Shown piece by piece: positions 1-63,405 of a DNA stretch of 63,405 bases (position 1 is the first letter of the stretch; every line of letters begins with the position of its first letter). The stretch lies in the sequence record SRR22947725_3552. One strand, 5' to 3'. The notes under the pieces are model-generated. The model was not told where the DNA came from, did not search any database, and saw only the letters and a list, made by a program, of their open reading frames with translations. The translations under genes and the position numbers were made by a program.

Positions 1-5
1 CTCTG

Positions 6-884
6 TTGGCGGCAAGCTCAGCTAGTCTGCAAGCTGAAAATGCATTCGAGATACGAAAAAAAGGTCAAAAAGAATTAGTTATCCAAATGGAGGGTAAAGC
101 AGTCGGCAAGTATATGTTCGAGCATGATGCATCCTCAAAGGAAACCTATCACGACACTTACAAACCTTTTTTGCACATCATTGATCCAGAGTCGGGGATT
201 ACTCTCACTAAAGGTCCAGGAGGCCAATTCACGCATCACAGGGGGATTTTTCTGGGGTGGAACCGACTCACAACGAGTGAGGGGAGCTTTGATCTTTGGC
301 ATATGAACAAAGGTACCCAGATTCATCAGGCGTTTACCAGCAAGAGACTGACACCTCATGATGCCTCATTTACTTCCAATATTCACTGGCTTATTCCTGA
401 TGAGAAAATCGTCATGACTGAACTTCGAAAGATGACATTTAGCCACGATGGGAGAAAAAACACCATTGCGGTTGTTGACTTGACTACAAGATTGACACCC
501 AGGGTAGATTTGGAGCTCAAAGGCGACCCAGAACATGCAGGGGTTCAATATCGACCTGCAAACGAAGTAAACAAAAAAGCAACTGCTTACCTTTTCCCTG
601 AAGAAAAACAGAATCCTCGAAAAGACTTCGATTTACCATGGGTCAATCAATACTATGAACTGAACGGCAAGGGGTATTCGGTCACACACATGAACCATCC
701 GGGTAACCCTCGGCCAACGCGTTATTCCGCTTACCGCGATTACGGGCGGTTCGGAGCTTTTTTTACGACGTCACTTGAAGAGGGGGAATCCTTAATCCTC
801 CATTACCGTTTCGTGATCCGCAGAGGTAAACCAGGGACTAGGAAGAGTGTTCAAAACGAATTCGAAAATTGGATCCAACACTGA
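6..884 (+). CDS. DUF6807 / PmoA-like family secreted protein (5' end probably outside the window)
   Basis: KPFLHII, HHRGIFLGW, DLWH and RDYGRFGAF motifs typical of DUF6807; the N-terminus looks like the end of a signal peptide. Confidence 0.65.
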   Translation: MAASSASLQAENAFEIRKKGQKELVIQMEGKAVGKYMFEHDASSKETYHDTYKPFLHIIDPESGITLTKGPGGQFTHHRGIFLGWNRLTTSEGSFDLWHMNKGTQIHQAFTSKRLTPHDASFTSNIHWLIPDEKIVMTELRKMTFSHDGRKNTIAVVDLTTRLTPRVDLELKGDPEHAGVQYRPANEVNKKATAYLFPEEKQNPRKDFDLPWVNQYYELNGKGYSVTHMNHPGNPRPTRYSAYRDYGRFGAFFTTSLEEGESLILHYRFVIRRGKPGTRKSVQNEFENWIQH

Positions 885-889
885 ACATA

Positions 890-2635
890 CTAAACATCAT
901 CAGTATATTCCTTGGTGATCGCAACCTCCCTTCGCAGGAGATCGTGGAGAGTGACGATACCAATGAGGCGCTTGGCACCGGGGTCCACCAGGCCCACCAG
1001 GCCTGTGGCGGATTCAATGAGTGAGTATTGCAATTCGCGAATACTTTGTGAGGGAGCGCATATGATCAGAGGCGTGAGCTCAGGTTCACGTTGCTCATCC
1101 AATGCTTCTTTGGCCTCTTCGCGGGTGATGACTCCTTTGATCTCCTTGTTCACAACTACCGGAAAACGCAGGTAAGGGTGAGCTTCCAATGCCTCCGACA
1201 AAACCTCAGGTGAGAGATCCTTGATGATCACAGGCGAAAAATTGGCAATAGCCGAAACCGGCAACTGCTGCCAGCTTTTCAGGTCACGTGGAGGAATCAC
1301 GTGTTCTAATTGATGCCCATCTTGCTCAAGAAGCTCTTCATAAAAGTTGCATTTACAAAATTTACGACTTACTGCGCTACTTATCAACGCCCCAAGCATC
1401 AAAGCAGGAACCAGATAAAACTCATTGGTCATTTCAAAAACAATCAGGATACCAGTGACCGGTGCCCTGACAACCGCTCCCAGACATGAGCTCATTCCTA
1501 CCACAGCCAGGGTAATCTGAGCTTCTGGGGTGAGATCAACAAACAGACCAAATAAACCTGAGAGGAGCACGCCAGTCATCCCCCCCAGAAATAAAGTTGG
1601 GGAAAAGATGCCACCACAACCTCCCATCCCATAGCAGGCGACCGTGGCTATCAATTTACCAATGAGCAATAAACCCGCAACCTTCCAGCTGAACGAGCTC
1701 GTTAATGCAGCATTCAAATCTTCGTAACCAACCCCAAAGACACCCAGGTGACCTTGTCCCGTTTCAGCTTTGGTAAACAGGAAAATCCAAACCGCAATAC
1801 CCCAGGCAATGAAGGCACCCATAGCTGGCCGTATCCAGACGGGAATCCGATTCATTTTCCTGGTTGTCGCCCTCAGGCCAATGCTGGTCTTCTGAAACAA
1901 CACACCGACCAATGCAGCGGCGGCAGCAACCACGGGAGTTAGCAGATAAATGAGCCAATCCGGCGATCCAACCGCTGATATTTCCAGAGCAGGATTTTTT
2001 TCAGAAAGCGCGTGCACAGCAAAGGCTCCCAGAACCGAAGCCAGAAGCACACTGCCAAGAAACCTGCTGTTGAGGTCCTGCACGATTTCTTCGAGTACAA
2101 ATGTAATGGCAGCCAGAGGAGTGTTGAAAGCAGCAGCCAATCCCGCGGCAGCGCCGGAAGATGCCGCATGCCTGCGGTTCTGCTTGGGCTCTCCAAGTAA
2201 TCCTGCCAAGTTGGAGGCTACTCCGCTTGCCAGTTGAACGCTGGGCCCCTCGCGCCCAAGACTACATCCTCCGCCAATGCTCAAAATACCCGCTATAAAC
2301 TTGACCCAAGTTACCTTCCATGGGACGTGGCCAAAATCACTCCAGAAAGCCAGCTTAAGCTGTGGAATTCCACTCCCGGCTGCATCCTTGCAATAATTCG
2401 ACAGTAAGAGGCCAACGATGAGAGAGGAACCAATGATGGTACAGAAACTGCCTATTAAAAAGGTTCGGGTGGAAAAGGTTGAGAAATGCTCAATCGTATG
2501 CCCAAAGACAAACTGAATTGACTTGTGGAAAGCAACCGCAGCGATGCCAGCTGTGATCCCATAGAGACAAGTCAACACGATGGATCGTGTTTTCTTTGGC
2601 AGCTTTCGCAGATAGCGCGCGAGTGTTTCCGTCAT
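890..2635 (-). CDS. clcA: ClC-family Cl-/H+ antiporter with C-terminal CBS domains
   Basis: GSGIP, GREGP (gating Glu), GIFSP and FVLEE motifs; many TM helices; C-terminal CBS pair (IGIVTLHDLL). Confidence 0.9.
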   Translation of the reverse strand: MTETLARYLRKLPKKTRSIVLTCLYGITAGIAAVAFHKSIQFVFGHTIEHFSTFSTRTFLIGSFCTIIGSSLIVGLLLSNYCKDAAGSGIPQLKLAFWSDFGHVPWKVTWVKFIAGILSIGGGCSLGREGPSVQLASGVASNLAGLLGEPKQNRRHAASSGAAAGLAAAFNTPLAAITFVLEEIVQDLNSRFLGSVLLASVLGAFAVHALSEKNPALEISAVGSPDWLIYLLTPVVAAAAALVGVLFQKTSIGLRATTRKMNRIPVWIRPAMGAFIAWGIAVWIFLFTKAETGQGHLGVFGVGYEDLNAALTSSFSWKVAGLLLIGKLIATVACYGMGGCGGIFSPTLFLGGMTGVLLSGLFGLFVDLTPEAQITLAVVGMSSCLGAVVRAPVTGILIVFEMTNEFYLVPALMLGALISSAVSRKFCKCNFYEELLEQDGHQLEHVIPPRDLKSWQQLPVSAIANFSPVIIKDLSPEVLSEALEAHPYLRFPVVVNKEIKGVITREEAKEALDEQREPELTPLIICAPSQSIRELQYSLIESATGLVGLVDPGAKRLIGIVTLHDLLRREVAITKEYTDDV

Positions 2636-2752
2636 TTCAGGCTCCCCATCATGACTAATCTTCCTGAGGATATCAAGACTGTGCGGTGCAGAAACTGCAA
2701 ATCCTTCATTGATGGCTGATACCGCAGTTGTAACACAAGAAAGAGACCCGCT

Positions 2753-4015
2753 TCACTCCTTGGATTGGGGGATGATTAGCTCAATCGCTGCATCCATCGT
2801 CAGTTGCTGGGTTTCTCTGAATTTCAGATCCTTCAGTTCCAGCATACCTCCCCCAAGCAAGGTGATGGTGTATCGAGCTCCAAGTTCAAGAGCATTTTTG
2901 AATTGTTTGTTACCACCACTCGCCGTCATGGGCCACTCGACAGCAATGCCATTATCGCGCATTGTCTGAATGTGTGGAATGGACTCAAGGCGCAGATCTT
3001 CGTTCAATATTTGGAAATAGACATCAACCGCAGGATTCGGTTTTGGAAAGAGCCCTTTGTCTCTCAACATATCCGCCAGAACAACATCTCCCATTCCAAA
3101 ACCAAGCGAGGGCAGATCAGTTTTGTTTCCTGAGATGAGCTTGATGAGGTGATCATAACGACCTCCACCCGCAATAGCACGAAACTGCCCCTTGCGATCA
3201 AAGGCCTCGAACACGACCCCGGTGTAGTAGGCCAGACCGCGAATCACTCCATAGTCTATTTTCACGTAATCACCCAGGCCACGAGCTTCTAGCTGTTGAA
3301 GGATTATTTGCAAGTCCTCTGTTGGCTGAGCCTTCTGAATGAATGCAGTCACTTCGTCGTAGGAAATACCTATTTGCCCTAACTTTTCAGCACTGATTTC
3401 TGGTGTCTCACGTTCCAATTTGTCGACTATTTGATAAAAAGAATAGGATTTCTCTGGCTCGTCACAACGCGCTTCAAAAAAGCTTTGCCATGCATCTCGG
3501 CTACTCAGTCGAATGACGAAATCTTCATGATCCATCCCAAACGCTCGAAGAACATCAATGACAAGAGCAATCAACTCAGCATCTGCGGCTTTGTTAGCAT
3601 CTCCGATGATGTCTGCATTTAATTGGAAGTGCTCACGCAAACGGCCTTTCTGCTGTCGTTCGTAACGGAATAGCTGGGGCACGGAAAACCACTTCATGGG
3701 TTTTTTGTAATTGCGCTGATGGCATGACACCATGCGCGCAAGGGTAGGAGTCATTTCAGGGCGCATAGCAATCTCCCTGTCCCCTTTGTCTGTGAAATGA
3801 TAAAGCTGATGAACAATTTCATCACCACTCTTGGCCTTGTAAAGTTCAAGTGATTCGAGTGGTGGACCGTCATACTCACGAAATCCATACCTCCGAGCAA
3901 CCTGTCTCCAGATCTCGAAAATATACTGACGTTCCGCCATCCTTCCTAAATCTGGATTCGGAACTGGATCTGGAAAAAAATCCCTGAATCCGGGCAAGCG
4001 TTCGATTTGCTTCAT
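2753..4015 (-). CDS. hisS: Histidine--tRNA ligase
   Basis: LPGFRDF, MRPEMTPTLAR, FRYERQQKGRLREHFQ, RGLAYYTG and GGGRYD motifs; start moved to ATG 4015. Confidence 0.95.
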   Translation of the reverse strand: MKQIERLPGFRDFFPDPVPNPDLGRMAERQYIFEIWRQVARRYGFREYDGPPLESLELYKAKSGDEIVHQLYHFTDKGDREIAMRPEMTPTLARMVSCHQRNYKKPMKWFSVPQLFRYERQQKGRLREHFQLNADIIGDANKAADAELIALVIDVLRAFGMDHEDFVIRLSSRDAWQSFFEARCDEPEKSYSFYQIVDKLERETPEISAEKLGQIGISYDEVTAFIQKAQPTEDLQIILQQLEARGLGDYVKIDYGVIRGLAYYTGVVFEAFDRKGQFRAIAGGGRYDHLIKLISGNKTDLPSLGFGMGDVVLADMLRDKGLFPKPNPAVDVYFQILNEDLRLESIPHIQTMRDNGIAVEWPMTASGGNKQFKNALELGARYTITLLGGGMLELKDLKFRETQQLTMDAAIELIIPQSKE

Positions 4016-4127
4016 CGGGTAAAAAAGATCCGCTTGCAATGCTGAATCTTGGGGGAACCAGCAAGCAAGCGGATCGTAGAATTTATGGGGGGTGATTACC
4101 AACCTGAAAACCAGGCTGTAAGTTGCT

Positions 4128-4421
4128 TTAAGCAGATGGTGTAAGCTGTATCACCGATTCTTTCATCTCTTTGCCAGGCTTGAACTTGACCACGGCACGA
4201 GGGGGGATACGCACGTCTTTTTCAGGTTTATTGGGATTGCGGCCAACCCGTGCTTTACGGACTTTTACTTCGAATACGCCGAAGTTTCGCAGTTCTACGG
4301 TTTCACCTTTCGCGACGGCCTCTGAAATATAATCCAGAGTCCGTTGGACGACGGCAAGGACATCCTGTTGGATAAGTCCTGTTTCATTACTTATTCGGAC
4401 AACTAGGTCGCGTTTTGTCAT
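4128..4421 (-). CDS. HU/IHF family DNA-binding protein
   Basis: MTKRDL...VELRNFGVF...ARVGRNP...VKFKPGKEMK; start at ATG 4421. Confidence 0.93.
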   Translation of the reverse strand: MTKRDLVVRISNETGLIQQDVLAVVQRTLDYISEAVAKGETVELRNFGVFEVKVRKARVGRNPNKPEKDVRIPPRAVVKFKPGKEMKESVIQLTPSA

Positions 4422-4527
4422 ATGTATGCTATTGGTTGCTTGGTTGGGTTGCGTGCAGATTAACCTGCGTATACACGTTAAAACCAAGAAGTTGCATGGT
4501 CAAGGTGGTAAATTTAATAATTTTTGT

Positions 4528-4543
4528 GGGTATAATTATACCC
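4528..4543. promoter_or_regulatory. Perfect 16-bp palindrome GGGTATAATTATACCC (operator or terminator hairpin)
   Basis: Self-complementary; lies just past the NIL gene stop and upstream of the HU gene; contains TATAAT on both strands. Confidence 0.45.
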
Positions 4544-4545
4544 TT

Positions 4546-4887
4546 TTAACTTTCTATCACGTTGATTTCCACCGGTTCTACACTAATACCTAGTTTACTC
4601 ATCCACTTGATGGCTGCTTTTACCTGTTCACGAGCACCAGTCAATTCAAGGCAAACAATGCCAATTTCTTCCGTCACGCTGGCCTGCCTCACATTCGGCA
4701 CTACTTTGAACTTGTGGCCCAGTTCATGAATGATGGGACGCGTGATGAACCTTGGAGGATACATCAACCACAGCCGTGACTGCTCCTCCTGGCCTTTCCT
4801 TCCCTTGAGGGCTGTCTTTTTTTTAGCGTTGCTTGAAGCTTTCTTTTTAGACTTTGCCGCGGTTTTTGCTTTTTTGGGAATTGGCAT
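4546..4887 (-). CDS. NIL (ACT-like) domain protein with a Lys-rich N-terminus
   Basis: RPIIHELGHKFKVVPNVRQASV...GIVCLELTG...GISVEPVE matches standalone NIL proteins. Confidence 0.85.
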   Translation of the reverse strand: MPIPKKAKTAAKSKKKASSNAKKKTALKGRKGQEEQSRLWLMYPPRFITRPIIHELGHKFKVVPNVRQASVTEEIGIVCLELTGAREQVKAAIKWMSKLGISVEPVEINVIES

Positions 4888-4904
4888 AAGAGATCTCTGT
4901 TGAT

Positions 4905-5180
4905 TTACCCTCCCGCAATAGCAGGAATGATACTGATTTCATCGTTGTCCTTGAGGGGTGTGTCCTTATTTTGAAGAAAACGAATATCTTCTTCATTAAC
5001 GTAGACATTGACGAAACGGCGAATTTCACCCGATTCGTCGACGAGGCGCTCCTGGATACCGGGGTAACGTGCCTGGAGCTCTGCAATGGCTTCTCCAACC
5101 GTTGCGGCGGATATCTCAACCAATTCTTCATTGTTGGTGAGTTTCCGCAAAGGAGTGGGTATTCTAACTTTGGTTGACAT
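4905..5180 (-). CDS. MoaD/ThiS/CysO-family ubiquitin-like sulfur carrier protein
   Basis: 91 aa; VRIPTPLR, RRFVNVYVNEEDIRF and C-terminal IIPAIAGG. Confidence 0.93.
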   Translation of the reverse strand: MSTKVRIPTPLRKLTNNEELVEISAATVGEAIAELQARYPGIQERLVDESGEIRRFVNVYVNEEDIRFLQNKDTPLKDNDEISIIPAIAGG

Positions 5181-5223
5181 AGTTTTGTAGTGTTTTTCAG
5201 CGTAATGAAACTTTAGATCTTTC

Positions 5224-6462
5224 TCAATTACTGAGCAGCGCTTCGAATTCTCGGAGGCTGGGTCGAATTTCTTTTGCTCGACCTACATGGTCAGCAACTG
5301 CGTCCAGGGTCTTCAAACCATTGCCAGTGATACAAAGAACGGCAGAATCATCTTTGGGAATTTGACCGTTGGCAATGAGTTTTTTGGCAACACCCACGGT
5401 GACACCACCCGCAGTTTCCGCGAAAATACCCTCGCATTCCGCAAGGAGGCGAATGCCTTCTCGAATCTCATCGTCGGTTACATCGTCTCCATGACCTGCT
5501 GTTTCCCGCATGACCTTCAAAGCATAGAAACCGTCCGCAGGTGTACCGATAGCCAGCGATTTCGCAATCGTGTCAGGTTTAACAGGCTTGAAGAAATCCA
5601 GAGATGATTTGTGAGCAGCCGTGATAGGGGAACACCCTGTCGCTTGAGCTCCATGAATGTGGTATTTGGAGTCATCGACAATCCCCAGCTTGGAGAATTC
5701 CTGGTAACTTTTGTGAATCTTGGTCAGAAGCGAACCAGAGGCCATGCAGACAATTGTGTGCTTGGGGATTTCCCATCCTAATTGTTCCATGATTTCAAAT
5801 CCCATGCTTTTCGACCCCTCGGCATAATAGGGCCTCATGTTGACATTAACGAAGGCCCAACTGTATTTGCCGGCAATTTCCGCACATAGACGATTGACTT
5901 CATCATAATGACCTTTGATGCTGATGACTTCTGGTCCATAGACGAGCGAGTTGACAATCTTTCCTTGCTCGAGATCAGCAGGAATAAAAACGAAGGCCCG
6001 AAGACCGGCTGAGGCCGCATTGGCAGCCACAGAGTTGGCTAGATTACCGGTTGAAGCACAAGCAACGGTATCAAAGCCAAGTTCTTTCGACCGACTCAAA
6101 GCAACACTGACAACGCGGTCCTTGAAGGATAAGGTCGGGTAGTTGACAGTATCGTTCTTAATCCATAATTCGCGAATACCCAGGCGCTTAGCCAAGCGGT
6201 CAGCCTTGACAAGTGGAGTGTAGCCAACTTGAAGTCCAACTGTGGGTTCTTTTGCCACTGGGAGGAGCTCACGATAGCGCCACATGCTGTTGGAACGTCG
6301 ACTGATGACTTCGCGATTCAAACTATTGCGAATCAAGTCGTAATCATACGCCACTTCCAATGGGCCAAAATCAAATTCACAGACATGATTGGCTGTCAAG
6401 GGATACTCCCTACCACACTCTCGGCACTTAAGTGCCTTCATATAACCATTTTCTTCACTCAT
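5224..6462 (-). CDS. thrC: Threonine-synthase-like PLP enzyme (fold type II); possible O-phosphohomoserine sulfhydrylase
   Basis: PTLSFKDR (PLP Lys), CASTGNLA, N-terminal CRECG zinc ribbon, ITGNGLK; start moved to ATG 6462 because the longer ORF runs through the riboswitch leader. Confidence 0.88.
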   Translation of the reverse strand: MSEENGYMKALKCRECGREYPLTANHVCEFDFGPLEVAYDYDLIRNSLNREVISRRSNSMWRYRELLPVAKEPTVGLQVGYTPLVKADRLAKRLGIRELWIKNDTVNYPTLSFKDRVVSVALSRSKELGFDTVACASTGNLANSVAANAASAGLRAFVFIPADLEQGKIVNSLVYGPEVISIKGHYDEVNRLCAEIAGKYSWAFVNVNMRPYYAEGSKSMGFEIMEQLGWEIPKHTIVCMASGSLLTKIHKSYQEFSKLGIVDDSKYHIHGAQATGCSPITAAHKSSLDFFKPVKPDTIAKSLAIGTPADGFYALKVMRETAGHGDDVTDDEIREGIRLLAECEGIFAETAGGVTVGVAKKLIANGQIPKDDSAVLCITGNGLKTLDAVADHVGRAKEIRPSLREFEALLSN

Positions 6463-6579
6463 AAGTCCTAAAAGTTGTTTGAAAACGAGTTGGGGTGCGG
6501 GGAAGAAGGTAGAAGAATCATGCCGCATCTGAGCCATTTCGGGCGTCAAATGGCTCCACTTGGAGGGAGGCAATCAACA

Positions 6580-6706
6580 TCTCATCTTTCCCAAACCTTA
6601 ACAGGTTTAAGCTGGAATTGGCACCTTGACATCGAACAATTGAGGTATTGTTCAATCGGTTGCCGTGGTTTCCTAGGGCCAGTTCCCTCAACCACTCTGA
6701 ATGAGA
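6580..6706 (-). ncRNA. SAM-I (S-box) riboswitch
   Basis: Minus strand reads UCUCAUUCAGAG-UGGUUGAGGGAACUGGCCCUAGGAAACCAC-GGCAACC...AAGGUGCCAAUUCCAG...GGGAAAGAUGAGA; P1 UCUCAU/AUGAGA, P2 kink-turn, P3 and P4 are all recognisable. Confidence 0.95.
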
Positions 6707-6729
6707 CCGTCTTATCAACGGATCGGGAT

Positions 6730-6758
6730 ACAATGATAACTAGTCTTATTTATGTCAA
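6730..6758 (-). promoter_or_regulatory. Candidate sigma70 promoter for the riboswitch operon
   Basis: Perfect TTGACA at 6758-6753 with a weak -10 (CATTGT) 17 nt downstream, ~25 nt ahead of the aptamer. Confidence 0.5.
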
Positions 6759-6823
6759 CTCGTTTTGTAAACAATCTTGGCTTTTTGGACAAAGCAAAGC
6801 AGGATTTGATTACTCGCTGAATT

Positions 6824-7828
6824 ATGAGCACCTACCAGATCAAAACCCAAGTTGTTGGCAGTTACCCCGTGCCCTCGTGGTTAAGGGCCTACCCCACTAC
6901 ACCAAATTTACATGATGCCATGTTAGCGGTGGTGAAGACCCAGGAGCTGGCCGGTATCGATATCATTTCTGATGGTGAATTATCTCGATTTGACGTCAAT
7001 CACCCAGAGACAAATGGCATGATTGAATATTTCATCAGGCCTATGGGAGGCATGAGTGACCAGATAAGCCGCGAAGACTGGCAACAATATCAACAAGCAA
7101 CTGGCATGCAATTTCGTTCCAAGCCTCCGGGTATGGTCACCAGCTCCATCCATGAGGGCACTTTAAACCTTCCTCAAGCTTGGAAATCCATCAAATCATT
7201 AAGTGCCTCCTCGATGATGTTCACGTTAACTTCACCTTACATGTTAGCCAAAACACTCCATGATCGTCATTATGGTGACATCAAGACACTGACGAATGCA
7301 ATCGCTCGGGTGTTGGCTAATCAAGTTGCTGGCATAGACGCCCCCATGGTTCAGATCGATGAAGCAAATTTACCCGGCAATGTAGAGGATGCGAGTTGGG
7401 CACACGAACCCATTAATCTGGTTTTGAATGCTATTCAAGGTGAGAAGGCATTGCATCTTTGCTTTGGGAATTACGGAGGTCAATCTATTCAAAAAGGGTT
7501 TTGGGCACATCTGATCAAGTTTTTCAATCAGCTTGATGTCAATCATCTTGTGTTGGAATTTGCGCGCAGGGGATACGATGAACTGGAGGCTTTCAATGAT
7601 CTCAGGCCAGATATCAAACTTGGGATTGGGGTCGTGGACATCAAAGACAATGAAGTTGAAAGTCAGGATCTGATTGCAAAACGAGTGGATCACGCGACAA
7701 GGATACTTGGTCCTGAACGTATCGGGTGGATCCATCCTGATTGCGGGTTTTGGATGCTTCCCCGAACCGTGGCAGATGAAAAAATGAAGCGTCTTGTTCT
7801 TGGAAGAAACCTTGTCGAAGACAAGTAG
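6824..7828 (+). CDS. Cobalamin-independent methionine synthase II family protein (single-barrel core MetE)
   Basis: VVGSYPVP, QELAGIDIISDGE, QIDE, Zn ligands HLC...VLE...PDCG; 334 aa, lacking the N-terminal barrel of full MetE. Confidence 0.85.
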   Translation: MSTYQIKTQVVGSYPVPSWLRAYPTTPNLHDAMLAVVKTQELAGIDIISDGELSRFDVNHPETNGMIEYFIRPMGGMSDQISREDWQQYQQATGMQFRSKPPGMVTSSIHEGTLNLPQAWKSIKSLSASSMMFTLTSPYMLAKTLHDRHYGDIKTLTNAIARVLANQVAGIDAPMVQIDEANLPGNVEDASWAHEPINLVLNAIQGEKALHLCFGNYGGQSIQKGFWAHLIKFFNQLDVNHLVLEFARRGYDELEAFNDLRPDIKLGIGVVDIKDNEVESQDLIAKRVDHATRILGPERIGWIHPDCGFWMLPRTVADEKMKRLVLGRNLVEDK

Positions 7829-7869
7829 CGAACGCCGCCCATTACCACTTTCTTTCAGCTAACCATTTC

Positions 7870-9129
7870 ATGTCAAAAACCGAAGGTCATTCACACAAGA
7901 TTCGAAGAAGCCATTTGCTTGTTTTACTGGCTGCATTCCTCGGATGGTTATTTGACGGATTTGAGATGGGACTCTTCCCCATAGTTGCCCGCCCTGCCCT
8001 AACGGATATGTACACGGGCTCAGACAATGTGGACGCGTTTGTCGGTCAATGGATGGGGTGGATTACCGCTGTATTTTTATTGGGAGCAGCTGCTGGTGGC
8101 TTTATTTTCGGATGGTTCGGGGATCGTTTCGGCCGCGTCAAAGCAATGTCAGCCAGTATTCTAACCTATTCCATTTTTACGGGATTAGGATTTTTTGCCC
8201 AGGAGCCGTGGCACCTTGCATTATTCCGTTTTCTTGCAGCGCTTGGCATGGGAGGGGAATGGTCTCTGGGTGTTGCATTGGTTATGGAATGCTGGCCTGA
8301 ACGACTCAGACCGCTCATGGCCGGCATTATCGGGGCCGCTGCTAACTTCGGTTTTTTACTGATTGCAGCCGTTAGTAAAGCCAAAGAGGTCACAACGGAT
8401 TCATGGCGATGGATGTGGCTGGTTGGGATCTTACCTGCATTGCTTGTCTTTTTCATTAGGCTCTTCGTACCTGAATCCGAGCGATGGAAAGCCTCGATCT
8501 CCAAGAACAAAAACAATCACCCACTCAAAGAAGTATTCTCCAAGAAACTGATTAAAAACACCTGTCTTGCTATTTGCTTTTCCTCTATTGCATTGATAGG
8601 GACATGGGGATCGGTGCAATGGATTCCAGTGTGGGTTGATCAAATGGTTGGCGACACCCTGCCAACAGCAAAATCAGATGTGGGCATGTTGAGTGCAATG
8701 GGTGCGATTATCGGGTGCCTCGCCGGCCCTTTGATCGGAGGAGGTATTGGAAGGCGCCCAGCCTTTTTCATGCTCTGTTTATCCTCTTTGCTTGTTTGCG
8801 GCGCTCTTTATCGCAGTGGAATAGAATATGGAGCGGCATTCAAATTCCTTGTTTTTTTGACAGGAATGACGACTGCCGCATTTTATGGTTGGTTTCCGCT
8901 CTATTTACCTGAATTATTTCCCACCCGATCCCGTGCTACAGGGCAAGGGGTAGGATATAATTCAGGAAGGATCTTTGCGGCTTTCGGAGCCATTGCAGGA
9001 GGGCAGCTCGTAGCTGCATTTGGTGGCGATTATGCACGGATGGGCAGTATGATTACATTGATTTATCTGGCAGGTATGCTGATGATCTGGGTGGCTCCAG
9101 AAACCAAAGGCAGACCCTTGCCTGAGTGA
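7870..9129 (+). CDS. MFS transporter
   Basis: GWLFDGFE, GWFGDRFGR (motif A), ELFPTRSRATG, PETKG; ~12 TMs. Confidence 0.92.
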   Translation: MSKTEGHSHKIRRSHLLVLLAAFLGWLFDGFEMGLFPIVARPALTDMYTGSDNVDAFVGQWMGWITAVFLLGAAAGGFIFGWFGDRFGRVKAMSASILTYSIFTGLGFFAQEPWHLALFRFLAALGMGGEWSLGVALVMECWPERLRPLMAGIIGAAANFGFLLIAAVSKAKEVTTDSWRWMWLVGILPALLVFFIRLFVPESERWKASISKNKNNHPLKEVFSKKLIKNTCLAICFSSIALIGTWGSVQWIPVWVDQMVGDTLPTAKSDVGMLSAMGAIIGCLAGPLIGGGIGRRPAFFMLCLSSLLVCGALYRSGIEYGAAFKFLVFLTGMTTAAFYGWFPLYLPELFPTRSRATGQGVGYNSGRIFAAFGAIAGGQLVAAFGGDYARMGSMITLIYLAGMLMIWVAPETKGRPLPE

Positions 9130-9187
9130 ACCGACCGAGGAGTGTCCGTGCCGCTTTACATAACATTGACAATGAGCTTACAGGCAG

Positions 9188-10150
9188 ATGACTAGAGCTT
9201 TTTTAAACATAGCCATGAATGGATTCATGGAACTCATTCGCCAGCCCATTTATTTGGTAATCATGGTAAGCTCCAATGTATTCATGTTGTTTCTTGCCAG
9301 CCTTTATTATGCAGGCGCAGGGGAGGATACATCCATGGTCCAAGGAGGCATACTGGCTACGATATTTCTATCTGGAATTTTCACTGCAGTATTGGGGGCT
9401 TCTCTCTCTATCGGGGAGGAGATCGAATCTGGCACCGCTCTGACAGTGCTTTCGAAGCCAGTGGGGCGAGTAACTTTCATACTTGCTAAATTCGCGGCAC
9501 TGGCATCCTCACTTGTACTGCAATGCTTCACTGGATGCCTTGCCGCCTTGTTATCCTCAAGAATGGCATTTGATGTCTATGGGGCACCAGACTACCCAGC
9601 CATTGTCATTTACGGGGCAGGCATTGCGCTTGCCTGTATTATCGGGCTGTGCTTCAACTTTTTTGCCATGAAACCGTTTGTGGGCCCCACTGTCATCAGT
9701 ATGTTTTTTTGTATGACTGTCGCCTTCATCACCGCGAACTACGTGGACCGGGATTGGAGCCCACAATCTTTTGGTAAAGATATCGACTGGCGCATGATAC
9801 AGGCTGTCTTGTTGCTTTTATTTGCCTTGTGCTCTCTGGCAGGTTTTGCCATTGCCTGCAGCGCACGTGTATCGCTCATACCCACACTGATTCTTTGCCT
9901 GGCTGTATTCTTGGGCGGTCTGGTCTCGGACCACTTCCTTGGCACGCGCGCAGAAGAAGGTATTTTCTGGGCAAAATGTCTATATGCAATCACTCCTAAT
10001 TGGCAACTTTTCTGGATGAGTGACGCTCTAGCCAATGACAAATCCATACCACTGGCCTACGTCTTGAGATGCGGCCAATACGCCGTAGGAACTCTTGCAA
10101 TCAGCCTTGGCATGGCTGTTCTTTTGTTTGAAGACCGTGAATTGAGTTAA
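9188..10150 (+). CDS. ABC-2-type permease (PilI/XapB-like)
   Basis: EEIESGTALTVLSKPVGRVTFILAKF motif, C-terminal FEDREL, multiple TMs. Confidence 0.8.
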   Translation: MTRAFLNIAMNGFMELIRQPIYLVIMVSSNVFMLFLASLYYAGAGEDTSMVQGGILATIFLSGIFTAVLGASLSIGEEIESGTALTVLSKPVGRVTFILAKFAALASSLVLQCFTGCLAALLSSRMAFDVYGAPDYPAIVIYGAGIALACIIGLCFNFFAMKPFVGPTVISMFFCMTVAFITANYVDRDWSPQSFGKDIDWRMIQAVLLLLFALCSLAGFAIACSARVSLIPTLILCLAVFLGGLVSDHFLGTRAEEGIFWAKCLYAITPNWQLFWMSDALANDKSIPLAYVLRCGQYAVGTLAISLGMAVLLFEDRELS

Positions 10151-10155
10151 AAAGC

Positions 10156-11550
10156 ATGACCGCCTTTAAACCTTCAGCTACGGCTCTTTGCGTCCAACGA
10201 TTACACGCAGTTGCTGCCCTAACGATCAAAGCAGCTTTTCGATTCAAGCTTATCCCATGGTTGTTACTGATTCTAATAACATCCGTCTTTTCTATTCCTT
10301 ATCTGGTGACCCATAACGGCAGCGCGGAGATGTTCGCTCAGGTTCAACTGACCTATTCGCTGATGGCCGCCAGCATCCTCATTGGAGCCTCCACCATCTG
10401 GCTGGCATGTGGTGTCATGTCTCAGGATTTCCAGCGTAATCACATTGTTTTATTGGCTAGCAAACCTTTGGCACGCTGGGAAATTTGGGTAGGTAAATGG
10501 CTGGGAATTTCATTTCTGAATGCAAACCTTTTGGTGATCACTGGCATTTGCATATATGGATTACTCGCATTCCATGCCCGGGATTTGTCCCCAGAAGAAC
10601 AAAAAAGGCTTCAAGCCTCCACACTTACTTCCAGGGCAAGTGTCAAGGAGGCAGCTCCTGATGTGGAACTGGAGGTTGAGCAACTTTATGCCAGACGTAT
10701 TCAGGATCCCGACATCGCTGAGATGGATCCAGCCTATGTGCGCGGCATGCTTCGAGAGGAAGTCCAGTGGATGAATCAACTCGTGAAGCCCATGCATCGC
10801 AGAATTTGGAACTTGAATGCGGGAAGTCAAGCCAAAGGTGCCCCCAACGCACTTATTCAGATGCGCGTGAAATTTTATGCATCCTGGATTGAAGACACAA
10901 AAGACCAACCAACACTGTGGGTTGTTGGCGATCCTAACTCGCCCTCAAAATGGGAAAAGGAACTCAATTTAAGTCCGATGGTTACTCATGAGTGGTCCGT
11001 TCCTGCAAGCTTGATTGACGATAATGGCAATCTCCATGTCGAGTGCCACAACTATACCGAGTCAAGCCTTGTTTTCAAAGTGGAGGACGGATTGGAAGTC
11101 TTGATAAAAGATGGGAATTTCACTTTGAATTATTTCAAATGCTTGCTCGTTCTATTTGCGTGGATGACGTTGCTTTCGGCCTTGGGGTTGTGGGCTACCA
11201 CTTTCACCTCCCTTCCTGTTGCTACTTTCCTTATCTTGACCATCATCTTAATTGCAAGTTCCGATCAACTATTCAAATCCATTGTCAGCGAGGGGACGAT
11301 CTCGACAGTGGAAGAAAATGGAGAAGCTAGTTGGGCTTACCTTGACTGGATCCTTGTGCCCATTTTTACCGTGCTACACTATTTCACTGAAAGTCTGCGC
11401 TCTATCTCCCCCATTGAAAGCCTGATCACAGGCCGCAATATCCAGACCATAGCAATGCTCAAATACCTCGGGATCCTATGTGGCGTGCTGAGCGGTCTTC
11501 TGGCGGGATGGGGGATTTATATTTTTGAAAAGAAGGAAATTGCCAAGTGA
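10156..11550 (+). CDS. ABC-2-type permease with a large extracytoplasmic loop
   Basis: LLASKPLARWEIWVGKWLG motif, C-terminal FEKKEIA; overlaps the next gene (GTGA). Confidence 0.75.
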   Translation: MTAFKPSATALCVQRLHAVAALTIKAAFRFKLIPWLLLILITSVFSIPYLVTHNGSAEMFAQVQLTYSLMAASILIGASTIWLACGVMSQDFQRNHIVLLASKPLARWEIWVGKWLGISFLNANLLVITGICIYGLLAFHARDLSPEEQKRLQASTLTSRASVKEAAPDVELEVEQLYARRIQDPDIAEMDPAYVRGMLREEVQWMNQLVKPMHRRIWNLNAGSQAKGAPNALIQMRVKFYASWIEDTKDQPTLWVVGDPNSPSKWEKELNLSPMVTHEWSVPASLIDDNGNLHVECHNYTESSLVFKVEDGLEVLIKDGNFTLNYFKCLLVLFAWMTLLSALGLWATTFTSLPVATFLILTIILIASSDQLFKSIVSEGTISTVEENGEASWAYLDWILVPIFTVLHYFTESLRSISPIESLITGRNIQTIAMLKYLGILCGVLSGLLAGWGIYIFEKKEIAK

Positions 11551-12980
11551 GCTCAAATTTAAAACTCAATAAATTGACTCATCGTTTTTTAATCCTGGCT
11601 ATGTTTCTAGTTGCCATTTTCTCCAATCACTTTACTCAGAAAAGGCTGAACAGGGATCGCCAGAGGCTGGGATTAACCCGTATGGAACCACTCAAGAATG
11701 CACCTCCATTGCTGGCTTTTTCAAGTGTTGCTTTGGGCGGTTTTCGAGGACTGATGGCAAACGCTCTGTGGTTTCGCGTCACTCGATTACAAGATGAAGG
11801 CAGATTCTTCGAGGCACTGTCACTCGCAGATTGGATCACCAAATTACAACCAACCTTCTCTTCCGTCTGGACCTTCCAATCCTGGAACATGACTTATAAC
11901 ATTTCCAAACAGTTCGAATCCCCAAATGAACGGTGGAGGTGGATTCAGAGCGGAATCAAACTATTGAGAGATGAGGCGTTGAATTACAATGCTCAGTCAT
12001 CGGAAATTTATCGTGAACTTGCCTGGATCTTTCAGGACAAGATCGGAGGGACGTTTGACACTCAACATGCTTATTACAAAGGTCGCTGGGCTACCGACAT
12101 GCGGCGTATTCTTGGAGATCACCCTGACTTGGAAGCTATTGAAGCTTCTACCGACCCTCAGGTAATCGCAAAGCGTGATATATTGTTGAAGAACTATGGA
12201 CTGGACATAACGCGCATGCGGTTAATTCAGGATAACCTTGGGCAATACGATTGGCGCTTACCAGAAACTCATGCAATTTACTGGGCTTGGGCCGGACTTG
12301 AAAATGCCAGCGAAGGTAAACTTAACTTTCTGCGACGAGTCATTTGGCAGTCCATGAGTTTGGCTTTCGAACGCGGTCGCCTGATTGAGAACAAGGTAGA
12401 CCAAAAGCTGGATTACGCACCAAACCTTGAACTAGCGCCATACACACATGCTATGTTTCTGAAAGTTCGAGACGAAGAGGAAGACACCAACTACTACAGC
12501 ACCATCGACAGAGCTCATAAGGAGTTTCTGCAAAATGCATCCTACTATTTTTTCCTGCACCATCGACTCGCGGAATCATCCGAATGGTTCGGTGAACTTA
12601 AATCGCGCTTTCCCGACTCTTTGCCAAAAGGAATCAGTCTGGAAGAATTTGCCCTCAATCGATTCGAATCAAACCTTGTCAAAGCCAACATGAACGAGGC
12701 GCGCGTGATCATCAACGGATTGATCAGACAATTTCTTTATTTCCTCGCAATAGGGGATGAGGATCAAGCTCTGGGTTATCGCAACATGTCAGAAATTGCA
12801 TGGAAGAATTACCATAAACCGGCTCAGCGCTCAACCGAGAGGCTCGCACTTCCCCCATACGGAAAATTACTTAGGAACATGCTGCAGCGTATTAATCAAG
12901 GTGAGGAAGGGTTCAGTGAAGGAATGATCGCTGCCTTGAAAACGCGAGTTGAGATTTCACCAGAGACGAAAATCGAATAA
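11547..12980 (+). CDS. Conserved membrane-anchored helical protein (PilG/XapA-like ABC accessory)
   Basis: N-terminal TM; LGGFRGLMANALWFR...ITKLQPTFSSVWTFQSWN resembles the PilG/XapA-type signature from memory. Confidence 0.55.
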   Translation: MSSNLKLNKLTHRFLILAMFLVAIFSNHFTQKRLNRDRQRLGLTRMEPLKNAPPLLAFSSVALGGFRGLMANALWFRVTRLQDEGRFFEALSLADWITKLQPTFSSVWTFQSWNMTYNISKQFESPNERWRWIQSGIKLLRDEALNYNAQSSEIYRELAWIFQDKIGGTFDTQHAYYKGRWATDMRRILGDHPDLEAIEASTDPQVIAKRDILLKNYGLDITRMRLIQDNLGQYDWRLPETHAIYWAWAGLENASEGKLNFLRRVIWQSMSLAFERGRLIENKVDQKLDYAPNLELAPYTHAMFLKVRDEEEDTNYYSTIDRAHKEFLQNASYYFFLHHRLAESSEWFGELKSRFPDSLPKGISLEEFALNRFESNLVKANMNEARVIINGLIRQFLYFLAIGDEDQALGYRNMSEIAWKNYHKPAQRSTERLALPPYGKLLRNMLQRINQGEEGFSEGMIAALKTRVEISPETKIE

Positions 12981-13014
12981 ATCTGAATTTCCTGCGCTTG
13001 ATGGCCACTCATAC

Positions 13015-13755
13015 TTACCACCATTTGAAAGATGGATCTGGTCTAGGGGCATTCCCATAATTCCATTCGTAAGCTTCCAACGGAAATTGAAAAAATTCAG
13101 TGTGAGAATCTCCAAACAATACATTGAAACGATATTCTCCTTTGAAATTATGCCACTGACTTTCTCTATCGTTTTTATTTCGATCTGCCCACCATGGCCA
13201 ATCTCCGGTAACCAGTTTATTGGATGGGCCCTTGATTAAGGCAGAACCTTTCATGGGTGTGGCCTGCGGAGTGCCTTTTGCAGCCCTGGAATCACCTGTT
13301 ACATGCTGAATCCTCAGCGTTTCTACGGCCCAAACCGTTAAGTAACTATTACCCCATGCGTCGAAACATGTTTTGGTACCTTTTGGAAAGTTACTAATCC
13401 AAAGTGAATCCCCTTTATCTGATGGACAATGGTAAGCTTCATCCGCGGGAACGTAGGCATTGAGCGGTCTTCTCTCTCTTGGCACATTCCCTCCATGTAA
13501 GGTCATTGTACCTGTGTTCCCCCCCAGTACTCCCCACTGCTCGTAGGCAGGATAGAAGTCATTATTGTCATCAATATACATGGCAAAGCCCAGACCATGC
13601 TGACGCATGTTGTTGTTACACTTGATCGTTCTAGCCTTTTCTTTGGCCCGCGACAAAGCGGGAAGAAGCATACCGGCAAGAATGGCGATGATAGCGATGA
13701 CCACCAACAATTCAATGAGAGTAAATGCGAGCATGCCCGTCTGGCTTTTTTTCAT
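13015..13755 (-). CDS. Prepilin-type N-terminal cleavage/methylation protein (DUF1559-like)
   Basis: [30 protein letters not shown]-terminal H...NVLFGDSH (variant H-X9-DG). Confidence 0.9.
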
Positions 13756-13814
13756 GGATTCAAAGTGTCTTGAGTGGATTAGATGAACAAGTGCTTATAC
13801 TCTTTTTTTTCAAT

Positions 13815-14573
13815 TCAACGCGGTGTGACCTGCTGAACGGCATTGGGATTTTTCTCTTCTCTAAAGAGGTTCGTGACCACTTTCGTTGCAGGAAGAAACT
13901 CAGCATGACCATCCAAAAACACGTAATTGGCCCCCTGATTGTGTCGTTGAGCAGCCAGGCGACGTTCATTGCTGAGTCGGCTGGTTTGCTGGTTATAGGG
14001 TAGATGACTGGGTTTCCAGACATCATTGAGATTAGTAATGGCATCTCGAATACCAGTCACAATTGGCCGCCATGAACCTGCTGCGTTATCTCCAATATGA
14101 ATACTGTTGGAGGGTTCCTGAAATGCTGTAATTTTCGATGGACCAATTTGCTCAGTACCAATCATATCCTCCTTGTTTCTAAACTTCCATGCATTGATCG
14201 AATAGGTAATGATCTGCTTCTCCTTGGGATTTCGGTTAGGATAACTAGGGCACTTGTATATGCGAATGCCGCTGAAGTTCTCCTCGGTCCCGCCTTCTGG
14301 CATGTAATCCATGTAAACTAGAAACCATGGATGCCCATTGCCGCGAGGAATGGAACCCTCATTTTCGTCTGAATACAAAATCATCGCCAGTCCGGTTTGC
14401 TTGAGATTATTGATGCAGGATATTGCTTTCGCTTTCGCCTTTGCCTTGCCGAGGGCCGGTAACAACATCCCTGCGAGAATTGCAATAATTGCAATGACAA
14501 CCAACAACTCAATGAGTGTGAAACCCTTGCGATTTCTCAAGGCGTCAACAGATAAAGGAAAAGATATCTTCAT
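13815..14573 (-). CDS. Prepilin-type N-terminal cleavage/methylation protein (DUF1559, H-X9-DG)
   Basis: [28 protein letters not shown], exact [12 protein letters not shown] motif. Confidence 0.92.
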
Positions 14574-14722
14574 AGACTTTGCTTACTGACGGCAAGATGT
14601 CATTATCTCGTCGCACTTGGTTTTGGGATTTGTTATTCTTTAGCTGTTTTGAGCACTCAACAAGAGCAAAAAATAATATTTTTTGCTTTCTGGATTTTCA
14701 AACAGATCGACATTTTATTCCG

Positions 14723-17700
14723 CTAATTCAATGGTTTGACAACCATGACCCGGAAAAACAACATGGACGATTCGCGCTCTCTTTGAATCTGGAAAGTCAA
14801 TTCCCCTTCATCAGCGAGCTTGGATTCCAGCAGTTTCCAGGAACGATCCGTGAGATTCGCTTTGGATTGTAAAATATAGGCTCTTCCCGGAACTGTGCTT
14901 AATTCCAGTTGCAAATTCATTGCGTTATCAAGAGTAACCGAAGTGATTTTTGTCACACTATTGAACTCACGAGGATCCGTCCCTGCTTCAAATTCATCAC
15001 GGTTGACATGACCATCTGAATCAGGGTCTGCGTTTTCTCCACTGACCTTAGAATCTGCCCGTTCGCTCAAGGTAAAGAAACCGACCAACCAGTCTTCATA
15101 GCTGACTGAGATTCCTTCCTCTCGAACCCCCACGTTGAGTTGTCTTGTGGTCGTTAAATCACCATCGGTCACGTGAACCTGAAGCAAGTAATCGCCAGTA
15201 AAAGGAAAGCGGACCATCGTGGGTATGAGGGAATCATTTTGGAAGGAAACCCCGCCAGGACCAGATACTTGCTCCCATTGAACCTCAGTAAGCCCGGGCT
15301 GCAATGGCAGGCCATCATCGCTCCATTCACCTTCCAGGGCTACCCATGTTTTTGGTTCGACCCACATTTCGGAAACCAATTGCACTTCAGGCGCCCGGTT
15401 GTCAGGGGACGATTCAGCGTTTATCTGCATGTCAAAGCTGATGTCACTGCTTGTGGCATTGGCTTGATGTATTTCCACGGCAATCACATTCTGCCCTTCA
15501 ACGAGCAGATTCGGATCTATAGAAGATTCAAAAAAAGTATTTTCATCATCCCCACCCACTACAGCCAGGGCAAATGTCTGATGAGACACATCACCTTCAG
15601 ACAGATTATGGCGGAGGATTTCCTGCCCATTCAAATAAACGATCGCGCCATCATCGCGAATCAGGCCAAGTTTCATGCTCTGCACACTCGATGGCCGAGC
15701 TATCTGGATAAATTTACGGAAATAATAAGTGACCGCTTTATCGGACGCGTTTCCTCCGAATGATATCACGGTTCTCTCATCCCCGTCTCCATACCCAAAC
15801 TGAGCACTTCCCGATTTCCAATCGGCATCGCTGAAATCCAAATGAACCCATTGATCAGGCTGAGGCATGTCATCATCCATGTATTTCCAGGCAGAGCCTG
15901 ATGCGATCAGAGTTTGATTGCCTACCTGCCTTTCAACGGTAAGCTTCAGCTGTGAGGTTGAAATCAAGGCCCCATCGGATACGGATAATTCAACAAGCCA
16001 GTCCCCCACCCCGGGAGCAGACACTCGAGTTTGCGCAAGACCTGAGTCTTCAAAATACAAAACACCCGGTCCAGAAATCTGTTTCCAGTGAACGCTCAAG
16101 TTTTCGGAAGATTCAGGCAATCCATCATCCTGAGCTTTCCCATTGAGTTCGAACACAGCTGGTAAGCTCAGCACGGTAATTGCCTGATCTATTCCAGCAA
16201 TTGCAATAGGAGCTTTGTTGCCATCATTTTCGCCCCCCGGAGAAGGTTGATCCTGGCTCGACCGCCAATTGATGGGATCATTCCCATAGGACCGGGCATC
16301 TAGGCGCTCAATGGAAGCTCCAGAACTCAAGCTCAAGTCAGGCCATGGCAGTGTGCTATCATACCGCACCTCATCCACAGCGATCATAGGAACAACTTCC
16401 CCATCAGTTGTAACATTTGGTGTATCTGGGCGCATCAATCGTATGCGTTCACCGTTGGCCTGCAGATTACCCTCAAAGGGCCCAAAAACCCTAACATTTC
16501 CTGGAATGGCAAAGGCAGAACGGAACTGATCCGGACTCACATTCACAATCAGCATGATTTCATCGGGATCCATCGAAACGCCAACAGGAAAGGAAAACCC
16601 GATGCCCTCCACTTTCCATGTATTAGATGGAGCCTCCAAATCAAAAAGAGTGATGCGTTGATTGGAAATATTTTTGATTTCCAGAAATTCCGGTTTACCT
16701 CCGTCCGGTGCATAGCCGATTTCATTGATCACCACAGGCCCCACCAATGGCTCAGCATTCGACGCACCCAAGGTCAATTGGGTTTGTGGAGGGTAGTGCA
16801 CCTGACCGCTGCTGGTGTAATATTGACCAAAGGAAACACCGTTTGCAGAGGCACCAAAGTCAAAACCATGACTGTAACCCGTGAGTTCGCCTTGAGCGTC
16901 AGCAGAAAATAGAAAAACGGATTCTCCAATAGAGCTGAATGTAAAACTGGGATCGATACCGGGTATTGAATTGAAATCAGACTCCGTCACCACCAGATAA
17001 GCACCAGAAGGAATCCGCGTTCCCTGCGGAAAGACATATTTGGCCGGTGTATTTTTATCATCTGTTAGATACCACCCTCCGATGTCGGCCTCTTGCTCGC
17101 CCGGATTAAAGAACTCTACGGAGTCCAATTGAGGCAAGTCCGTGTGGGCTAGCATTTCGGTGATGAGGACACGCGGGAGTCCGGCCTTGATATCCTCTCT
17201 ACCCGGGCTCCCCCATCGTTGACTGGATGCTCGCCACGAGGATGCCTGAGATTGATCCTGTAATTGGGAGGTTTGAAATGGCACAAGAGAAAACCCATCT
17301 CCATCGGGTGTCAAAGACCACGGCTGAACATCATCATACTCGAGTGAAAAAATAATTCCCCCTGCAGCATGCACAAGTGTCAGTCGTTCTCCACCATTAT
17401 TCAAACTACCAGTATAGCTACCGGCAAGCGGCACGGAGGGATAGCGACTTCGGAATTTTGTTTCGTTTTTTGCCAAAACCAGATGAGCTCCTGATTCGAT
17501 GACATAACCGTTCGGGAACGTGAAATCAATGCCGTCAGTAAAAGACACACCACTTAGATCGAGTGAAGTGGAGGCCACATTCTTGAGTTCAATAAACTCA
17601 TAAACATCTTCATCCTCCCCCGTATCATCTGTATGTGGATGATACATGATTTCAGTCACCAGCAGTTCATTAAAGGAGCGTGCAACAATAAAATCTGTTT

Positions 17701-20700
17701 GAGCAAGAGCACTCCACTCACCATTGCTCACCGATCGTGCCGCGAATTGCACATGCTCATTTATCGTGATCGATCCCTGATAAAGTCGTGCACCTGGGGC
17801 GAAGCCACCTCCTGCCAATCTTGGATCGCTTCCATCCAGTGTGAAATAAACCCGATTCGCATTCCCCTTATTCACTTCCAATGGAAACCCATCCTGCACA
17901 ATCCCACCGAACTGGTTCAAGACGGGTGCATTAACATCCGGGTATAGATCATCTCGCTGTAATTGACTGAAAACAATATCGGCTCTGCGCCGTATGAAAT
18001 TGTTGACCACGTTGTTGATCGTACGGATCCAGTTATTGTCTCTTGTGAATGGATCCGACCTTTTGGAATCACCCCAGCGTGCCGATTCTGCAACCACGGC
18101 CCGGTCTATTTCCTCTTTGCGTTTCAGAAAAAGCTCCGTAGCCCGTTCGCGAGTCAAGACACCACCGTTGAACATGTGTTTGTGAATATGGTCGGCGACC
18201 TTCAAACGGAACTCATCATTATCCTGCAGTTTCTGCCATAAATATTGCGGATTAAAATATTGAAAACTACTCCCCGCACTGTAGGGCCCTGTCCGATCCT
18301 GATTCACATTCAACAAAGTATGCTCCGCATCATGCACAAAATGCTGGAAGCCAAAATCACCCAGGCGATTGCGTATCGAATAAAAATTATTTGGCCGGGT
18401 GTTGCCCAGAAAGTTAGAGATTGGAGCGTCCAGGTTTCCGCCATAGAGGATGATCAGCATGTAATCGATTAAGTTGGGCACATCCACCAACACGGGATAT
18501 TCAGGATTGCGCGTCCCATCAGGATTATTCCCCAAGACACGCTGATAAGCGGCATCACTTGAAAATCCTGCCCGTGCCGCATCAAAAAGAGTGCGCCAGT
18601 CTTCGAGGTTGCCATCCGTTGCGTTGATCGTGTAGGGACCCGCTTCTACCTTGACGACATCATAATCGTCTTTATCGCCTCCATAATATGATTCTCCATA
18701 TGACGCCTCGGGGCGCTCCACGGTGTTATACAGGCCCCAGTACATGCCATTAATGTAGAGATGCACATACTCGCCACGCTCAGCGTTGTGTCCCATGGCC
18801 AATTGAAGATCCCGATTGTATTGATCTCTGAGAAAGATACCACGACTGTCTCCCTGAAAACTCCAGGAGTAGTTTTGAAATGTCCTGAGGTCAAATCCAT
18901 CAAAGGATTGAGCTGCATCTTCGCCAAAGACTGGATAATTTAATTTGGGTTCGCCGTATTCATTTCGGAAAAAGAGACGCAGGGCATGTTTGGGATTGTT
19001 CGTACTCCGGCTAAAACCACCTCTTACCCGAATCCCGGCATTGATTTGAAAACCATCCTTTCCGTCCGGATAAATGAGCTCGACCGAACAAGGACGCTCC
19101 CATTGACGGCCATCTCGCGAGGGGTTGGCATAGATTCCGTTTGAAGAACCAAACATGTCATCCAGATCCATTACGATGGAATAGGAGGGAATCGTCTGCA
19201 TGTCCTCGATGATGGTGTCACGATAATCAGGATGATTGACCACCTCAGGATCCATTCCGTAATCAACCGTATTACTTCCCCATTGTGCCGGCCACCCTTC
19301 CGGAGCCCGTCCATTGGAGGCCTGTTGAATCACATCCTCGAGAAAGATGTAGGTCTGGGTATCTGTATTGGAAGGTTCGTATCCTTCGCGAAATGCTCTG
19401 GCCCTTACAGTTGTTGTTTGATTGATGGTGATAGGGTCACCAAAGGTCCGGCCATTGGAGGGGGACGGTTCCGTACCATCCAGTGTATAGCGGATCACCG
19501 CAAACTCCGTTGAGGTCAAGATGGTCAGTTCAAATGGACTCGCGTAAAACCCGCGATCCTGATTAAATTTCGTGTCTGCCACAAAGGCCAAAGATCCTTC
19601 TGCATTGAGTTCTCCCGGTGTTGCCTCAGCGAAATAGTGATTGGCTTTTTCCTCTACCTTGTATTCCGAGAGAGAGGCATCCAGAAAAACATCCGCATCA
19701 TCGGCTGCAGCATTGAGCACCTGAACAGCCAGCAAATTTGAACCTGACTTCAATTCAGACATGAAGCGAGTGATGGCAAAACTCTCCCATTGAGAAGCAC
19801 CGTGTATGCCTGTCGCATTGCTGTTCCACGCAGCATTGCTTGGCGCCTTGTCCCGCGCCACTTCTACTCCGTTCAGAAAAGCAACGAAACCATCGTCATA
19901 CTTCAACTTCAAGGTCATTGATTCCAATTGCGCAGGATCATCAATGCTGAAGGGAATCCGTGTGTAGAAGGACGCGTGCTTTTCGTGCATCTGACTGATA
20001 ATGTCCGTTTGAAGTGCCGAGTTCACTCCGCCTGCGCGGCCTGTGGTCTGAACTTCGAGGCCGCCACTGGCTACATCACCAACCAATCGAAATTTACTTC
20101 CATCAAAGCGGCGAAACCGACCCTGTGCCGCAAAGAGCTCGAGACCGGCTCCCCCTCCCCGTTCATAGAACACAAGACGCAGTGGATATGCCCCGGCTTT
20201 GGCAAATTGCATGATAGCCACAGTGTCAGCAGGCGCTCTGGGGTTTGGAAAAGACATACTTTGGTCTCCCACCTCAAGACTGAATCCATCATCGCTATTG
20301 ACACCGAAAGACCAGTAACCGTCTTCGGGAATGATCACGGTTCCGATTGCCAGAACCACAAAATCATCTTGATTAACCCCGATACTCACACCAGGAAAAG
20401 GTGCATCATCACCATAATTGCCAGCACCTCCTGTATCAAAAAAGTTGAGAACAGGAGCCAACTCGGTAACAGAACCCACTTGTAAAGAAGGAGATTTGAT
20501 CACTGACTCCGCTGTGGTAATATGCACGACAGGCGACCGAGCGTCTATTTTTTGAACGGTAAAACCCGGAGTGAAGGCCTGATACCCAATGCCAGCCTTT
20601 CCCGTAGACCAATGAGCATCAGAAAATCCACTTTGATACCACTGCGTTGATTCAGCAGGACCATCCGCAATACGAAACTTCAAGTCAGCCCCGGAATTCA

Positions 20701-21172
20701 ACAGGATCGATTCACTGACAACCTGCCCCTGCCCATAAGACACATCGCGGTATTGCGTTGGATAAGGATTGAACGCTGTTGCAAGAGTCACTCCATCAGA
20801 ATGTATTAATGCCAGAAATTCTCCGTCGGAGCTAAGCTTGAAATTGGTATGCAACGGTTTGTCCGGATTTTTTCGATCCTTACCCGACGCCCACACTATC
20901 AACAATTCTTTGGGGGCCAATATGGTCGATGGAAATTGCCATTCAGTGAGATTGTCCGCATCGTTGCTCAGAAACCAACCTGTTAAATCGACGGTTACAT
21001 TGGAGGGATTGTAGAGCTCAATCCAATCTGAACTGCCTCCATCTTCATCTTGAGCAGTGAGCCCATTGCTTGCCATGAACTCGGAAATCACTACCTGACC
21101 TTTCGATTGGGCGGAAAACGAGAAAATCAAGCACAGGATCACACACATTTGGAGAAACCATTTGTTTCGCAT
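14723..21172 (-). CDS. Large secreted multidomain protein: lamin-tail domains, PA14, chitobiase/FN3-like, CotH kinase-like, PKD-like, C-terminal module
   Basis: Signal peptide; VVISEFMA/ITEM/INEI LTD starts; NSDDGF (PA14); YTLDGTEP; YINGMYWGLYNTVER and NFY...HDAE (CotH); DPDSDGHVNRDEFEAGTDP. Confidence 0.85.
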   Translation of the reverse strand: MRNKWFLQMCVILCLIFSFSAQSKGQVVISEFMASNGLTAQDEDGGSSDWIELYNPSNVTVDLTGWFLSNDADNLTEWQFPSTILAPKELLIVWASGKDRKNPDKPLHTNFKLSSDGEFLALIHSDGVTLATAFNPYPTQYRDVSYGQGQVVSESILLNSGADLKFRIADGPAESTQWYQSGFSDAHWSTGKAGIGYQAFTPGFTVQKIDARSPVVHITTAESVIKSPSLQVGSVTELAPVLNFFDTGGAGNYGDDAPFPGVSIGVNQDDFVVLAIGTVIIPEDGYWSFGVNSDDGFSLEVGDQSMSFPNPRAPADTVAIMQFAKAGAYPLRLVFYERGGGAGLELFAAQGRFRRFDGSKFRLVGDVASGGLEVQTTGRAGGVNSALQTDIISQMHEKHASFYTRIPFSIDDPAQLESMTLKLKYDDGFVAFLNGVEVARDKAPSNAAWNSNATGIHGASQWESFAITRFMSELKSGSNLLAVQVLNAAADDADVFLDASLSEYKVEEKANHYFAEATPGELNAEGSLAFVADTKFNQDRGFYASPFELTILTSTEFAVIRYTLDGTEPSPSNGRTFGDPITINQTTTVRARAFREGYEPSNTDTQTYIFLEDVIQQASNGRAPEGWPAQWGSNTVDYGMDPEVVNHPDYRDTIIEDMQTIPSYSIVMDLDDMFGSSNGIYANPSRDGRQWERPCSVELIYPDGKDGFQINAGIRVRGGFSRSTNNPKHALRLFFRNEYGEPKLNYPVFGEDAAQSFDGFDLRTFQNYSWSFQGDSRGIFLRDQYNRDLQLAMGHNAERGEYVHLYINGMYWGLYNTVERPEASYGESYYGGDKDDYDVVKVEAGPYTINATDGNLEDWRTLFDAARAGFSSDAAYQRVLGNNPDGTRNPEYPVLVDVPNLIDYMLIILYGGNLDAPISNFLGNTRPNNFYSIRNRLGDFGFQHFVHDAEHTLLNVNQDRTGPYSAGSSFQYFNPQYLWQKLQDNDEFRLKVADHIHKHMFNGGVLTRERATELFLKRKEEIDRAVVAESARWGDSKRSDPFTRDNNWIRTINNVVNNFIRRRADIVFSQLQRDDLYPDVNAPVLNQFGGIVQDGFPLEVNKGNANRVYFTLDGSDPRLAGGGFAPGARLYQGSITINEHVQFAARSVSNGEWSALAQTDFIVARSFNELLVTEIMYHPHTDDTGEDEDVYEFIELKNVASTSLDLSGVSFTDGIDFTFPNGYVIESGAHLVLAKNETKFRSRYPSVPLAGSYTGSLNNGGERLTLVHAAGGIIFSLEYDDVQPWSLTPDGDGFSLVPFQTSQLQDQSQASSWRASSQRWGSPGREDIKAGLPRVLITEMLAHTDLPQLDSVEFFNPGEQEADIGGWYLTDDKNTPAKYVFPQGTRIPSGAYLVVTESDFNSIPGIDPSFTFSSIGESVFLFSADAQGELTGYSHGFDFGASANGVSFGQYYTSSGQVHYPPQTQLTLGASNAEPLVGPVVINEIGYAPDGGKPEFLEIKNISNQRITLFDLEAPSNTWKVEGIGFSFPVGVSMDPDEIMLIVNVSPDQFRSAFAIPGNVRVFGPFEGNLQANGERIRLMRPDTPNVTTDGEVVPMIAVDEVRYDSTLPWPDLSLSSGASIERLDARSYGNDPINWRSSQDQPSPGGENDGNKAPIAIAGIDQAITVLSLPAVFELNGKAQDDGLPESSENLSVHWKQISGPGVLYFEDSGLAQTRVSAPGVGDWLVELSVSDGALISTSQLKLTVERQVGNQTLIASGSAWKYMDDDMPQPDQWVHLDFSDADWKSGSAQFGYGDGDERTVISFGGNASDKAVTYYFRKFIQIARPSSVQSMKLGLIRDDGAIVYLNGQEILRHNLSEGDVSHQTFALAVVGGDDENTFFESSIDPNLLVEGQNVIAVEIHQANATSSDISFDMQINAESSPDNRAPEVQLVSEMWVEPKTWVALEGEWSDDGLPLQPGLTEVQWEQVSGPGGVSFQNDSLIPTMVRFPFTGDYLLQVHVTDGDLTTTRQLNVGVREEGISVSYEDWLVGFFTLSERADSKVSGENADPDSDGHVNRDEFEAGTDPREFNSVTKITSVTLDNAMNLQLELSTVPGRAYILQSKANLTDRSWKLLESKLADEGELTFQIQRERESSMLFFRVMVVKPLN

Positions 21173-21262
21173 GGTCAAATTCAGAGCAAAATTCAGGCCA
21201 TTTCAAAATACTAAATCGTTTTCAAAAACAGAACATTGTAATCAGGTTCATCAGGGAGCAAA

Positions 21263-22864
21263 GTGATCTCACTCATGGATCATGACACACCACAGGTAAA
21301 CATCCTCCTAACGCTCGAAGAAAGTGAATCTAAAGACGCGTGGAAACATGCATGTGCCGATGCTTTGGGTGTGCCTTTGGAGCGGATAAAAGAGGTTCGA
21401 CTGCGAAAACGATCCATCGATGCACGCCAGAGAACAATCAAAGTTCAACTCCGACTTGATGTGGGGCTGGATGCTTCGCTGCCAGAATTAGAATCTCCCG
21501 CAAACAGTTACCTGAAAATCTCTGAAAAAGCCCGTAAGGTGATCATTGTGGGCAGTGGTCCAGCCGGATTGTTTGCCGCACTGCAAGTCATTTCGCTTGG
21601 AATGCAACCCATTGTATTGGAGCGTGGAAAGGATGTTTCTTCCCGTCGATTCGACTTGGCCCCTCTGTTAAGAGAAGGGGTAGTAAACGAAGAATCGAAC
21701 TATTGTTTCGGGGAGGGTGGTGCAGGAACTTTTTCGGATGGAAAACTTTACACACGAGCCAAAAAGCGGGGGCCGGTTGCGGACATTTACCGCACTCTAG
21801 TTGCGCACGGGGCCCCGGAGAACATTCTCATCGAATCACATCCTCACATTGGCTCAAATTTATTGCCCAATGTGGTTCGAAAGATGCGTGAATCGGTAAT
21901 CGCTGCCGGTGGCGAAGTGCATTTTCAAACTAAGGTCACGGACTTGATCCTCTCGAAGGATCGTATCACTGGAGTAGTATGCAATGAAAACAAATCCTTT
22001 GAAGCAAAAGCGGTGATTCTCGCAACGGGGCATTCGGCACGCGATATTTATCAGTTGCTAAATGACAAAAAGATCCTTCTTGAATCAAAACCCTTTGCGA
22101 TAGGAGTTCGCATCGAACATTCCCAATCTTTCGTCGACCTTCATCAGTATCACCTGCAATCAGGGGAGCAACGGCCAAATGCACTCCCTGCGGCAAGTTA
22201 TCGATTGGCTACAAAAATTGATCATCGCGGGGTCCATTCCTTTTGCATGTGCCCCGGAGGCTTCATTGTTCCAGCAGCCACTTCCAATTCCGAAATCGTG
22301 GTGAATGGCATGAGCTTATCCAGAAGAGATTCTGCTTTTGCCAACAGTGGTATGGTCGTCACTGTCGAACCAGAAGATACCTCACATTACGAAAAAGAGC
22401 ACGGGCCGCTGGCTGGCATTGTTTATCAACAAAAAATCGAGCACGCCGCCAAGCAAGCTGGTGGCGGAGGTCAGGTTGCACCTGCTCAGCGAGTCACCGA
22501 TTTCCTCAAAGGAGCAGTTTCGTCGACATTACCCAAAACCAGCTATTTTCCTGGCACTGAATCGGTTGACCTGAATGAATTATTGCCCGCCGAAATCACT
22601 CGAAGACTGAAGCAAGGCTTCACACTCTTTGGCAATCAGATGCCAGGCTACATTACTGATTCGGCCATCCTTATTGGTTTCGAAACTCGAACCAGTTCGC
22701 CCGTAAGAATCCCAAGAGATCCCGATACTCTCGAACACCCCATGGTCAAAGGCTTATATCCTTGCGGTGAAGGAGCAGGCTATGCAGGCGGTATTGTCAG
22801 TGCTGCTTTAGACGGATTGAGGTGTGCTCAGGCAATCAAGAACGCCCGACACATTTCGCGCTAA
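21263..22864 (+). CDS. Uncharacterised FAD-dependent dehydrogenase family protein
   Basis: VGSGPAG, FGEGGAGTFSDGKL, FCMCPGG, GEGAGYAGGIVSAALDG; start may be ATG 21275. Confidence 0.88.
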   Translation: MISLMDHDTPQVNILLTLEESESKDAWKHACADALGVPLERIKEVRLRKRSIDARQRTIKVQLRLDVGLDASLPELESPANSYLKISEKARKVIIVGSGPAGLFAALQVISLGMQPIVLERGKDVSSRRFDLAPLLREGVVNEESNYCFGEGGAGTFSDGKLYTRAKKRGPVADIYRTLVAHGAPENILIESHPHIGSNLLPNVVRKMRESVIAAGGEVHFQTKVTDLILSKDRITGVVCNENKSFEAKAVILATGHSARDIYQLLNDKKILLESKPFAIGVRIEHSQSFVDLHQYHLQSGEQRPNALPAASYRLATKIDHRGVHSFCMCPGGFIVPAATSNSEIVVNGMSLSRRDSAFANSGMVVTVEPEDTSHYEKEHGPLAGIVYQQKIEHAAKQAGGGGQVAPAQRVTDFLKGAVSSTLPKTSYFPGTESVDLNELLPAEITRRLKQGFTLFGNQMPGYITDSAILIGFETRTSSPVRIPRDPDTLEHPMVKGLYPCGEGAGYAGGIVSAALDGLRCAQAIKNARHISR

Positions 22865-23088
22865 TTGAGGTGTCCACTTCAAGACCGATGCGCGTTTAAG
22901 GCCAAAAAATCAGACCGATGGCTGCAAGCCATAACGTCGAGTCCTTCCCCTCGGGAGCCATAGAGTATAGCCTCCACTCACGCCGTAACCGGACTCCAAA
23001 GAGCTCAAAAAATGTCACACGCATCGAATGAGACATGGTTCACCCTTGAAAATATATGGAGAACAACATATGATTTGAATCATGACAC

Positions 23089-23574
23089 ATGAAAATGTTA
23101 TTCGTCACTTTCGTTTTAGTTAGCTTATCGGGCTCAATACAGATTTCACTGGCTCAGGGCTTTTACGCCCTCTCGAGGCCAACCATCATGCATCCTGCAC
23201 GAGGCGTGTTTTTTGGACCTGTGCTTGCTCGTCCACAAATAGTGCAAGGAGGAGGAGCGCAAACATTCGCTCAACAGAAGCAAAGCCCAAAAGCAATCAC
23301 TCCGTGGGCTCAAAGCGATTCCAAAGCAGTTTCAAGAGATCAAATTCTATCCCGTATAGAGCGATTGTGGGGTCAGGTCCGACGTGGACAAACTCAGGCG
23401 ATGTATGCATTGGCAAAAATTTATGAGAAAGGGAATCCATTAGAACCACAACCCGCCATGAGTCACAGACTTCTCGTTATGGCAGCCCAAAAGGGCCACA
23501 AACGAGCCCTTGCTGATTTACGCAAGCAATCCAGCAAGGGCACAGACAGCAAAACGGCTAAATTGGAGAAATGA
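23089..23574 (+). CDS. Secreted Sel1-like repeat protein
   Basis: Signal peptide; AMYALAKIYEKG...AAQKGHKRA Sel1 repeat. Confidence 0.65.
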   Translation: MKMLFVTFVLVSLSGSIQISLAQGFYALSRPTIMHPARGVFFGPVLARPQIVQGGGAQTFAQQKQSPKAITPWAQSDSKAVSRDQILSRIERLWGQVRRGQTQAMYALAKIYEKGNPLEPQPAMSHRLLVMAAQKGHKRALADLRKQSSKGTDSKTAKLEK

Positions 23575-23582
23575 GCAATTCA

Positions 23583-24062
23583 TTACCTTCCTGATTGAAA
23601 CGAAAACCGGATTGCTGGCAATAAACCGAATTTGTGGCTTTTGATGCATGCTATCCAAAAAGAAAGGAAAATGAGCACCACATTTTGAATGAGTTTGTGG
23701 CAGACGATTACCTCTCCAGTACCGCATCCACAGTCGAATTGGATATCACAAAACGCAATACCACCAGCGGAATATAAGTCCAGAGCACGCCATGAAACCA
23801 TGCTTGTAAACGCAACCAGAAGTGCACCTAAACTGAATGCACTCGCCCTGACTCCAACGCCCAGCATCAGCAATAAACCGCACCAGACTTCAAACCAGGG
23901 CAACCAAGCTGCGACGACGTTCATTTGCCAGGGGGCTTGAAGAATATCAAATTCGCGGATACTCTTGAGAAAAGTCACCGGGTCCAGCGTCTTGGTCCAG
24001 CCAAGGTAGATGAACATTCCCCCAATGAATACGCGAATCAAAAAAGCAGCAGTGTCCTTCAT
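23583..24062 (-). CDS. MauE/DoxX-family membrane protein
   Basis: RVFIGGMFIYLGWTK, LPWFE, DCGCG; 4 TMs; overlaps the upstream gene (ATGA). Confidence 0.85.
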   Translation of the reverse strand: MKDTAAFLIRVFIGGMFIYLGWTKTLDPVTFLKSIREFDILQAPWQMNVVAAWLPWFEVWCGLLLMLGVGVRASAFSLGALLVAFTSMVSWRALDLYSAGGIAFCDIQFDCGCGTGEVIVCHKLIQNVVLIFLSFWIACIKSHKFGLLPAIRFSFQSGR

Positions 24063-24739
24063 GGTGTCTCTTGGGCTTGCTGCATGGAATGCAGTTCTTC
24101 AAAATCATCAAACCGATCTCCCATGGCGATTGGATAGGCTCCCCCGTTCCATCCGCGCATGCCTGCTGCATAGATAAAAAGTTTGTCCTGTGAGACGCCC
24201 AATTGTTGGAGATCTGTTGCGGTGAATTCGCTGTCTTCACAATGACCGCCACTGCAATAAACGATCACCTGTTCAGCGATCTGACACATCGGCAGTACCA
24301 GGTCAATGTATTGGTCTATTTTATAATGATCCAGTAGATAGGCGCCGGGAATGTGTCGCTCTTGAAAAAGGGTTTCATTTCGAGCGTCAATGAGAACAAC
24401 TTCACCAGATTCCAAACGTGGATCTTCCATCAGCGCGACAACTTCAGCAGTACTTTTGGGCTGAAACCCTTTCTGCATAAGCCGTTCAATCGATTGCTGA
24501 ACTTCCGTTTCGAATGAGTGATCAGAAGAATGCTGCCTCCCTGAGTTGGAATCTTTTAATGAAATTGTCTCGGAAGTGAGAAAGTAATCACGAGTCACAT
24601 CCAGACCATTGCTCGAATGATGGTTCAAAATTACTGACAAGGCAGTTCCGAGTCCAAGCACAAACAACCATTCAGGCCAGCTACTGTTAAGATCTTTGGA
24701 TGAAGCCACAAATATCCCTTGCGATAAGAGCTGTAACAC
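24059..24739 (-). CDS. Membrane-anchored rhodanese-like domain protein
   Basis: LIDAR...HIPGA...IVYCSGGHCEDS...GMRGW. Confidence 0.85.
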   Translation of the reverse strand: MLQLLSQGIFVASSKDLNSSWPEWLFVLGLGTALSVILNHHSSNGLDVTRDYFLTSETISLKDSNSGRQHSSDHSFETEVQQSIERLMQKGFQPKSTAEVVALMEDPRLESGEVVLIDARNETLFQERHIPGAYLLDHYKIDQYIDLVLPMCQIAEQVIVYCSGGHCEDSEFTATDLQQLGVSQDKLFIYAAGMRGWNGGAYPIAMGDRFDDFEELHSMQQAQETP

Positions 24740-24742
24740 CCA

Positions 24743-25753
24743 TTATTTTTTCAATTTCCGATAGGAACCCACGGGCACCTCGAAATCACTGAATTCTTCG
24801 TGGTTAGTCTTGAGTGTGAGCTTCGCATCCTTCAGCTCGTCCACGTTGAGTCCCGCGGGAAATGTCAGAGTCATACGATGATGTTTTCCATTGTTGAGAA
24901 TATTCGTGTCGATCTTGACACCTTCAACAGACATTTTCACATCAGATAATTCCAGAGGCGTGTCTTGGTAAGAGAGTACTGTCAGATACTTTTTCATGGG
25001 CTTCGCGAGCACTCCCTCCTTGAGTAAAATCCGATTGGGAACAACTTGAACGGGAGCCATGACGTAGGCAGTAGCCGAGATCTGGTGATTGCGTGCATCT
25101 GGGATATTGGTTTCAAAACGGATTGTCCCACGATTCGAACCGTAGACCAAAGGGGGAACCGTTGTGATCTCGATTTGGTATTCCTTGCCCTCGGTGATCG
25201 TCTTGAGAACTGCCTTGAATCGCTCACCTTCGACTCTGAGATTTTTGATTTGCATCTGCGTTTCGACCTGGTTGGTCACTTTGATGATTGAAGTTTTCTC
25301 GCCCGTGAGAGACTTGAGCGCAGGGAATGCGGCGACCTGCGGATCCACGACAACTGGCATCCAGACTTTACCTTTGATCTGCAGGAAGGAGGTTGGATGC
25401 TTTGGATCATTGCTGGTAACAGTAACCGATTTACTTAAGGGGCCCTTGAATCTGGTTGTACTAAGTTTGATCGGAATAATTCCAGAACGCCCTGGCTCAA
25501 TGGACTTGGAGAACTCTCCTGCAGTCGTACAACCACAACCGGGCCTTACACTCTTGATTTTGAGGACTTGGTTGCCTCTATTGAAGAACTTGAAGTCGTA
25601 ACGAATTTCCTCGCCTTGCTGCACGGTACCGAATTGGTAGACAGGTGTTTCAAATTCAATGACAGGAAAGGCTTCAACTTGATTATCCTGAGCCTTCGCA
25701 AGGGTCAGACCGACCAGAAAAAAACAGGCAGCAAATTTCGATAAAATATTCAT
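24743..25753 (-). CDS. Secreted DUF1573 (Ig-like) domain protein
   Basis: Signal peptide; FFNRGNQVLKIKSVRPGCGCT...IEPG...SNDP. Confidence 0.85.
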   Translation of the reverse strand: MNILSKFAACFFLVGLTLAKAQDNQVEAFPVIEFETPVYQFGTVQQGEEIRYDFKFFNRGNQVLKIKSVRPGCGCTTAGEFSKSIEPGRSGIIPIKLSTTRFKGPLSKSVTVTSNDPKHPTSFLQIKGKVWMPVVVDPQVAAFPALKSLTGEKTSIIKVTNQVETQMQIKNLRVEGERFKAVLKTITEGKEYQIEITTVPPLVYGSNRGTIRFETNIPDARNHQISATAYVMAPVQVVPNRILLKEGVLAKPMKKYLTVLSYQDTPLELSDVKMSVEGVKIDTNILNNGKHHRMTLTFPAGLNVDELKDAKLTLKTNHEEFSDFEVPVGSYRKLKK

Positions 25754-25833
25754 TTTTGCATTAAAAAAGGTTGATTCATGCTCGTGTTGGCGGAATAACG
25801 CAGCTGAAACAGCATTAAGGTTAATTCCAACAC

Positions 25834-26646
25834 TTACTCACTGTCGGCGATGATCGGTGAAATTGCAATGCCTGAATCGATGCGTCTGCGAGCTTTCATA
25901 GCCAAGTAAGGAGGCACATATTCGCAGCGATGAGCAAAACTTCCAGGCAAAGCGTCTGCTTTCCCATGCCAGGGCTCACGAAGATCTTCAATGACGAAGC
26001 CATGCCTGCACAAGCCACCAACAAGAGCTTCCAATGTGTGAAGGAATTCCATGGCCCCCGATTCCCGGTGCTCACTACCATCGATGGGAGGTAACTTTCC
26101 CTGATATCTTGCGGAAACCTCCACCGCATACTTACCGCACTCCGGTTTGGGTGTGGTCTGCAGACTGAAAGGTTGCTTGTGCTGAACAATGTATAACCCT
26201 CCTGGTTTGAGCACCCTAGCAACTTCTCGATGCAGGCCTTCGATGTTCTGGATGTAACAACTACTCACGGGTTGCATGATCAGATCAAACTCTTTTTCCA
26301 TCAAACCATGAAGATCCGTCATGCAGCGCTGAAGTCTCCGTATGCGAAAATCATATCGTTCGGCCATGATCCGATCCTTTTCCAGCATCGCTTCAGAAAT
26401 ATCCACGACAGTCACGTCTGCTCCCGCAGCTGCATATAGAGGAGCATGCTTACCACCTCCTGCCCCCAGACAAAGCACACGACGTCCTTGAACTCCTTTT
26501 GGCAACCATTGATAAATATTTATGTAGGGCAAAGGATTATTGAGAGCGCGCGCAGAGACAGTAGCTGTAAATCCACTCTTCATGGCAACCAATTTGTCCC
26601 ATATCTCAGCATTGTGCTGAGAAGCTTTTCTCGATAAATCTTCCAT
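25834..26646 (-). CDS. Class I SAM-dependent methyltransferase
   Basis: VLCLGAGGG, VVDIS, RVLKPGG. Confidence 0.9.
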   Translation of the reverse strand: MEDLSRKASQHNAEIWDKLVAMKSGFTATVSARALNNPLPYINIYQWLPKGVQGRRVLCLGAGGGKHAPLYAAAGADVTVVDISEAMLEKDRIMAERYDFRIRRLQRCMTDLHGLMEKEFDLIMQPVSSCYIQNIEGLHREVARVLKPGGLYIVQHKQPFSLQTTPKPECGKYAVEVSARYQGKLPPIDGSEHRESGAMEFLHTLEALVGGLCRHGFVIEDLREPWHGKADALPGSFAHRCEYVPPYLAMKARRRIDSGIAISPIIADSE

Positions 26647-26910
26647 CGTATGACTCGTTTATTTCGTAATTGTGAGTTTTATGATGGCCTGATTTAAGAA
26701 CCCTACCCAAAGAAAACGCAATAAAAACTAGTCTCAAGACCACTTTTCAGCATTTTCCTGATCAATGACATGAGACAATCGGCACTATAAACCTGAAAAA
26801 AGCCCTTTTTTGGCGATTAAAGAAAACAACTTGTAGGATCATGCACCCTTGGCTTGACCGACAATGAAAAATCCGATTGGATAAACACACCAAGCCACAA
26901 TATTAGGAAT

Positions 26911-28191
26911 ATGAACAAATTAATTGTCATTTTACTCGGATGCCTTGCGACAGGATGGATTGCCGGGTTACAAGCGGATGAACAATCTGCCATCGCAACG
27001 GTTGAATCATACGGAGGCCAGGTGCTGGGTATCGCCAAAGACGTCGAAGGCGTGCGTGTATTGATTCCCCCCAAGACTTTTGAAGGACGCGTTCTTACAG
27101 ACGCTGATCTCGAAGTCTTGAAAGAAATCCCGGGGATCATGGAATTAGATATCAAAAATGCAGGCATCGGAGATGCGGGTGTTGCCCATCTGAGCAATCT
27201 CGCAAGTCTGGAACGTTTGCATCTTGAAAAAACCAAAATCACTGACGCAGGCCTCAAGCACCTTACAGGGCTGTCCAACCTCGTTTATCTCAACCTGTAT
27301 GGTACCGAGGTAAGCGCGAGCGGTATGGATGCTTTGAAAACGTTGAAGAAACTGAAAAATCTTTATTTATGGCAGACAAAGGTAAGCGAAGATGCGGCAA
27401 AATCTTTTCAAGCAGCCATGGAGAAATCCGGCAATGACGCTCTGGAGATTAACCTGGGATGGGAGAAGGAACTCTTGAGCAAAGCCCGTCTGGCAGCTTT
27501 GAAAACTCAGCGCGAAGCTCTTGAAAGCAGCGCAACTGAAGAACCGACTGAATTGGTGGTTGCCGAAGACCCAGACTTCGCCACGCACATCATGCCTATT
27601 CTCGAGGCAAATTGTGTCAAGTGTCATGGGGAGGAAAAACAAAAATCCAAACTGCGTCTCGATAGCTATGCCGCAGTCATGGAAGGCACACCCGATGGCA
27701 AAATTGTTGTAGCAGGGGATTTGATCGGCAGTAGTTTATTCCAATTGATTACTTTGCCTGCAGATGATGATGACCTGATGCCTCCAAAAAACGGGCCTTT
27801 GAGTGAAAACGAAATCGCTCAAATTCGTAACTGGATCGTTAAGGGAGCCAAAGCTGAGGCTGAGGTGGTAGCTGTGGAAGAAACAAAAGTGGCATCCAAG
27901 GAAAGCGGTGTTTTTGGAGAATTTATCCTACCGATTTTAAAGGAAAGATGTGCGGACTGTCACGGAGAGGACAAGCAGAAAGCCAAACTGCGCCTTGATT
28001 CGCTGGCCGCGACACTTAAGGGTGCAGACGGAGAAGCTATCGTTGTCAGCGGTAAACCTGATGAAAGTTCCCTCTATGCACGTGTCATCCTTCCAGCAGA
28101 TCACGATGACCGCATGCCTCCTAAAGGAGATTTGCTATCAAAGGCACAAACCGACTTGATCAAGCTTTGGATCACGAGCGGCGCAGAGTAA
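26911..28191 (+). CDS. Secreted LRR protein with two Planctomycete cytochrome c domains
   Basis: Signal peptide; ITDAGLKHL-type LRRs; CVKCH and CADCH each followed by MPP and W; start moved to ATG 26911. Confidence 0.88.
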   Translation: MNKLIVILLGCLATGWIAGLQADEQSAIATVESYGGQVLGIAKDVEGVRVLIPPKTFEGRVLTDADLEVLKEIPGIMELDIKNAGIGDAGVAHLSNLASLERLHLEKTKITDAGLKHLTGLSNLVYLNLYGTEVSASGMDALKTLKKLKNLYLWQTKVSEDAAKSFQAAMEKSGNDALEINLGWEKELLSKARLAALKTQREALESSATEEPTELVVAEDPDFATHIMPILEANCVKCHGEEKQKSKLRLDSYAAVMEGTPDGKIVVAGDLIGSSLFQLITLPADDDDLMPPKNGPLSENEIAQIRNWIVKGAKAEAEVVAVEETKVASKESGVFGEFILPILKERCADCHGEDKQKAKLRLDSLAATLKGADGEAIVVSGKPDESSLYARVILPADHDDRMPPKGDLLSKAQTDLIKLWITSGAE

Positions 28192-28218
28192 AATATCTAG
28201 CAATTTCAGCATTGAAAG

Positions 28219-28251
28219 AAAGCGCCTCCAGTCAACTGGAGGCGTTTTTTT
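28219..28251 (+). terminator. Rho-independent terminator
   Basis: AGCGCCTCCAG-TCAA-CTGGAGGCGTT followed by a T-run. Confidence 0.9.
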
Positions 28252-28746
28252 ATTGAGGAACCTGTAAGCCTGCAATCCTCATGATAGATTTGCACAAGAA
28301 GCCTTGATTTTATTTGGATTTTCTTCCCCCCGAATCTCCCTCTATTCATGAAAAGAGTGCCGCTCTAGGCGTGATGGCATTGTAAGTTAACAAAAGATCG
28401 GGTCGCACCTTTTTCTTGATTCTTTTCACCACCATGAACGCAGTAAGTGAGAAGATATTAAGCGGAAATAAAGCGATCCTAACTGGTATGGATTCTGTAA
28501 ATCCTATCAAAACTTCGCATTTGTAAAAGCTGGTTTTCTCCTTGTTACCTCAGGTTTGGTGCTCCCCTGCCCAAACGCCTGCTTTGACTGGAGAAAAAGC
28601 CAGCAGAAAGAGCAGTATGCCTGGCAAGAAGAGTATACTTCAACAGACATTACATAGTTTTGCATTTAACAACAAAGCAACAATTAACGGCCTCATTGAG
28701 GTGCTTTCTACTTTACACCCCTGTATGCCATCGCTATAGGAATTAT

Positions 28747-29478
28747 ATGTCCACTTTGTTTATCCCCAGGCAAAAGGTATCGACTCATGCATTTACACTG
28801 ATCGAGCTACTGGTAGTTATTGCCATCATAGCGATCCTTGCAGGCATGCTTCTACCAGCCTTGAGCAAGGCCAAGGATAAAGCGAATTCAACTCTTTGCA
28901 GAAGCAATCTGAAACAAATGGGATTCGCCATCTTTATGTATGTGGACGATAATGATGGCAAACTACCATATGCATGGGGTGAGGGACCAAATTCTTACAT
29001 CCACGACGCGAATATCAATAATTTCGAAGCATTGCTGTTTAGCTACTATGGACGCTCTAAATTCGATGCTGCGCAACAAGGCCAAAACTTTACCAACGGT
29101 GTTTCACAATGCCCTATCCGTCTCAAGGAGCCTCTCAAAGGAGGCAATCCCTGGAAGATAAGTTATGGAATGAATCAGTACACATCCAAAAACTTCCCTA
29201 ACGCAAGGGGCAAGTTTCCTTCAGCCGATACAGCCAAACTGGGGAGTGTGCGCCAACCAACCCAAACTCTGTTGGTATCCGATCTTGCTTATGTGCGCAA
29301 CCATCCCCCCATTATCAACCTTTCCACCAATAATCTTGGCTACCGTCACGGCGAACGTTATCCAAATGGCGGAGCAATGACTCTTTTCATGGACGCACAT
29401 GTTGCGAGTTTCAAGCAATCCCAGACCAATGGGATAGTTCTCGACTTCAAGGTAAACCCGAATCTAGTACTTCCGTGA
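28747..29478 (+). CDS. Prepilin-type N-terminal cleavage/methylation protein (DUF1559-like)
   Basis: [34 protein letters not shown]...LFMDAH; ATG 28747 preceded by AGGA. Confidence 0.9.
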
Positions 29479-29628
29479 GTGGGGACAAATCCAATCCCCA
29501 CTTTATCATTAACTACAACTAGTGATACTTTATAAAATCTAAGTAAGTATTACTTATTTAAACATACATATTCACAAGTTGTTGTAGGCGTGCTTTATCC
29601 CCTCCTTCTATTTTACCACTTAAAGCAT

Positions 29629-29658
29629 TTGACATTCGTGAATCACCACAAATAATAT
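29629..29658 (+). promoter_or_regulatory. Candidate sigma70 promoter for the repeat protein gene
   Basis: TTGACA-N18-TAATAT in an AT-rich intergenic region. Confidence 0.4.
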
Positions 29659-29766
29659 GAGTTGTTCCCTTTTTAAACCTCGACTGCATCGGCAATACTG
29701 CTTGCTCATGCGTTTGGCCAATTAGGGATAAACTGTACTCAATAGCTGAAATAACACAGATATAGT

Positions 29767-32700
29767 ATGAAAAAAAAGAATATCCACCCCAGTCAGCCTG
29801 CTCCTCATGGTTTGATCTGGATTCGAGGCAGGATTGCGCAAATCAATCTTTGCTTGTTTTTAGCATTGTTCATCGCAGCGATAAGCACTGCCAATGCACA
29901 GGTATCAAGTGTCGTTTTCGAAGATGACTTTTCATCGGATACGATTGATCCAGCAAAATACACATCTAATGCGCCTTTTTTCGAGGGTGGCGAAGGTGAT
30001 ATTCACGCAGAGGCCGGTGAGGGCGTCATGCGCTTTGTCGGTGAGACCACCCAACAATGGTGGTCGGGCGGAACTTTGAAGGTCAATGAGACATATGCTG
30101 CATCTCAGGATGCACCTGTAACGCTGACCATCGACCGTGTCGCAGAAAATGGTCAGGGATCGGCTTCTCGAAGTGCACTCTGGATCCATGACGAAACGGA
30201 AAACAGCTACGTTCTCTTTGCCGATGTTCGAGGAGAAGGTGGCTGGCGTTACAATCGCAAAATTGGTCAAGATGGCGATGTCCCCACAGGAGGGGGAAAC
30301 AATATGGCTTCTTTCGATGGGGAGGCATTCGATGATGGAGGTCTGCATGAAATGAGCATTGTTGCAAATGGCTCGACCGTGCAGCTCATTCTGGACGGCC
30401 AAGTTGGCGCTGAAGTGCCTTTTCCATTCAACAATGTGGTCTTTCAATTTGGATCATATGCGCGTGCCAACAATGATACCGCGGATACGACTTGGGATAA
30501 TTTGCAAATATCCACCGTGTTGAGCACGGCAGTCGTATTTGAGGACGATTTTTCATCAGGCTCGATTGATCCCGCAAAATTTGAATCTGCGGAACCCTTC
30601 TTTGAGGGGGGAGTAGGCAACATTCATGCCGAGGCCGACGGTGGCGTGATGAGGTTCGTGGGAGAGACCACCCAGCAATGGTGGTCAGGTGGCACACTTC
30701 GGTTGAAAGATAGCTTCAATGCAACAGCCGACTCACCTGTAACTTTATCCATTGACCGTGTCGAAGAAGACGGACAAGGCTCCGCCTCACGCAGCGCGCT
30801 CTGGATCTTCGATGAATCGGAGAGTAGTTATGTATTATTTGCCGATGTCCGAGGTGAAGGCGGCTGGCGTTATAACAGGAAAATCGGTCAGGATGGCGAT
30901 GTGCCTACCGGCGGCGGCAACAACATGGCTTCTTTCGACGGCGCAGCATTTGATGATGGAGGCCTACATAACATGTCGATGGTAGCAAATGGTTCAACGG
31001 TACAATTGCTTCTTGATGGAGTGGTGGGAGCGGAGGTGGCTTTCCCATTTTCGCCCGTTGTCTTTCACTTTGGATCTTTCGCACGAGCCAATAACGACAC
31101 GGCAAACACCGCTTGGGACAACTTAAAAGTTGAGGCAGTTCCTCAACAGAGCAATGTGGTATTCTCCGATGATTTCGCCTCGGATAGCATTGATTCAGCG
31201 CGCTATGAGCAAGCCACCCCATTCTTTGAGGGCGGCGTAGGTGATATTCATGGAGAAGCGGGTGACGGTGTGATGCGATTTGTAGGAACCACCACTCAAC
31301 AGTGGTGGTCAGGTGGAACACTTCGAGTCACGCAACCTTTTGAACCTTCAGATTCAGAAACAATCACACTATCCATTGACCGTGTCGCAGAAGCCGGCTT
31401 GGGATCTGCTTCGAGGAGTGCTGTTTGGATCTATGACGAAACCGAAACCAATTATGTCCTTTTCGCAGATGTTCGTGGCGAAGGTGGCTGGCGTTACAAT
31501 CGGAAGATTGGTCAAGATGGAGACGTGCCTACGGGCGGAGGCAACAATATGGCTGCGTTTGATGGAGAGGCATTCGACGACGGCGGTTTGCACACCATGA
31601 CAATGGAAGCAAATGGTTCGACAGTGAAGTTGATCCTCGATGGGATTGAAGGCGCTGAAGTGAGCTTTCCGTTTTCGCCTGTTATTTTTCACTTTGGAGC
31701 GTTTGCAAGGGCCAATGATGATACAGCTGATACCACTTGGGATAATCTGATCATTGAGAGTGAAGGAGGTGCCACCTTCTCACCTTCTGGTATCGGTGTC
31801 CGTAAAGGGCAGACAAGCCAACCGGTGACGGTAAGAATTCCTCAAGGCTTGAATTCTCAAAAATCCATCAGCGTGAAAGTGTCCAGTGATGATCCTTCTA
31901 TTGCGATCCCTCAAGGAGGTAGTAACGGAAGTCTTAACTTAATGTTTGCTGCAGGTGGCCCTAACACAGTTACCTTTCAAATAGTAGGGCAAGATCTTGG
32001 AGGAACGCAATTCAGTCTTACTAGCAGCGATATTGCTGCAGGCAACAAACTGGATGTCGCTGTGATTTCAGATCCTGGTGTTTTGCTGACTGAGGCCTTC
32101 GCGGGCAATTCCATCAATAGCTCTTTATTTGAAATTTCTGAAGAAGGATTCGGAAACGGATTAGGAGATTTCACTGTGGAGCAAAATAACGGCCAACTGG
32201 AAATTTCCGGATTTGCCGATGGAGATACCTGGCCCGGAGCCTCTCTGAAGACAAAGAACAGCTACCTAGCAACCGAAGATCTCAACCTCGTGGTCGAGGT
32301 CGACCGGGTGGCCATGGATCAGTTTGGAGAAGCTGGACGAACTGGAGTGTTCCTGACCAACGCGGATCGGACACGCTTCGTATTCTTCTCGCAGCAAGTC
32401 GAGATCGACGATGATGCCTTTTGGCGGGTTAACGTGAATCCTGGTTCCCCTGGCGGCGGAGGTGCCGTTATTCCGGGGTTCGGTCCAATGGAAGATCTTG
32501 GTAAGCACACCATGAAACTGGTTGCCAATGGAAGCAGCGTCGAGGTCTTCCTCGATGGTGTCTCCGGTGGTTCATTCCCATTCGAACTCAGCGCAGGCAT
32601 TTTTGTGGAATTAGGGGCTTATGCTCAGTTCATGGACGAAGATGTTTCAGGCGAGTTTGACAATCTTTCGATTGAAAATGTATTACCTTGCGTGGAAGGA

Positions 32701-33879
32701 AGTCCATCCAGTGTTCTCATAACGCGGGCTGAGAATCAGGAAATAACGGTCACGGTTCCACGCCTGGCAAATGACGCTGCCGATATTTCGGTCACCATTA
32801 AAAGCAACAATCCGGATGTTGCCATTCCAGCCGGTGGAAGCAATGGATCCATTACCCTGACTTTCCCATCGGGAAGCTCAAACAGTCAGACGTTCACGGC
32901 GATTCCAACCGGACTGGGTGCAGCAGAGTTTTCAGTATCGACGGATGCTGATGTGTGCGTTGCTGGCTCCATCTCAGTTGAAGTCATTTCCATTCCTGAA
33001 GTCTTCCTTACGGATGACTTTTCCGGAGATAGTGTGGATACTGCAAAATGGCGCGTCGATGAAACTCCATTGAACGAATCTGGCACCTTGAAACCAGCTC
33101 CGCAATCTTTCATCGAGATTCAAAACGGAGAAGTAGTCATTCACGTGGAGGCTGAAACGCCAGCGTGGCCAGGTATGGCGCTTCTGACGGTTGATACCTA
33201 TTCGGCGTCACTAACGGAGCCACTGACATTCGAACTGGACCGCAAGATGGTCGATTTCGTTCTGTCATCTGGTGTTAGCTCCGAAAGTCGCACAGGCATG
33301 TGGGCAATGAATGCGAATGGTGATCATGTCTTCTTCGTCGATCATACCACACATGATGCCCGCAACTTCGGCTGGCGCTACAATCGCCGACCAGGTGCGG
33401 ATGACAATGAAGAAATCGGTAACGGAATCAATATTCCAGCCTTTGATGGGGGATCCTTCGACAATCGCGGTGACCATCGCATGAAGTTGGTATTGAACGG
33501 ATCAACGGCAAAACTATTCCTGGACGATGTTTTTGGAATAGAAGTCGAATTCCCTTACTCGGAGGGAATTACCTTAGGGTTCGGCTCTTATGCTGATGAT
33601 GTCGGCCCTGCTGACCCAGAAACGGGAGAACCTCTGGGCAACCAAACCACTGGTAATTTTGACAACGCTCTTATCACGGGCGGGTCAGTGCCATTCGTTG
33701 AGCAAGGTAATATTACCGGATTCACCATTCAGGAAGGAAACCTTGTTATTGAATGGTCAGGAAACCAGCTATTGGAGTCAACTTCTGTAACAGGTCCGTT
33801 TGCACCTGTTGCCGGAGCAGTCCCGCCAAATTCCAGTATTCCTATTGAAGATGGAGCTCGATTCTTCATCGCTGAATAA
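29767..33879 (+). CDS. Large secreted repeat protein (beta-rich ~207-aa repeats, Ig-like linkers, C-terminal module)
   Basis: Signal peptide ending ANA|Q; three near-identical repeats, two diverged copies and two Ig-like segments; acidic composition. Confidence 0.85.
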   Translation: MKKKNIHPSQPAPHGLIWIRGRIAQINLCLFLALFIAAISTANAQVSSVVFEDDFSSDTIDPAKYTSNAPFFEGGEGDIHAEAGEGVMRFVGETTQQWWSGGTLKVNETYAASQDAPVTLTIDRVAENGQGSASRSALWIHDETENSYVLFADVRGEGGWRYNRKIGQDGDVPTGGGNNMASFDGEAFDDGGLHEMSIVANGSTVQLILDGQVGAEVPFPFNNVVFQFGSYARANNDTADTTWDNLQISTVLSTAVVFEDDFSSGSIDPAKFESAEPFFEGGVGNIHAEADGGVMRFVGETTQQWWSGGTLRLKDSFNATADSPVTLSIDRVEEDGQGSASRSALWIFDESESSYVLFADVRGEGGWRYNRKIGQDGDVPTGGGNNMASFDGAAFDDGGLHNMSMVANGSTVQLLLDGVVGAEVAFPFSPVVFHFGSFARANNDTANTAWDNLKVEAVPQQSNVVFSDDFASDSIDSARYEQATPFFEGGVGDIHGEAGDGVMRFVGTTTQQWWSGGTLRVTQPFEPSDSETITLSIDRVAEAGLGSASRSAVWIYDETETNYVLFADVRGEGGWRYNRKIGQDGDVPTGGGNNMAAFDGEAFDDGGLHTMTMEANGSTVKLILDGIEGAEVSFPFSPVIFHFGAFARANDDTADTTWDNLIIESEGGATFSPSGIGVRKGQTSQPVTVRIPQGLNSQKSISVKVSSDDPSIAIPQGGSNGSLNLMFAAGGPNTVTFQIVGQDLGGTQFSLTSSDIAAGNKLDVAVISDPGVLLTEAFAGNSINSSLFEISEEGFGNGLGDFTVEQNNGQLEISGFADGDTWPGASLKTKNSYLATEDLNLVVEVDRVAMDQFGEAGRTGVFLTNADRTRFVFFSQQVEIDDDAFWRVNVNPGSPGGGGAVIPGFGPMEDLGKHTMKLVANGSSVEVFLDGVSGGSFPFELSAGIFVELGAYAQFMDEDVSGEFDNLSIENVLPCVEGSPSSVLITRAENQEITVTVPRLANDAADISVTIKSNNPDVAIPAGGSNGSITLTFPSGSSNSQTFTAIPTGLGAAEFSVSTDADVCVAGSISVEVISIPEVFLTDDFSGDSVDTAKWRVDETPLNESGTLKPAPQSFIEIQNGEVVIHVEAETPAWPGMALLTVDTYSASLTEPLTFELDRKMVDFVLSSGVSSESRTGMWAMNANGDHVFFVDHTTHDARNFGWRYNRRPGADDNEEIGNGINIPAFDGGSFDNRGDHRMKLVLNGSTAKLFLDDVFGIEVEFPYSEGITLGFGSYADDVGPADPETGEPLGNQTTGNFDNALITGGSVPFVEQGNITGFTIQEGNLVIEWSGNQLLESTSVTGPFAPVAGAVPPNSSIPIEDGARFFIAE
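29911..31765 (+). repeat. Three tandem intragenic repeats of 621-624 nt
   Basis: Units start at 29911, 30532 and 31156 (VVF(E/S)DDF...); shared TTQQWWSGGTL and YVLFADVRGEGGWRYNRKIGQDGDVPTGGGNNMA. Confidence 0.95.
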
Positions 33880-33898
33880 ATCGATTACTTAAAACCGC

Positions 33899-33929
33899 AA
33901 AGGGCCGCCTCTTGAGGCGGCCCTTTTTT
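33899..33929. terminator. Probably bidirectional intrinsic terminator between convergent genes
   Basis: AAAGGGCCGCCTC-TT-GAGGCGGCCCTTT followed by more Ts. Confidence 0.9.
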
Positions 33930-35907
33930 ATTTGGACTCGGTAATATGAAGCGTTTGATTGGCTTCCAAATTGGAGTTCAAGACTTGTTCCGATCCGGAT
34001 GGCCAAATCACCTTGATAGAATCAGCTGAACCCGCCTCCCCCAGACCGAAATAAAGTGGCATCGAACTTTGGGCCAAATAACCGGATTTACCGTCATTCA
34101 ATTGAACATATTTTTTACCTTTGACCGACACGGTGACTAAAGCTCCAATTCCATTGCGATTGGAGGTCTTACCGGTCAACTTGATTTTCAAGAATTTGAT
34201 AGCTTTCTTCTCACTCAGGTCACTGATCAACAATTGAGGGCGATCGTAGAATTCGTTGGTAACAATATCAAGGTCACCGTCGTTATCCAGATCGATAATA
34301 GCTGAGGATCTCGTACTTAAGGTGCCCAGAACCTTCTTGCGACCCGTCTGATCCTTGCATTCCGAGTGGTTTTTATCCTTTCCGTCACAATCCAGCGTAA
34401 ACCAGACTTTCTCTGTGCGACCGTCTCCTCGGGGTTCGACACCTAGCAGAAATTCACTGTCAAAAAAACGCTCACCTCCTTGATTGAGCAACAAACTATT
34501 GATTCCATAACGAAAAGGATACCCCATACCGCCGCTTACAAATACATCCTCCGATCCATCGGCATTTAAATCTCCAACACTGAAGCCCCATGGCCAGTAT
34601 GTTTCCGCATGAAATCGATCTGAGGATTCCCTGTAAGCTCCATTTGCTTGACTGAGATACAGTGCATTGCCGAAGATATTATTGCCTGCACCTTGAAGAT
34701 ACTCCTCCGTCCATTGTACCGAACAAAAAGCTTCACTTTTCGCTTTTTCCAAACGGGGGGAGAAACGAAGTGCTTGCATGGTTTGGCCTTGCGTCATGTC
34801 TGAATGCATGTCGGTGATATACAAATCCAGTCGACCATCAAGATTGGCATCAAAGAATTTAACCCCCATGGCGCCCCAGGATGTTTTAGGGAAGTATTGA
34901 TCTGTTTTCTCAACAAAGGTTTTTCCTTGCTGATTTTCATAAAAATGATCATCACCTTGCATGTTGACAATGTAGAGATCCATGAACCCATCCTGATTGA
35001 CATCAGCGAAGGAGCAATCTCCACTCCAACTACCATCCCTGAGGCCTGTTTCCTGAGTGACGTCTTTGAATCGTCCATTACCAAGCCCTCTGTAGAGAAT
35101 GCTGTATTCTGTTCTTTCAGGAAAAAGGTGACCGGCAAACGCATCCGGATAGGCTTCGTAGTATCCGCCACGTCCCTGATTCTGCTTGGTATATTGCCCT
35201 ACATTGGTCACAAACAGGTCAAGGATCCCGTCGTTGTTGTAGTCCCAGAACACGGCCCCTGAGGAATGTCCCACGTATGTCAATCCGGAGGCTTCCGTAA
35301 CATCTTTGAAGACTCCATCTCCATCATTCTGAAATAAATGGTTACCACGACGGACTGTGGTCACAAATAAATCCTGATCGCCGTCATTATCCACATCTCC
35401 AAATGAAGCTGCAACCGAAACACGGTTCACCAAACCAACCCCTGCTTTTCTTGTGATGTCCTCGAACTTACCGTTACCCAAGTTTCTCCAGAGGTGGTTG
35501 TACCCCATTTGAGTCGTCCAGTAGATGTCCGGCAGATTATCTCCATCGACATCTGCTATGGCCACTGCGTTGCCGTGATCGTAGTGGGCCGCTTTGTAGG
35601 AAACTCCAGCGTCATCGACAATGTGATGTGAGAACCGAATTCCACTCTCACCGATACCATCGGAGAACTCAAACCCATGATAAACCGACATCGTTTCTGC
35701 CTGTTTCAACTGGTAATCCTTGCGGGCCATCAATCTTTCCATGGCATAAACATGTTCCGGAGACTCGTCCTGCGCTGAAAGTGCCATGCCGCTGCAGATG
35801 CTTAGACAAGCTGCGGCTGGGCCAATGAGTGAGCTGGCGTTTTTTAGTTTTCTTTGTATTGAGATTCTGTGGGACCAACAGGAGAGCCATCGGGAGTGGT
35901 ATAACAT
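33928..35907 (-). CDS. CRTAC1-like FG-GAP/VCBS repeat protein with ASPIC/UnbV domain (start uncertain, 35907 or 35955)
   Basis: Repeated DxDxDGxxDL motifs; C-terminal GYLAQSSMPLYFGLG...WPSG; signal peptide ending ALSA|Q. Confidence 0.85.
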   Translation of the reverse strand: MLYHSRWLSCWSHRISIQRKLKNASSLIGPAAACLSICSGMALSAQDESPEHVYAMERLMARKDYQLKQAETMSVYHGFEFSDGIGESGIRFSHHIVDDAGVSYKAAHYDHGNAVAIADVDGDNLPDIYWTTQMGYNHLWRNLGNGKFEDITRKAGVGLVNRVSVAASFGDVDNDGDQDLFVTTVRRGNHLFQNDGDGVFKDVTEASGLTYVGHSSGAVFWDYNNDGILDLFVTNVGQYTKQNQGRGGYYEAYPDAFAGHLFPERTEYSILYRGLGNGRFKDVTQETGLRDGSWSGDCSFADVNQDGFMDLYIVNMQGDDHFYENQQGKTFVEKTDQYFPKTSWGAMGVKFFDANLDGRLDLYITDMHSDMTQGQTMQALRFSPRLEKAKSEAFCSVQWTEEYLQGAGNNIFGNALYLSQANGAYRESSDRFHAETYWPWGFSVGDLNADGSEDVFVSGGMGYPFRYGINSLLLNQGGERFFDSEFLLGVEPRGDGRTEKVWFTLDCDGKDKNHSECKDQTGRKKVLGTLSTRSSAIIDLDNDGDLDIVTNEFYDRPQLLISDLSEKKAIKFLKIKLTGKTSNRNGIGALVTVSVKGKKYVQLNDGKSGYLAQSSMPLYFGLGEAGSADSIKVIWPSGSEQVLNSNLEANQTLHITESK

Positions 35908-36011
35908 CCTACGATACGAGCAAATCGGATCAAAAAAGTCGAGCTTGGAATCCATGTCATGATCCCCGTTTTTTCTGGTTTGTTGTAATTTTCCTCGATT
36001 AACATGCATCC

Positions 36012-39000
36012 ATGTTTGACACACCCCGGCGCAGTATTTTTTCAATGCTTGGATGCGTTTCCATTGCCTTGCAGCTATCTTCACAATCCTGGGAAGAAGG
36101 CGATGGTTTCAGATCGCTTTCGACAAGTGCTGTGCCCGGTGATTCCCAGGGATTCAGCCTGATTGAAAGTGGGCAAACTGGATTGAATTTCACGAATTCA
36201 TTAGTATCAGATCGAGGCCTTCGAAATCAAATTCTGCTGAATGGATCTGGGGTTGCCGCTGGAGATGTCAACGGAGATGGGCTTTGTGATTTGTACTTCT
36301 GCGGACTGGATCGGCCCAATATTCTTTTTCTCAATCACGGAAATTGGATATTTGAAGAATCTGTTATTGCTGATGCTATCCTCTGCAAAGATCAATCCTC
36401 TACTGGCGCTGTGTTTGCAGATGTGAATGGCGACGGTTCTCTGGATTTGCTGGTGACTGGCCATCAAAAAGGCGTACGCCTCTTTCTCAATGAGGGAGAA
36501 GGCTCTTTCATCGAAGTCACAAAAGAGTGGGGCCTGGCAAGCACAAGTGGAAGTGCTTCCATGACGTTGGCTGATGTGGATGGGAATGGTTGGCTGGATC
36601 TTTATGTGGTCAATTACCGCAATGACACCATGCGAGATTTGCCGGATGGACAGTTTGACGTGAGGTTGGTCAACGGAGAATATCGACTCCTCTCTTACAA
36701 CGGAAAATCTGCCGATAGCCCTGACCTCAAAGGGAGGTTTACATTTAATCGCTCACAAGGTGTTTTGGAAAACGGTGAACCCGATCAATTGTTTCTCAAC
36801 TCCGGAAGGGGTCAGTTCGAACCCGTCAACTGGCAAGAAGGCCACTTTCTGGATACAAATGAAAACCCTGTCGAAACGCCCTACGACTGGGGACTTTCAG
36901 CCATGTTTTACGATTTCAACGGAGACTTGGCTCCGGATCTTTATGTTTGCAATGATTTCCAATCGCCGGATCGCATTTGGATCAATATGGGAGATGGTCG
37001 ATTCAAGGCCATGGATGATAACCGAATCCGGCAGACAAGTCTCTTTTCAATGGGACTGGATTTTTCAGATATCAATCGTGATGGATTATCGGATTTATTT
37101 GTAGTGGATATGCTCAGCCGTTCACATTTGCGAAGAATGGTTCAAGTGATGGATGGCATGGCATTTGCACAATACCGCGATACCTCGCAGGCAAGACCAC
37201 AATCGCCTCGAAACACATTATTCATCCAACGTAACAACCAAACTTTCAGTGAAACAGCTCGTTACAGTGGAGTGGAAGCATCTGATTGGTCATGGTGCCC
37301 GGTATTTCTGGATGTAGATCTCGATGGATATGAAGACCTACTGATCACAACGGGCCATTGGCGTGATGCTCAGAATGCGGATGTCTCCCGAGATCTTGAT
37401 GCAATGATCCAAGCAGGCAATTATACACACGCTCAAAAACTGGCAATGCGCAGCCGTTTCCCAGTGTTGAACACTCCTAACATTGTGTTCAAAAACATGC
37501 GTAACACTCAATTCGAAGACAAGAGCGCTGCATGGGGCTTTAATTCCACTCAGGTATCTCACGGTATGGTACTAGCGGATCTGGATAATGATGGTGACCT
37601 TGATATTGCCGTTAACTGTCTGAATGCCCAGGCACTGCTTTACAGAAATGATTCAAGCAACCCGCGAGTGCGTGTCCAGTTGAAAGGCAGCAAACAAAAT
37701 ACCGCCGGTATTGGGGGATTGATAAAAGTCAATGCACCAGGGCTGCCGATACAGACTCAGTTTATCATATCAGGAGGAAGATACCTTTCGGGAGATCAGG
37801 CGGTCCGTTCCTTTGCGGTTCAAAATGAAAACGATACGGTAACCGTTGAAATCAACTGGCGAAATGGACGGCGCGACCTTTATGAAAATATGTCGGCAAA
37901 CAGGCTTTACGTTTTCCATGAGAGCAAGAAAGCAAATCCACACATTGCCACGAAAGCTCCTGAACCCCAGATCAAAACCTTGTTTGAGGATGTTTCGGAA
38001 CGATTAAATCATCGTCATTCAGATCAGCCCTATGATGATTTCATGAGGCAACCCATGCTCCCCCGTAAGCTTAGCAGTCTTGGGCCTGGACTTGCTTGGT
38101 TCGATTTCAATCAGGATGGCTGGGAGGACCTCTTCATTGGCGGAGGAAAGAAAGGAAAACTTGGGGTCTTCCGCAATGAAGAAGGTCTGCGTTTTGTCAG
38201 GCAGCGAGCAAAGGCATTTGAAGCTGAGCTTCCCAGAGACCAAACTTCCATCATCGCTTGGCGGCCTGACCCGAAAGACATGGCCCTCCTCTTGGGCCAG
38301 TCGGCATATGAATCATTTCAAAAGGAATTACCTGTTTTTAATCATTTTTCCATGGTGACCGGAAAAATGGAGACAATCACCAATAGTGAAGGTTCCAGCA
38401 CGGGGCCAATGACCATGGCTGATTGGGACGGAGATGGAGATCTTGATTTATTTGTAGGTGGCCGGGTTCAATCTGGGCGATTTCCTGAAAGCCCCAAATC
38501 ATTACTTTATCGAAATCATAACGGCAAATTCGTACCTGCGTTAGAATCGAGTCAGCCATTCAAGAATGTTGGAATGGTTAGCGCTGCTATTTTTTCTGAT
38601 CTCACTGGTGATCCTTTACCAGATCTCATGCTGGCCTGCGACTGGGGTCCGCTGTATTTATTTGAAAATCAGGGAGGACAGTTCGTTGAAGTAAACAAAG
38701 ACATTCATTGGAGCGATTCCCTCACATCGAAAATATCTTTTAATTCCTTGAACAAATTGCGGGGGTGGTGGACGAGTTTGACGGCCATGGACGCCAATCA
38801 GGATGGCCGATTGGATTTGGTAGCCGGCAATTGGGGGCGCAATCATGAGCGGGGAGATTCCAGCTTCCAACCATTGCGGATCTATTATGGAGTGGCATCC
38901 GGACCGGGAGGCTACCCATCAGTGGAATCTCATTGGGATCAGGAGCGAGCTGCATTTGTGCCGTCCAGAGATTGGGGGACGCTTTCTGCCTCATTGCCTT

Positions 39001-39746
39001 GGCTGAACCGAGCATTTAAAACATTTCAGACTTTTGCCCATGCCTCAATAGACGAAGCATTGCAGACAATACCCGGTGAGTTTCAGTTTCTGGAGGCCCG
39101 ATGCTTTGAGTCCATCGTTTTTTTGAATCTGGACTCTGCATGGAAGGCAATCCCTTTACCTGACGAAGCACAAATGACTCCTTTGTTTGGGATAGGTATC
39201 GGTGATTTCAACAATGATGGTATGGAAGATTTAGTAGGTTCACAAAACTTTTTCGGAGTCAACGCACTCGACAGCCGACAGGATGCTGGCACGGGGTTGC
39301 TACTTTTTGGAAACGGGGACGGAACCTTTACAGCTTCCCTGCCTGCATCAAGCGGGATTGCCATTCCTGGAGAAGGCAGAGGATTGGCTGTCGCTGATTT
39401 TGACCATGATGGCCGTGCTGATTTCATCGCAACCCAACACAGCGGCCCCACAAAGCTCTACCGCAATCTGGAACAAAAAGTAGGTTTGGCCGTCCGATTG
39501 AGAGGGCCAGCCGGCAATTTACAGGCCATTGGGGCAAAGGGGAGACTGATTTATGAAAACGGAACCAAAGGACCGACACGTGAGTGGAGACTTGGCGACG
39601 GCTATTGGTCCCAGACACCGAACCGTCAGGTCTTCGGTTTTGATGCGTCACCGGCAGCAGTGGAGGTTAGATGGCCAACAGGCGATATTCAGGTAATGAA
39701 GATCCAGAAAGGACAAAAAGAAATTCTTATCACCGTCTCGCCATGA
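36012..39746 (+). CDS. VCBS/FG-GAP repeat protein with two ASPIC/UnbV modules
   Basis: Many DxNGDGxxDL repeats; ASPIC/UnbV motifs at mid-protein (GGRYLSG...INWRNG) and C-terminus (GYWSQ...VRWPTG). Confidence 0.88.
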   Translation: MFDTPRRSIFSMLGCVSIALQLSSQSWEEGDGFRSLSTSAVPGDSQGFSLIESGQTGLNFTNSLVSDRGLRNQILLNGSGVAAGDVNGDGLCDLYFCGLDRPNILFLNHGNWIFEESVIADAILCKDQSSTGAVFADVNGDGSLDLLVTGHQKGVRLFLNEGEGSFIEVTKEWGLASTSGSASMTLADVDGNGWLDLYVVNYRNDTMRDLPDGQFDVRLVNGEYRLLSYNGKSADSPDLKGRFTFNRSQGVLENGEPDQLFLNSGRGQFEPVNWQEGHFLDTNENPVETPYDWGLSAMFYDFNGDLAPDLYVCNDFQSPDRIWINMGDGRFKAMDDNRIRQTSLFSMGLDFSDINRDGLSDLFVVDMLSRSHLRRMVQVMDGMAFAQYRDTSQARPQSPRNTLFIQRNNQTFSETARYSGVEASDWSWCPVFLDVDLDGYEDLLITTGHWRDAQNADVSRDLDAMIQAGNYTHAQKLAMRSRFPVLNTPNIVFKNMRNTQFEDKSAAWGFNSTQVSHGMVLADLDNDGDLDIAVNCLNAQALLYRNDSSNPRVRVQLKGSKQNTAGIGGLIKVNAPGLPIQTQFIISGGRYLSGDQAVRSFAVQNENDTVTVEINWRNGRRDLYENMSANRLYVFHESKKANPHIATKAPEPQIKTLFEDVSERLNHRHSDQPYDDFMRQPMLPRKLSSLGPGLAWFDFNQDGWEDLFIGGGKKGKLGVFRNEEGLRFVRQRAKAFEAELPRDQTSIIAWRPDPKDMALLLGQSAYESFQKELPVFNHFSMVTGKMETITNSEGSSTGPMTMADWDGDGDLDLFVGGRVQSGRFPESPKSLLYRNHNGKFVPALESSQPFKNVGMVSAAIFSDLTGDPLPDLMLACDWGPLYLFENQGGQFVEVNKDIHWSDSLTSKISFNSLNKLRGWWTSLTAMDANQDGRLDLVAGNWGRNHERGDSSFQPLRIYYGVASGPGGYPSVESHWDQERAAFVPSRDWGTLSASLPWLNRAFKTFQTFAHASIDEALQTIPGEFQFLEARCFESIVFLNLDSAWKAIPLPDEAQMTPLFGIGIGDFNNDGMEDLVGSQNFFGVNALDSRQDAGTGLLLFGNGDGTFTASLPASSGIAIPGEGRGLAVADFDHDGRADFIATQHSGPTKLYRNLEQKVGLAVRLRGPAGNLQAIGAKGRLIYENGTKGPTREWRLGDGYWSQTPNRQVFGFDASPAAVEVRWPTGDIQVMKIQKGQKEILITVSP

Positions 39747-40073
39747 TCGAGATTGGGGCGCGTTGTTTATGCCTTCCCCCCCCCCCAACTCTGGCTACTT
39801 TCTCTTGAATCAGTAAAAGATAACCGGAAAGAAATCAGCGTCGAAATGCTGAAATGATATTTGCTTACATCATACCTTGTGTAGGGGAAAATTCAAAAAT
39901 TGCCGAACCGATATAAAATGAGAATAAATAAAACCTTCTAAGAATGATCGCAATCTCATAACAGCGAACGGCAGTACTTGATCTTCACATGAGAAATTTG
40001 ATTTTATTGTTGTGAAAGTTCCTCGCAGAACATTAATGGTGATTATGGTTTGATATCCATAGACTCATCAATT

Positions 40074-43000
40074 CTACCTCGTCTGCAAATAACCGATCAA
40101 ATCAGCAAGATCTTGATCGCTCATAGCCTCACCCCACCCCTCTGGCATGAGTGATTGTGAGGATGCTTTGATTGATCGGACCTGAGCCTTGTCAATGAAC
40201 CTCTTTTCACCTGATGTCATGGTCACATGCAAATCGCTGGGTGTTTCATGAGTGATCAAAACCGTCCACTCGACTCCGTCGTTGAGCAACAACTCATGGG
40301 CAATATAAGTTTGTTCAATCGCCTCATTAGGATTCAAAATAGCCGTTAAAAGCGCCAGACCTGAACGATCATTCAAGGAATCTAAATCGGGCCCAACATC
40401 TGCACCCACCGCTTTAAATCGATGACATAACTGGCAATTTTGCTCAAATAATTGGCGACCTCTTGAAGCATCTCGAGTGAGTCTGGCCAAGTTCCCGAAA
40501 CGTTTGGAAATGGATTCTGTTTTCGTCCTGGATAGCCCAAGTCTGGTTCTTCTGTGTTCAATCGCCTCAATAGCCAGAGAGTGAAGTTCCGGGTCAGGTA
40601 GTCTTTTCAGACTAAGTTCCATTTGCTGAGTCATGCTGGTATCGTCAAATTTTTGTTGCGTCTTTTCAAAAACGCCGGTCTTCAGAGATGTCAGAAACAT
40701 CCGTGCTGTCTCGCGGTTTTTCAATGCCATGGACAACAATACGCGACGCTCTTCAAGTGCAGATTGGTTCCACACCTTACCATACCATGTAAAGTTATTC
40801 TTGAACGGCTCCATATCAGAAGCCATGACTTTGAGTATCTCATGCCGTGTTTCATGTGGAATTTCATTTTCAAATGAAAACATATATTCCATCCAGGGAG
40901 CCCAGTCTCGGACACCTCGCGTTGTCCACAAAAACTGAAATGCATGGAAAGGCTCCGAAGCATTCAAATCTCCAAGTCCGGCCAACATACTCATCGCCAA
41001 TCCTTGCATGGCATTCTGAATGTCTGGAGTTGAATCAAACAAATTCAAGTTGCCTCTGTTCTTCAGAAAATGAGAAGCCAAGGAAAGTGCCCGTGTGCCA
41101 TTTATAAGATCAAGTTCATTCATCTTGTGCTCTTTCTGAAACAATGCGATTTCATGAGGAGATAAGAGCTGTATTCCTCCTTCATTAGGTGCGATTTTCT
41201 GCCAGAACCCAACGTTCACGCTTGATTTGATCCATTGCATGACCTTCGACTCCATCCATTCAGGGTGCATATTTACCCCAGCTTTGACCAAAGGCTGTAA
41301 CATCCTGTTTTGCTGGCATTCAGAGCAGGAAATCACGTGACTTAACATGGGGCGAAGATACTGAGAAGCGGCAATCAGGAGCGCTTGCCGCATGGTTGAA
41401 TGATGAGCATGCTCGTGCATGAAAGAAGTGATGCTTTCAATCTTCCAATTTTCATATGCAGAACTGATGGAAAGCATGGCCTGAAACCTGACCGCTGGGG
41501 ATGGATCACGCAGTAGTTCCAGCACTGATTCTGCAGATTGCGCACGACGATTTACGTTGGATTTCGAGTGTAATTCATTTAATGCCACTGCATTTCGGCG
41601 CACTTCAGGGTGATCATCCCTGAAACTGGCTTCCAGAACCTCATCACCCATGTGCCCCAGCAATTCCAGTAACCACAAAACATGAACGCGTGCTTTGGCA
41701 TTGTTTGTTTCCTCTAACAATGCTTTGAGGTCTGGAACTATGTCGCTCGTATCAGATTCAATGATGAGACGCTGAGTGGTATCCCTCACCCAACTATTTT
41801 CATGATTGAGGTAATAAACGAGATCGGATGGCTTTAGATCCGCTAATTTGGGGATTTTATTGGGGATTTTGTTTTTTTTCGCAATAGCGTAAATGCGCCC
41901 TCGATTGCTACCTGCTCGTGTATTCAGATATTGTTCGACGTCATCTGGTATCCATTCGGTATGCTCAATAACCAATCGATACATGTCAGCAATGAACAAA
42001 CTACCGTCTGGACCAGTCTTTGTCATCGTGGGACGAAACCAGGGATCGCGACTCGCAAGGAACTCACGTGCTTGCTCATGGTCAGGGCGCTCAGCGGAGA
42101 AAGTAACTCCATCACGCTTCAAGAGAAAATGGCGCACCAAATTGTGAACGGGTTCACTGACAAAAACATGTTGCAGGTCATCATCAAAGAGCACGTTGTC
42201 ACGATAGATAGTAGGGCTGCAAGCCGATGTAACATGACCTCGCATACCGACGTCATTAAATCTTTGCAGACTGGGAGCAATTTGGTCGATTTTTTTGGAA
42301 GCAAGATCGGCTGCCAATTGTATTTTATTCGACCCTAGATCAGGAATAACGGCCCGCTTTGAGTAACTGTCAGGCAAATAATAATGCCACAACCAGTTTG
42401 GATTATTATTACCAAACCAATTCCCCCAATCATCGCGTGTTCGACCAAATTGCGTTTGACCTTCTATGCCCTCAAACTGCCCTGTTCCAGGATGAAATCG
42501 GAAATCTTTATACCTCAAATTAACAGTTTGATTTGACCATAAGGAGCTTATTTCACCACCACTGTCGCCATTCGCACCATAAAGCCAGTGATCGAGCCCA
42601 TAGGTGAATCCATTCACGCGGTGTTGCTGATTACCCTCCCCAAACCCGGAAAACATATTTCTCCGAAAGTCAGCTTGACCATCATCATCCAAATCAGCCG
42701 CAAAAAACACATGCGGTGCCGCGCTCACCCACAAACCGTTCTCCCATGGATACAGTCCTGAAGGAAACGGTATCCCATCCAGAAAAACAGAGGCCTCGTC
42801 ATAGACCCCATCCCCATCCACATCTTTTAATCTTTTAATTCTTCCTCCGGGCTTGCCATTGGCATCAATACCCAGCGGATAATCACGCATTTCAGCTACC
42901 CAAAGGAATCCATCAGCTGACCATTCAAAAGCAACTGGATCTTCTATCAAAGGCTCCGAGGCCACGCATCTGATCTCGAATGCATCGTCCAATTCGAACG

Positions 43001-44909
43001 CGGACAGAGCTTCATCCACATCTTTGGGTTGAGGGCGATTTCCCAGCAGAATTGCCTCAAAAGACTTACGCTGAACCAAATCAGGCAAATGCGCCGTATC
43101 TTCATTTTGAACCCAAACATGCCCATCGGCAAACCAGGCACCATTATCGCGATGAGGACCTGATCGGATAAAAGCCGGTATCGCGTCTTCATCGCCTCGC
43201 TGACCTTCCATGACCAGTCGGGTCCAACCTCTTTGAAAGCCAAGAACTAACTCAGGAATAAAAATGTAGGCTGCGTAATCTTGCTCATCTGATTTGAGTA
43301 AATCCGCATGACCATCACCATTGATATCAACCAAACGAACACCCGCATCCCGCCCTTCGTCATCTATCAAGTGCAGGTCTTCGGGCCAGGAATAATTCAA
43401 TTCCTCCCAAGTTTGACGACTCTGATTCCATTTTAAAACCCCATGTTGATCAGGGTAAGCGACAATTAATTCATCGATACTATCTCCATCCACATCGTGA
43501 ACGATTACTCCATCTCCACTCCCCTTGAGGACTGTTTGAACCGGTTTCCCTTCGCAGCGAAGTTCTGAAATCAAACTTCCCTTTTCTTCAAACCCATTTT
43601 CAGAGCGCACCCATGCCCCTTCGGAATTTTCAGTTCGATGTAAAAAAGCAACAGGTCCGTTAGCCCAGAATACTCCGTGTTTCAGTCCCGTTGTTTGACC
43701 CGATTTGGTGACAACATTCAGTGATGACTCTACCGTTCGATATTCCTTTTTGGATGGTTGCCAGATGCGCATGGCCTGCTCATTTTCATGCCCCAGAAGC
43801 ACGTCTAGATATCCATCACCATTGGCATCCAGTAATCGGATACCAGCATCATTTCCTCCTGCATTCCGAAGTGATTGTCCATCCAGTAAATTATCTTTCA
43901 AACGATCAGATGCTTCATTGAACGTCAGGAATTTGATACGTCCCCCATACGTCTCAGTAGCGTAGTCAATAAACGCATTCACCTGATCATTCCGAATCCA
44001 TCCGTGAGGGTGGAAGATCCATGTAAATACACCCTGCTTGATCACAGCAATGTCGAGTGCACGCTTCCAGTCCTCCACCGTAATCTCATTATTCACACCA
44101 TGCAGGTTTTGAGCTTCCCAATCACTCGGCGCCAAGGCCGGAAATTCCCAGCAGACATTATTGATAATATAAGGGTATGGGTAATTTTTGATGGTCGTGG
44201 TGAAGGAGGGAAAAGGCACATATTTGGTAAACCGTTCCTTGCCTGCTGCATCCAAAACAAGCTCACGGGGCAACTCCTTGTCATCACTTGTAAAAAGACA
44301 CATCACACTGGAATCGATTTCCATGAAATTCCCTTGTGCAGAGGTTTGAGGAAATATTTCGCTGTAAAATCTCGGGCTAGGAGAATTAATGGAATCACAG
44401 CATGGCATCCTGTAAGCCACCGCACGATTACCGGGAATGGTATTCAGCAAGTCGATGCCACCCATGACAGTGTTGACCGCACTTTGAAAATTCCCCTTGG
44501 CAAGCAGAGGGCATGGGTGAGACAGGGTATGCACTTCCAAAGACAAACCTTCATTCAACCAAGTTTGAAATTGCAGATGATCAGGCTGAAGCGCATTACA
44601 GTAGATACTGACAGGTGCACGACCATCGATCTGTTTCAGCCGTTCAAGGATAGGCCGAAGATAGAACTCGAATTTTTCGGGCGTTCTCAAGTCGTCAATA
44701 GCCAGAATGATCACGGCTTCGACTCCCTCTTCCCCAATCCACTGAGGAGTAGTCAACTTCGGGAACGATTGATTTACATAAAAAGGATTGTTTGGACTGA
44801 GATCCGTTGCTGACTGTAATGACACACACTCAGCAAAAAGAAGGATCAAAACAAACCATTGAAGCACTAAACTGCCTTGAGTTCGCTTTGAACTTTTGTG
44901 GGATGACAT
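40074..44909 (-). CDS. PVC-type heme-binding membrane dehydrogenase fused to N-terminal polysaccharide-deacetylase and FG-GAP domains
   Basis: LAIDD...EVHTLSHPC (NodB-like); DxNGDG repeats; ASEPLIEDPVAF, GPDGSLFIADMYR; HEAT repeats; CQLCH...GPDL...SLMPEG; start ATG 44909. Confidence 0.85.
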   Translation of the reverse strand: MSSHKSSKRTQGSLVLQWFVLILLFAECVSLQSATDLSPNNPFYVNQSFPKLTTPQWIGEEGVEAVIILAIDDLRTPEKFEFYLRPILERLKQIDGRAPVSIYCNALQPDHLQFQTWLNEGLSLEVHTLSHPCPLLAKGNFQSAVNTVMGGIDLLNTIPGNRAVAYRMPCCDSINSPSPRFYSEIFPQTSAQGNFMEIDSSVMCLFTSDDKELPRELVLDAAGKERFTKYVPFPSFTTTIKNYPYPYIINNVCWEFPALAPSDWEAQNLHGVNNEITVEDWKRALDIAVIKQGVFTWIFHPHGWIRNDQVNAFIDYATETYGGRIKFLTFNEASDRLKDNLLDGQSLRNAGGNDAGIRLLDANGDGYLDVLLGHENEQAMRIWQPSKKEYRTVESSLNVVTKSGQTTGLKHGVFWANGPVAFLHRTENSEGAWVRSENGFEEKGSLISELRCEGKPVQTVLKGSGDGVIVHDVDGDSIDELIVAYPDQHGVLKWNQSRQTWEELNYSWPEDLHLIDDEGRDAGVRLVDINGDGHADLLKSDEQDYAAYIFIPELVLGFQRGWTRLVMEGQRGDEDAIPAFIRSGPHRDNGAWFADGHVWVQNEDTAHLPDLVQRKSFEAILLGNRPQPKDVDEALSAFELDDAFEIRCVASEPLIEDPVAFEWSADGFLWVAEMRDYPLGIDANGKPGGRIKRLKDVDGDGVYDEASVFLDGIPFPSGLYPWENGLWVSAAPHVFFAADLDDDGQADFRRNMFSGFGEGNQQHRVNGFTYGLDHWLYGANGDSGGEISSLWSNQTVNLRYKDFRFHPGTGQFEGIEGQTQFGRTRDDWGNWFGNNNPNWLWHYYLPDSYSKRAVIPDLGSNKIQLAADLASKKIDQIAPSLQRFNDVGMRGHVTSACSPTIYRDNVLFDDDLQHVFVSEPVHNLVRHFLLKRDGVTFSAERPDHEQAREFLASRDPWFRPTMTKTGPDGSLFIADMYRLVIEHTEWIPDDVEQYLNTRAGSNRGRIYAIAKKNKIPNKIPKLADLKPSDLVYYLNHENSWVRDTTQRLIIESDTSDIVPDLKALLEETNNAKARVHVLWLLELLGHMGDEVLEASFRDDHPEVRRNAVALNELHSKSNVNRRAQSAESVLELLRDPSPAVRFQAMLSISSAYENWKIESITSFMHEHAHHSTMRQALLIAASQYLRPMLSHVISCSECQQNRMLQPLVKAGVNMHPEWMESKVMQWIKSSVNVGFWQKIAPNEGGIQLLSPHEIALFQKEHKMNELDLINGTRALSLASHFLKNRGNLNLFDSTPDIQNAMQGLAMSMLAGLGDLNASEPFHAFQFLWTTRGVRDWAPWMEYMFSFENEIPHETRHEILKVMASDMEPFKNNFTWYGKVWNQSALEERRVLLSMALKNRETARMFLTSLKTGVFEKTQQKFDDTSMTQQMELSLKRLPDPELHSLAIEAIEHRRTRLGLSRTKTESISKRFGNLARLTRDASRGRQLFEQNCQLCHRFKAVGADVGPDLDSLNDRSGLALLTAILNPNEAIEQTYIAHELLLNDGVEWTVLITHETPSDLHVTMTSGEKRFIDKAQVRSIKASSQSLMPEGWGEAMSDQDLADLIGYLQTR

Positions 44910-44975
44910 GGTGTCATTTAAAATCGGAATTGGCAGATTCAACAAGGAGATTTTGAAATCAATCCACTATAAATA

Positions 44976-46349
44976 TCAGCGAGCAAACACCTCATGCAAA
45001 CTTTCCTGAAGAATGTCCAAAGCAGCATTCATTTCAGCTTCATTGATCGTCAGAGGAGGCGTCAACGTGAGGATGTTGCCCATCGTTATCTTGAAGTTCA
45101 GTCCTTTTGTCAAAGCCGCATACATAACCCCTTCGGCTTCTTCAATGGCTCGTTCTGCTGTTACCGGATCTTTGAGCAGTTCCATTCCCATCAGGAGACC
45201 TTTTCCACGTACATCGCCAATCATGGGGAATGTATCCGCCATTCGTTTCATCCGTTCTACCGCATGATTCCCCATCTTGACGGCATTATCGAGTAAATGG
45301 TCCGATTCAATTACTTCAATGGCTGCCAATGCGGCGGCACAGGCGACTGGATTTTTTTCGTGGGTGTAATGACCAAGAGCCTTGTCTGGCATGGCATCGT
45401 TCAAACCCTCTCTGGCTATCAAGGCTGCCAGAGGGAAGATTCCTCCACCCAGTCCTTTTCCAATCACCACCATGTCGGGCACGATTCCATAATGTTCAAA
45501 CGTGAACATCTTTCCCGTGCGCCCGAGACAATGAGGGATTTCATCCAGAATGAGAAGGGCTCCATGCCTGTCACAGGCTTTGCGTATGCGTTGCCAATAA
45601 TCGGCTGGAGGAATAAACGGTGTCGATCTCACTGTTTCGGCAACCACCGCCGCCACATCGCCCTCTTTCTCGAGGACGTATTCGACGTAATCAGCACAGG
45701 AAAGGTTGCATGATTGACCACATTTGAAAGGACAATGCTTATTGTCGGGAGGGGGAACATGTTCACATCCCGACAAGAGTGGTCCCACTCCGTTTCTGAA
45801 AACCGATTCACCCCCGATGGAAATGGCGTCCAATGAAGCACCATGGAATGAATCCCACATGGAGATGGTTTTATGACGTCCCGTGGCGACTCTCGCAAGC
45901 TTCAATGCCATCCCAATCGCAGACGTTCCACCAGGCGCAAAAAGTACTCGATTTAAATCACCAGATGCGAGCGAAACCAGTTTCTGGGCAAGCCGTATGG
46001 ATACGTCATTTGTGTAACGCCGAGTGCAGAAAGGCATCTCCAGCATCTGCTTGTTGACCGCTTCAACAACCTTGGGGTGACCGAACCCCACTTGATGCAC
46101 ATTATTACCATGAAAATCTATGATCCGGTTTCCTTGAATATCTTCCAGATAAACTCCTTCACACCCCTTGAGCACATTGAGGCAGGGTGTAGACAAGGAT
46201 TGATGCAAAAACACGGAGGCATCTTCCTCTAATTTCTCTCGCGTAGCATCATCCAGTGTTTCTTTCGCCCAGGCCTGCCGGGCCGGAGACAAGTTGATAT
46301 CACCTTCAGATCGCAGATGGTCCAGAGAATCGGAGGATTGTTTTTTCAT
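44976..46349 (-). CDS. pbfA: (R)-1-hydroxy-2-aminoethylphosphonate ammonia-lyase (class III aminotransferase fold)
   Basis: RSEGDIN...FLHQSLSTPCL, DFHGNNVHQVG, SFHGASLDAISIGGE, LGHYTHEKNP are the PbfA signature; phnW is adjacent. Confidence 0.88.
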   Translation of the reverse strand: MKKQSSDSLDHLRSEGDINLSPARQAWAKETLDDATREKLEEDASVFLHQSLSTPCLNVLKGCEGVYLEDIQGNRIIDFHGNNVHQVGFGHPKVVEAVNKQMLEMPFCTRRYTNDVSIRLAQKLVSLASGDLNRVLFAPGGTSAIGMALKLARVATGRHKTISMWDSFHGASLDAISIGGESVFRNGVGPLLSGCEHVPPPDNKHCPFKCGQSCNLSCADYVEYVLEKEGDVAAVVAETVRSTPFIPPADYWQRIRKACDRHGALLILDEIPHCLGRTGKMFTFEHYGIVPDMVVIGKGLGGGIFPLAALIAREGLNDAMPDKALGHYTHEKNPVACAAALAAIEVIESDHLLDNAVKMGNHAVERMKRMADTFPMIGDVRGKGLLMGMELLKDPVTAERAIEEAEGVMYAALTKGLNFKITMGNILTLTPPLTINEAEMNAALDILQESLHEVFAR

Positions 46350-46363
46350 GTGGACTTGATGGC

Positions 46364-47230
46364 TCAGGGATTCTTCTGCAGATCAGATAAAATCTGCTGC
46401 AGCTGCTTCAATTTGTCAGTGTTGATAAAATCCAGTTTAGCTTCGTAAACCGTTTTCCAAAAGTTAACCGTTTCGGGAGTTGCCCAGAAACGAACTTTAC
46501 GCCCCTGAGTATGCGCCTTATCGATCCATTGGTTTAATTTAAATTTTTCAGTAGAAGTGAATTCGCCTCTTCCGTTCCAATTAAAATGACTACGCCAACT
46601 TTCACTTATCCACGGAATGAGAGAAACTGGGTGTTCATTCTTGTCAAGGTCACTGAGCCTCCCGTCAATAAACGCGTATCTCAATTTTTCTCTGGCCAAT
46701 GTCTCAGTCGGTCTATTCCCAGATATGATAACCGTCACTGATCGGTGCTGCATGCCTTTACTACCATATTCTGTTAACATTTCACGATAATCACTGAGGA
46801 GGTCCCTCAGGACAGCGTAGGTTGATTCTGCTTCCGATTTAAAATCTATCATCAGGTAGAAGGCAGGACCCTCTGGATATATTGAACCTGAATTCATCTT
46901 ATGCCTCTTGAGCAATGGCTCCAAGTAAAGGTCTTTGAGGGTGTTTTCGGGCTTTACATCTACTCGATCATGCGCAACCAGAAGTTGAGTTCCCACGACG
47001 AACACATCCGCTTCCACACTACAAAAGCCAGCATCCAGTGCATCAAGCAAGGGTCTGGGATGGTGATAGTCGTTGTGCGCATGAGCATTAGGCAACGGAG
47101 TTACCTCAGCCTCCAGGCATGCCGATTGAAGTGTAAAAGCAAGCCCTACACACAAAGCGCGGAAGACAAACAAACAAACGTGAATCATCATATATTCTGG
47201 TAACTGGTTTTTAGGGCAGGACGCGAACAT
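46364..47230 (-). CDS. Secreted PI-PLC/GDPD-like phosphodiesterase (Aim6-like)
   Basis: AHAHNDY, SVEADV, LLVAHD, LMIDFK, RFWATP, INTD; signal-like N-terminus. Confidence 0.82.
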   Translation of the reverse strand: MFASCPKNQLPEYMMIHVCLFVFRALCVGLAFTLQSACLEAEVTPLPNAHAHNDYHHPRPLLDALDAGFCSVEADVFVVGTQLLVAHDRVDVKPENTLKDLYLEPLLKRHKMNSGSIYPEGPAFYLMIDFKSEAESTYAVLRDLLSDYREMLTEYGSKGMQHRSVTVIISGNRPTETLAREKLRYAFIDGRLSDLDKNEHPVSLIPWISESWRSHFNWNGRGEFTSTEKFKLNQWIDKAHTQGRKVRFWATPETVNFWKTVYEAKLDFINTDKLKQLQQILSDLQKNP

Positions 47231-47237
47231 AAAAGCG

Positions 47238-48368
47238 CTATTTCATGGATACGTTCATGTCTTCCAGGGCGCCTTTGATAGAGGCCACGAGTGCCAACAC
47301 ATCAGATTCAAAGATACGGCCAATGGACCCAATACGAAAGAGGTCTACTTGACTTATTTTTCCTGGATAAATAATCATGCCTCGGTCACTCAATTTTCGA
47401 TAGAAAACATCAAAGGTGAATTTCGAATCTTCGGGAAAATGAAAGCTGGTGATCAGATAACTTTGTAGTTTGGCATCCAGATAGGATTTAAAACCTAAAG
47501 ATGCCATACCACTCATAAGGACTTCATGGTTTCGCTTGTAGCGGGCGGCCCGACCCTCAACACCGCCTTCGGTATCAAGCTCATTCAAAGCTTGCTCGAA
47601 TGCCAGTAAAGAATGCGTTGGAGGGGAATATCTGAATTGACCATTTTTTTCAAATCCACGTAATTGCGCAGCAAGATCAAGGCTCAGAGAACGGGTTGTG
47701 GATTCATTGGCAAACAAGGGGTCACGCTTGGCAATGACAAAGGAAAAACCTGGCACCCCTTCGATACATTTGTTGGCGGATGAAACGAGGAAATCGATGC
47801 AGGCATCCTCGAAATCAATCGGCATGCCTCCCAGACTGCTCATGGCATCCACGATGTAATGACGCTGAGCCGCTTTCACCGTTTTACCAATAGATGCTAT
47901 GGGATTCACGATCCCTGTCGTGGTTTCACAATGCACAACAGCGACATGCGTGATGTCGGTATCCTTCTCCAGGAGTGAGGCCACGTATGCTGGATCGGGA
48001 GGTTCATTTTCACCCGTTCGATAAACGGTATTCTCAATGCGAAGACACTTCAACATCGCAACCATTCGTTCACCATAAGCCCCATTGGATAACACCAGGA
48101 CTTTACCCCCCTCAGGCACGGAAGTGGAGAAAACCGATTCGACACCAAAAGTGCCGCTTCCCTGCAGCAAGATACATTCATAACCCTTCTCCTGTGTCAC
48201 ACCGGCCAGTTTCAAAATGCGTTGGCGAATCTCTTTGACCTTGGCATTGAATTCGAAATGCCAGGATCCAGCATCTCGCAGCATTGCCTGTTTGACAGTC
48301 AGGCTTGTAGTCAAAGGCCCGGGTGTGAAAAGCACTTTATCCCTGGCAGTCGGTAAAGAATTGTTCAT
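47238..48368 (-). CDS. phnW: 2-aminoethylphosphonate--pyruvate transaminase
   Basis: LFTPGPLTTS, QGSGTFGVE, VHCETTTG, VDAMSS, SSANKCIEGVPG, FRYSPPTH, IYPGK. Confidence 0.95.
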   Translation of the reverse strand: MNNSLPTARDKVLFTPGPLTTSLTVKQAMLRDAGSWHFEFNAKVKEIRQRILKLAGVTQEKGYECILLQGSGTFGVESVFSTSVPEGGKVLVLSNGAYGERMVAMLKCLRIENTVYRTGENEPPDPAYVASLLEKDTDITHVAVVHCETTTGIVNPIASIGKTVKAAQRHYIVDAMSSLGGMPIDFEDACIDFLVSSANKCIEGVPGFSFVIAKRDPLFANESTTRSLSLDLAAQLRGFEKNGQFRYSPPTHSLLAFEQALNELDTEGGVEGRAARYKRNHEVLMSGMASLGFKSYLDAKLQSYLITSFHFPEDSKFTFDVFYRKLSDRGMIIYPGKISQVDLFRIGSIGRIFESDVLALVASIKGALEDMNVSMK

Positions 48369-48485
48369 GAATAAACGGTTATTCTAGAATTGATTGCGAT
48401 TATAATGCTCCATGATGAAGCTGTTCAGAGATTCGATATCACAACGAGGTTGAGATATCAACACCAATGAAGACTTCGGGTTCTC

Positions 48486-49634
48486 TTGACAACCTTCCAC
48501 TCTCCCTCTACATCTGCGGGTGTGAACCCATTTTATTCCAACGCAAGATCTGTCTTTGCCTGCGTAACATTTTGTTTCTGTATAGTGACACATTCATTAT
48601 CGGGCCAAACAGAATTAAAAATGGCCGTTCAATTATACGATGTACGCCCCATTGGTGAGATATTGCAGGCCATTTTGTTACCCGCATTTAAAAATTTCCT
48701 TGCTGAAGGAGAAGCAGTTCCGGGTCTTTCTTTATCGGGACCTGAGGGGCAAACCTACATCATAGAAACGACATCTGAACTTGGCAAATCAGCTCGATGG
48801 TCGAAACTCTCCGAAATACAATTTACCGGCCACTCAAGTTTCACGTTGGATTTTGAAGGTGCAGGTAATTCAGTCAGATTTTATCGCGCCAGAAAGGTAA
48901 TCGAGGCTCCTGATTTAAGAAGGTTTTCATGGATTCCTCCCGGAACTTTTACAATGGGAAGTCCTCTCAATGAGCAAAACCGAGACACCGATGAAAACCC
49001 GTTAACCATTGTTACCCTCACAAGAGGGTTCTGGATGGGAAGATATGAAGTTACTCAAGGCGAATACCTTGAATTATTTGAAGAAAACCCATCCCGCTTC
49101 AAGCTGGGACTCGATTATCCCGTTGAAAACACCAGCTGGGATATGGCGATGCTTTATTGCGAGCGTTTGACCCAGCGTGAAGCAGAGGCTGGACGATTAC
49201 CTGAGGGCTTTATTTACCGGCTTCCCACCGAGGCCGAATGGGAGTATGCGTGCCGCGCGGGCACGACCGCTCGCTATTCCTTCGGGAATGATTCTGATTT
49301 TAAACTTATTGACGACTACGCCTGGCATTTGGACAACTCGGAAGGCAGAACACATCCAGTGGATGAAAAACTCCCCAACCCATGGGGATTGCATGGATTG
49401 CATGGTAGTGTTTACGAATGGTGTTTAGGCTGGCACGTTTTTTATCCCGGCGGGCGCGTCACGAACTATGTCAGCGGCCTCGGAAAGGATCACGTTTTGC
49501 GAGGCGGCGCATGGAGTGATCGCCCAAAAAATGGACGAGCTGCTGAAAGGCACTGGTTTGGCATCAATCTGGAATATGGAAACGTAGGCTTTCGTGTTGT
49601 CTTGGCGCAACCTTACCCTTTGTTGAATCAATGA
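48486..49634 (+). CDS. FGE-sulfatase/SUMF1 domain protein, probably non-catalytic
   Basis: GTFTMGS, EVTQ, RLPTEAEWEYACRAG, RGGAW, GFRVV; lacks the catalytic Cys pair; start uncertain. Confidence 0.85.
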   Translation: MTTFHSPSTSAGVNPFYSNARSVFACVTFCFCIVTHSLSGQTELKMAVQLYDVRPIGEILQAILLPAFKNFLAEGEAVPGLSLSGPEGQTYIIETTSELGKSARWSKLSEIQFTGHSSFTLDFEGAGNSVRFYRARKVIEAPDLRRFSWIPPGTFTMGSPLNEQNRDTDENPLTIVTLTRGFWMGRYEVTQGEYLELFEENPSRFKLGLDYPVENTSWDMAMLYCERLTQREAEAGRLPEGFIYRLPTEAEWEYACRAGTTARYSFGNDSDFKLIDDYAWHLDNSEGRTHPVDEKLPNPWGLHGLHGSVYEWCLGWHVFYPGGRVTNYVSGLGKDHVLRGGAWSDRPKNGRAAERHWFGINLEYGNVGFRVVLAQPYPLLNQ

Positions 49635-49647
49635 TTGACCCGCTTGC

Positions 49648-51366
49648 CTAGGCCCACATCAACCAGATAAATCCGCCAATCATTACGCCCACCGCAGCAC
49701 ACGAGACAAAAAAGCCGATAACGGAGGTTTTGGAAGGTACGGGAACTTCAAAATTACTACCCGTGAACCATGTGGCTCTGTGAACAGGTTGAACTCCAGC
49801 AGGCAATTGACAACTTGTTGTAATAACTTCACCGGGTTGCACAGGCGTCCGAATGAGTTGATGAAATTGGTTTACCTTTGCCTCATTAGGCCTTTTGGTC
49901 AATAGACTTGCAATGATACCAGCAAGGGCAGCCGCCATTAAGTAAATCACGATTTGCCAGGGTTCATGAAGGATCGGTTTATCAGAAGCATTTTCAATCA
50001 TCCCCAAAGACTTTGCAAATGGCAGGGATTGAATCCAATGCACCACACCCGGCTGCAGGGTCAGCCACCATACGGTAAATCCCGAAGCAGTACTCATCCA
50101 GGCACCAACAGCATTATATCGCTTCCAAAACAAACCAATCCAAAAGGCTATGCCCAGCATGGGAGCAATCTTAAGCCAGAATTTGAGCCCTTTAACGACG
50201 TCACTCATCCAGAAGGCAACAAACACACCGCTCAAAACAATCAAGATGGAAATACATCTCCCAATCAGCAGGTAGTGATCAGAAGAACGGTTTTTAACAA
50301 GCGGTTTGTAGAGATTCTCCGTAAACAGTCCGGCAGCAGAAATCATCATTGAATCACAGGAACTCATCACTCCTGCCAGAATCGAGGCAAGAAAAAGCCC
50401 CAGGAGCCCCGGAAAAGCGCTTGGTAAAAATTCGGCAGCCATCTGCCCGTATACCTGATCCGGATCAATGGAAGTCAAATCTGCTCCTTTTTGCATATAC
50501 CAGGCCAGAGCTGCAATACCTGTCACCGCCCATGCAGCTGTACAGATACGCTTGATCAAATTGCCAGCTACGAAACCAAAGCGGCCATCCATTTCAGTCC
50601 GCCCAGCACCACAAACCCCCATGATGAATGGCTGCGCTACAATACCTACTAATGACAACACCGCAAAAGTAGCTATGAAGAATGGTGTGACTCCCTCGGG
50701 TGCCACCATGGAAAGCATCGACGGATCGTTCAAAGTCTCCCGCACTCCAGAAAGACCGCCTACCGCCGAAAGTGTCCACGGCAATAGCATGACTGAAAAG
50801 AGAACGGTTAAAACCCCCTGAATGTAATCGGTGACAATCGCCGCACCCAATCCCCCTACCATTCCATAAGCAACAAACAAAACAGCAACCACCGGCACAG
50901 CAAATGAGGCACTTACCATTCCTTGCGTCCCAGACTCGACCAAGGCCCCTGCTCCCTTCAACAATAGACCGATTTTAACAGCCAACCCGATGATCCCAAC
51001 CATCGAAAACAACACGGCCACACTGGAACCAAACCTGAGTGCATAAACATCCGCAGTCGTCGTCGCACGGAACCGTCTGAAGATGGGAGCAATCAACCAA
51101 TAGAATGGCGTATTGAACAACCAGAGCCATTGATACCAGATACCTGACAATCCATGACGAAATGTGCCCGAAGCAACGACCACAGCCTGATCGGATGCTG
51201 TTCCAGTACCGAAAGCATGCATCATCATCATGCTTTTACCAAATCGCCGAGGCATGAAAAAATCAGATTGTTTTTGGATTCCTTTCCCCATTCTTACCCC
51301 CAGCCAGGTAATCCCGGCCAGATAAAGAAAGAGAACAGATAAGTCAGCCAGTGGTAATACATTCAT
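49648..51366 (-). CDS. Sodium:solute symporter family protein
   Basis: ~14 TMs; YGMVGGLGAAIVTDYIQG, LAGVMSSCDS. Confidence 0.9.
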   Translation of the reverse strand: MNVLPLADLSVLFLYLAGITWLGVRMGKGIQKQSDFFMPRRFGKSMMMMHAFGTGTASDQAVVVASGTFRHGLSGIWYQWLWLFNTPFYWLIAPIFRRFRATTTADVYALRFGSSVAVLFSMVGIIGLAVKIGLLLKGAGALVESGTQGMVSASFAVPVVAVLFVAYGMVGGLGAAIVTDYIQGVLTVLFSVMLLPWTLSAVGGLSGVRETLNDPSMLSMVAPEGVTPFFIATFAVLSLVGIVAQPFIMGVCGAGRTEMDGRFGFVAGNLIKRICTAAWAVTGIAALAWYMQKGADLTSIDPDQVYGQMAAEFLPSAFPGLLGLFLASILAGVMSSCDSMMISAAGLFTENLYKPLVKNRSSDHYLLIGRCISILIVLSGVFVAFWMSDVVKGLKFWLKIAPMLGIAFWIGLFWKRYNAVGAWMSTASGFTVWWLTLQPGVVHWIQSLPFAKSLGMIENASDKPILHEPWQIVIYLMAAALAGIIASLLTKRPNEAKVNQFHQLIRTPVQPGEVITTSCQLPAGVQPVHRATWFTGSNFEVPVPSKTSVIGFFVSCAAVGVMIGGFIWLMWA

Positions 51367-52262
51367 GACGGTCCATTTTTGGGTAAGTTAGGTTTCAATC
51401 CTTCAATGATGGCACTGTTATCACAGGCTCCAAAACCAAGCTCCTCGGCTCGTTCCAATAATTGCTGATGCAGCGTGGTTAGAGGGATATTGCCACCAGA
51501 GGCCTGTGCCTGATCGATCATCAGGCAAACATCCTTGAGGTGTTGTGACAATCGCGCCTGAGGGTTTTCAAAATCCCGGTGGACCATGCGATCCCCCTTG
51601 CTGTCCATGACAATGGAATACGCGGGCGTGCGTTTTAATATTTCCAGCGTCTTGACGCCATCCATACCCAGGGAACTTGCAAATTCCAACCCCTCGGCAA
51701 GCACAAGGCGATTCAATCCCAGCACCATGTTATGCACTAGCTTGAACCTCGAACCGGCTCCAAGAGATCCTAGGTGAAACCATTGCGTGGAGATCGCGTC
51801 GAACAGACTGCCATTCGATTCGACAAATCTGGCGTCACCTCCAACAAAAAGCGTCGCCTCACCTTCCAGCATTTGCTGACTGGAACCCGCAACATTAGCC
51901 TCCAGATAAGATACATTACGCCGGGCCAGTTTATGGCCCATTGCTATCATTTCGTCGGGACTACCTGTGGTCGTATCAATCACCACTTGATGATCAAGAA
52001 ACAAATCATATCCGTCCTCAACCACTTGTGCGGCAATGCCACTATCGGGTAGACAAAGGAGAACAATCTCAACCTTCTGGACCAATTCGGTGAGTGAATC
52101 ACAGAATTGAAGTTCTGTTGCATGACTGACAACAGGATCATAGCCAGCAACGGAATATCCCTGATCAATAAGACGCCCGGCAATTGCTTTCCCGAGAAGA
52201 CCAACACCAACAATCCCTACCTTTGGCAGGTGCTGATTCAAATGAGCATCGTTATGTTCCAT
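51363..52262 (-). CDS. 3-hydroxyisobutyrate/2-hydroxy-3-oxopropionate reductase-family NAD(P) oxidoreductase
   Basis: GIVGVGLLG, DTTT, EANVAGS, FKLVHN, KDV; overlaps the symporter start. Confidence 0.88.
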   Translation of the reverse strand: MEHNDAHLNQHLPKVGIVGVGLLGKAIAGRLIDQGYSVAGYDPVVSHATELQFCDSLTELVQKVEIVLLCLPDSGIAAQVVEDGYDLFLDHQVVIDTTTGSPDEMIAMGHKLARRNVSYLEANVAGSSQQMLEGEATLFVGGDARFVESNGSLFDAISTQWFHLGSLGAGSRFKLVHNMVLGLNRLVLAEGLEFASSLGMDGVKTLEILKRTPAYSIVMDSKGDRMVHRDFENPQARLSQHLKDVCLMIDQAQASGGNIPLTTLHQQLLERAEELGFGACDNSAIIEGLKPNLPKNGPS

Positions 52263-52351
52263 TGGTCAGGTCCATGTTTAGTTTGAATCAAAAAACTACT
52301 CCAACGTTGGAAGTGTGGAACAGCCGGGCATTTCAAAGGTCGCCACAAAAT

Positions 52352-54214
52352 CTAGTGCCTTAAATCCTCATTCAGTTTCTCCAGAAGCCGCGGCACGTAA
52401 CCACCGATTCGCCCCAATTGCTTGGTACTCTTGCGCGGCAATGCTTTGATCTGATCACGCACAGACACAGCTTTTCCGCCAAGCATTTGGAGTGCATTGA
52501 GGCTATACATTGCCGGAAACACCCCATCTTCATCCATGTTGGAGGCACCCACCAACGTTTCCAAGACATGATCCAGATGCCCCTCAGTAAAACGCCCCAA
52601 GGCTTCTCCTGCAACCGCGCGTACGTAGGGTGATTCATCTTTCAATGCTTGCAGCAGTGGTGATTTGTTTTGATGCACGGCAGATTCACCTCGGATCAAG
52701 AAACCAAGGGCTCCCCAATATCGAATGGCGCTGTCATCTGATTTGAGAGCATCCAGCAAACCGGGTATCGAAACCTCATCACGACCAGCCGCCATTTGAG
52801 CAGTTTCAAAAATGGCTTCCAGATTGTAGTTAGCCCTGTCCTGTCCCATTTCGTATGGTGTCTTATCACCCCCTCTTGCATGGATTTCACCTTCAGGAAG
52901 AAAACCTAGATCGCGCGTTTCGAGCACCCAGTGCTGATGCACTTTCCGGAATCGTTTGAGAACCGCTCGATGCGAGGGAGATTCGACCAGATTCTTGACT
53001 TCGTCTGGATCGTAATCCAAATCATATAACTCTTCTGCGGGCTTTTCTTCCCAGAAATATGTTTGAGGCGCTTTAAGCTTACCTTCGTCATACATTTGCT
53101 TCCATACACGAGTCGTCGGAGTCTGAAACATGTATTGAATATACTGGCCATAGATCCGGTGAGGCATGTAGTTGCGAATATAAATGTAACGCTTGTCCCT
53201 CACAGAGCGCACGAGATCATATCGCTCATCCATACGTCCACGGAATCCAAATTGATAATCAACAGGGTCCGCTTCGTATCTGCCCATGAATGCATTGCCT
53301 TGCATGTGCTCAGGCGGAGTCATCCCCACGATGCTCAACAGGGTTGGAGCCATATCAATGAATCCAACCAATCGATCCGTATCACCGCCTGCTTGATATC
53401 CGGAGGGAGCCAGGTGTTTGTATTTTTCGGGGACGTGCACGATCAAGGGCACGCGCAACCCAGAATTATAAGGCCAACGCTTGCTGCGTGGCATCCCTGA
53501 TCCATGATCACCGTAGTAAAACACGACGGTATCATCTTCAACGCCAGCTTCTCTTAATTCACGTAAATATTTACCGGCTGTGGCATCCATTTCAGACATC
53601 TTGTCATGGTATTGCGCCCAATCCTGTTTCACCTCAGGCGTATCAGGATGGTAGGATGGTACACGCACTTTCGCTGGATCGTGGACAGCTTTGTGCGGCC
53701 GCCTCCTGATCTGACTTTCGTGACTGATGGTGATATTGAAGACGGCAAAAAATGGTTGTCCTGGTTCGCGGTTTTTCCAATGGGCTTTTCTTGAGGATTC
53801 GTCCCAAACCTTCCCCTTCTCTTCCAAATTATAGTCCTTTTTGCTGTTGTTGGTGCAATAATACCCTAAGGACCTGAGGTATTGCGGATACATCTTCATG
53901 AAAGATGGGAGGGGCGTCATGCTGCGCATATGCTGGCCGCCGGTTGATGGAGGGTAAACGCCTGAAATGAGGGTTGTTCGAGCCGGGGCACAAACGGGAG
54001 CCGTTGACCATGCATTTTGGTAAATAAGACCTTTGGCCGCCAAAGCATCCAGATTGGGTGTACTGGCATACTCATCACCGTAGCAACCCATATGTGGACC
54101 ATTATCCTCACTTGTGATCCATAAAATGTTGGGGCGATCCTCAGCCAACAAAACACTCAGGACAAGCAAACTACTTCCGGCCATCAGACACCGTTTCAAA
54201 AAACTGGAAAGCAT
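52352..54214 (-). CDS. Sulfatase (Cys-type) with C-terminal HEAT repeats
   Basis: PNILWITSED, CAPAR motif, GDHG, EELYDL; start ATG 54214. Confidence 0.92.
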   Translation of the reverse strand: MLSSFLKRCLMAGSSLLVLSVLLAEDRPNILWITSEDNGPHMGCYGDEYASTPNLDALAAKGLIYQNAWSTAPVCAPARTTLISGVYPPSTGGQHMRSMTPLPSFMKMYPQYLRSLGYYCTNNSKKDYNLEEKGKVWDESSRKAHWKNREPGQPFFAVFNITISHESQIRRRPHKAVHDPAKVRVPSYHPDTPEVKQDWAQYHDKMSEMDATAGKYLRELREAGVEDDTVVFYYGDHGSGMPRSKRWPYNSGLRVPLIVHVPEKYKHLAPSGYQAGGDTDRLVGFIDMAPTLLSIVGMTPPEHMQGNAFMGRYEADPVDYQFGFRGRMDERYDLVRSVRDKRYIYIRNYMPHRIYGQYIQYMFQTPTTRVWKQMYDEGKLKAPQTYFWEEKPAEELYDLDYDPDEVKNLVESPSHRAVLKRFRKVHQHWVLETRDLGFLPEGEIHARGGDKTPYEMGQDRANYNLEAIFETAQMAAGRDEVSIPGLLDALKSDDSAIRYWGALGFLIRGESAVHQNKSPLLQALKDESPYVRAVAGEALGRFTEGHLDHVLETLVGASNMDEDGVFPAMYSLNALQMLGGKAVSVRDQIKALPRKSTKQLGRIGGYVPRLLEKLNEDLRH

Positions 54215-54533
54215 GTTTTTTTCTAACAAAGAGGTGATGATTTGCAAAGCCCAATTCGGTTGAATCCACAGATCACATTCAATAATTCAAGAGGCTCCAG
54301 ATCGCTGGGAGCGAAAAAATAAAGAGTGTCTGACAGATCCTTCACCAATGACCTGATTTTTTCAGATTCAGGGAGAGAGCACGTTTTAAACTGTTGTTAT
54401 GGGATTAGTTTAAAACCAAGATCACCCTGCCCGGCACAAGCCGTTCAAACTTTTGGGACAAAACCAGAAGATTGTATACAGCCGAAAGGATGGCAGTGGA
54501 AACTGACTGGACCCTTACCGGCAACCGCTTTCG

Positions 54534-55823
54534 TCAAACATCAAGCACAGACTGGTAAACTTGCAGAACACGTTTTGCCATGTGAATGGATTGATGAGAT
54601 TGATTCACCGATCGAATGGCAGCATCAGAAGTTTGTTTTAATCGGGTTTTATCCTTAAGAAGACTGTCGATGCTTTCGGCCAGATCATCTTTGCTCAATC
54701 CTGCAGTCATCACTCCCCCACCAGTTGCTTCGATAATCTCAGGAAAAGCGGCGTGCGGCGGCTGTATCACGGGAACGCCTGCTGCCATGGCTTCGAGCAA
54801 GTAAAGCCCATAGGTTTCTCCGTAGAGTGCCGGGACAGAGAAAACAGTAAGTTTGGAGAAGAACTCAAGTTTTTCCTGGCGATCCAGATTCGGATGCCAA
54901 GTCACGTCGTCCAGACAACCTGCTTGGTTCAACTTGGTTTTAAGAGCTTCAACGACAGGCTCATCAGAGGGGCCCATTCCGCCCCCAACCATCAACCTCA
55001 TGGCCTGATAGTTGGGAAGTTTTTTTAATTCGATGTAGGCATCCACCAGTAAAGGAAGACCTTTCGCTTCGCACATTCTGGCAAAATAACCCAATACAGC
55101 TGGATCATCTGGCAATTGACTTCGCCGGTATCCACCAACAGGAATACCATTGGGAACGACATACAATCGATCCGCGTGAAAACCCAAGCGTGATTGCATG
55201 AGCTCCCCGAAATATCGACTTGGAGCGATGAAGGCATCAATGTCTGTGACGCGCTTTTTCAATACGCCCCAGGCCTCCTGTCGGTTCGGCTCAGGGAGTG
55301 CATCCAAAAAGGTATCTTCTCCTTGGAGCGTGCAAAGCACGGGACAGTTCAAGCTGGATTTCAATTCGGCAGCCATCCCTATTAGCAGGGCATTTGAGAG
55401 ACAAACAACATCTGGTTGAACCTGACCTTTCAGCCAATGAATAAGTTGATCGAGTTCTTTTCGCTGACGGCCATCCTCTCCCATCAGCATGGAAACTGTT
55501 AATTCCCCAACATCTTCGGGACGGGTTTGAGCAGCATATTTAGATATTCTTTTTAAGATGGAGCGCCGATTCAGCCAAGCAGTCCAGCTTGAAGGTAATT
55601 TCCGAAAGAATCCCAGCGTTTGATCCAGAAACACGTTGATGCCCCCAAAAAAAATAGGCGTTTCTGAGCTTTGATCGGCATCTTCAAGTGTCAAAGGTAG
55701 ATACAAAGGAACCATCAAAACTTCATGACCCTCATCCCTCAAGGATTTGACGAGGGTGTTGTCCCGAAAACAACCACCGCAATACATCCCCCCTGCGCCA
55801 GGAGTGATCTGAACGATCTTCAT
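54534..55823 (-). CDS. Glycosyltransferase family 4 protein
   Basis: GT-B; VPNGI, ETYGLYLLEAMAAGVPV; N-terminal GAGGMYCGGCFRDN. Confidence 0.9.
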   Translation of the reverse strand: MKIVQITPGAGGMYCGGCFRDNTLVKSLRDEGHEVLMVPLYLPLTLEDADQSSETPIFFGGINVFLDQTLGFFRKLPSSWTAWLNRRSILKRISKYAAQTRPEDVGELTVSMLMGEDGRQRKELDQLIHWLKGQVQPDVVCLSNALLIGMAAELKSSLNCPVLCTLQGEDTFLDALPEPNRQEAWGVLKKRVTDIDAFIAPSRYFGELMQSRLGFHADRLYVVPNGIPVGGYRRSQLPDDPAVLGYFARMCEAKGLPLLVDAYIELKKLPNYQAMRLMVGGGMGPSDEPVVEALKTKLNQAGCLDDVTWHPNLDRQEKLEFFSKLTVFSVPALYGETYGLYLLEAMAAGVPVIQPPHAAFPEIIEATGGGVMTAGLSKDDLAESIDSLLKDKTRLKQTSDAAIRSVNQSHQSIHMAKRVLQVYQSVLDV

Positions 55824-57103
55824 GCAGGCGAGATGTCGGTTTGCGGTTTTGTCAGAGGCATACCGTAGGGGAGATCTTCAGGAATTTCAGCGAAATCCCT
55901 GATTTTCTCCCACAAAACAGAAAAATCCTTATTCACGTCACCAGAAAGGCAATCGGTCACATCTCCACCTACTTCAGGATACTTATCAATCAGATCCTTG
56001 AAGCTGAATTTCTCATTATAAAAGGCATACACAAGTTTGCGCATATTCTCAATGCCTTCGCACATGACTCGACTGTACTCAGAAAACCTGCCCGGTGACA
56101 GATCATCATCCTTGAGGCATTGACTCACTGTTTCACCGGCAAGGACTCCACTCTTCAATGCGATGAGCAAACCTGAGGAAAAGACCGGATCAAGGAAACC
56201 AAATGCATCGCCAATGAGCAAAAGACCTTTTTCTGAAGAATACCTCGAACGAAAGGTGTATTCACTCGTCGCACGATAGGGTCCAACGGGTTCACCTTCG
56301 GACAGGTATTGGCGGATCCATTTATTCTCGGTAATTTCCCGTTTGAATATGTCTTCTGGTTTTTTAACACCATCGCGGGTCAGATACTTGGCCTCTGCCA
56401 CGATCCCTACAGAAGTTATGTTATTGTGCTGAGGAATGAACCAGAACCATCCTTTTTCGGGTACAAATGCCACTGTGGTAGCCCCCGCATCAATGCCTTC
56501 ATCTCTTTTGGCATCCTGATAATAAGTCCAGACGGCCACTTTGTTGAGGTGGGGATCACGCTCACGCCATTTGTTCTTGGCTACGGAGAAAGCTTCCTTA
56601 CCCGACCCGTCCAGAGTGATTCGAGCGCGCACCTCAGAAACATTACCATCCCTGTCCTGATATTTGACACCCGTAACGGACTGATTTTCATCTCGCAAGA
56701 GGTCTTTGACATTTGTTTCCTGAATGATGTCGACTCCTTTTTCAACCGCATGGTCCAGCATCATCTGATCAAACTCGGAACGAACGACCTGCCATGTCTG
56801 GGACACATTTTCATCATAACGTGTGGAGAAGTAGAAAGGCTGAGAGGTTTCTCCCGATGGAGTCACAAATTGAACGCTGTGCTTTTTGACAAAATGAGAT
56901 TGCCGCATGCGCTCGATGAGGCCGAGACGCTTCAGTGGAAAGTAGGTAAAGGGGATCATGGATTCGCCAACCCGATAGCGTGGGAATTTTTCACGCTCCA
57001 GAATAAGAACCCGATGACCATCCTCTGCCAGGATGCTGGCTGCGCTACAACCGGACGGACCGGCACCGATAATCACAACATCATATTCTTTGTGCATTAA
57101 CAT
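55820..57103 (-). CDS. Flavin-dependent halogenase-like oxidoreductase
   Basis: GAGPSG, FPRYRVGES, FVKK (candidate catalytic Lys), WFWFIP (WxWxIP), GDAFGFLDPVFSSG. Confidence 0.8.
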   Translation of the reverse strand: MLMHKEYDVVIIGAGPSGCSAASILAEDGHRVLILEREKFPRYRVGESMIPFTYFPLKRLGLIERMRQSHFVKKHSVQFVTPSGETSQPFYFSTRYDENVSQTWQVVRSEFDQMMLDHAVEKGVDIIQETNVKDLLRDENQSVTGVKYQDRDGNVSEVRARITLDGSGKEAFSVAKNKWRERDPHLNKVAVWTYYQDAKRDEGIDAGATTVAFVPEKGWFWFIPQHNNITSVGIVAEAKYLTRDGVKKPEDIFKREITENKWIRQYLSEGEPVGPYRATSEYTFRSRYSSEKGLLLIGDAFGFLDPVFSSGLLIALKSGVLAGETVSQCLKDDDLSPGRFSEYSRVMCEGIENMRKLVYAFYNEKFSFKDLIDKYPEVGGDVTDCLSGDVNKDFSVLWEKIRDFAEIPEDLPYGMPLTKPQTDISPA

Positions 57104-57121
57104 TAAGTTTGCTTAGTTCCC

Positions 57122-57715
57122 TCAACTTTCAAGCTCTATTTGAGTTTCAGGTAGGATTTCAATAATTTCGGCCAGTGATTCTCCTGATGGATTGGACAGG
57201 CGGTTCCTCCGTCCGTAATGCCATCGCCCCTTGGAATCACCCAGCGTCTTCTTGATTAATTGATCGGGCTCCATTCTAAGATAACCAATCGGACAACTGA
57301 CATGTTCCACCTGGTGATTTTCAAGAATGTGTCCGAGGGGCATGTGTTCTTTCAGGATAGCTTCACGGGCGTTTCTGGGCAGCCTTTCCAGAAAGATGCG
57401 GATCGCTCCAAATTCTACTGGCTGGTGATTTTTCTCCAGCTTCAGGACCACTTCACGGAAGTAATACTGATCAGAATAATCTCTGTGAAGGACATCTATG
57501 TAAATCTGATCGCCGTGAAACCCTTCGAGCGTTGGCGTCATATCCTTTTGATGTACAACCAACCTTTGAAACGGTTGAGGAATTTGATCCGGTTCCACTT
57601 GCTCCAATTTTGGGAGAACCATGTTTTGCCGCTGATAACAATAATCCAGCGGGTACCAAAACGAAGACGTCTCAGCAAGAAGGGACAGTGATGATTCACT
57701 ATTCTCTTTTGCCAT
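57122..57715 (-). CDS. Chorismate pyruvate-lyase-like (UbiC/DUF98 fold) protein
   Basis: DMTPTLE, YFREVVL, PLGHIL, YGRRNRL and IIEILP match the UbiC-like pattern. Confidence 0.65.
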   Translation of the reverse strand: MAKENSESSLSLLAETSSFWYPLDYCYQRQNMVLPKLEQVEPDQIPQPFQRLVVHQKDMTPTLEGFHGDQIYIDVLHRDYSDQYYFREVVLKLEKNHQPVEFGAIRIFLERLPRNAREAILKEHMPLGHILENHQVEHVSCPIGYLRMEPDQLIKKTLGDSKGRWHYGRRNRLSNPSGESLAEIIEILPETQIELES

Positions 57716-57717
57716 GC

Positions 57718-59070
57718 TTAAACAAGCCTTTGAGTTAGATGCTGTGGCAGAAAAAATTCATGAAGCAATCGGTCCACTTGAAGTAAACCTTCACGATTCA
57801 ACTTAATCTCATCTCCATCAATCTTCAGGAACCCCCAATCGGCAATTCGCTTGAGTGGTGCCTCAAATTTCTTTTTCACATTCACTCCGAATTTTTGATC
57901 AAAATAACTGCAGCGCGTATGCCCAAGCTTAAGTTGCAGTATGAACTCCCGTATCAAGCGTTCTTCGTTCGATGGAGTAAGTGCGCGGTATACAGGCAAA
58001 TTACCATCCAGAATCGCATTCACATAGGGTTCGAAATCAGCATTGTTCTGGTAATGCGTGCCACCGATGTGCCCAAAGGAAGCCACACCAACGGAGAGAA
58101 GATCAGCGCCTTCCCATAGCCGGTCACGGTAGATAAATTTGGTTCGATCTTTATCTTTAACGGCTGTGTATGCGCTGGTTACGGTATAACCTTCCTTCTC
58201 CAACTCGCCAAAAGCATAATCAACCCATCGACGCTTGGTTACCCAATCAGCCACAGGAGCTGTCAACTGCCCGGAATCTTTCATCTGACGGTAAATCCCC
58301 GTGTTGAAAGGCACTTCCATTTGATAAATGGTCACGCTGTCTGGCCCCAGTTCAAGAGTGCGCTCAACAGCCATTTTCCATTTTTCTTCAGTCTCCTCCA
58401 GCATCCCAGCAATGAGATCGATGTTCACCTGTGGAAATTCAATCTCACGGGCGTATTGATAAGCTCTAAAAACCTCTTTGGATCGATGAGCGCGCCCGTT
58501 GGTTTCAAGAATGTGGTCATCGAAATGCTCTACTCCCAGACTGAGTCTGGTCACCCCAACGTCCCTGATGGCTTTGAGCTTTTGATCTGTTAGAGTTCCT
58601 GGTTCGCATTCAAACGCAACTTCCTCAGCCTCGTCCCAAGGCAGAACCGCCTTCATACGATCAGTCAATGACGTTAGTTGGGGCACTGACAGATACGAAG
58701 GAGTTCCTCCTCCAAAATAAACAAAGTTGGGTTTTCGTCCACCTATGAAAGGCTTGGAGGCATACGCTTCCAGTTCTTTAACGGCTGATTCCAGGTATCC
58801 GTTGATTGCGGTCGCGTTCTTGTCTGTATAAACTTTGAAGTAACAGAAGTGACAGCGCTTCCGGCAAAATGGAATATGGAGGTAAAGTCCCATTTTTGTA
58901 TCAGGGGATGGAGGACGTTCGATAGCTTCGAGAAACTCTCCCACATGATCCGGCTTCCAAAAAGAATAAGGAGGGTAATTGGACACAAAATAATTGCCCG
59001 CTGTCGTCGGCTTCTTCTCAGGCTCCATCTGCCTTTGTGTCTCTGAATCTGTGTTCGCTACTTCATTCAT
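57718..59070 (-). CDS. HemN-like radical SAM protein
   Basis: LYLHIPFCRKRCHFC, YFGGGTPS, RLSLGVE, NIDLIAG; start likely ATG 59070. Confidence 0.9.
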   Translation of the reverse strand: MNEVANTDSETQRQMEPEKKPTTAGNYFVSNYPPYSFWKPDHVGEFLEAIERPPSPDTKMGLYLHIPFCRKRCHFCYFKVYTDKNATAINGYLESAVKELEAYASKPFIGGRKPNFVYFGGGTPSYLSVPQLTSLTDRMKAVLPWDEAEEVAFECEPGTLTDQKLKAIRDVGVTRLSLGVEHFDDHILETNGRAHRSKEVFRAYQYAREIEFPQVNIDLIAGMLEETEEKWKMAVERTLELGPDSVTIYQMEVPFNTGIYRQMKDSGQLTAPVADWVTKRRWVDYAFGELEKEGYTVTSAYTAVKDKDRTKFIYRDRLWEGADLLSVGVASFGHIGGTHYQNNADFEPYVNAILDGNLPVYRALTPSNEERLIREFILQLKLGHTRCSYFDQKFGVNVKKKFEAPLKRIADWGFLKIDGDEIKLNREGLLQVDRLLHEFFLPQHLTQRLV

Positions 59071-59124
59071 AATTTTAGGTAATTTACCTCTTTGCTGGTT
59101 CTTACTGCGCTTGAACAAGGTGGA

Positions 59125-60312
59125 TCAGGGCTGTGATTTGGAATGAAAACCATAGACACTTCCATCCTCACTGCCGATCACAACCCAGTCGTTGATCACT
59201 GCAGGTGAACTCGTCAGCGGCTGCCCCACGTCAATGGACTGGATTTCCCTGCCATCTTCAAGCCGCACGCGATAAAGCCTGCCGTCTTCGGAGCCAAAAA
59301 CGACTTCCTCGCCCACCACTACAGGTGAGCTATCCACCTTGCCCCGAGTGGAAAATCGCCAGATTCGTTCCCCCGTTTCACGGTTCAAGCAGTGCAATTG
59401 CCTGTCCCTGCCACCTATCATGACTTTATCTTCAACGATTGCAGGTGATGAGTAGTAAGGAAAGCTACGGTCACGATACTTCCATTTGAGTGATCCCTGG
59501 TCGAGGTCGAAACATAGGAATTCACTTTCATAATGCCCCACATAAACCTTGGAACCTGCCATCGCGACGGATCCAGCAATGTAAGCACCAGCTTCTATCT
59601 CCTTAACCTTTTTGCCATCGGAAAGTTGTATTACATGCAGCAGCGCATCACAGCCACCGAATACGGTTTGGCCATTCGACACAGCAGGCGAGCCATTGAT
59701 GTAGTTTTCAGTCTCATAATCCCAAACTTTCGTGCCATCGTCAGCTCGAATGCAATGAAGGCGAAAGTCATAACTTCCTGCCAGTATCCAGGTATTTTTT
59801 CCATCTGGCGATTGAATCCAATTTGGGCCCCCCAGAACTTGATCTTCGGTTTCATATTTCCAAACGAGCTTTCCATCTGCAGCCCGTAGTTTGTAGACGA
59901 ATCCGTCTCCCGAACCTACGTAAACATGGTCTTCAAGAACGAGTGGCGAGCTTTCTACGTTTCCCTGAGTTTCGAATTTCCAGATGAGCGATCCATCATT
60001 TAAATTCAAGGCATAAACAAAACCATCATCCGATCCGATGAAGACACGGCGTTTGACGATGGCCGCCGATGATTTGATAGAGGATTGGGCTTTAAATACC
60101 CAGGTTTCTTGGAGGGAGGCTCCTAGTTTCGCAGGTGAAAAACCATCAAGAGAAGGATTCCCTCGATACATGGGCCACGACTCCGCCGAGGCAATGCCTT
60201 CAGCGGCATCGGCTGTTTCCGTCTCTTCTGCCAGCAATCCGCTCAAGAGCAAAAAAGAAGCAAGTAAGAAACAAAAAGCTTTGGGTTGAAAAAATCTTTG
60301 CTGGTTCATCAT
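59125..60312 (-). CDS. Secreted PQQ-like beta-propeller repeat protein (BamB-like)
   Basis: Signal peptide; WPMYRGN; repeated SSP...GSxDG...W blades. Confidence 0.88.
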   Translation of the reverse strand: MMNQQRFFQPKAFCFLLASFLLLSGLLAEETETADAAEGIASAESWPMYRGNPSLDGFSPAKLGASLQETWVFKAQSSIKSSAAIVKRRVFIGSDDGFVYALNLNDGSLIWKFETQGNVESSPLVLEDHVYVGSGDGFVYKLRAADGKLVWKYETEDQVLGGPNWIQSPDGKNTWILAGSYDFRLHCIRADDGTKVWDYETENYINGSPAVSNGQTVFGGCDALLHVIQLSDGKKVKEIEAGAYIAGSVAMAGSKVYVGHYESEFLCFDLDQGSLKWKYRDRSFPYYSSPAIVEDKVMIGGRDRQLHCLNRETGERIWRFSTRGKVDSSPVVVGEEVVFGSEDGRLYRVRLEDGREIQSIDVGQPLTSSPAVINDWVVIGSEDGSVYGFHSKSQP

Positions 60313-60449
60313 CAGGTATCCTAAATTACAGCATTCTCATAAATGTGAAATTAATACCTATACGTATCATTCCTAGTCCAAAAAGCAACACTTAAGAATT
60401 CGAATTCCGGAGAGAAATGAAAGTAAAACGAGTCAGGGTGGTCACAAAA

Positions 60450-61508
60450 TCAAGGGATGATCTCAATTTTGTTGGAGGCGTCGGAAGTAAATTCGCCTAT
60501 CTCTGCTGCATGCAAATTGTTTGAGGTTAATTCGCGGAGCAAAGATGCTGCTTTGCCAGGTTCAACGGCGAACAATAAACCTCCGGAAGTCTGAGCATCG
60601 CAGAGCAGCAATTGATCAATTTCGTCGATTGCAGCATCAAAATATACAGACCGTTTGATCGCATCCAGATTCCGATGAGTTCCCCCTGGGATAAAATCCA
60701 GTTCAGCAAGTTGGCGCACCCCTTTTAGAAAGGGAACTTTCGATAACTGAACACGGCCACTTACCCCATCAAGCATTTCACGCAGATGCCCTAATAATCC
60801 AAACCCAGTCACATCGGTGCATGCACGCACTTGCGTCTGCTGTCCAATTTCCGATGCCTTTCGATTGAGCGCAGCCATTGAATCGATGGCTAACCGCTCA
60901 ATTTCAGTATCCTTGTGACCCGCTCTCAATGCAGTCGTGACAACACCGACACCTATGGGTTTCGTTAGAATGAGTTTATCCCCTGGTTTAGCCCCAATGT
61001 TCGTCCAGTATTGATCGGGATGCACAAAGCCGGTGACACTCAGCCCATACTTGGGTTCGCTGTCATCAATGCTGTGCCCCCCTGCGATTTGAATACCCGC
61101 TTCCGCGGCTTTGTCAGCCCCCCCCCGCAGGATGTCCGCGAGCACTGACAAAGGCAGTGACTTATCTTTACGAGGAAAGCCAACGATGTTTAAAGCCACG
61201 GTGGGCCGACCGCCCATGGCGTAAACATCACTCAACGCATTGGCGGCTGCTATCGCTCCGAAGAGATATGGATCGTCCACGACAGGAGTGAAGAAATCAA
61301 CCGTTTGAATGATTGCAAGCTCGTCGCTGACGCGGTACACGGCAGCGTCATCCGAAGTATGCGTTCCTACGAGAATGTTCGGATCGGAGATGGCTGGTAA
61401 ATCGCCCAGAACCTGAGCAAGGTCTTCAGGACCTAATTTAGCAGCTCAACCTGCACAATGAGACCATTGGGTCAGGGCGACTGTGTTATGTTTTTTTTTC
61501 GAATCCAT
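60450..61508 (-). CDS. selD: Selenide, water dikinase (selenophosphate synthetase), selenocysteine-containing; UGA at codon 21
   Basis: ATG 61508 reads MDSKKKHNTVALTQWSHCAG-TGA-AAKLGPEDL...SDDAAVYR in frame with the track ORF; TVDFFTP, NALSDVYAMGG, GGHS, DVTGFGLLGH, DAQTSGGLL; 352 aa. Confidence 0.95.
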
Positions 61509-61572
61509 TACGGTAAATTAAGTCTAGCACTATCAGGAACATTTGAAAACGAATAGTTGAAAATGGTTCCGT

Positions 61573-63210
61573 GTGATCCAAGGGTTGAAATCTACACTCA
61601 ATTGGCTTGTATATTTCTCTGGAATTTCGGAAAAACACTCTATGCCCCATTGCGTGTCGAATTCACAAATAAAATCCCAATCCAGAATACTCAAATCTAC
61701 CGTGCTACTGCTGATTGTTGTATTTTTTTTGGTAAGCCTTGCTCAAGCACAGCCTGTTCTAAGCAAACCTAATATCATCATTATTTATGCAGATGACCTT
61801 GGGTATGCGGATGTGGGCTGCTACGGAGCCACTCAGGTGAAAACACCCAACATCGACCGCCTTGCCAATGAGGGCTTACTGTTCACAGATGGACATGCAC
61901 CAGCTGCAACCTGTACTCCGTCGAGATTTGCCATGTTGACAGGTCAATACGCATGGCGCCAGAAAGGCACAGGCATTGCGCGAGGTGATGCCGCACTGAT
62001 CATTGATCCGGAAACAATGACCATGCCTGATCTCATGAAAAAATCAGGATATCAAACGGGTGTGGTTGGCAAGTGGCACCTGGGGCTGGGCCCCAATGGT
62101 GGACCCAACTGGAATGGACGAATAAAACCCGGTCCTTTGGAGATCGGTTTTGACTATGCCTTCCTGATCCCCGCCACAGGCGATCGGGTGCCATGCGTTT
62201 ACGTCGAAAACCATCATGTGGTCAATTTGGACCCAAAAGACCCGATTCAGGTCAATTTCAAGAAGCGTGTCGGCAGCGAGCCCATTGGAAAAGAGCACCC
62301 GGAATTGCTGAAAATTCACCCCAGCCATGGCCACGATCGAACCATCATCAATGGGATCAGCCGCATAGGATATATGACGGGTGGTAAAACAGCTCATTGG
62401 AAAGATGAGGATATGGCCGATGATATCACATCCAAGGCATTGAAGTTCATAGACAGAAACGCGGCAGAACCTTTCTTTCTCTTTTTCTCACTTCATGACA
62501 TCCATGTTCCGCGGGTACCCCATCCACGCTTTGTCGGCAAAACAGCGATGGGGCCAAGAGGTGATGCAATCGTCCAAACAGATTGGTGCGTAGGTGAAAT
62601 CATGAAAAAACTGGACGATCTGAATATCGCTGATTCGACGCTCATTCTTTTCACAAGTGATAACGGCCCTGTCATCGATGATGGATATCAAGACGACGCT
62701 GTTGAAAAACTCGGCAAACATAATCCGGCCGGCCCTCTGCGTGGCGGGAAATACAGTGCCTTTGAGGCAGGCACTCGTGTACCGTGGATCATGCGTTGGC
62801 CGGGAAAAATAAAACCAGGCAAGAGCAGTGCATTGGTATCGCAGGTCGATTTACCTTCCAGCTTTGCACATCTCGCCAATGTTGAGGTTCCGCATGATGC
62901 CATACCAGACAGTTTTAACGTAATGGATGCACTGCTGGGAAATAGCAAAAGCGGACGTGACCATCTCGTTGAGCAGGCAAGGACCCTATCCCTGAGGGTT
63001 GGTGATTGGAAGTGGATCAGTCCTGCAAAGGGTGCCAGAATCAATAAAAACACCAATACGGAATTAGGAAACGACCCCAAAGGCTTACTCTATTATCTTG
63101 GTGATGATTTGGGGGAGAAACGTGAATTATCCAATGCATATCCTGAAAAAGCTCGAGAAATGGAGCGACTATTGTCACAAATCAAGGAAAACAAGCGCAG
63201 CAGACCGTAA
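61573..63210 (+). CDS. Arylsulfatase (Cys-type)
   Basis: PNIIIIYADDLG, CTPSR, GKWHLG, SDNG; true start possibly 61642. Confidence 0.92.
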   Translation: MIQGLKSTLNWLVYFSGISEKHSMPHCVSNSQIKSQSRILKSTVLLLIVVFFLVSLAQAQPVLSKPNIIIIYADDLGYADVGCYGATQVKTPNIDRLANEGLLFTDGHAPAATCTPSRFAMLTGQYAWRQKGTGIARGDAALIIDPETMTMPDLMKKSGYQTGVVGKWHLGLGPNGGPNWNGRIKPGPLEIGFDYAFLIPATGDRVPCVYVENHHVVNLDPKDPIQVNFKKRVGSEPIGKEHPELLKIHPSHGHDRTIINGISRIGYMTGGKTAHWKDEDMADDITSKALKFIDRNAAEPFFLFFSLHDIHVPRVPHPRFVGKTAMGPRGDAIVQTDWCVGEIMKKLDDLNIADSTLILFTSDNGPVIDDGYQDDAVEKLGKHNPAGPLRGGKYSAFEAGTRVPWIMRWPGKIKPGKSSALVSQVDLPSSFAHLANVEVPHDAIPDSFNVMDALLGNSKSGRDHLVEQARTLSLRVGDWKWISPAKGARINKNTNTELGNDPKGLLYYLGDDLGEKRELSNAYPEKAREMERLLSQIKENKRSRP

Positions 63211-63312
63211 TAAACAGATGGACTTTAACGTTAGCGTAGAACTTTTTTACTTCACAAACTTGCAAGAAGTGGTAAATAATTGCACTCAGAATTTACGCAC
63301 CGTTTTTAACAG

Positions 63313-63405
63313 ATGAAATTAAATACACACTATTCAAACAGAAGGAGTAGATCTGGATTTACCCTGATTGAGCTACTCGTCGTTATTGCCATTATTGCCA
63401 TTCTG
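63313..63405 (+). CDS. Prepilin-type N-terminal cleavage/methylation protein, partial (runs off the window)
   Basis: My translation: [31 protein letters not shown]; not in the ORF track. Confidence 0.9.
   Translation, partial: MKLNTHYSNRRSRSGFTLIELLVVIAIIAIL

Follow-up and report, generated by a model that had tools for sequence, protein, structure and literature searches.

The window analysed in this work, i.e. the whole stretch of 63,405 nt from sequence record SRR22947725_3552, carries between positions 54534 and 60312 five co-oriented open reading frames (ORFs), all on the minus strand, encoding in operon order a beta-propeller, a radical SAM enzyme, a chorismate-lyase-fold protein, a flavoprotein and a GT4 glycosyltransferase (Table 1). 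As the initial annotation had described, the genes are closely packed: 6 nt separate the propeller and radical SAM genes (54 nt from the ATG), followed by gaps of 2 nt and 18 nt and by a 4-nt overlap. The likely start of the radical SAM gene is the ATG at 59070 (450 aa), in line with its relatives. Promoter and terminator scans at the operon gave chance-level signals only. Parts of the operon were contained in 12 runs recorded as RNA, all of them contigs; in the best of these, coverage is as even over intergenic DNA as over genes, and no conclusion on operon transcription was drawn. Two candidate neighbours were rejected: selD, considered as a sixth operon gene, is adjacent in 1/80 loci, and the upstream ABC ATPases, once grouped, proved to belong to mixed families.

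Table 1. Features of the five-gene operon (positions in the window)
Feature	Position	Strand	Remarks
PropD, eight-bladed PQQ-type beta-propeller, probable signal peptide	59125..60312	-	395 aa; use/maturation module
HemN-like (class C type) radical SAM enzyme	57718..59118	-	466 aa from TTG; synthesis module
Chorismate-lyase-fold protein (DUF98/UbiC-like)	57122..57715	-	197 aa; putative precursor supply
PltA/CndH-type flavin-dependent halogenase-like enzyme	55820..57103	-	427 aa; synthesis module
GT4 glycosyltransferase	54534..55823	-	429 aa; CGxCxxDN (N-terminal) + EX7E; use/maturation module

PropD matched Pfam PQQ_2 (136 bits) and scored below the cut-offs of the BamB model TIGR03300 (150 bits, cut-off 285) and of the quinoprotein models TIGR03075 (71 vs 480 bits) and TIGR04528 (57 vs 650). 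Its AlphaFold model (pLDDT 95.8) was closest to YxaL (Z 44.9), tetrathionate hydrolase (Z 43.2) and Rv3035 (Z 40.4), and its fold neighbours include non-redox scaffolds, i.e. YxaL, Rv3035 and BamB. C221, within a GGCD motif, is invariant (xGCD in 96/96 homologous matches). The term secreted is based solely on an N-terminal hydrophobic stretch judged by eye. When 42 diverse paralogous propellers were compared, the common residues were those of the repeat structure and a moderately kept Arg, with no invariant catalytic set.

The radical SAM protein combines PF04055 with a HemN_C domain that lies barely at its cut-off (24.2 vs 24), and its CxxxCxxC core and GGGTPS loop give it a class C-type architecture. 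It fell under the cut-offs of HemN (TIGR00538, 186 bits, cut-off 325), HemW (TIGR00539, 166 bits, cut-off 205), HutW, HemZ and STM4012. Both PRYTSYP and HNxxYW are absent, as first noted; GNYFVSNYPP aligns with the HemN segment GPRYTSYPT with the Arg replaced, and the substrate-binding segment is therefore altered, not missing. These scores and this alteration support the view that the enzyme is HemN-like yet distinct from both HemN and HemW. PDB matches were HemN (1olt) and NocN (9p2u), and the cluster orthologues form one clade separate from the paralogues (quick tree, SH-aLRT 96). The available part of PMC10114718 describes class C enzymes (NosN/NocN, MenK/MqnK) that transfer a one-carbon unit onto an aromatic ring. 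Our enzyme shares their HemN-like architecture, NocN being among its two PDB matches, but is set apart by an identity of about 25-30%, its own clade and the absence of thiopeptide or menaquinone genes nearby; no men or mqn gene recurs in the mapped loci. NosN works beside an acyl-activating ligase, and PaaK-like genes likewise adjoin the radical SAM gene here. The ladderane cluster also contains HemN-like and PaaK-like genes, together with B12 radical SAM genes. Fatty-acid genes are non-recurrent in our loci and the accessible text of PMC2649909 gave no usable match; this link was rejected and is retained as a possibility for paralogue clusters only.

No Pfam or NCBIfam match was obtained for the third protein. 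Its model (pLDDT 91) resembles the DUF98 protein AF1396 (Z 16.2, rmsd 2.3, 145 aligned) and UbiC (Z 11.5, rmsd 3.2, 143 aligned), and UTRA regulators match it about as well as UbiC does (UTRA domains, Z 8-12). Residues M59, R87, P126-G128 and R169 align with UbiC M35, R77, PLG and GRR; M59 and R87 are conserved in 112/112 relatives, L127 in 106/112 and E186 in 111/112, the correspondence of E186 to UbiC E156 being shifted by one column when the sequences are aligned. We take UbiC M35, R77, L115 and E156 to be product-binding residues. Cys141 of the window protein is replaced by Arg in 82/112 relatives. Fold and conserved UbiC residues thus uphold the chorismate-lyase-like assignment. The likeness to UbiC and DUF98 (AF1396) covers the fold and most of the conserved residues at active-site positions, whereas the identity is about 20%, an N-terminal segment is added, no ubiA adjoins and the gene is missing from 25 of the 36 Acidobacteriota carriers of the radical SAM gene (present in just 11/36). 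Across 43 loci, a TonB receptor was found in 27 and the lyase in 4, both together in 0.

The flavoprotein contains GAGPSG and WFWFIP motifs, and the halogenase-like character read from GxGxxG plus WxWxIP stands: its best PDB matches are halogenases (8zop, 3e1t and PltA, 5dbj), and K74, which aligns with the Lys of 3e1t at the catalytic position, occurs together with WFW[YHF]IP in 86/86 homologous matches. It scored 209 bits against CmlS and 84-121 bits against the related hydroxylase models QhpG, LodB and GoxB. Judged from its sequence, it is a PltA/CndH-type halogenase-like enzyme whose predicted chemistry is halogenation or hydroxylation. No carrier protein recurs among ORFs of at least 70 aa in 80 loci; a CoA thioester would instead be the substrate form. 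According to the available part of 10.1101/723874, a chorismate lyase and a halogenase produce secreted bromo-aromatics in Pseudoalteromonas, the same is proposed for a planctomycete, and BaaB is about 44% like Bmp5. The comparison with bmp made at the outset holds in so far as a lyase-like gene adjoins a flavin halogenase-like gene here, in bmp and in the baaAB genes of Planctomycetales strain 10988; it is otherwise loose, since the halogenase type appears to differ (the best matches here are of PltA/CndH type) and no P450 recurs in the present clusters. The radical SAM enzyme, ligase, reductases, GT4, exporter and propellers belong to the present cluster and are undescribed for baa in the same part of that source, on whose description baaAB was rejected as the identity of this cluster.

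Elsewhere in the cluster, an adenylase similar to EhpF over its full length (E 9e-40) is followed by an aldehyde-dehydrogenase-fold gene, i.e. an aryl-acid reductase arrangement. GriC/GriD-type pairs reduce an aryl acid to the aldehyde (PMC10179220, available part). The gene order is that of GriC/GriD (grixazone) and EhpF/EhpG (D-alanylgriseoluteic acid), whereas the mapped clusters lack 3,4-AHBA genes and phenazine core genes; the likeness to these systems consists of adenylase similarity and gene arrangement, the second gene being matched by fold class.

The glycosyltransferase (PF00534/PF13439) begins with MYCGGCFRDN, so that the odd N-terminal CGGC was correctly read, and CGxCxxDN is found in 113/121 homologous matches. 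Among solved structures it has no close relative (best E 1e-10). The cysteines that are invariant in GT4, in the exporter permease and in PropD may point to handling through thiols or metals.

Conserved synteny was found in GTDB loci across two phyla, Verrucomicrobiota and Acidobacteriota. In 80 loci with the radical SAM gene, the lyase was also matched in 69, a propeller in 58, the flavoprotein in 42 and GT4 in 20, many loci ending at contig edges and a few propeller matches being weak non-orthologues; these counts place the association beyond chance. The nearest genome, G001 (79% complete, radical SAM 100% identical), served as a stand-in for the window. The system comprises about 16 genes, and the remaining ones lie in G001 on contigs C46, C37 and C51; the boundaries first drawn around five genes were thus incomplete by about eleven. 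These other genes encode the EhpF-like adenylase, reductase, alcohol dehydrogenase, PaaK-like ligase, thioesterase, symporter, ABC exporter and more propellers, of which up to four are encoded inside the cluster itself. In G002 and in Acidobacteriota genomes, the full cluster forms one contiguous block. Its genes are single-copy, about 60-70% identical and present in about 70% of the order, in soil, fresh water and sea water, with a patchy occurrence at phylum level (5/301). In the plasmid collection, 210 records matched, all below 60% (the best 30 of 210 at 24-30%), with no orthologue. The five genes are therefore the core of a larger undescribed pathway of Verrucomicrobiota and Acidobacteriota; no description of the cluster or of its propeller link was found in listings of the open-licence literature.

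To compare gene content with propeller number, 151 genomes of one order were divided into those with an expansion (123 genomes) and those without (at most 3 PF13360 matches, 28 genomes); the match counts, also those for Acidobacteriota below, are lower bounds, since no more than 17 candidates were scored in each genome, and the 3-4 propellers of the cluster itself are among the matches. The radical SAM gene was found in 104 genomes, the EhpF-like gene in 100, the flavoprotein in 104 and all three in 95, mostly on different contigs despite their co-occurrence. All genomes with any synthesis gene (107/107) had at least 9 PF13360 matches, and synthesis genes, GT4, permease and the cluster PaaK orthologue were each found in 0/28 genomes with at most 3. 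GT4 was present in 115/123 expansion genomes. In the Acidobacteriota sample, at least 10 matches were found in 36/36 radical-SAM genomes vs 8/115 others. A pqqC gene scored above cut-off in 2/123 expansion genomes vs 5/28 others, and none was found in G001 at its 79% completeness. Within-genus contrasts (G408 vs G348, G450 vs G362) agree with the co-occurrence, and the expansion is not an effect of genome size, because genomes of 2.6-2.7 Mb have it and genomes of 5.0-5.6 Mb do not. Shared lifestyle could contribute to the co-occurrence, and kin genomes are not independent.

Among the expansion genomes, 16 lacked synthesis genes; they retained GT4 in 14 and the permease in 14, the flavoprotein in 0 and the PaaK orthologue in 2, and genome incompleteness may account for these two and others. 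PropD lies directly beside GT4 in G435, G328, G394, G442 and G310; in G435, of the same genus as G001, both are on a single contig with a gap of 45 nt. In G448, the lyase alone remains between them. PropD was kept in 5/5 tested genomes without the radical SAM gene. For five radical-SAM-negative, expansion-positive Acidobacteriota, the stretches around listed propellers contained use-module genes in G472 and G574 and none in G605, G550 and G542. The match with the propellers is closer for the use module (GT4, permease) than for the synthesis module, and a synthesis module without propeller expansion was not found. The system thus splits into a dispensable synthesis module and a use module retained after its loss, and the 16 genomes mostly keeping GT4 and exporter give a pattern of producers and salvagers. 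The five genes had been read as one self-contained pathway, which does not hold: radical SAM, lyase and flavoprotein belong to the dispensable module, which also needs the ligase, thioesterase and acid-reducing enzymes encoded elsewhere. The accompanying idea of a cofactor gains real support from the co-occurrence with expanded propellers and from the lack of pqqC.

This distribution suggests that the predicted product serves the PQQ-like propellers. Our preferred reading, to which we give slightly less than an even chance, is that periplasmic propellers are loaded with a ligand or cofactor derived from 4-hydroxybenzoate by halogenation or hydroxylation, C1 modification, reduction and glycosylation, a chemistry deduced from the enzymes. 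In a step order that is a guess, the lyase would convert chorismate into 4-hydroxybenzoate, or the acid would be imported by the symporter and TonB receptor; the PaaK-like ligase would form its CoA thioester, the flavoprotein would halogenate (or hydroxylate) the ring, the radical SAM enzyme would add a one-carbon unit and the 4HBT-type thioesterase would free the acid. The EhpF/GriC-like adenylase and the aldehyde-dehydrogenase-fold reductase would then yield the aldehyde and the iron alcohol dehydrogenase the benzyl alcohol. GT4 would glycosylate the product in the cytoplasm, the duplicated-FtsX ABC transporter would carry it into the periplasm, and there PropD and PropB would take it and hand it on to other propellers. 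Genomes without the synthesis module may live on their neighbours' product or precursor.

Other readings were weighed against the same data. GT4, the ABC transporter, PropD and PropB could form an envelope-modification machine that glycosylates, exports or folds propellers or builds an envelope glycolipid, the aromatic module being an optional decoration, perhaps lipid-anchored. FtsX-type permeases transport lipoproteins and other envelope cargo, which fits such a machine, as do the tighter link of the use module with the propellers, the lectin-type domains on some propeller paralogues and, in 5 loci, a DUF116-polyprenyl synthase gene within or next to the cluster, sometimes accompanied by a cyclase-like gene. 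Additionally, Rv3035, a close fold neighbour of PropD, supports an envelope glycosyltransferase (PMC13041763, available part). We nevertheless hold this reading to be unlikely, as GT4 is interleaved with the aromatic enzymes, often translationally coupled, in both phyla, no synthesis module was found without the expansion, and the loci examined from the window's order showed no prenyl genes. A secreted specialised metabolite, i.e. a hydroxybenzyl compound that bears halogen and methyl groups and acts in defence or signalling, with GT4 and exporter for self-protection or detoxification and an expansion that follows lifestyle, would agree with the intact halogenase motifs and with the Pseudoalteromonas precedent and planctomycete proposal (10.1101/723874, as far as available), and detoxifying genes might be kept by non-producers. 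It is quite unlikely given a housekeeping-like distribution (deduced from copy number, identity and occurrence across habitats), the propellers within the cluster and the absence of exporter and GT4 from all genomes without expansion.

Hydroxylation of 4-hydroxybenzoate by the flavoprotein could alternatively lead to a catechol-type chelator for metal acquisition, the propellers and Cys motifs handling the metal complex. The TonB receptor exceeds the siderophore-receptor cut-off, with the catecholate receptor Fiu as nearest model, feoAB follows the cluster in one locus, and three use-module proteins have invariant cysteines; however, this receptor is absent from the mapped Verrucomicrobiota clusters, siderophore synthetases are non-recurrent, and non-producers retain the exporter and a cytoplasmic GT4, not an uptake set, so that we find this reading very unlikely. 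Finally, that the radical SAM protein is a spare haem enzyme (HemN/HemW) with unrelated neighbours is scarcely conceivable: relatives bear the database label 'oxygen-independent coproporphyrinogen III oxidase' and two G305 paralogues adjoin apparent haem-synthesis genes (judged by eye), but the protein misses all HemN/HemW cut-offs, its substrate-binding segment is altered and its gene is gained and lost jointly with the flavoprotein and EhpF-like genes.

The preferred reading, a ligand or cofactor loaded onto propellers, can be set beside the PQQ system, which consists of pqqABCDE, apo-quinoproteins and PqqU uptake and to which mycofactocin is comparable in logic. The likeness lies in a dedicated radical SAM pathway, expanded presumed clients, producers and non-producers, a TonB receptor and, for PQQ, the eight-bladed propeller fold of the client. 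In contrast, no peptide precursor or SPASM enzyme was seen, pqqC is missing from 121/123 expansion genomes, propeller scores fall far short of the quinoprotein dehydrogenase models and the retained set includes GT4 and an ABC exporter. In a bolder version, which we consider rather unlikely, the pathway would yield a redox cofactor that is new and distinct from PQQ, namely a methylated precursor of a hydroxybenzyl quinone or quinone methide that is also halogenated or hydroxylated. A dedicated GT4/ABC/propeller relay would install it, perhaps covalently, on the tens to more than 100 PQQ-like propellers that stand 'empty' in Verrucomicrobiota, Acidobacteriota and probably Planctomycetota, and producers would trade it with salvagers. 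If true, one of the largest unexplained family expansions in these phyla would become a periplasmic enzyme family. Plainer readings would matter as well, a halogenase-type enzyme in about 70% of the order pointing to a widespread unrecorded organohalogen source or to a new class C reaction. Bacteria of these phyla, abundant in soils, fresh water and the sea, carry many secreted PQQ-like propellers that usually bear the label BamB or PQQ-binding, although most of the tested genomes lack pqqC; a pathway whose loss pattern is tied to this family offers a direct route to asking what the propellers bind.

All five genes that the initial annotation had assigned to one operon were recovered as minus-strand ORFs, with intergenic spacing of 6, 2 and 18 nt followed by a 4-nt overlap. 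The genes are real and conserved, but the cluster boundaries were incomplete and the system is bigger: in genome G002 the complete set forms one contiguous block, i.e. three propellers, a sodium symporter, an EhpF-like adenylase, an aldehyde-dehydrogenase-fold protein and an iron alcohol dehydrogenase, then PropD (propeller), the radical SAM protein, the chorismate-lyase-fold protein (lyase), the flavoprotein and GT4, and finally a thioesterase, a membrane protein, a PaaK-like ligase, an ABC ATPase and a 1,100-aa duplicated-FtsX permease. Comparable blocks were seen in Acidobacteriota and in 50 mapped loci from metagenomes (80 fetched). The window derives from marine Verrucomicrobiota; the closest named record, Pedosphaera sp. 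MED719, has a 99 % identical radical SAM protein and the same flanking genes. In G001, the nearest genome (79 % complete), which stands in for that of the window, the remaining system genes lie on contigs C46, C37 and C51.

A GTDB scan retrieved at least 575 radical SAM relatives among 599 candidate stretches; the best 80 loci contained the lyase (69), the propeller (58), the flavoprotein (42), GT4 (20), a 4HBT thioesterase (11), a PaaK-like ligase (9) and a small membrane protein (6). Among 151 genomes of the G001 order, 104 carried the radical SAM gene (orthologues; G414, with a paralogue only, was scored negative), 100 the EhpF-like gene and 104 the flavoprotein, with all three in 95. Radical SAM carriers numbered 5/301 in a phylum-wide sample and 36/151 in Acidobacteriota.

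These genes co-occurred with an expansion of PQQ-like propellers (PF13360). With at most 17 candidates scored per genome and the cluster's own propellers counted in, 123 of the 151 genomes had at least 9 matches and 28 had 3 or fewer; all 107 genomes with any synthesis gene fell within the 123, kin genomes not being independent in such counts. In Acidobacteriota, at least 10 matches were found in 36/36 radical SAM genomes vs 8/115 others (one negative row being the unpublished G479). Two within-genus pairs contrasted in both expansion and synthesis genes. First-look candidates reached 171 and 322 per genome, and fuller scoring at E 1e-15 gave 13, 14 and 35 in three genomes. Genome size did not explain the expansion, and pqqC exceeded its cut-off in 2/123 expansion vs 5/28 low genomes.

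Sixteen expansion genomes, the putative salvagers, lacked the radical SAM, EhpF-like and flavoprotein genes; GT4 and the permease were each present in 14 and a PaaK orthologue in 2, and none of the three was found in the 28 low-propeller genomes. The five tested (G435, G344, G328, G394 and G448) retained PropD and PropB, another propeller; no radical SAM orthologue was detected in them, even at a loose threshold, nor was PropA, a further, large propeller that thus belongs with the synthesis module. PropD/GT4 loci were mapped in 15 salvagers. In G435, a single-contig genome from the G001 genus, a gap of 45 nt separates PropD from GT4 downstream of it, a join that recurs in G328, G394, G442 and G310, which argues that the middle three operon genes are dispensable; in G448 the lyase alone lies between them, and in the rest the genes are apart or cut by a contig end. 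The first and last genes of the operon are therefore retained along with the exporter and the propellers as a family, forming a use module. The lyase occurred in only 11/36 Acidobacteriota radical SAM carriers, and 43 loci that carry the radical SAM or the flavoprotein gene (mostly one lineage, duplicates included) contained a TonB receptor (27), the lyase (4), both (0) or neither (12); a lyase that supplies the precursor and can be replaced in that role would fit this patchiness and non-overlap.

The lyase had no protein-family match. Its confident structural model resembled DUF98 AF1396 (Z 16.2) and UbiC (Z 11.5); UTRA domains scored within the UbiC range. Across 112 sequences, the positions of the functional UbiC residues M35, R77, PLG and GRR were invariant or nearly so. 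The best solved relatives of the flavoprotein are PltA/CndH-type halogenases, and Lys74, at the catalytic position, and WFW[YHF]IP were present in 86/86 matches; its reaction may instead be hydroxylation. GT4 had no close relative among solved structures and kept CGxCxxDN in 113/121 matches. The adenylase aligned with EhpF over its full length, and GriC/GriD are described as forming an aldehyde by reduction of an aryl acid (PMC10179220). PropD was modelled with eight blades (pLDDT 95.8), xGCD being conserved in 96/96 matches; it scored under the model cut-offs for BamB and quinoproteins.

The radical SAM protein combines radical SAM and HemN_C domains and retains CxxxCxxC and GGGTPS. Cluster members formed a single clade with paralogues outside (support 96; quick tree of 29 chosen rows), and most HemN-like enzymes transfer a one-carbon unit (PMC10114718). 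In a second group of paralogues (L117-L122, 43-46 % identity), the radical SAM gene is accompanied by another flavoprotein and a radical SAM of the B12 type in L119 and L121, and by a PaaK-like ligase in L117 and L118; these are separate uncharacterised clusters assembled from the same kinds of parts. Radical SAM proteins 64-70 % identical to that of the window are encoded in records L009, L016, L046, L048, L052, L055, L059, L063 and L073, whose titles (Akkermansia, Klebsiella or Bifidobacteriaceae) are probably wrong for the bins.

The synthesis module probably makes some modified hydroxybenzoate. Chorismate would be converted to 4-hydroxybenzoate and activated as a CoA ester; the ring would be halogenated or hydroxylated and given a one-carbon unit. 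After thioester release and reduction to a benzyl alcohol, the product would be glycosylated, exported by the ABC transporter and passed by PropD and PropB to periplasmic propellers. As a whole, this route is plausible but tentative. That its product is a new cofactor is rather unlikely. No catalytic residue was invariant across 42 propeller paralogues, and the nearest fold neighbours of PropD (YxaL, tetrathionate hydrolase, Rv3035) include plain scaffolds such as Rv3035, both counting against the cofactor step.

Rv3035 supports an envelope glycosyltransferase (PMC13041763), and envelope modification is an unlikely alternative. A free specialised metabolite is quite unlikely. The TonB receptor exceeded the siderophore-receptor cut-off, with Fiu as nearest model; a metal chelator is nevertheless improbable. 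A spare haem enzyme can be virtually dismissed: PDB matches of the radical SAM protein were HemN and the methyltransferase NocN, but it scored under the cut-offs for HemN, HemW, HutW, HemZ and STM4012, and GNYFVSNYPP replaces the HemN PRYTSYP, whose absence had been correctly noted.

Additional features are listed below. The split genes of G001 may reflect assembly error or decay, the window's GT4 being intact. The L112 repeat is suggestive of a CRISPR-like array, and on visual inspection the PropA C-terminal domain resembles a lectin fold of the concanavalin type. Within or beside the cluster, five loci (L034, L035, L265, L289, L290) have a DUF116-polyprenyl synthase, which in L265 stands between radical SAM and lyase, and a squalene-cyclase-like gene is likewise present in four; a prenylated variant may exist. 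Bacteroidota, Planctomycetota and Hydrogenedentota are among the nearest ESM Atlas clusters to GT4 and PropD, a hint that the use module may extend past Verrucomicrobiota and Acidobacteriota. The start of selD is placed upstream of the listed ORF because its in-frame TGA stands at the usual selenocysteine position. The aminotransferase genes presumably resemble those of aminophosphonate breakdown.

Coordinates of additional features in the window and in related genomes and loci
Location	Strand	Feature
Window 5224-6573		PLP-dependent enzyme gene
Window 6579-6707	minus	SAM riboswitch (RF00162, 80.8 bits), directly 5' of the PLP-dependent enzyme gene
Window 40074-44945	minus	1623-aa fusion of FG-GAP repeats, DUF7133, HEAT repeats and cytochrome c; N-terminal part with 0 Pfam matches at the threshold used
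Window 44976-48368	minus	class III and class V aminotransferases flanking an unassigned 288-aa gene
Window 60450 to about 61500	minus	selD; in-frame TGA at 61448-61446, context CAG*AAK
G001:C4:91211-92262		GT4, broken into two frames
G001:C46:91072-93298		PropA, broken into two frames
L083:8717-11047		PropA; C-terminal domain of ~200 aa conserved in orthologues, 0 Pfam matches
L112:1287-4657		repeated unit, translation LHCLSAFTAFPT, 5' of the G426 radical SAM gene

The folds of all the enzymes are known, and the whole matches no known system: membership of the HemN, HemW, BamB and PQQ systems failed, and baaAB was rejected, its brominase being Bmp5-like and the other cluster genes not being described for it (10.1101/723874). 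Searches of the open-licence literature turned up neither the cluster nor its propeller tie. The system is real, conserved and undescribed, and through its producer/salvager structure it is linked to a protein-family expansion that has lacked an explanation.
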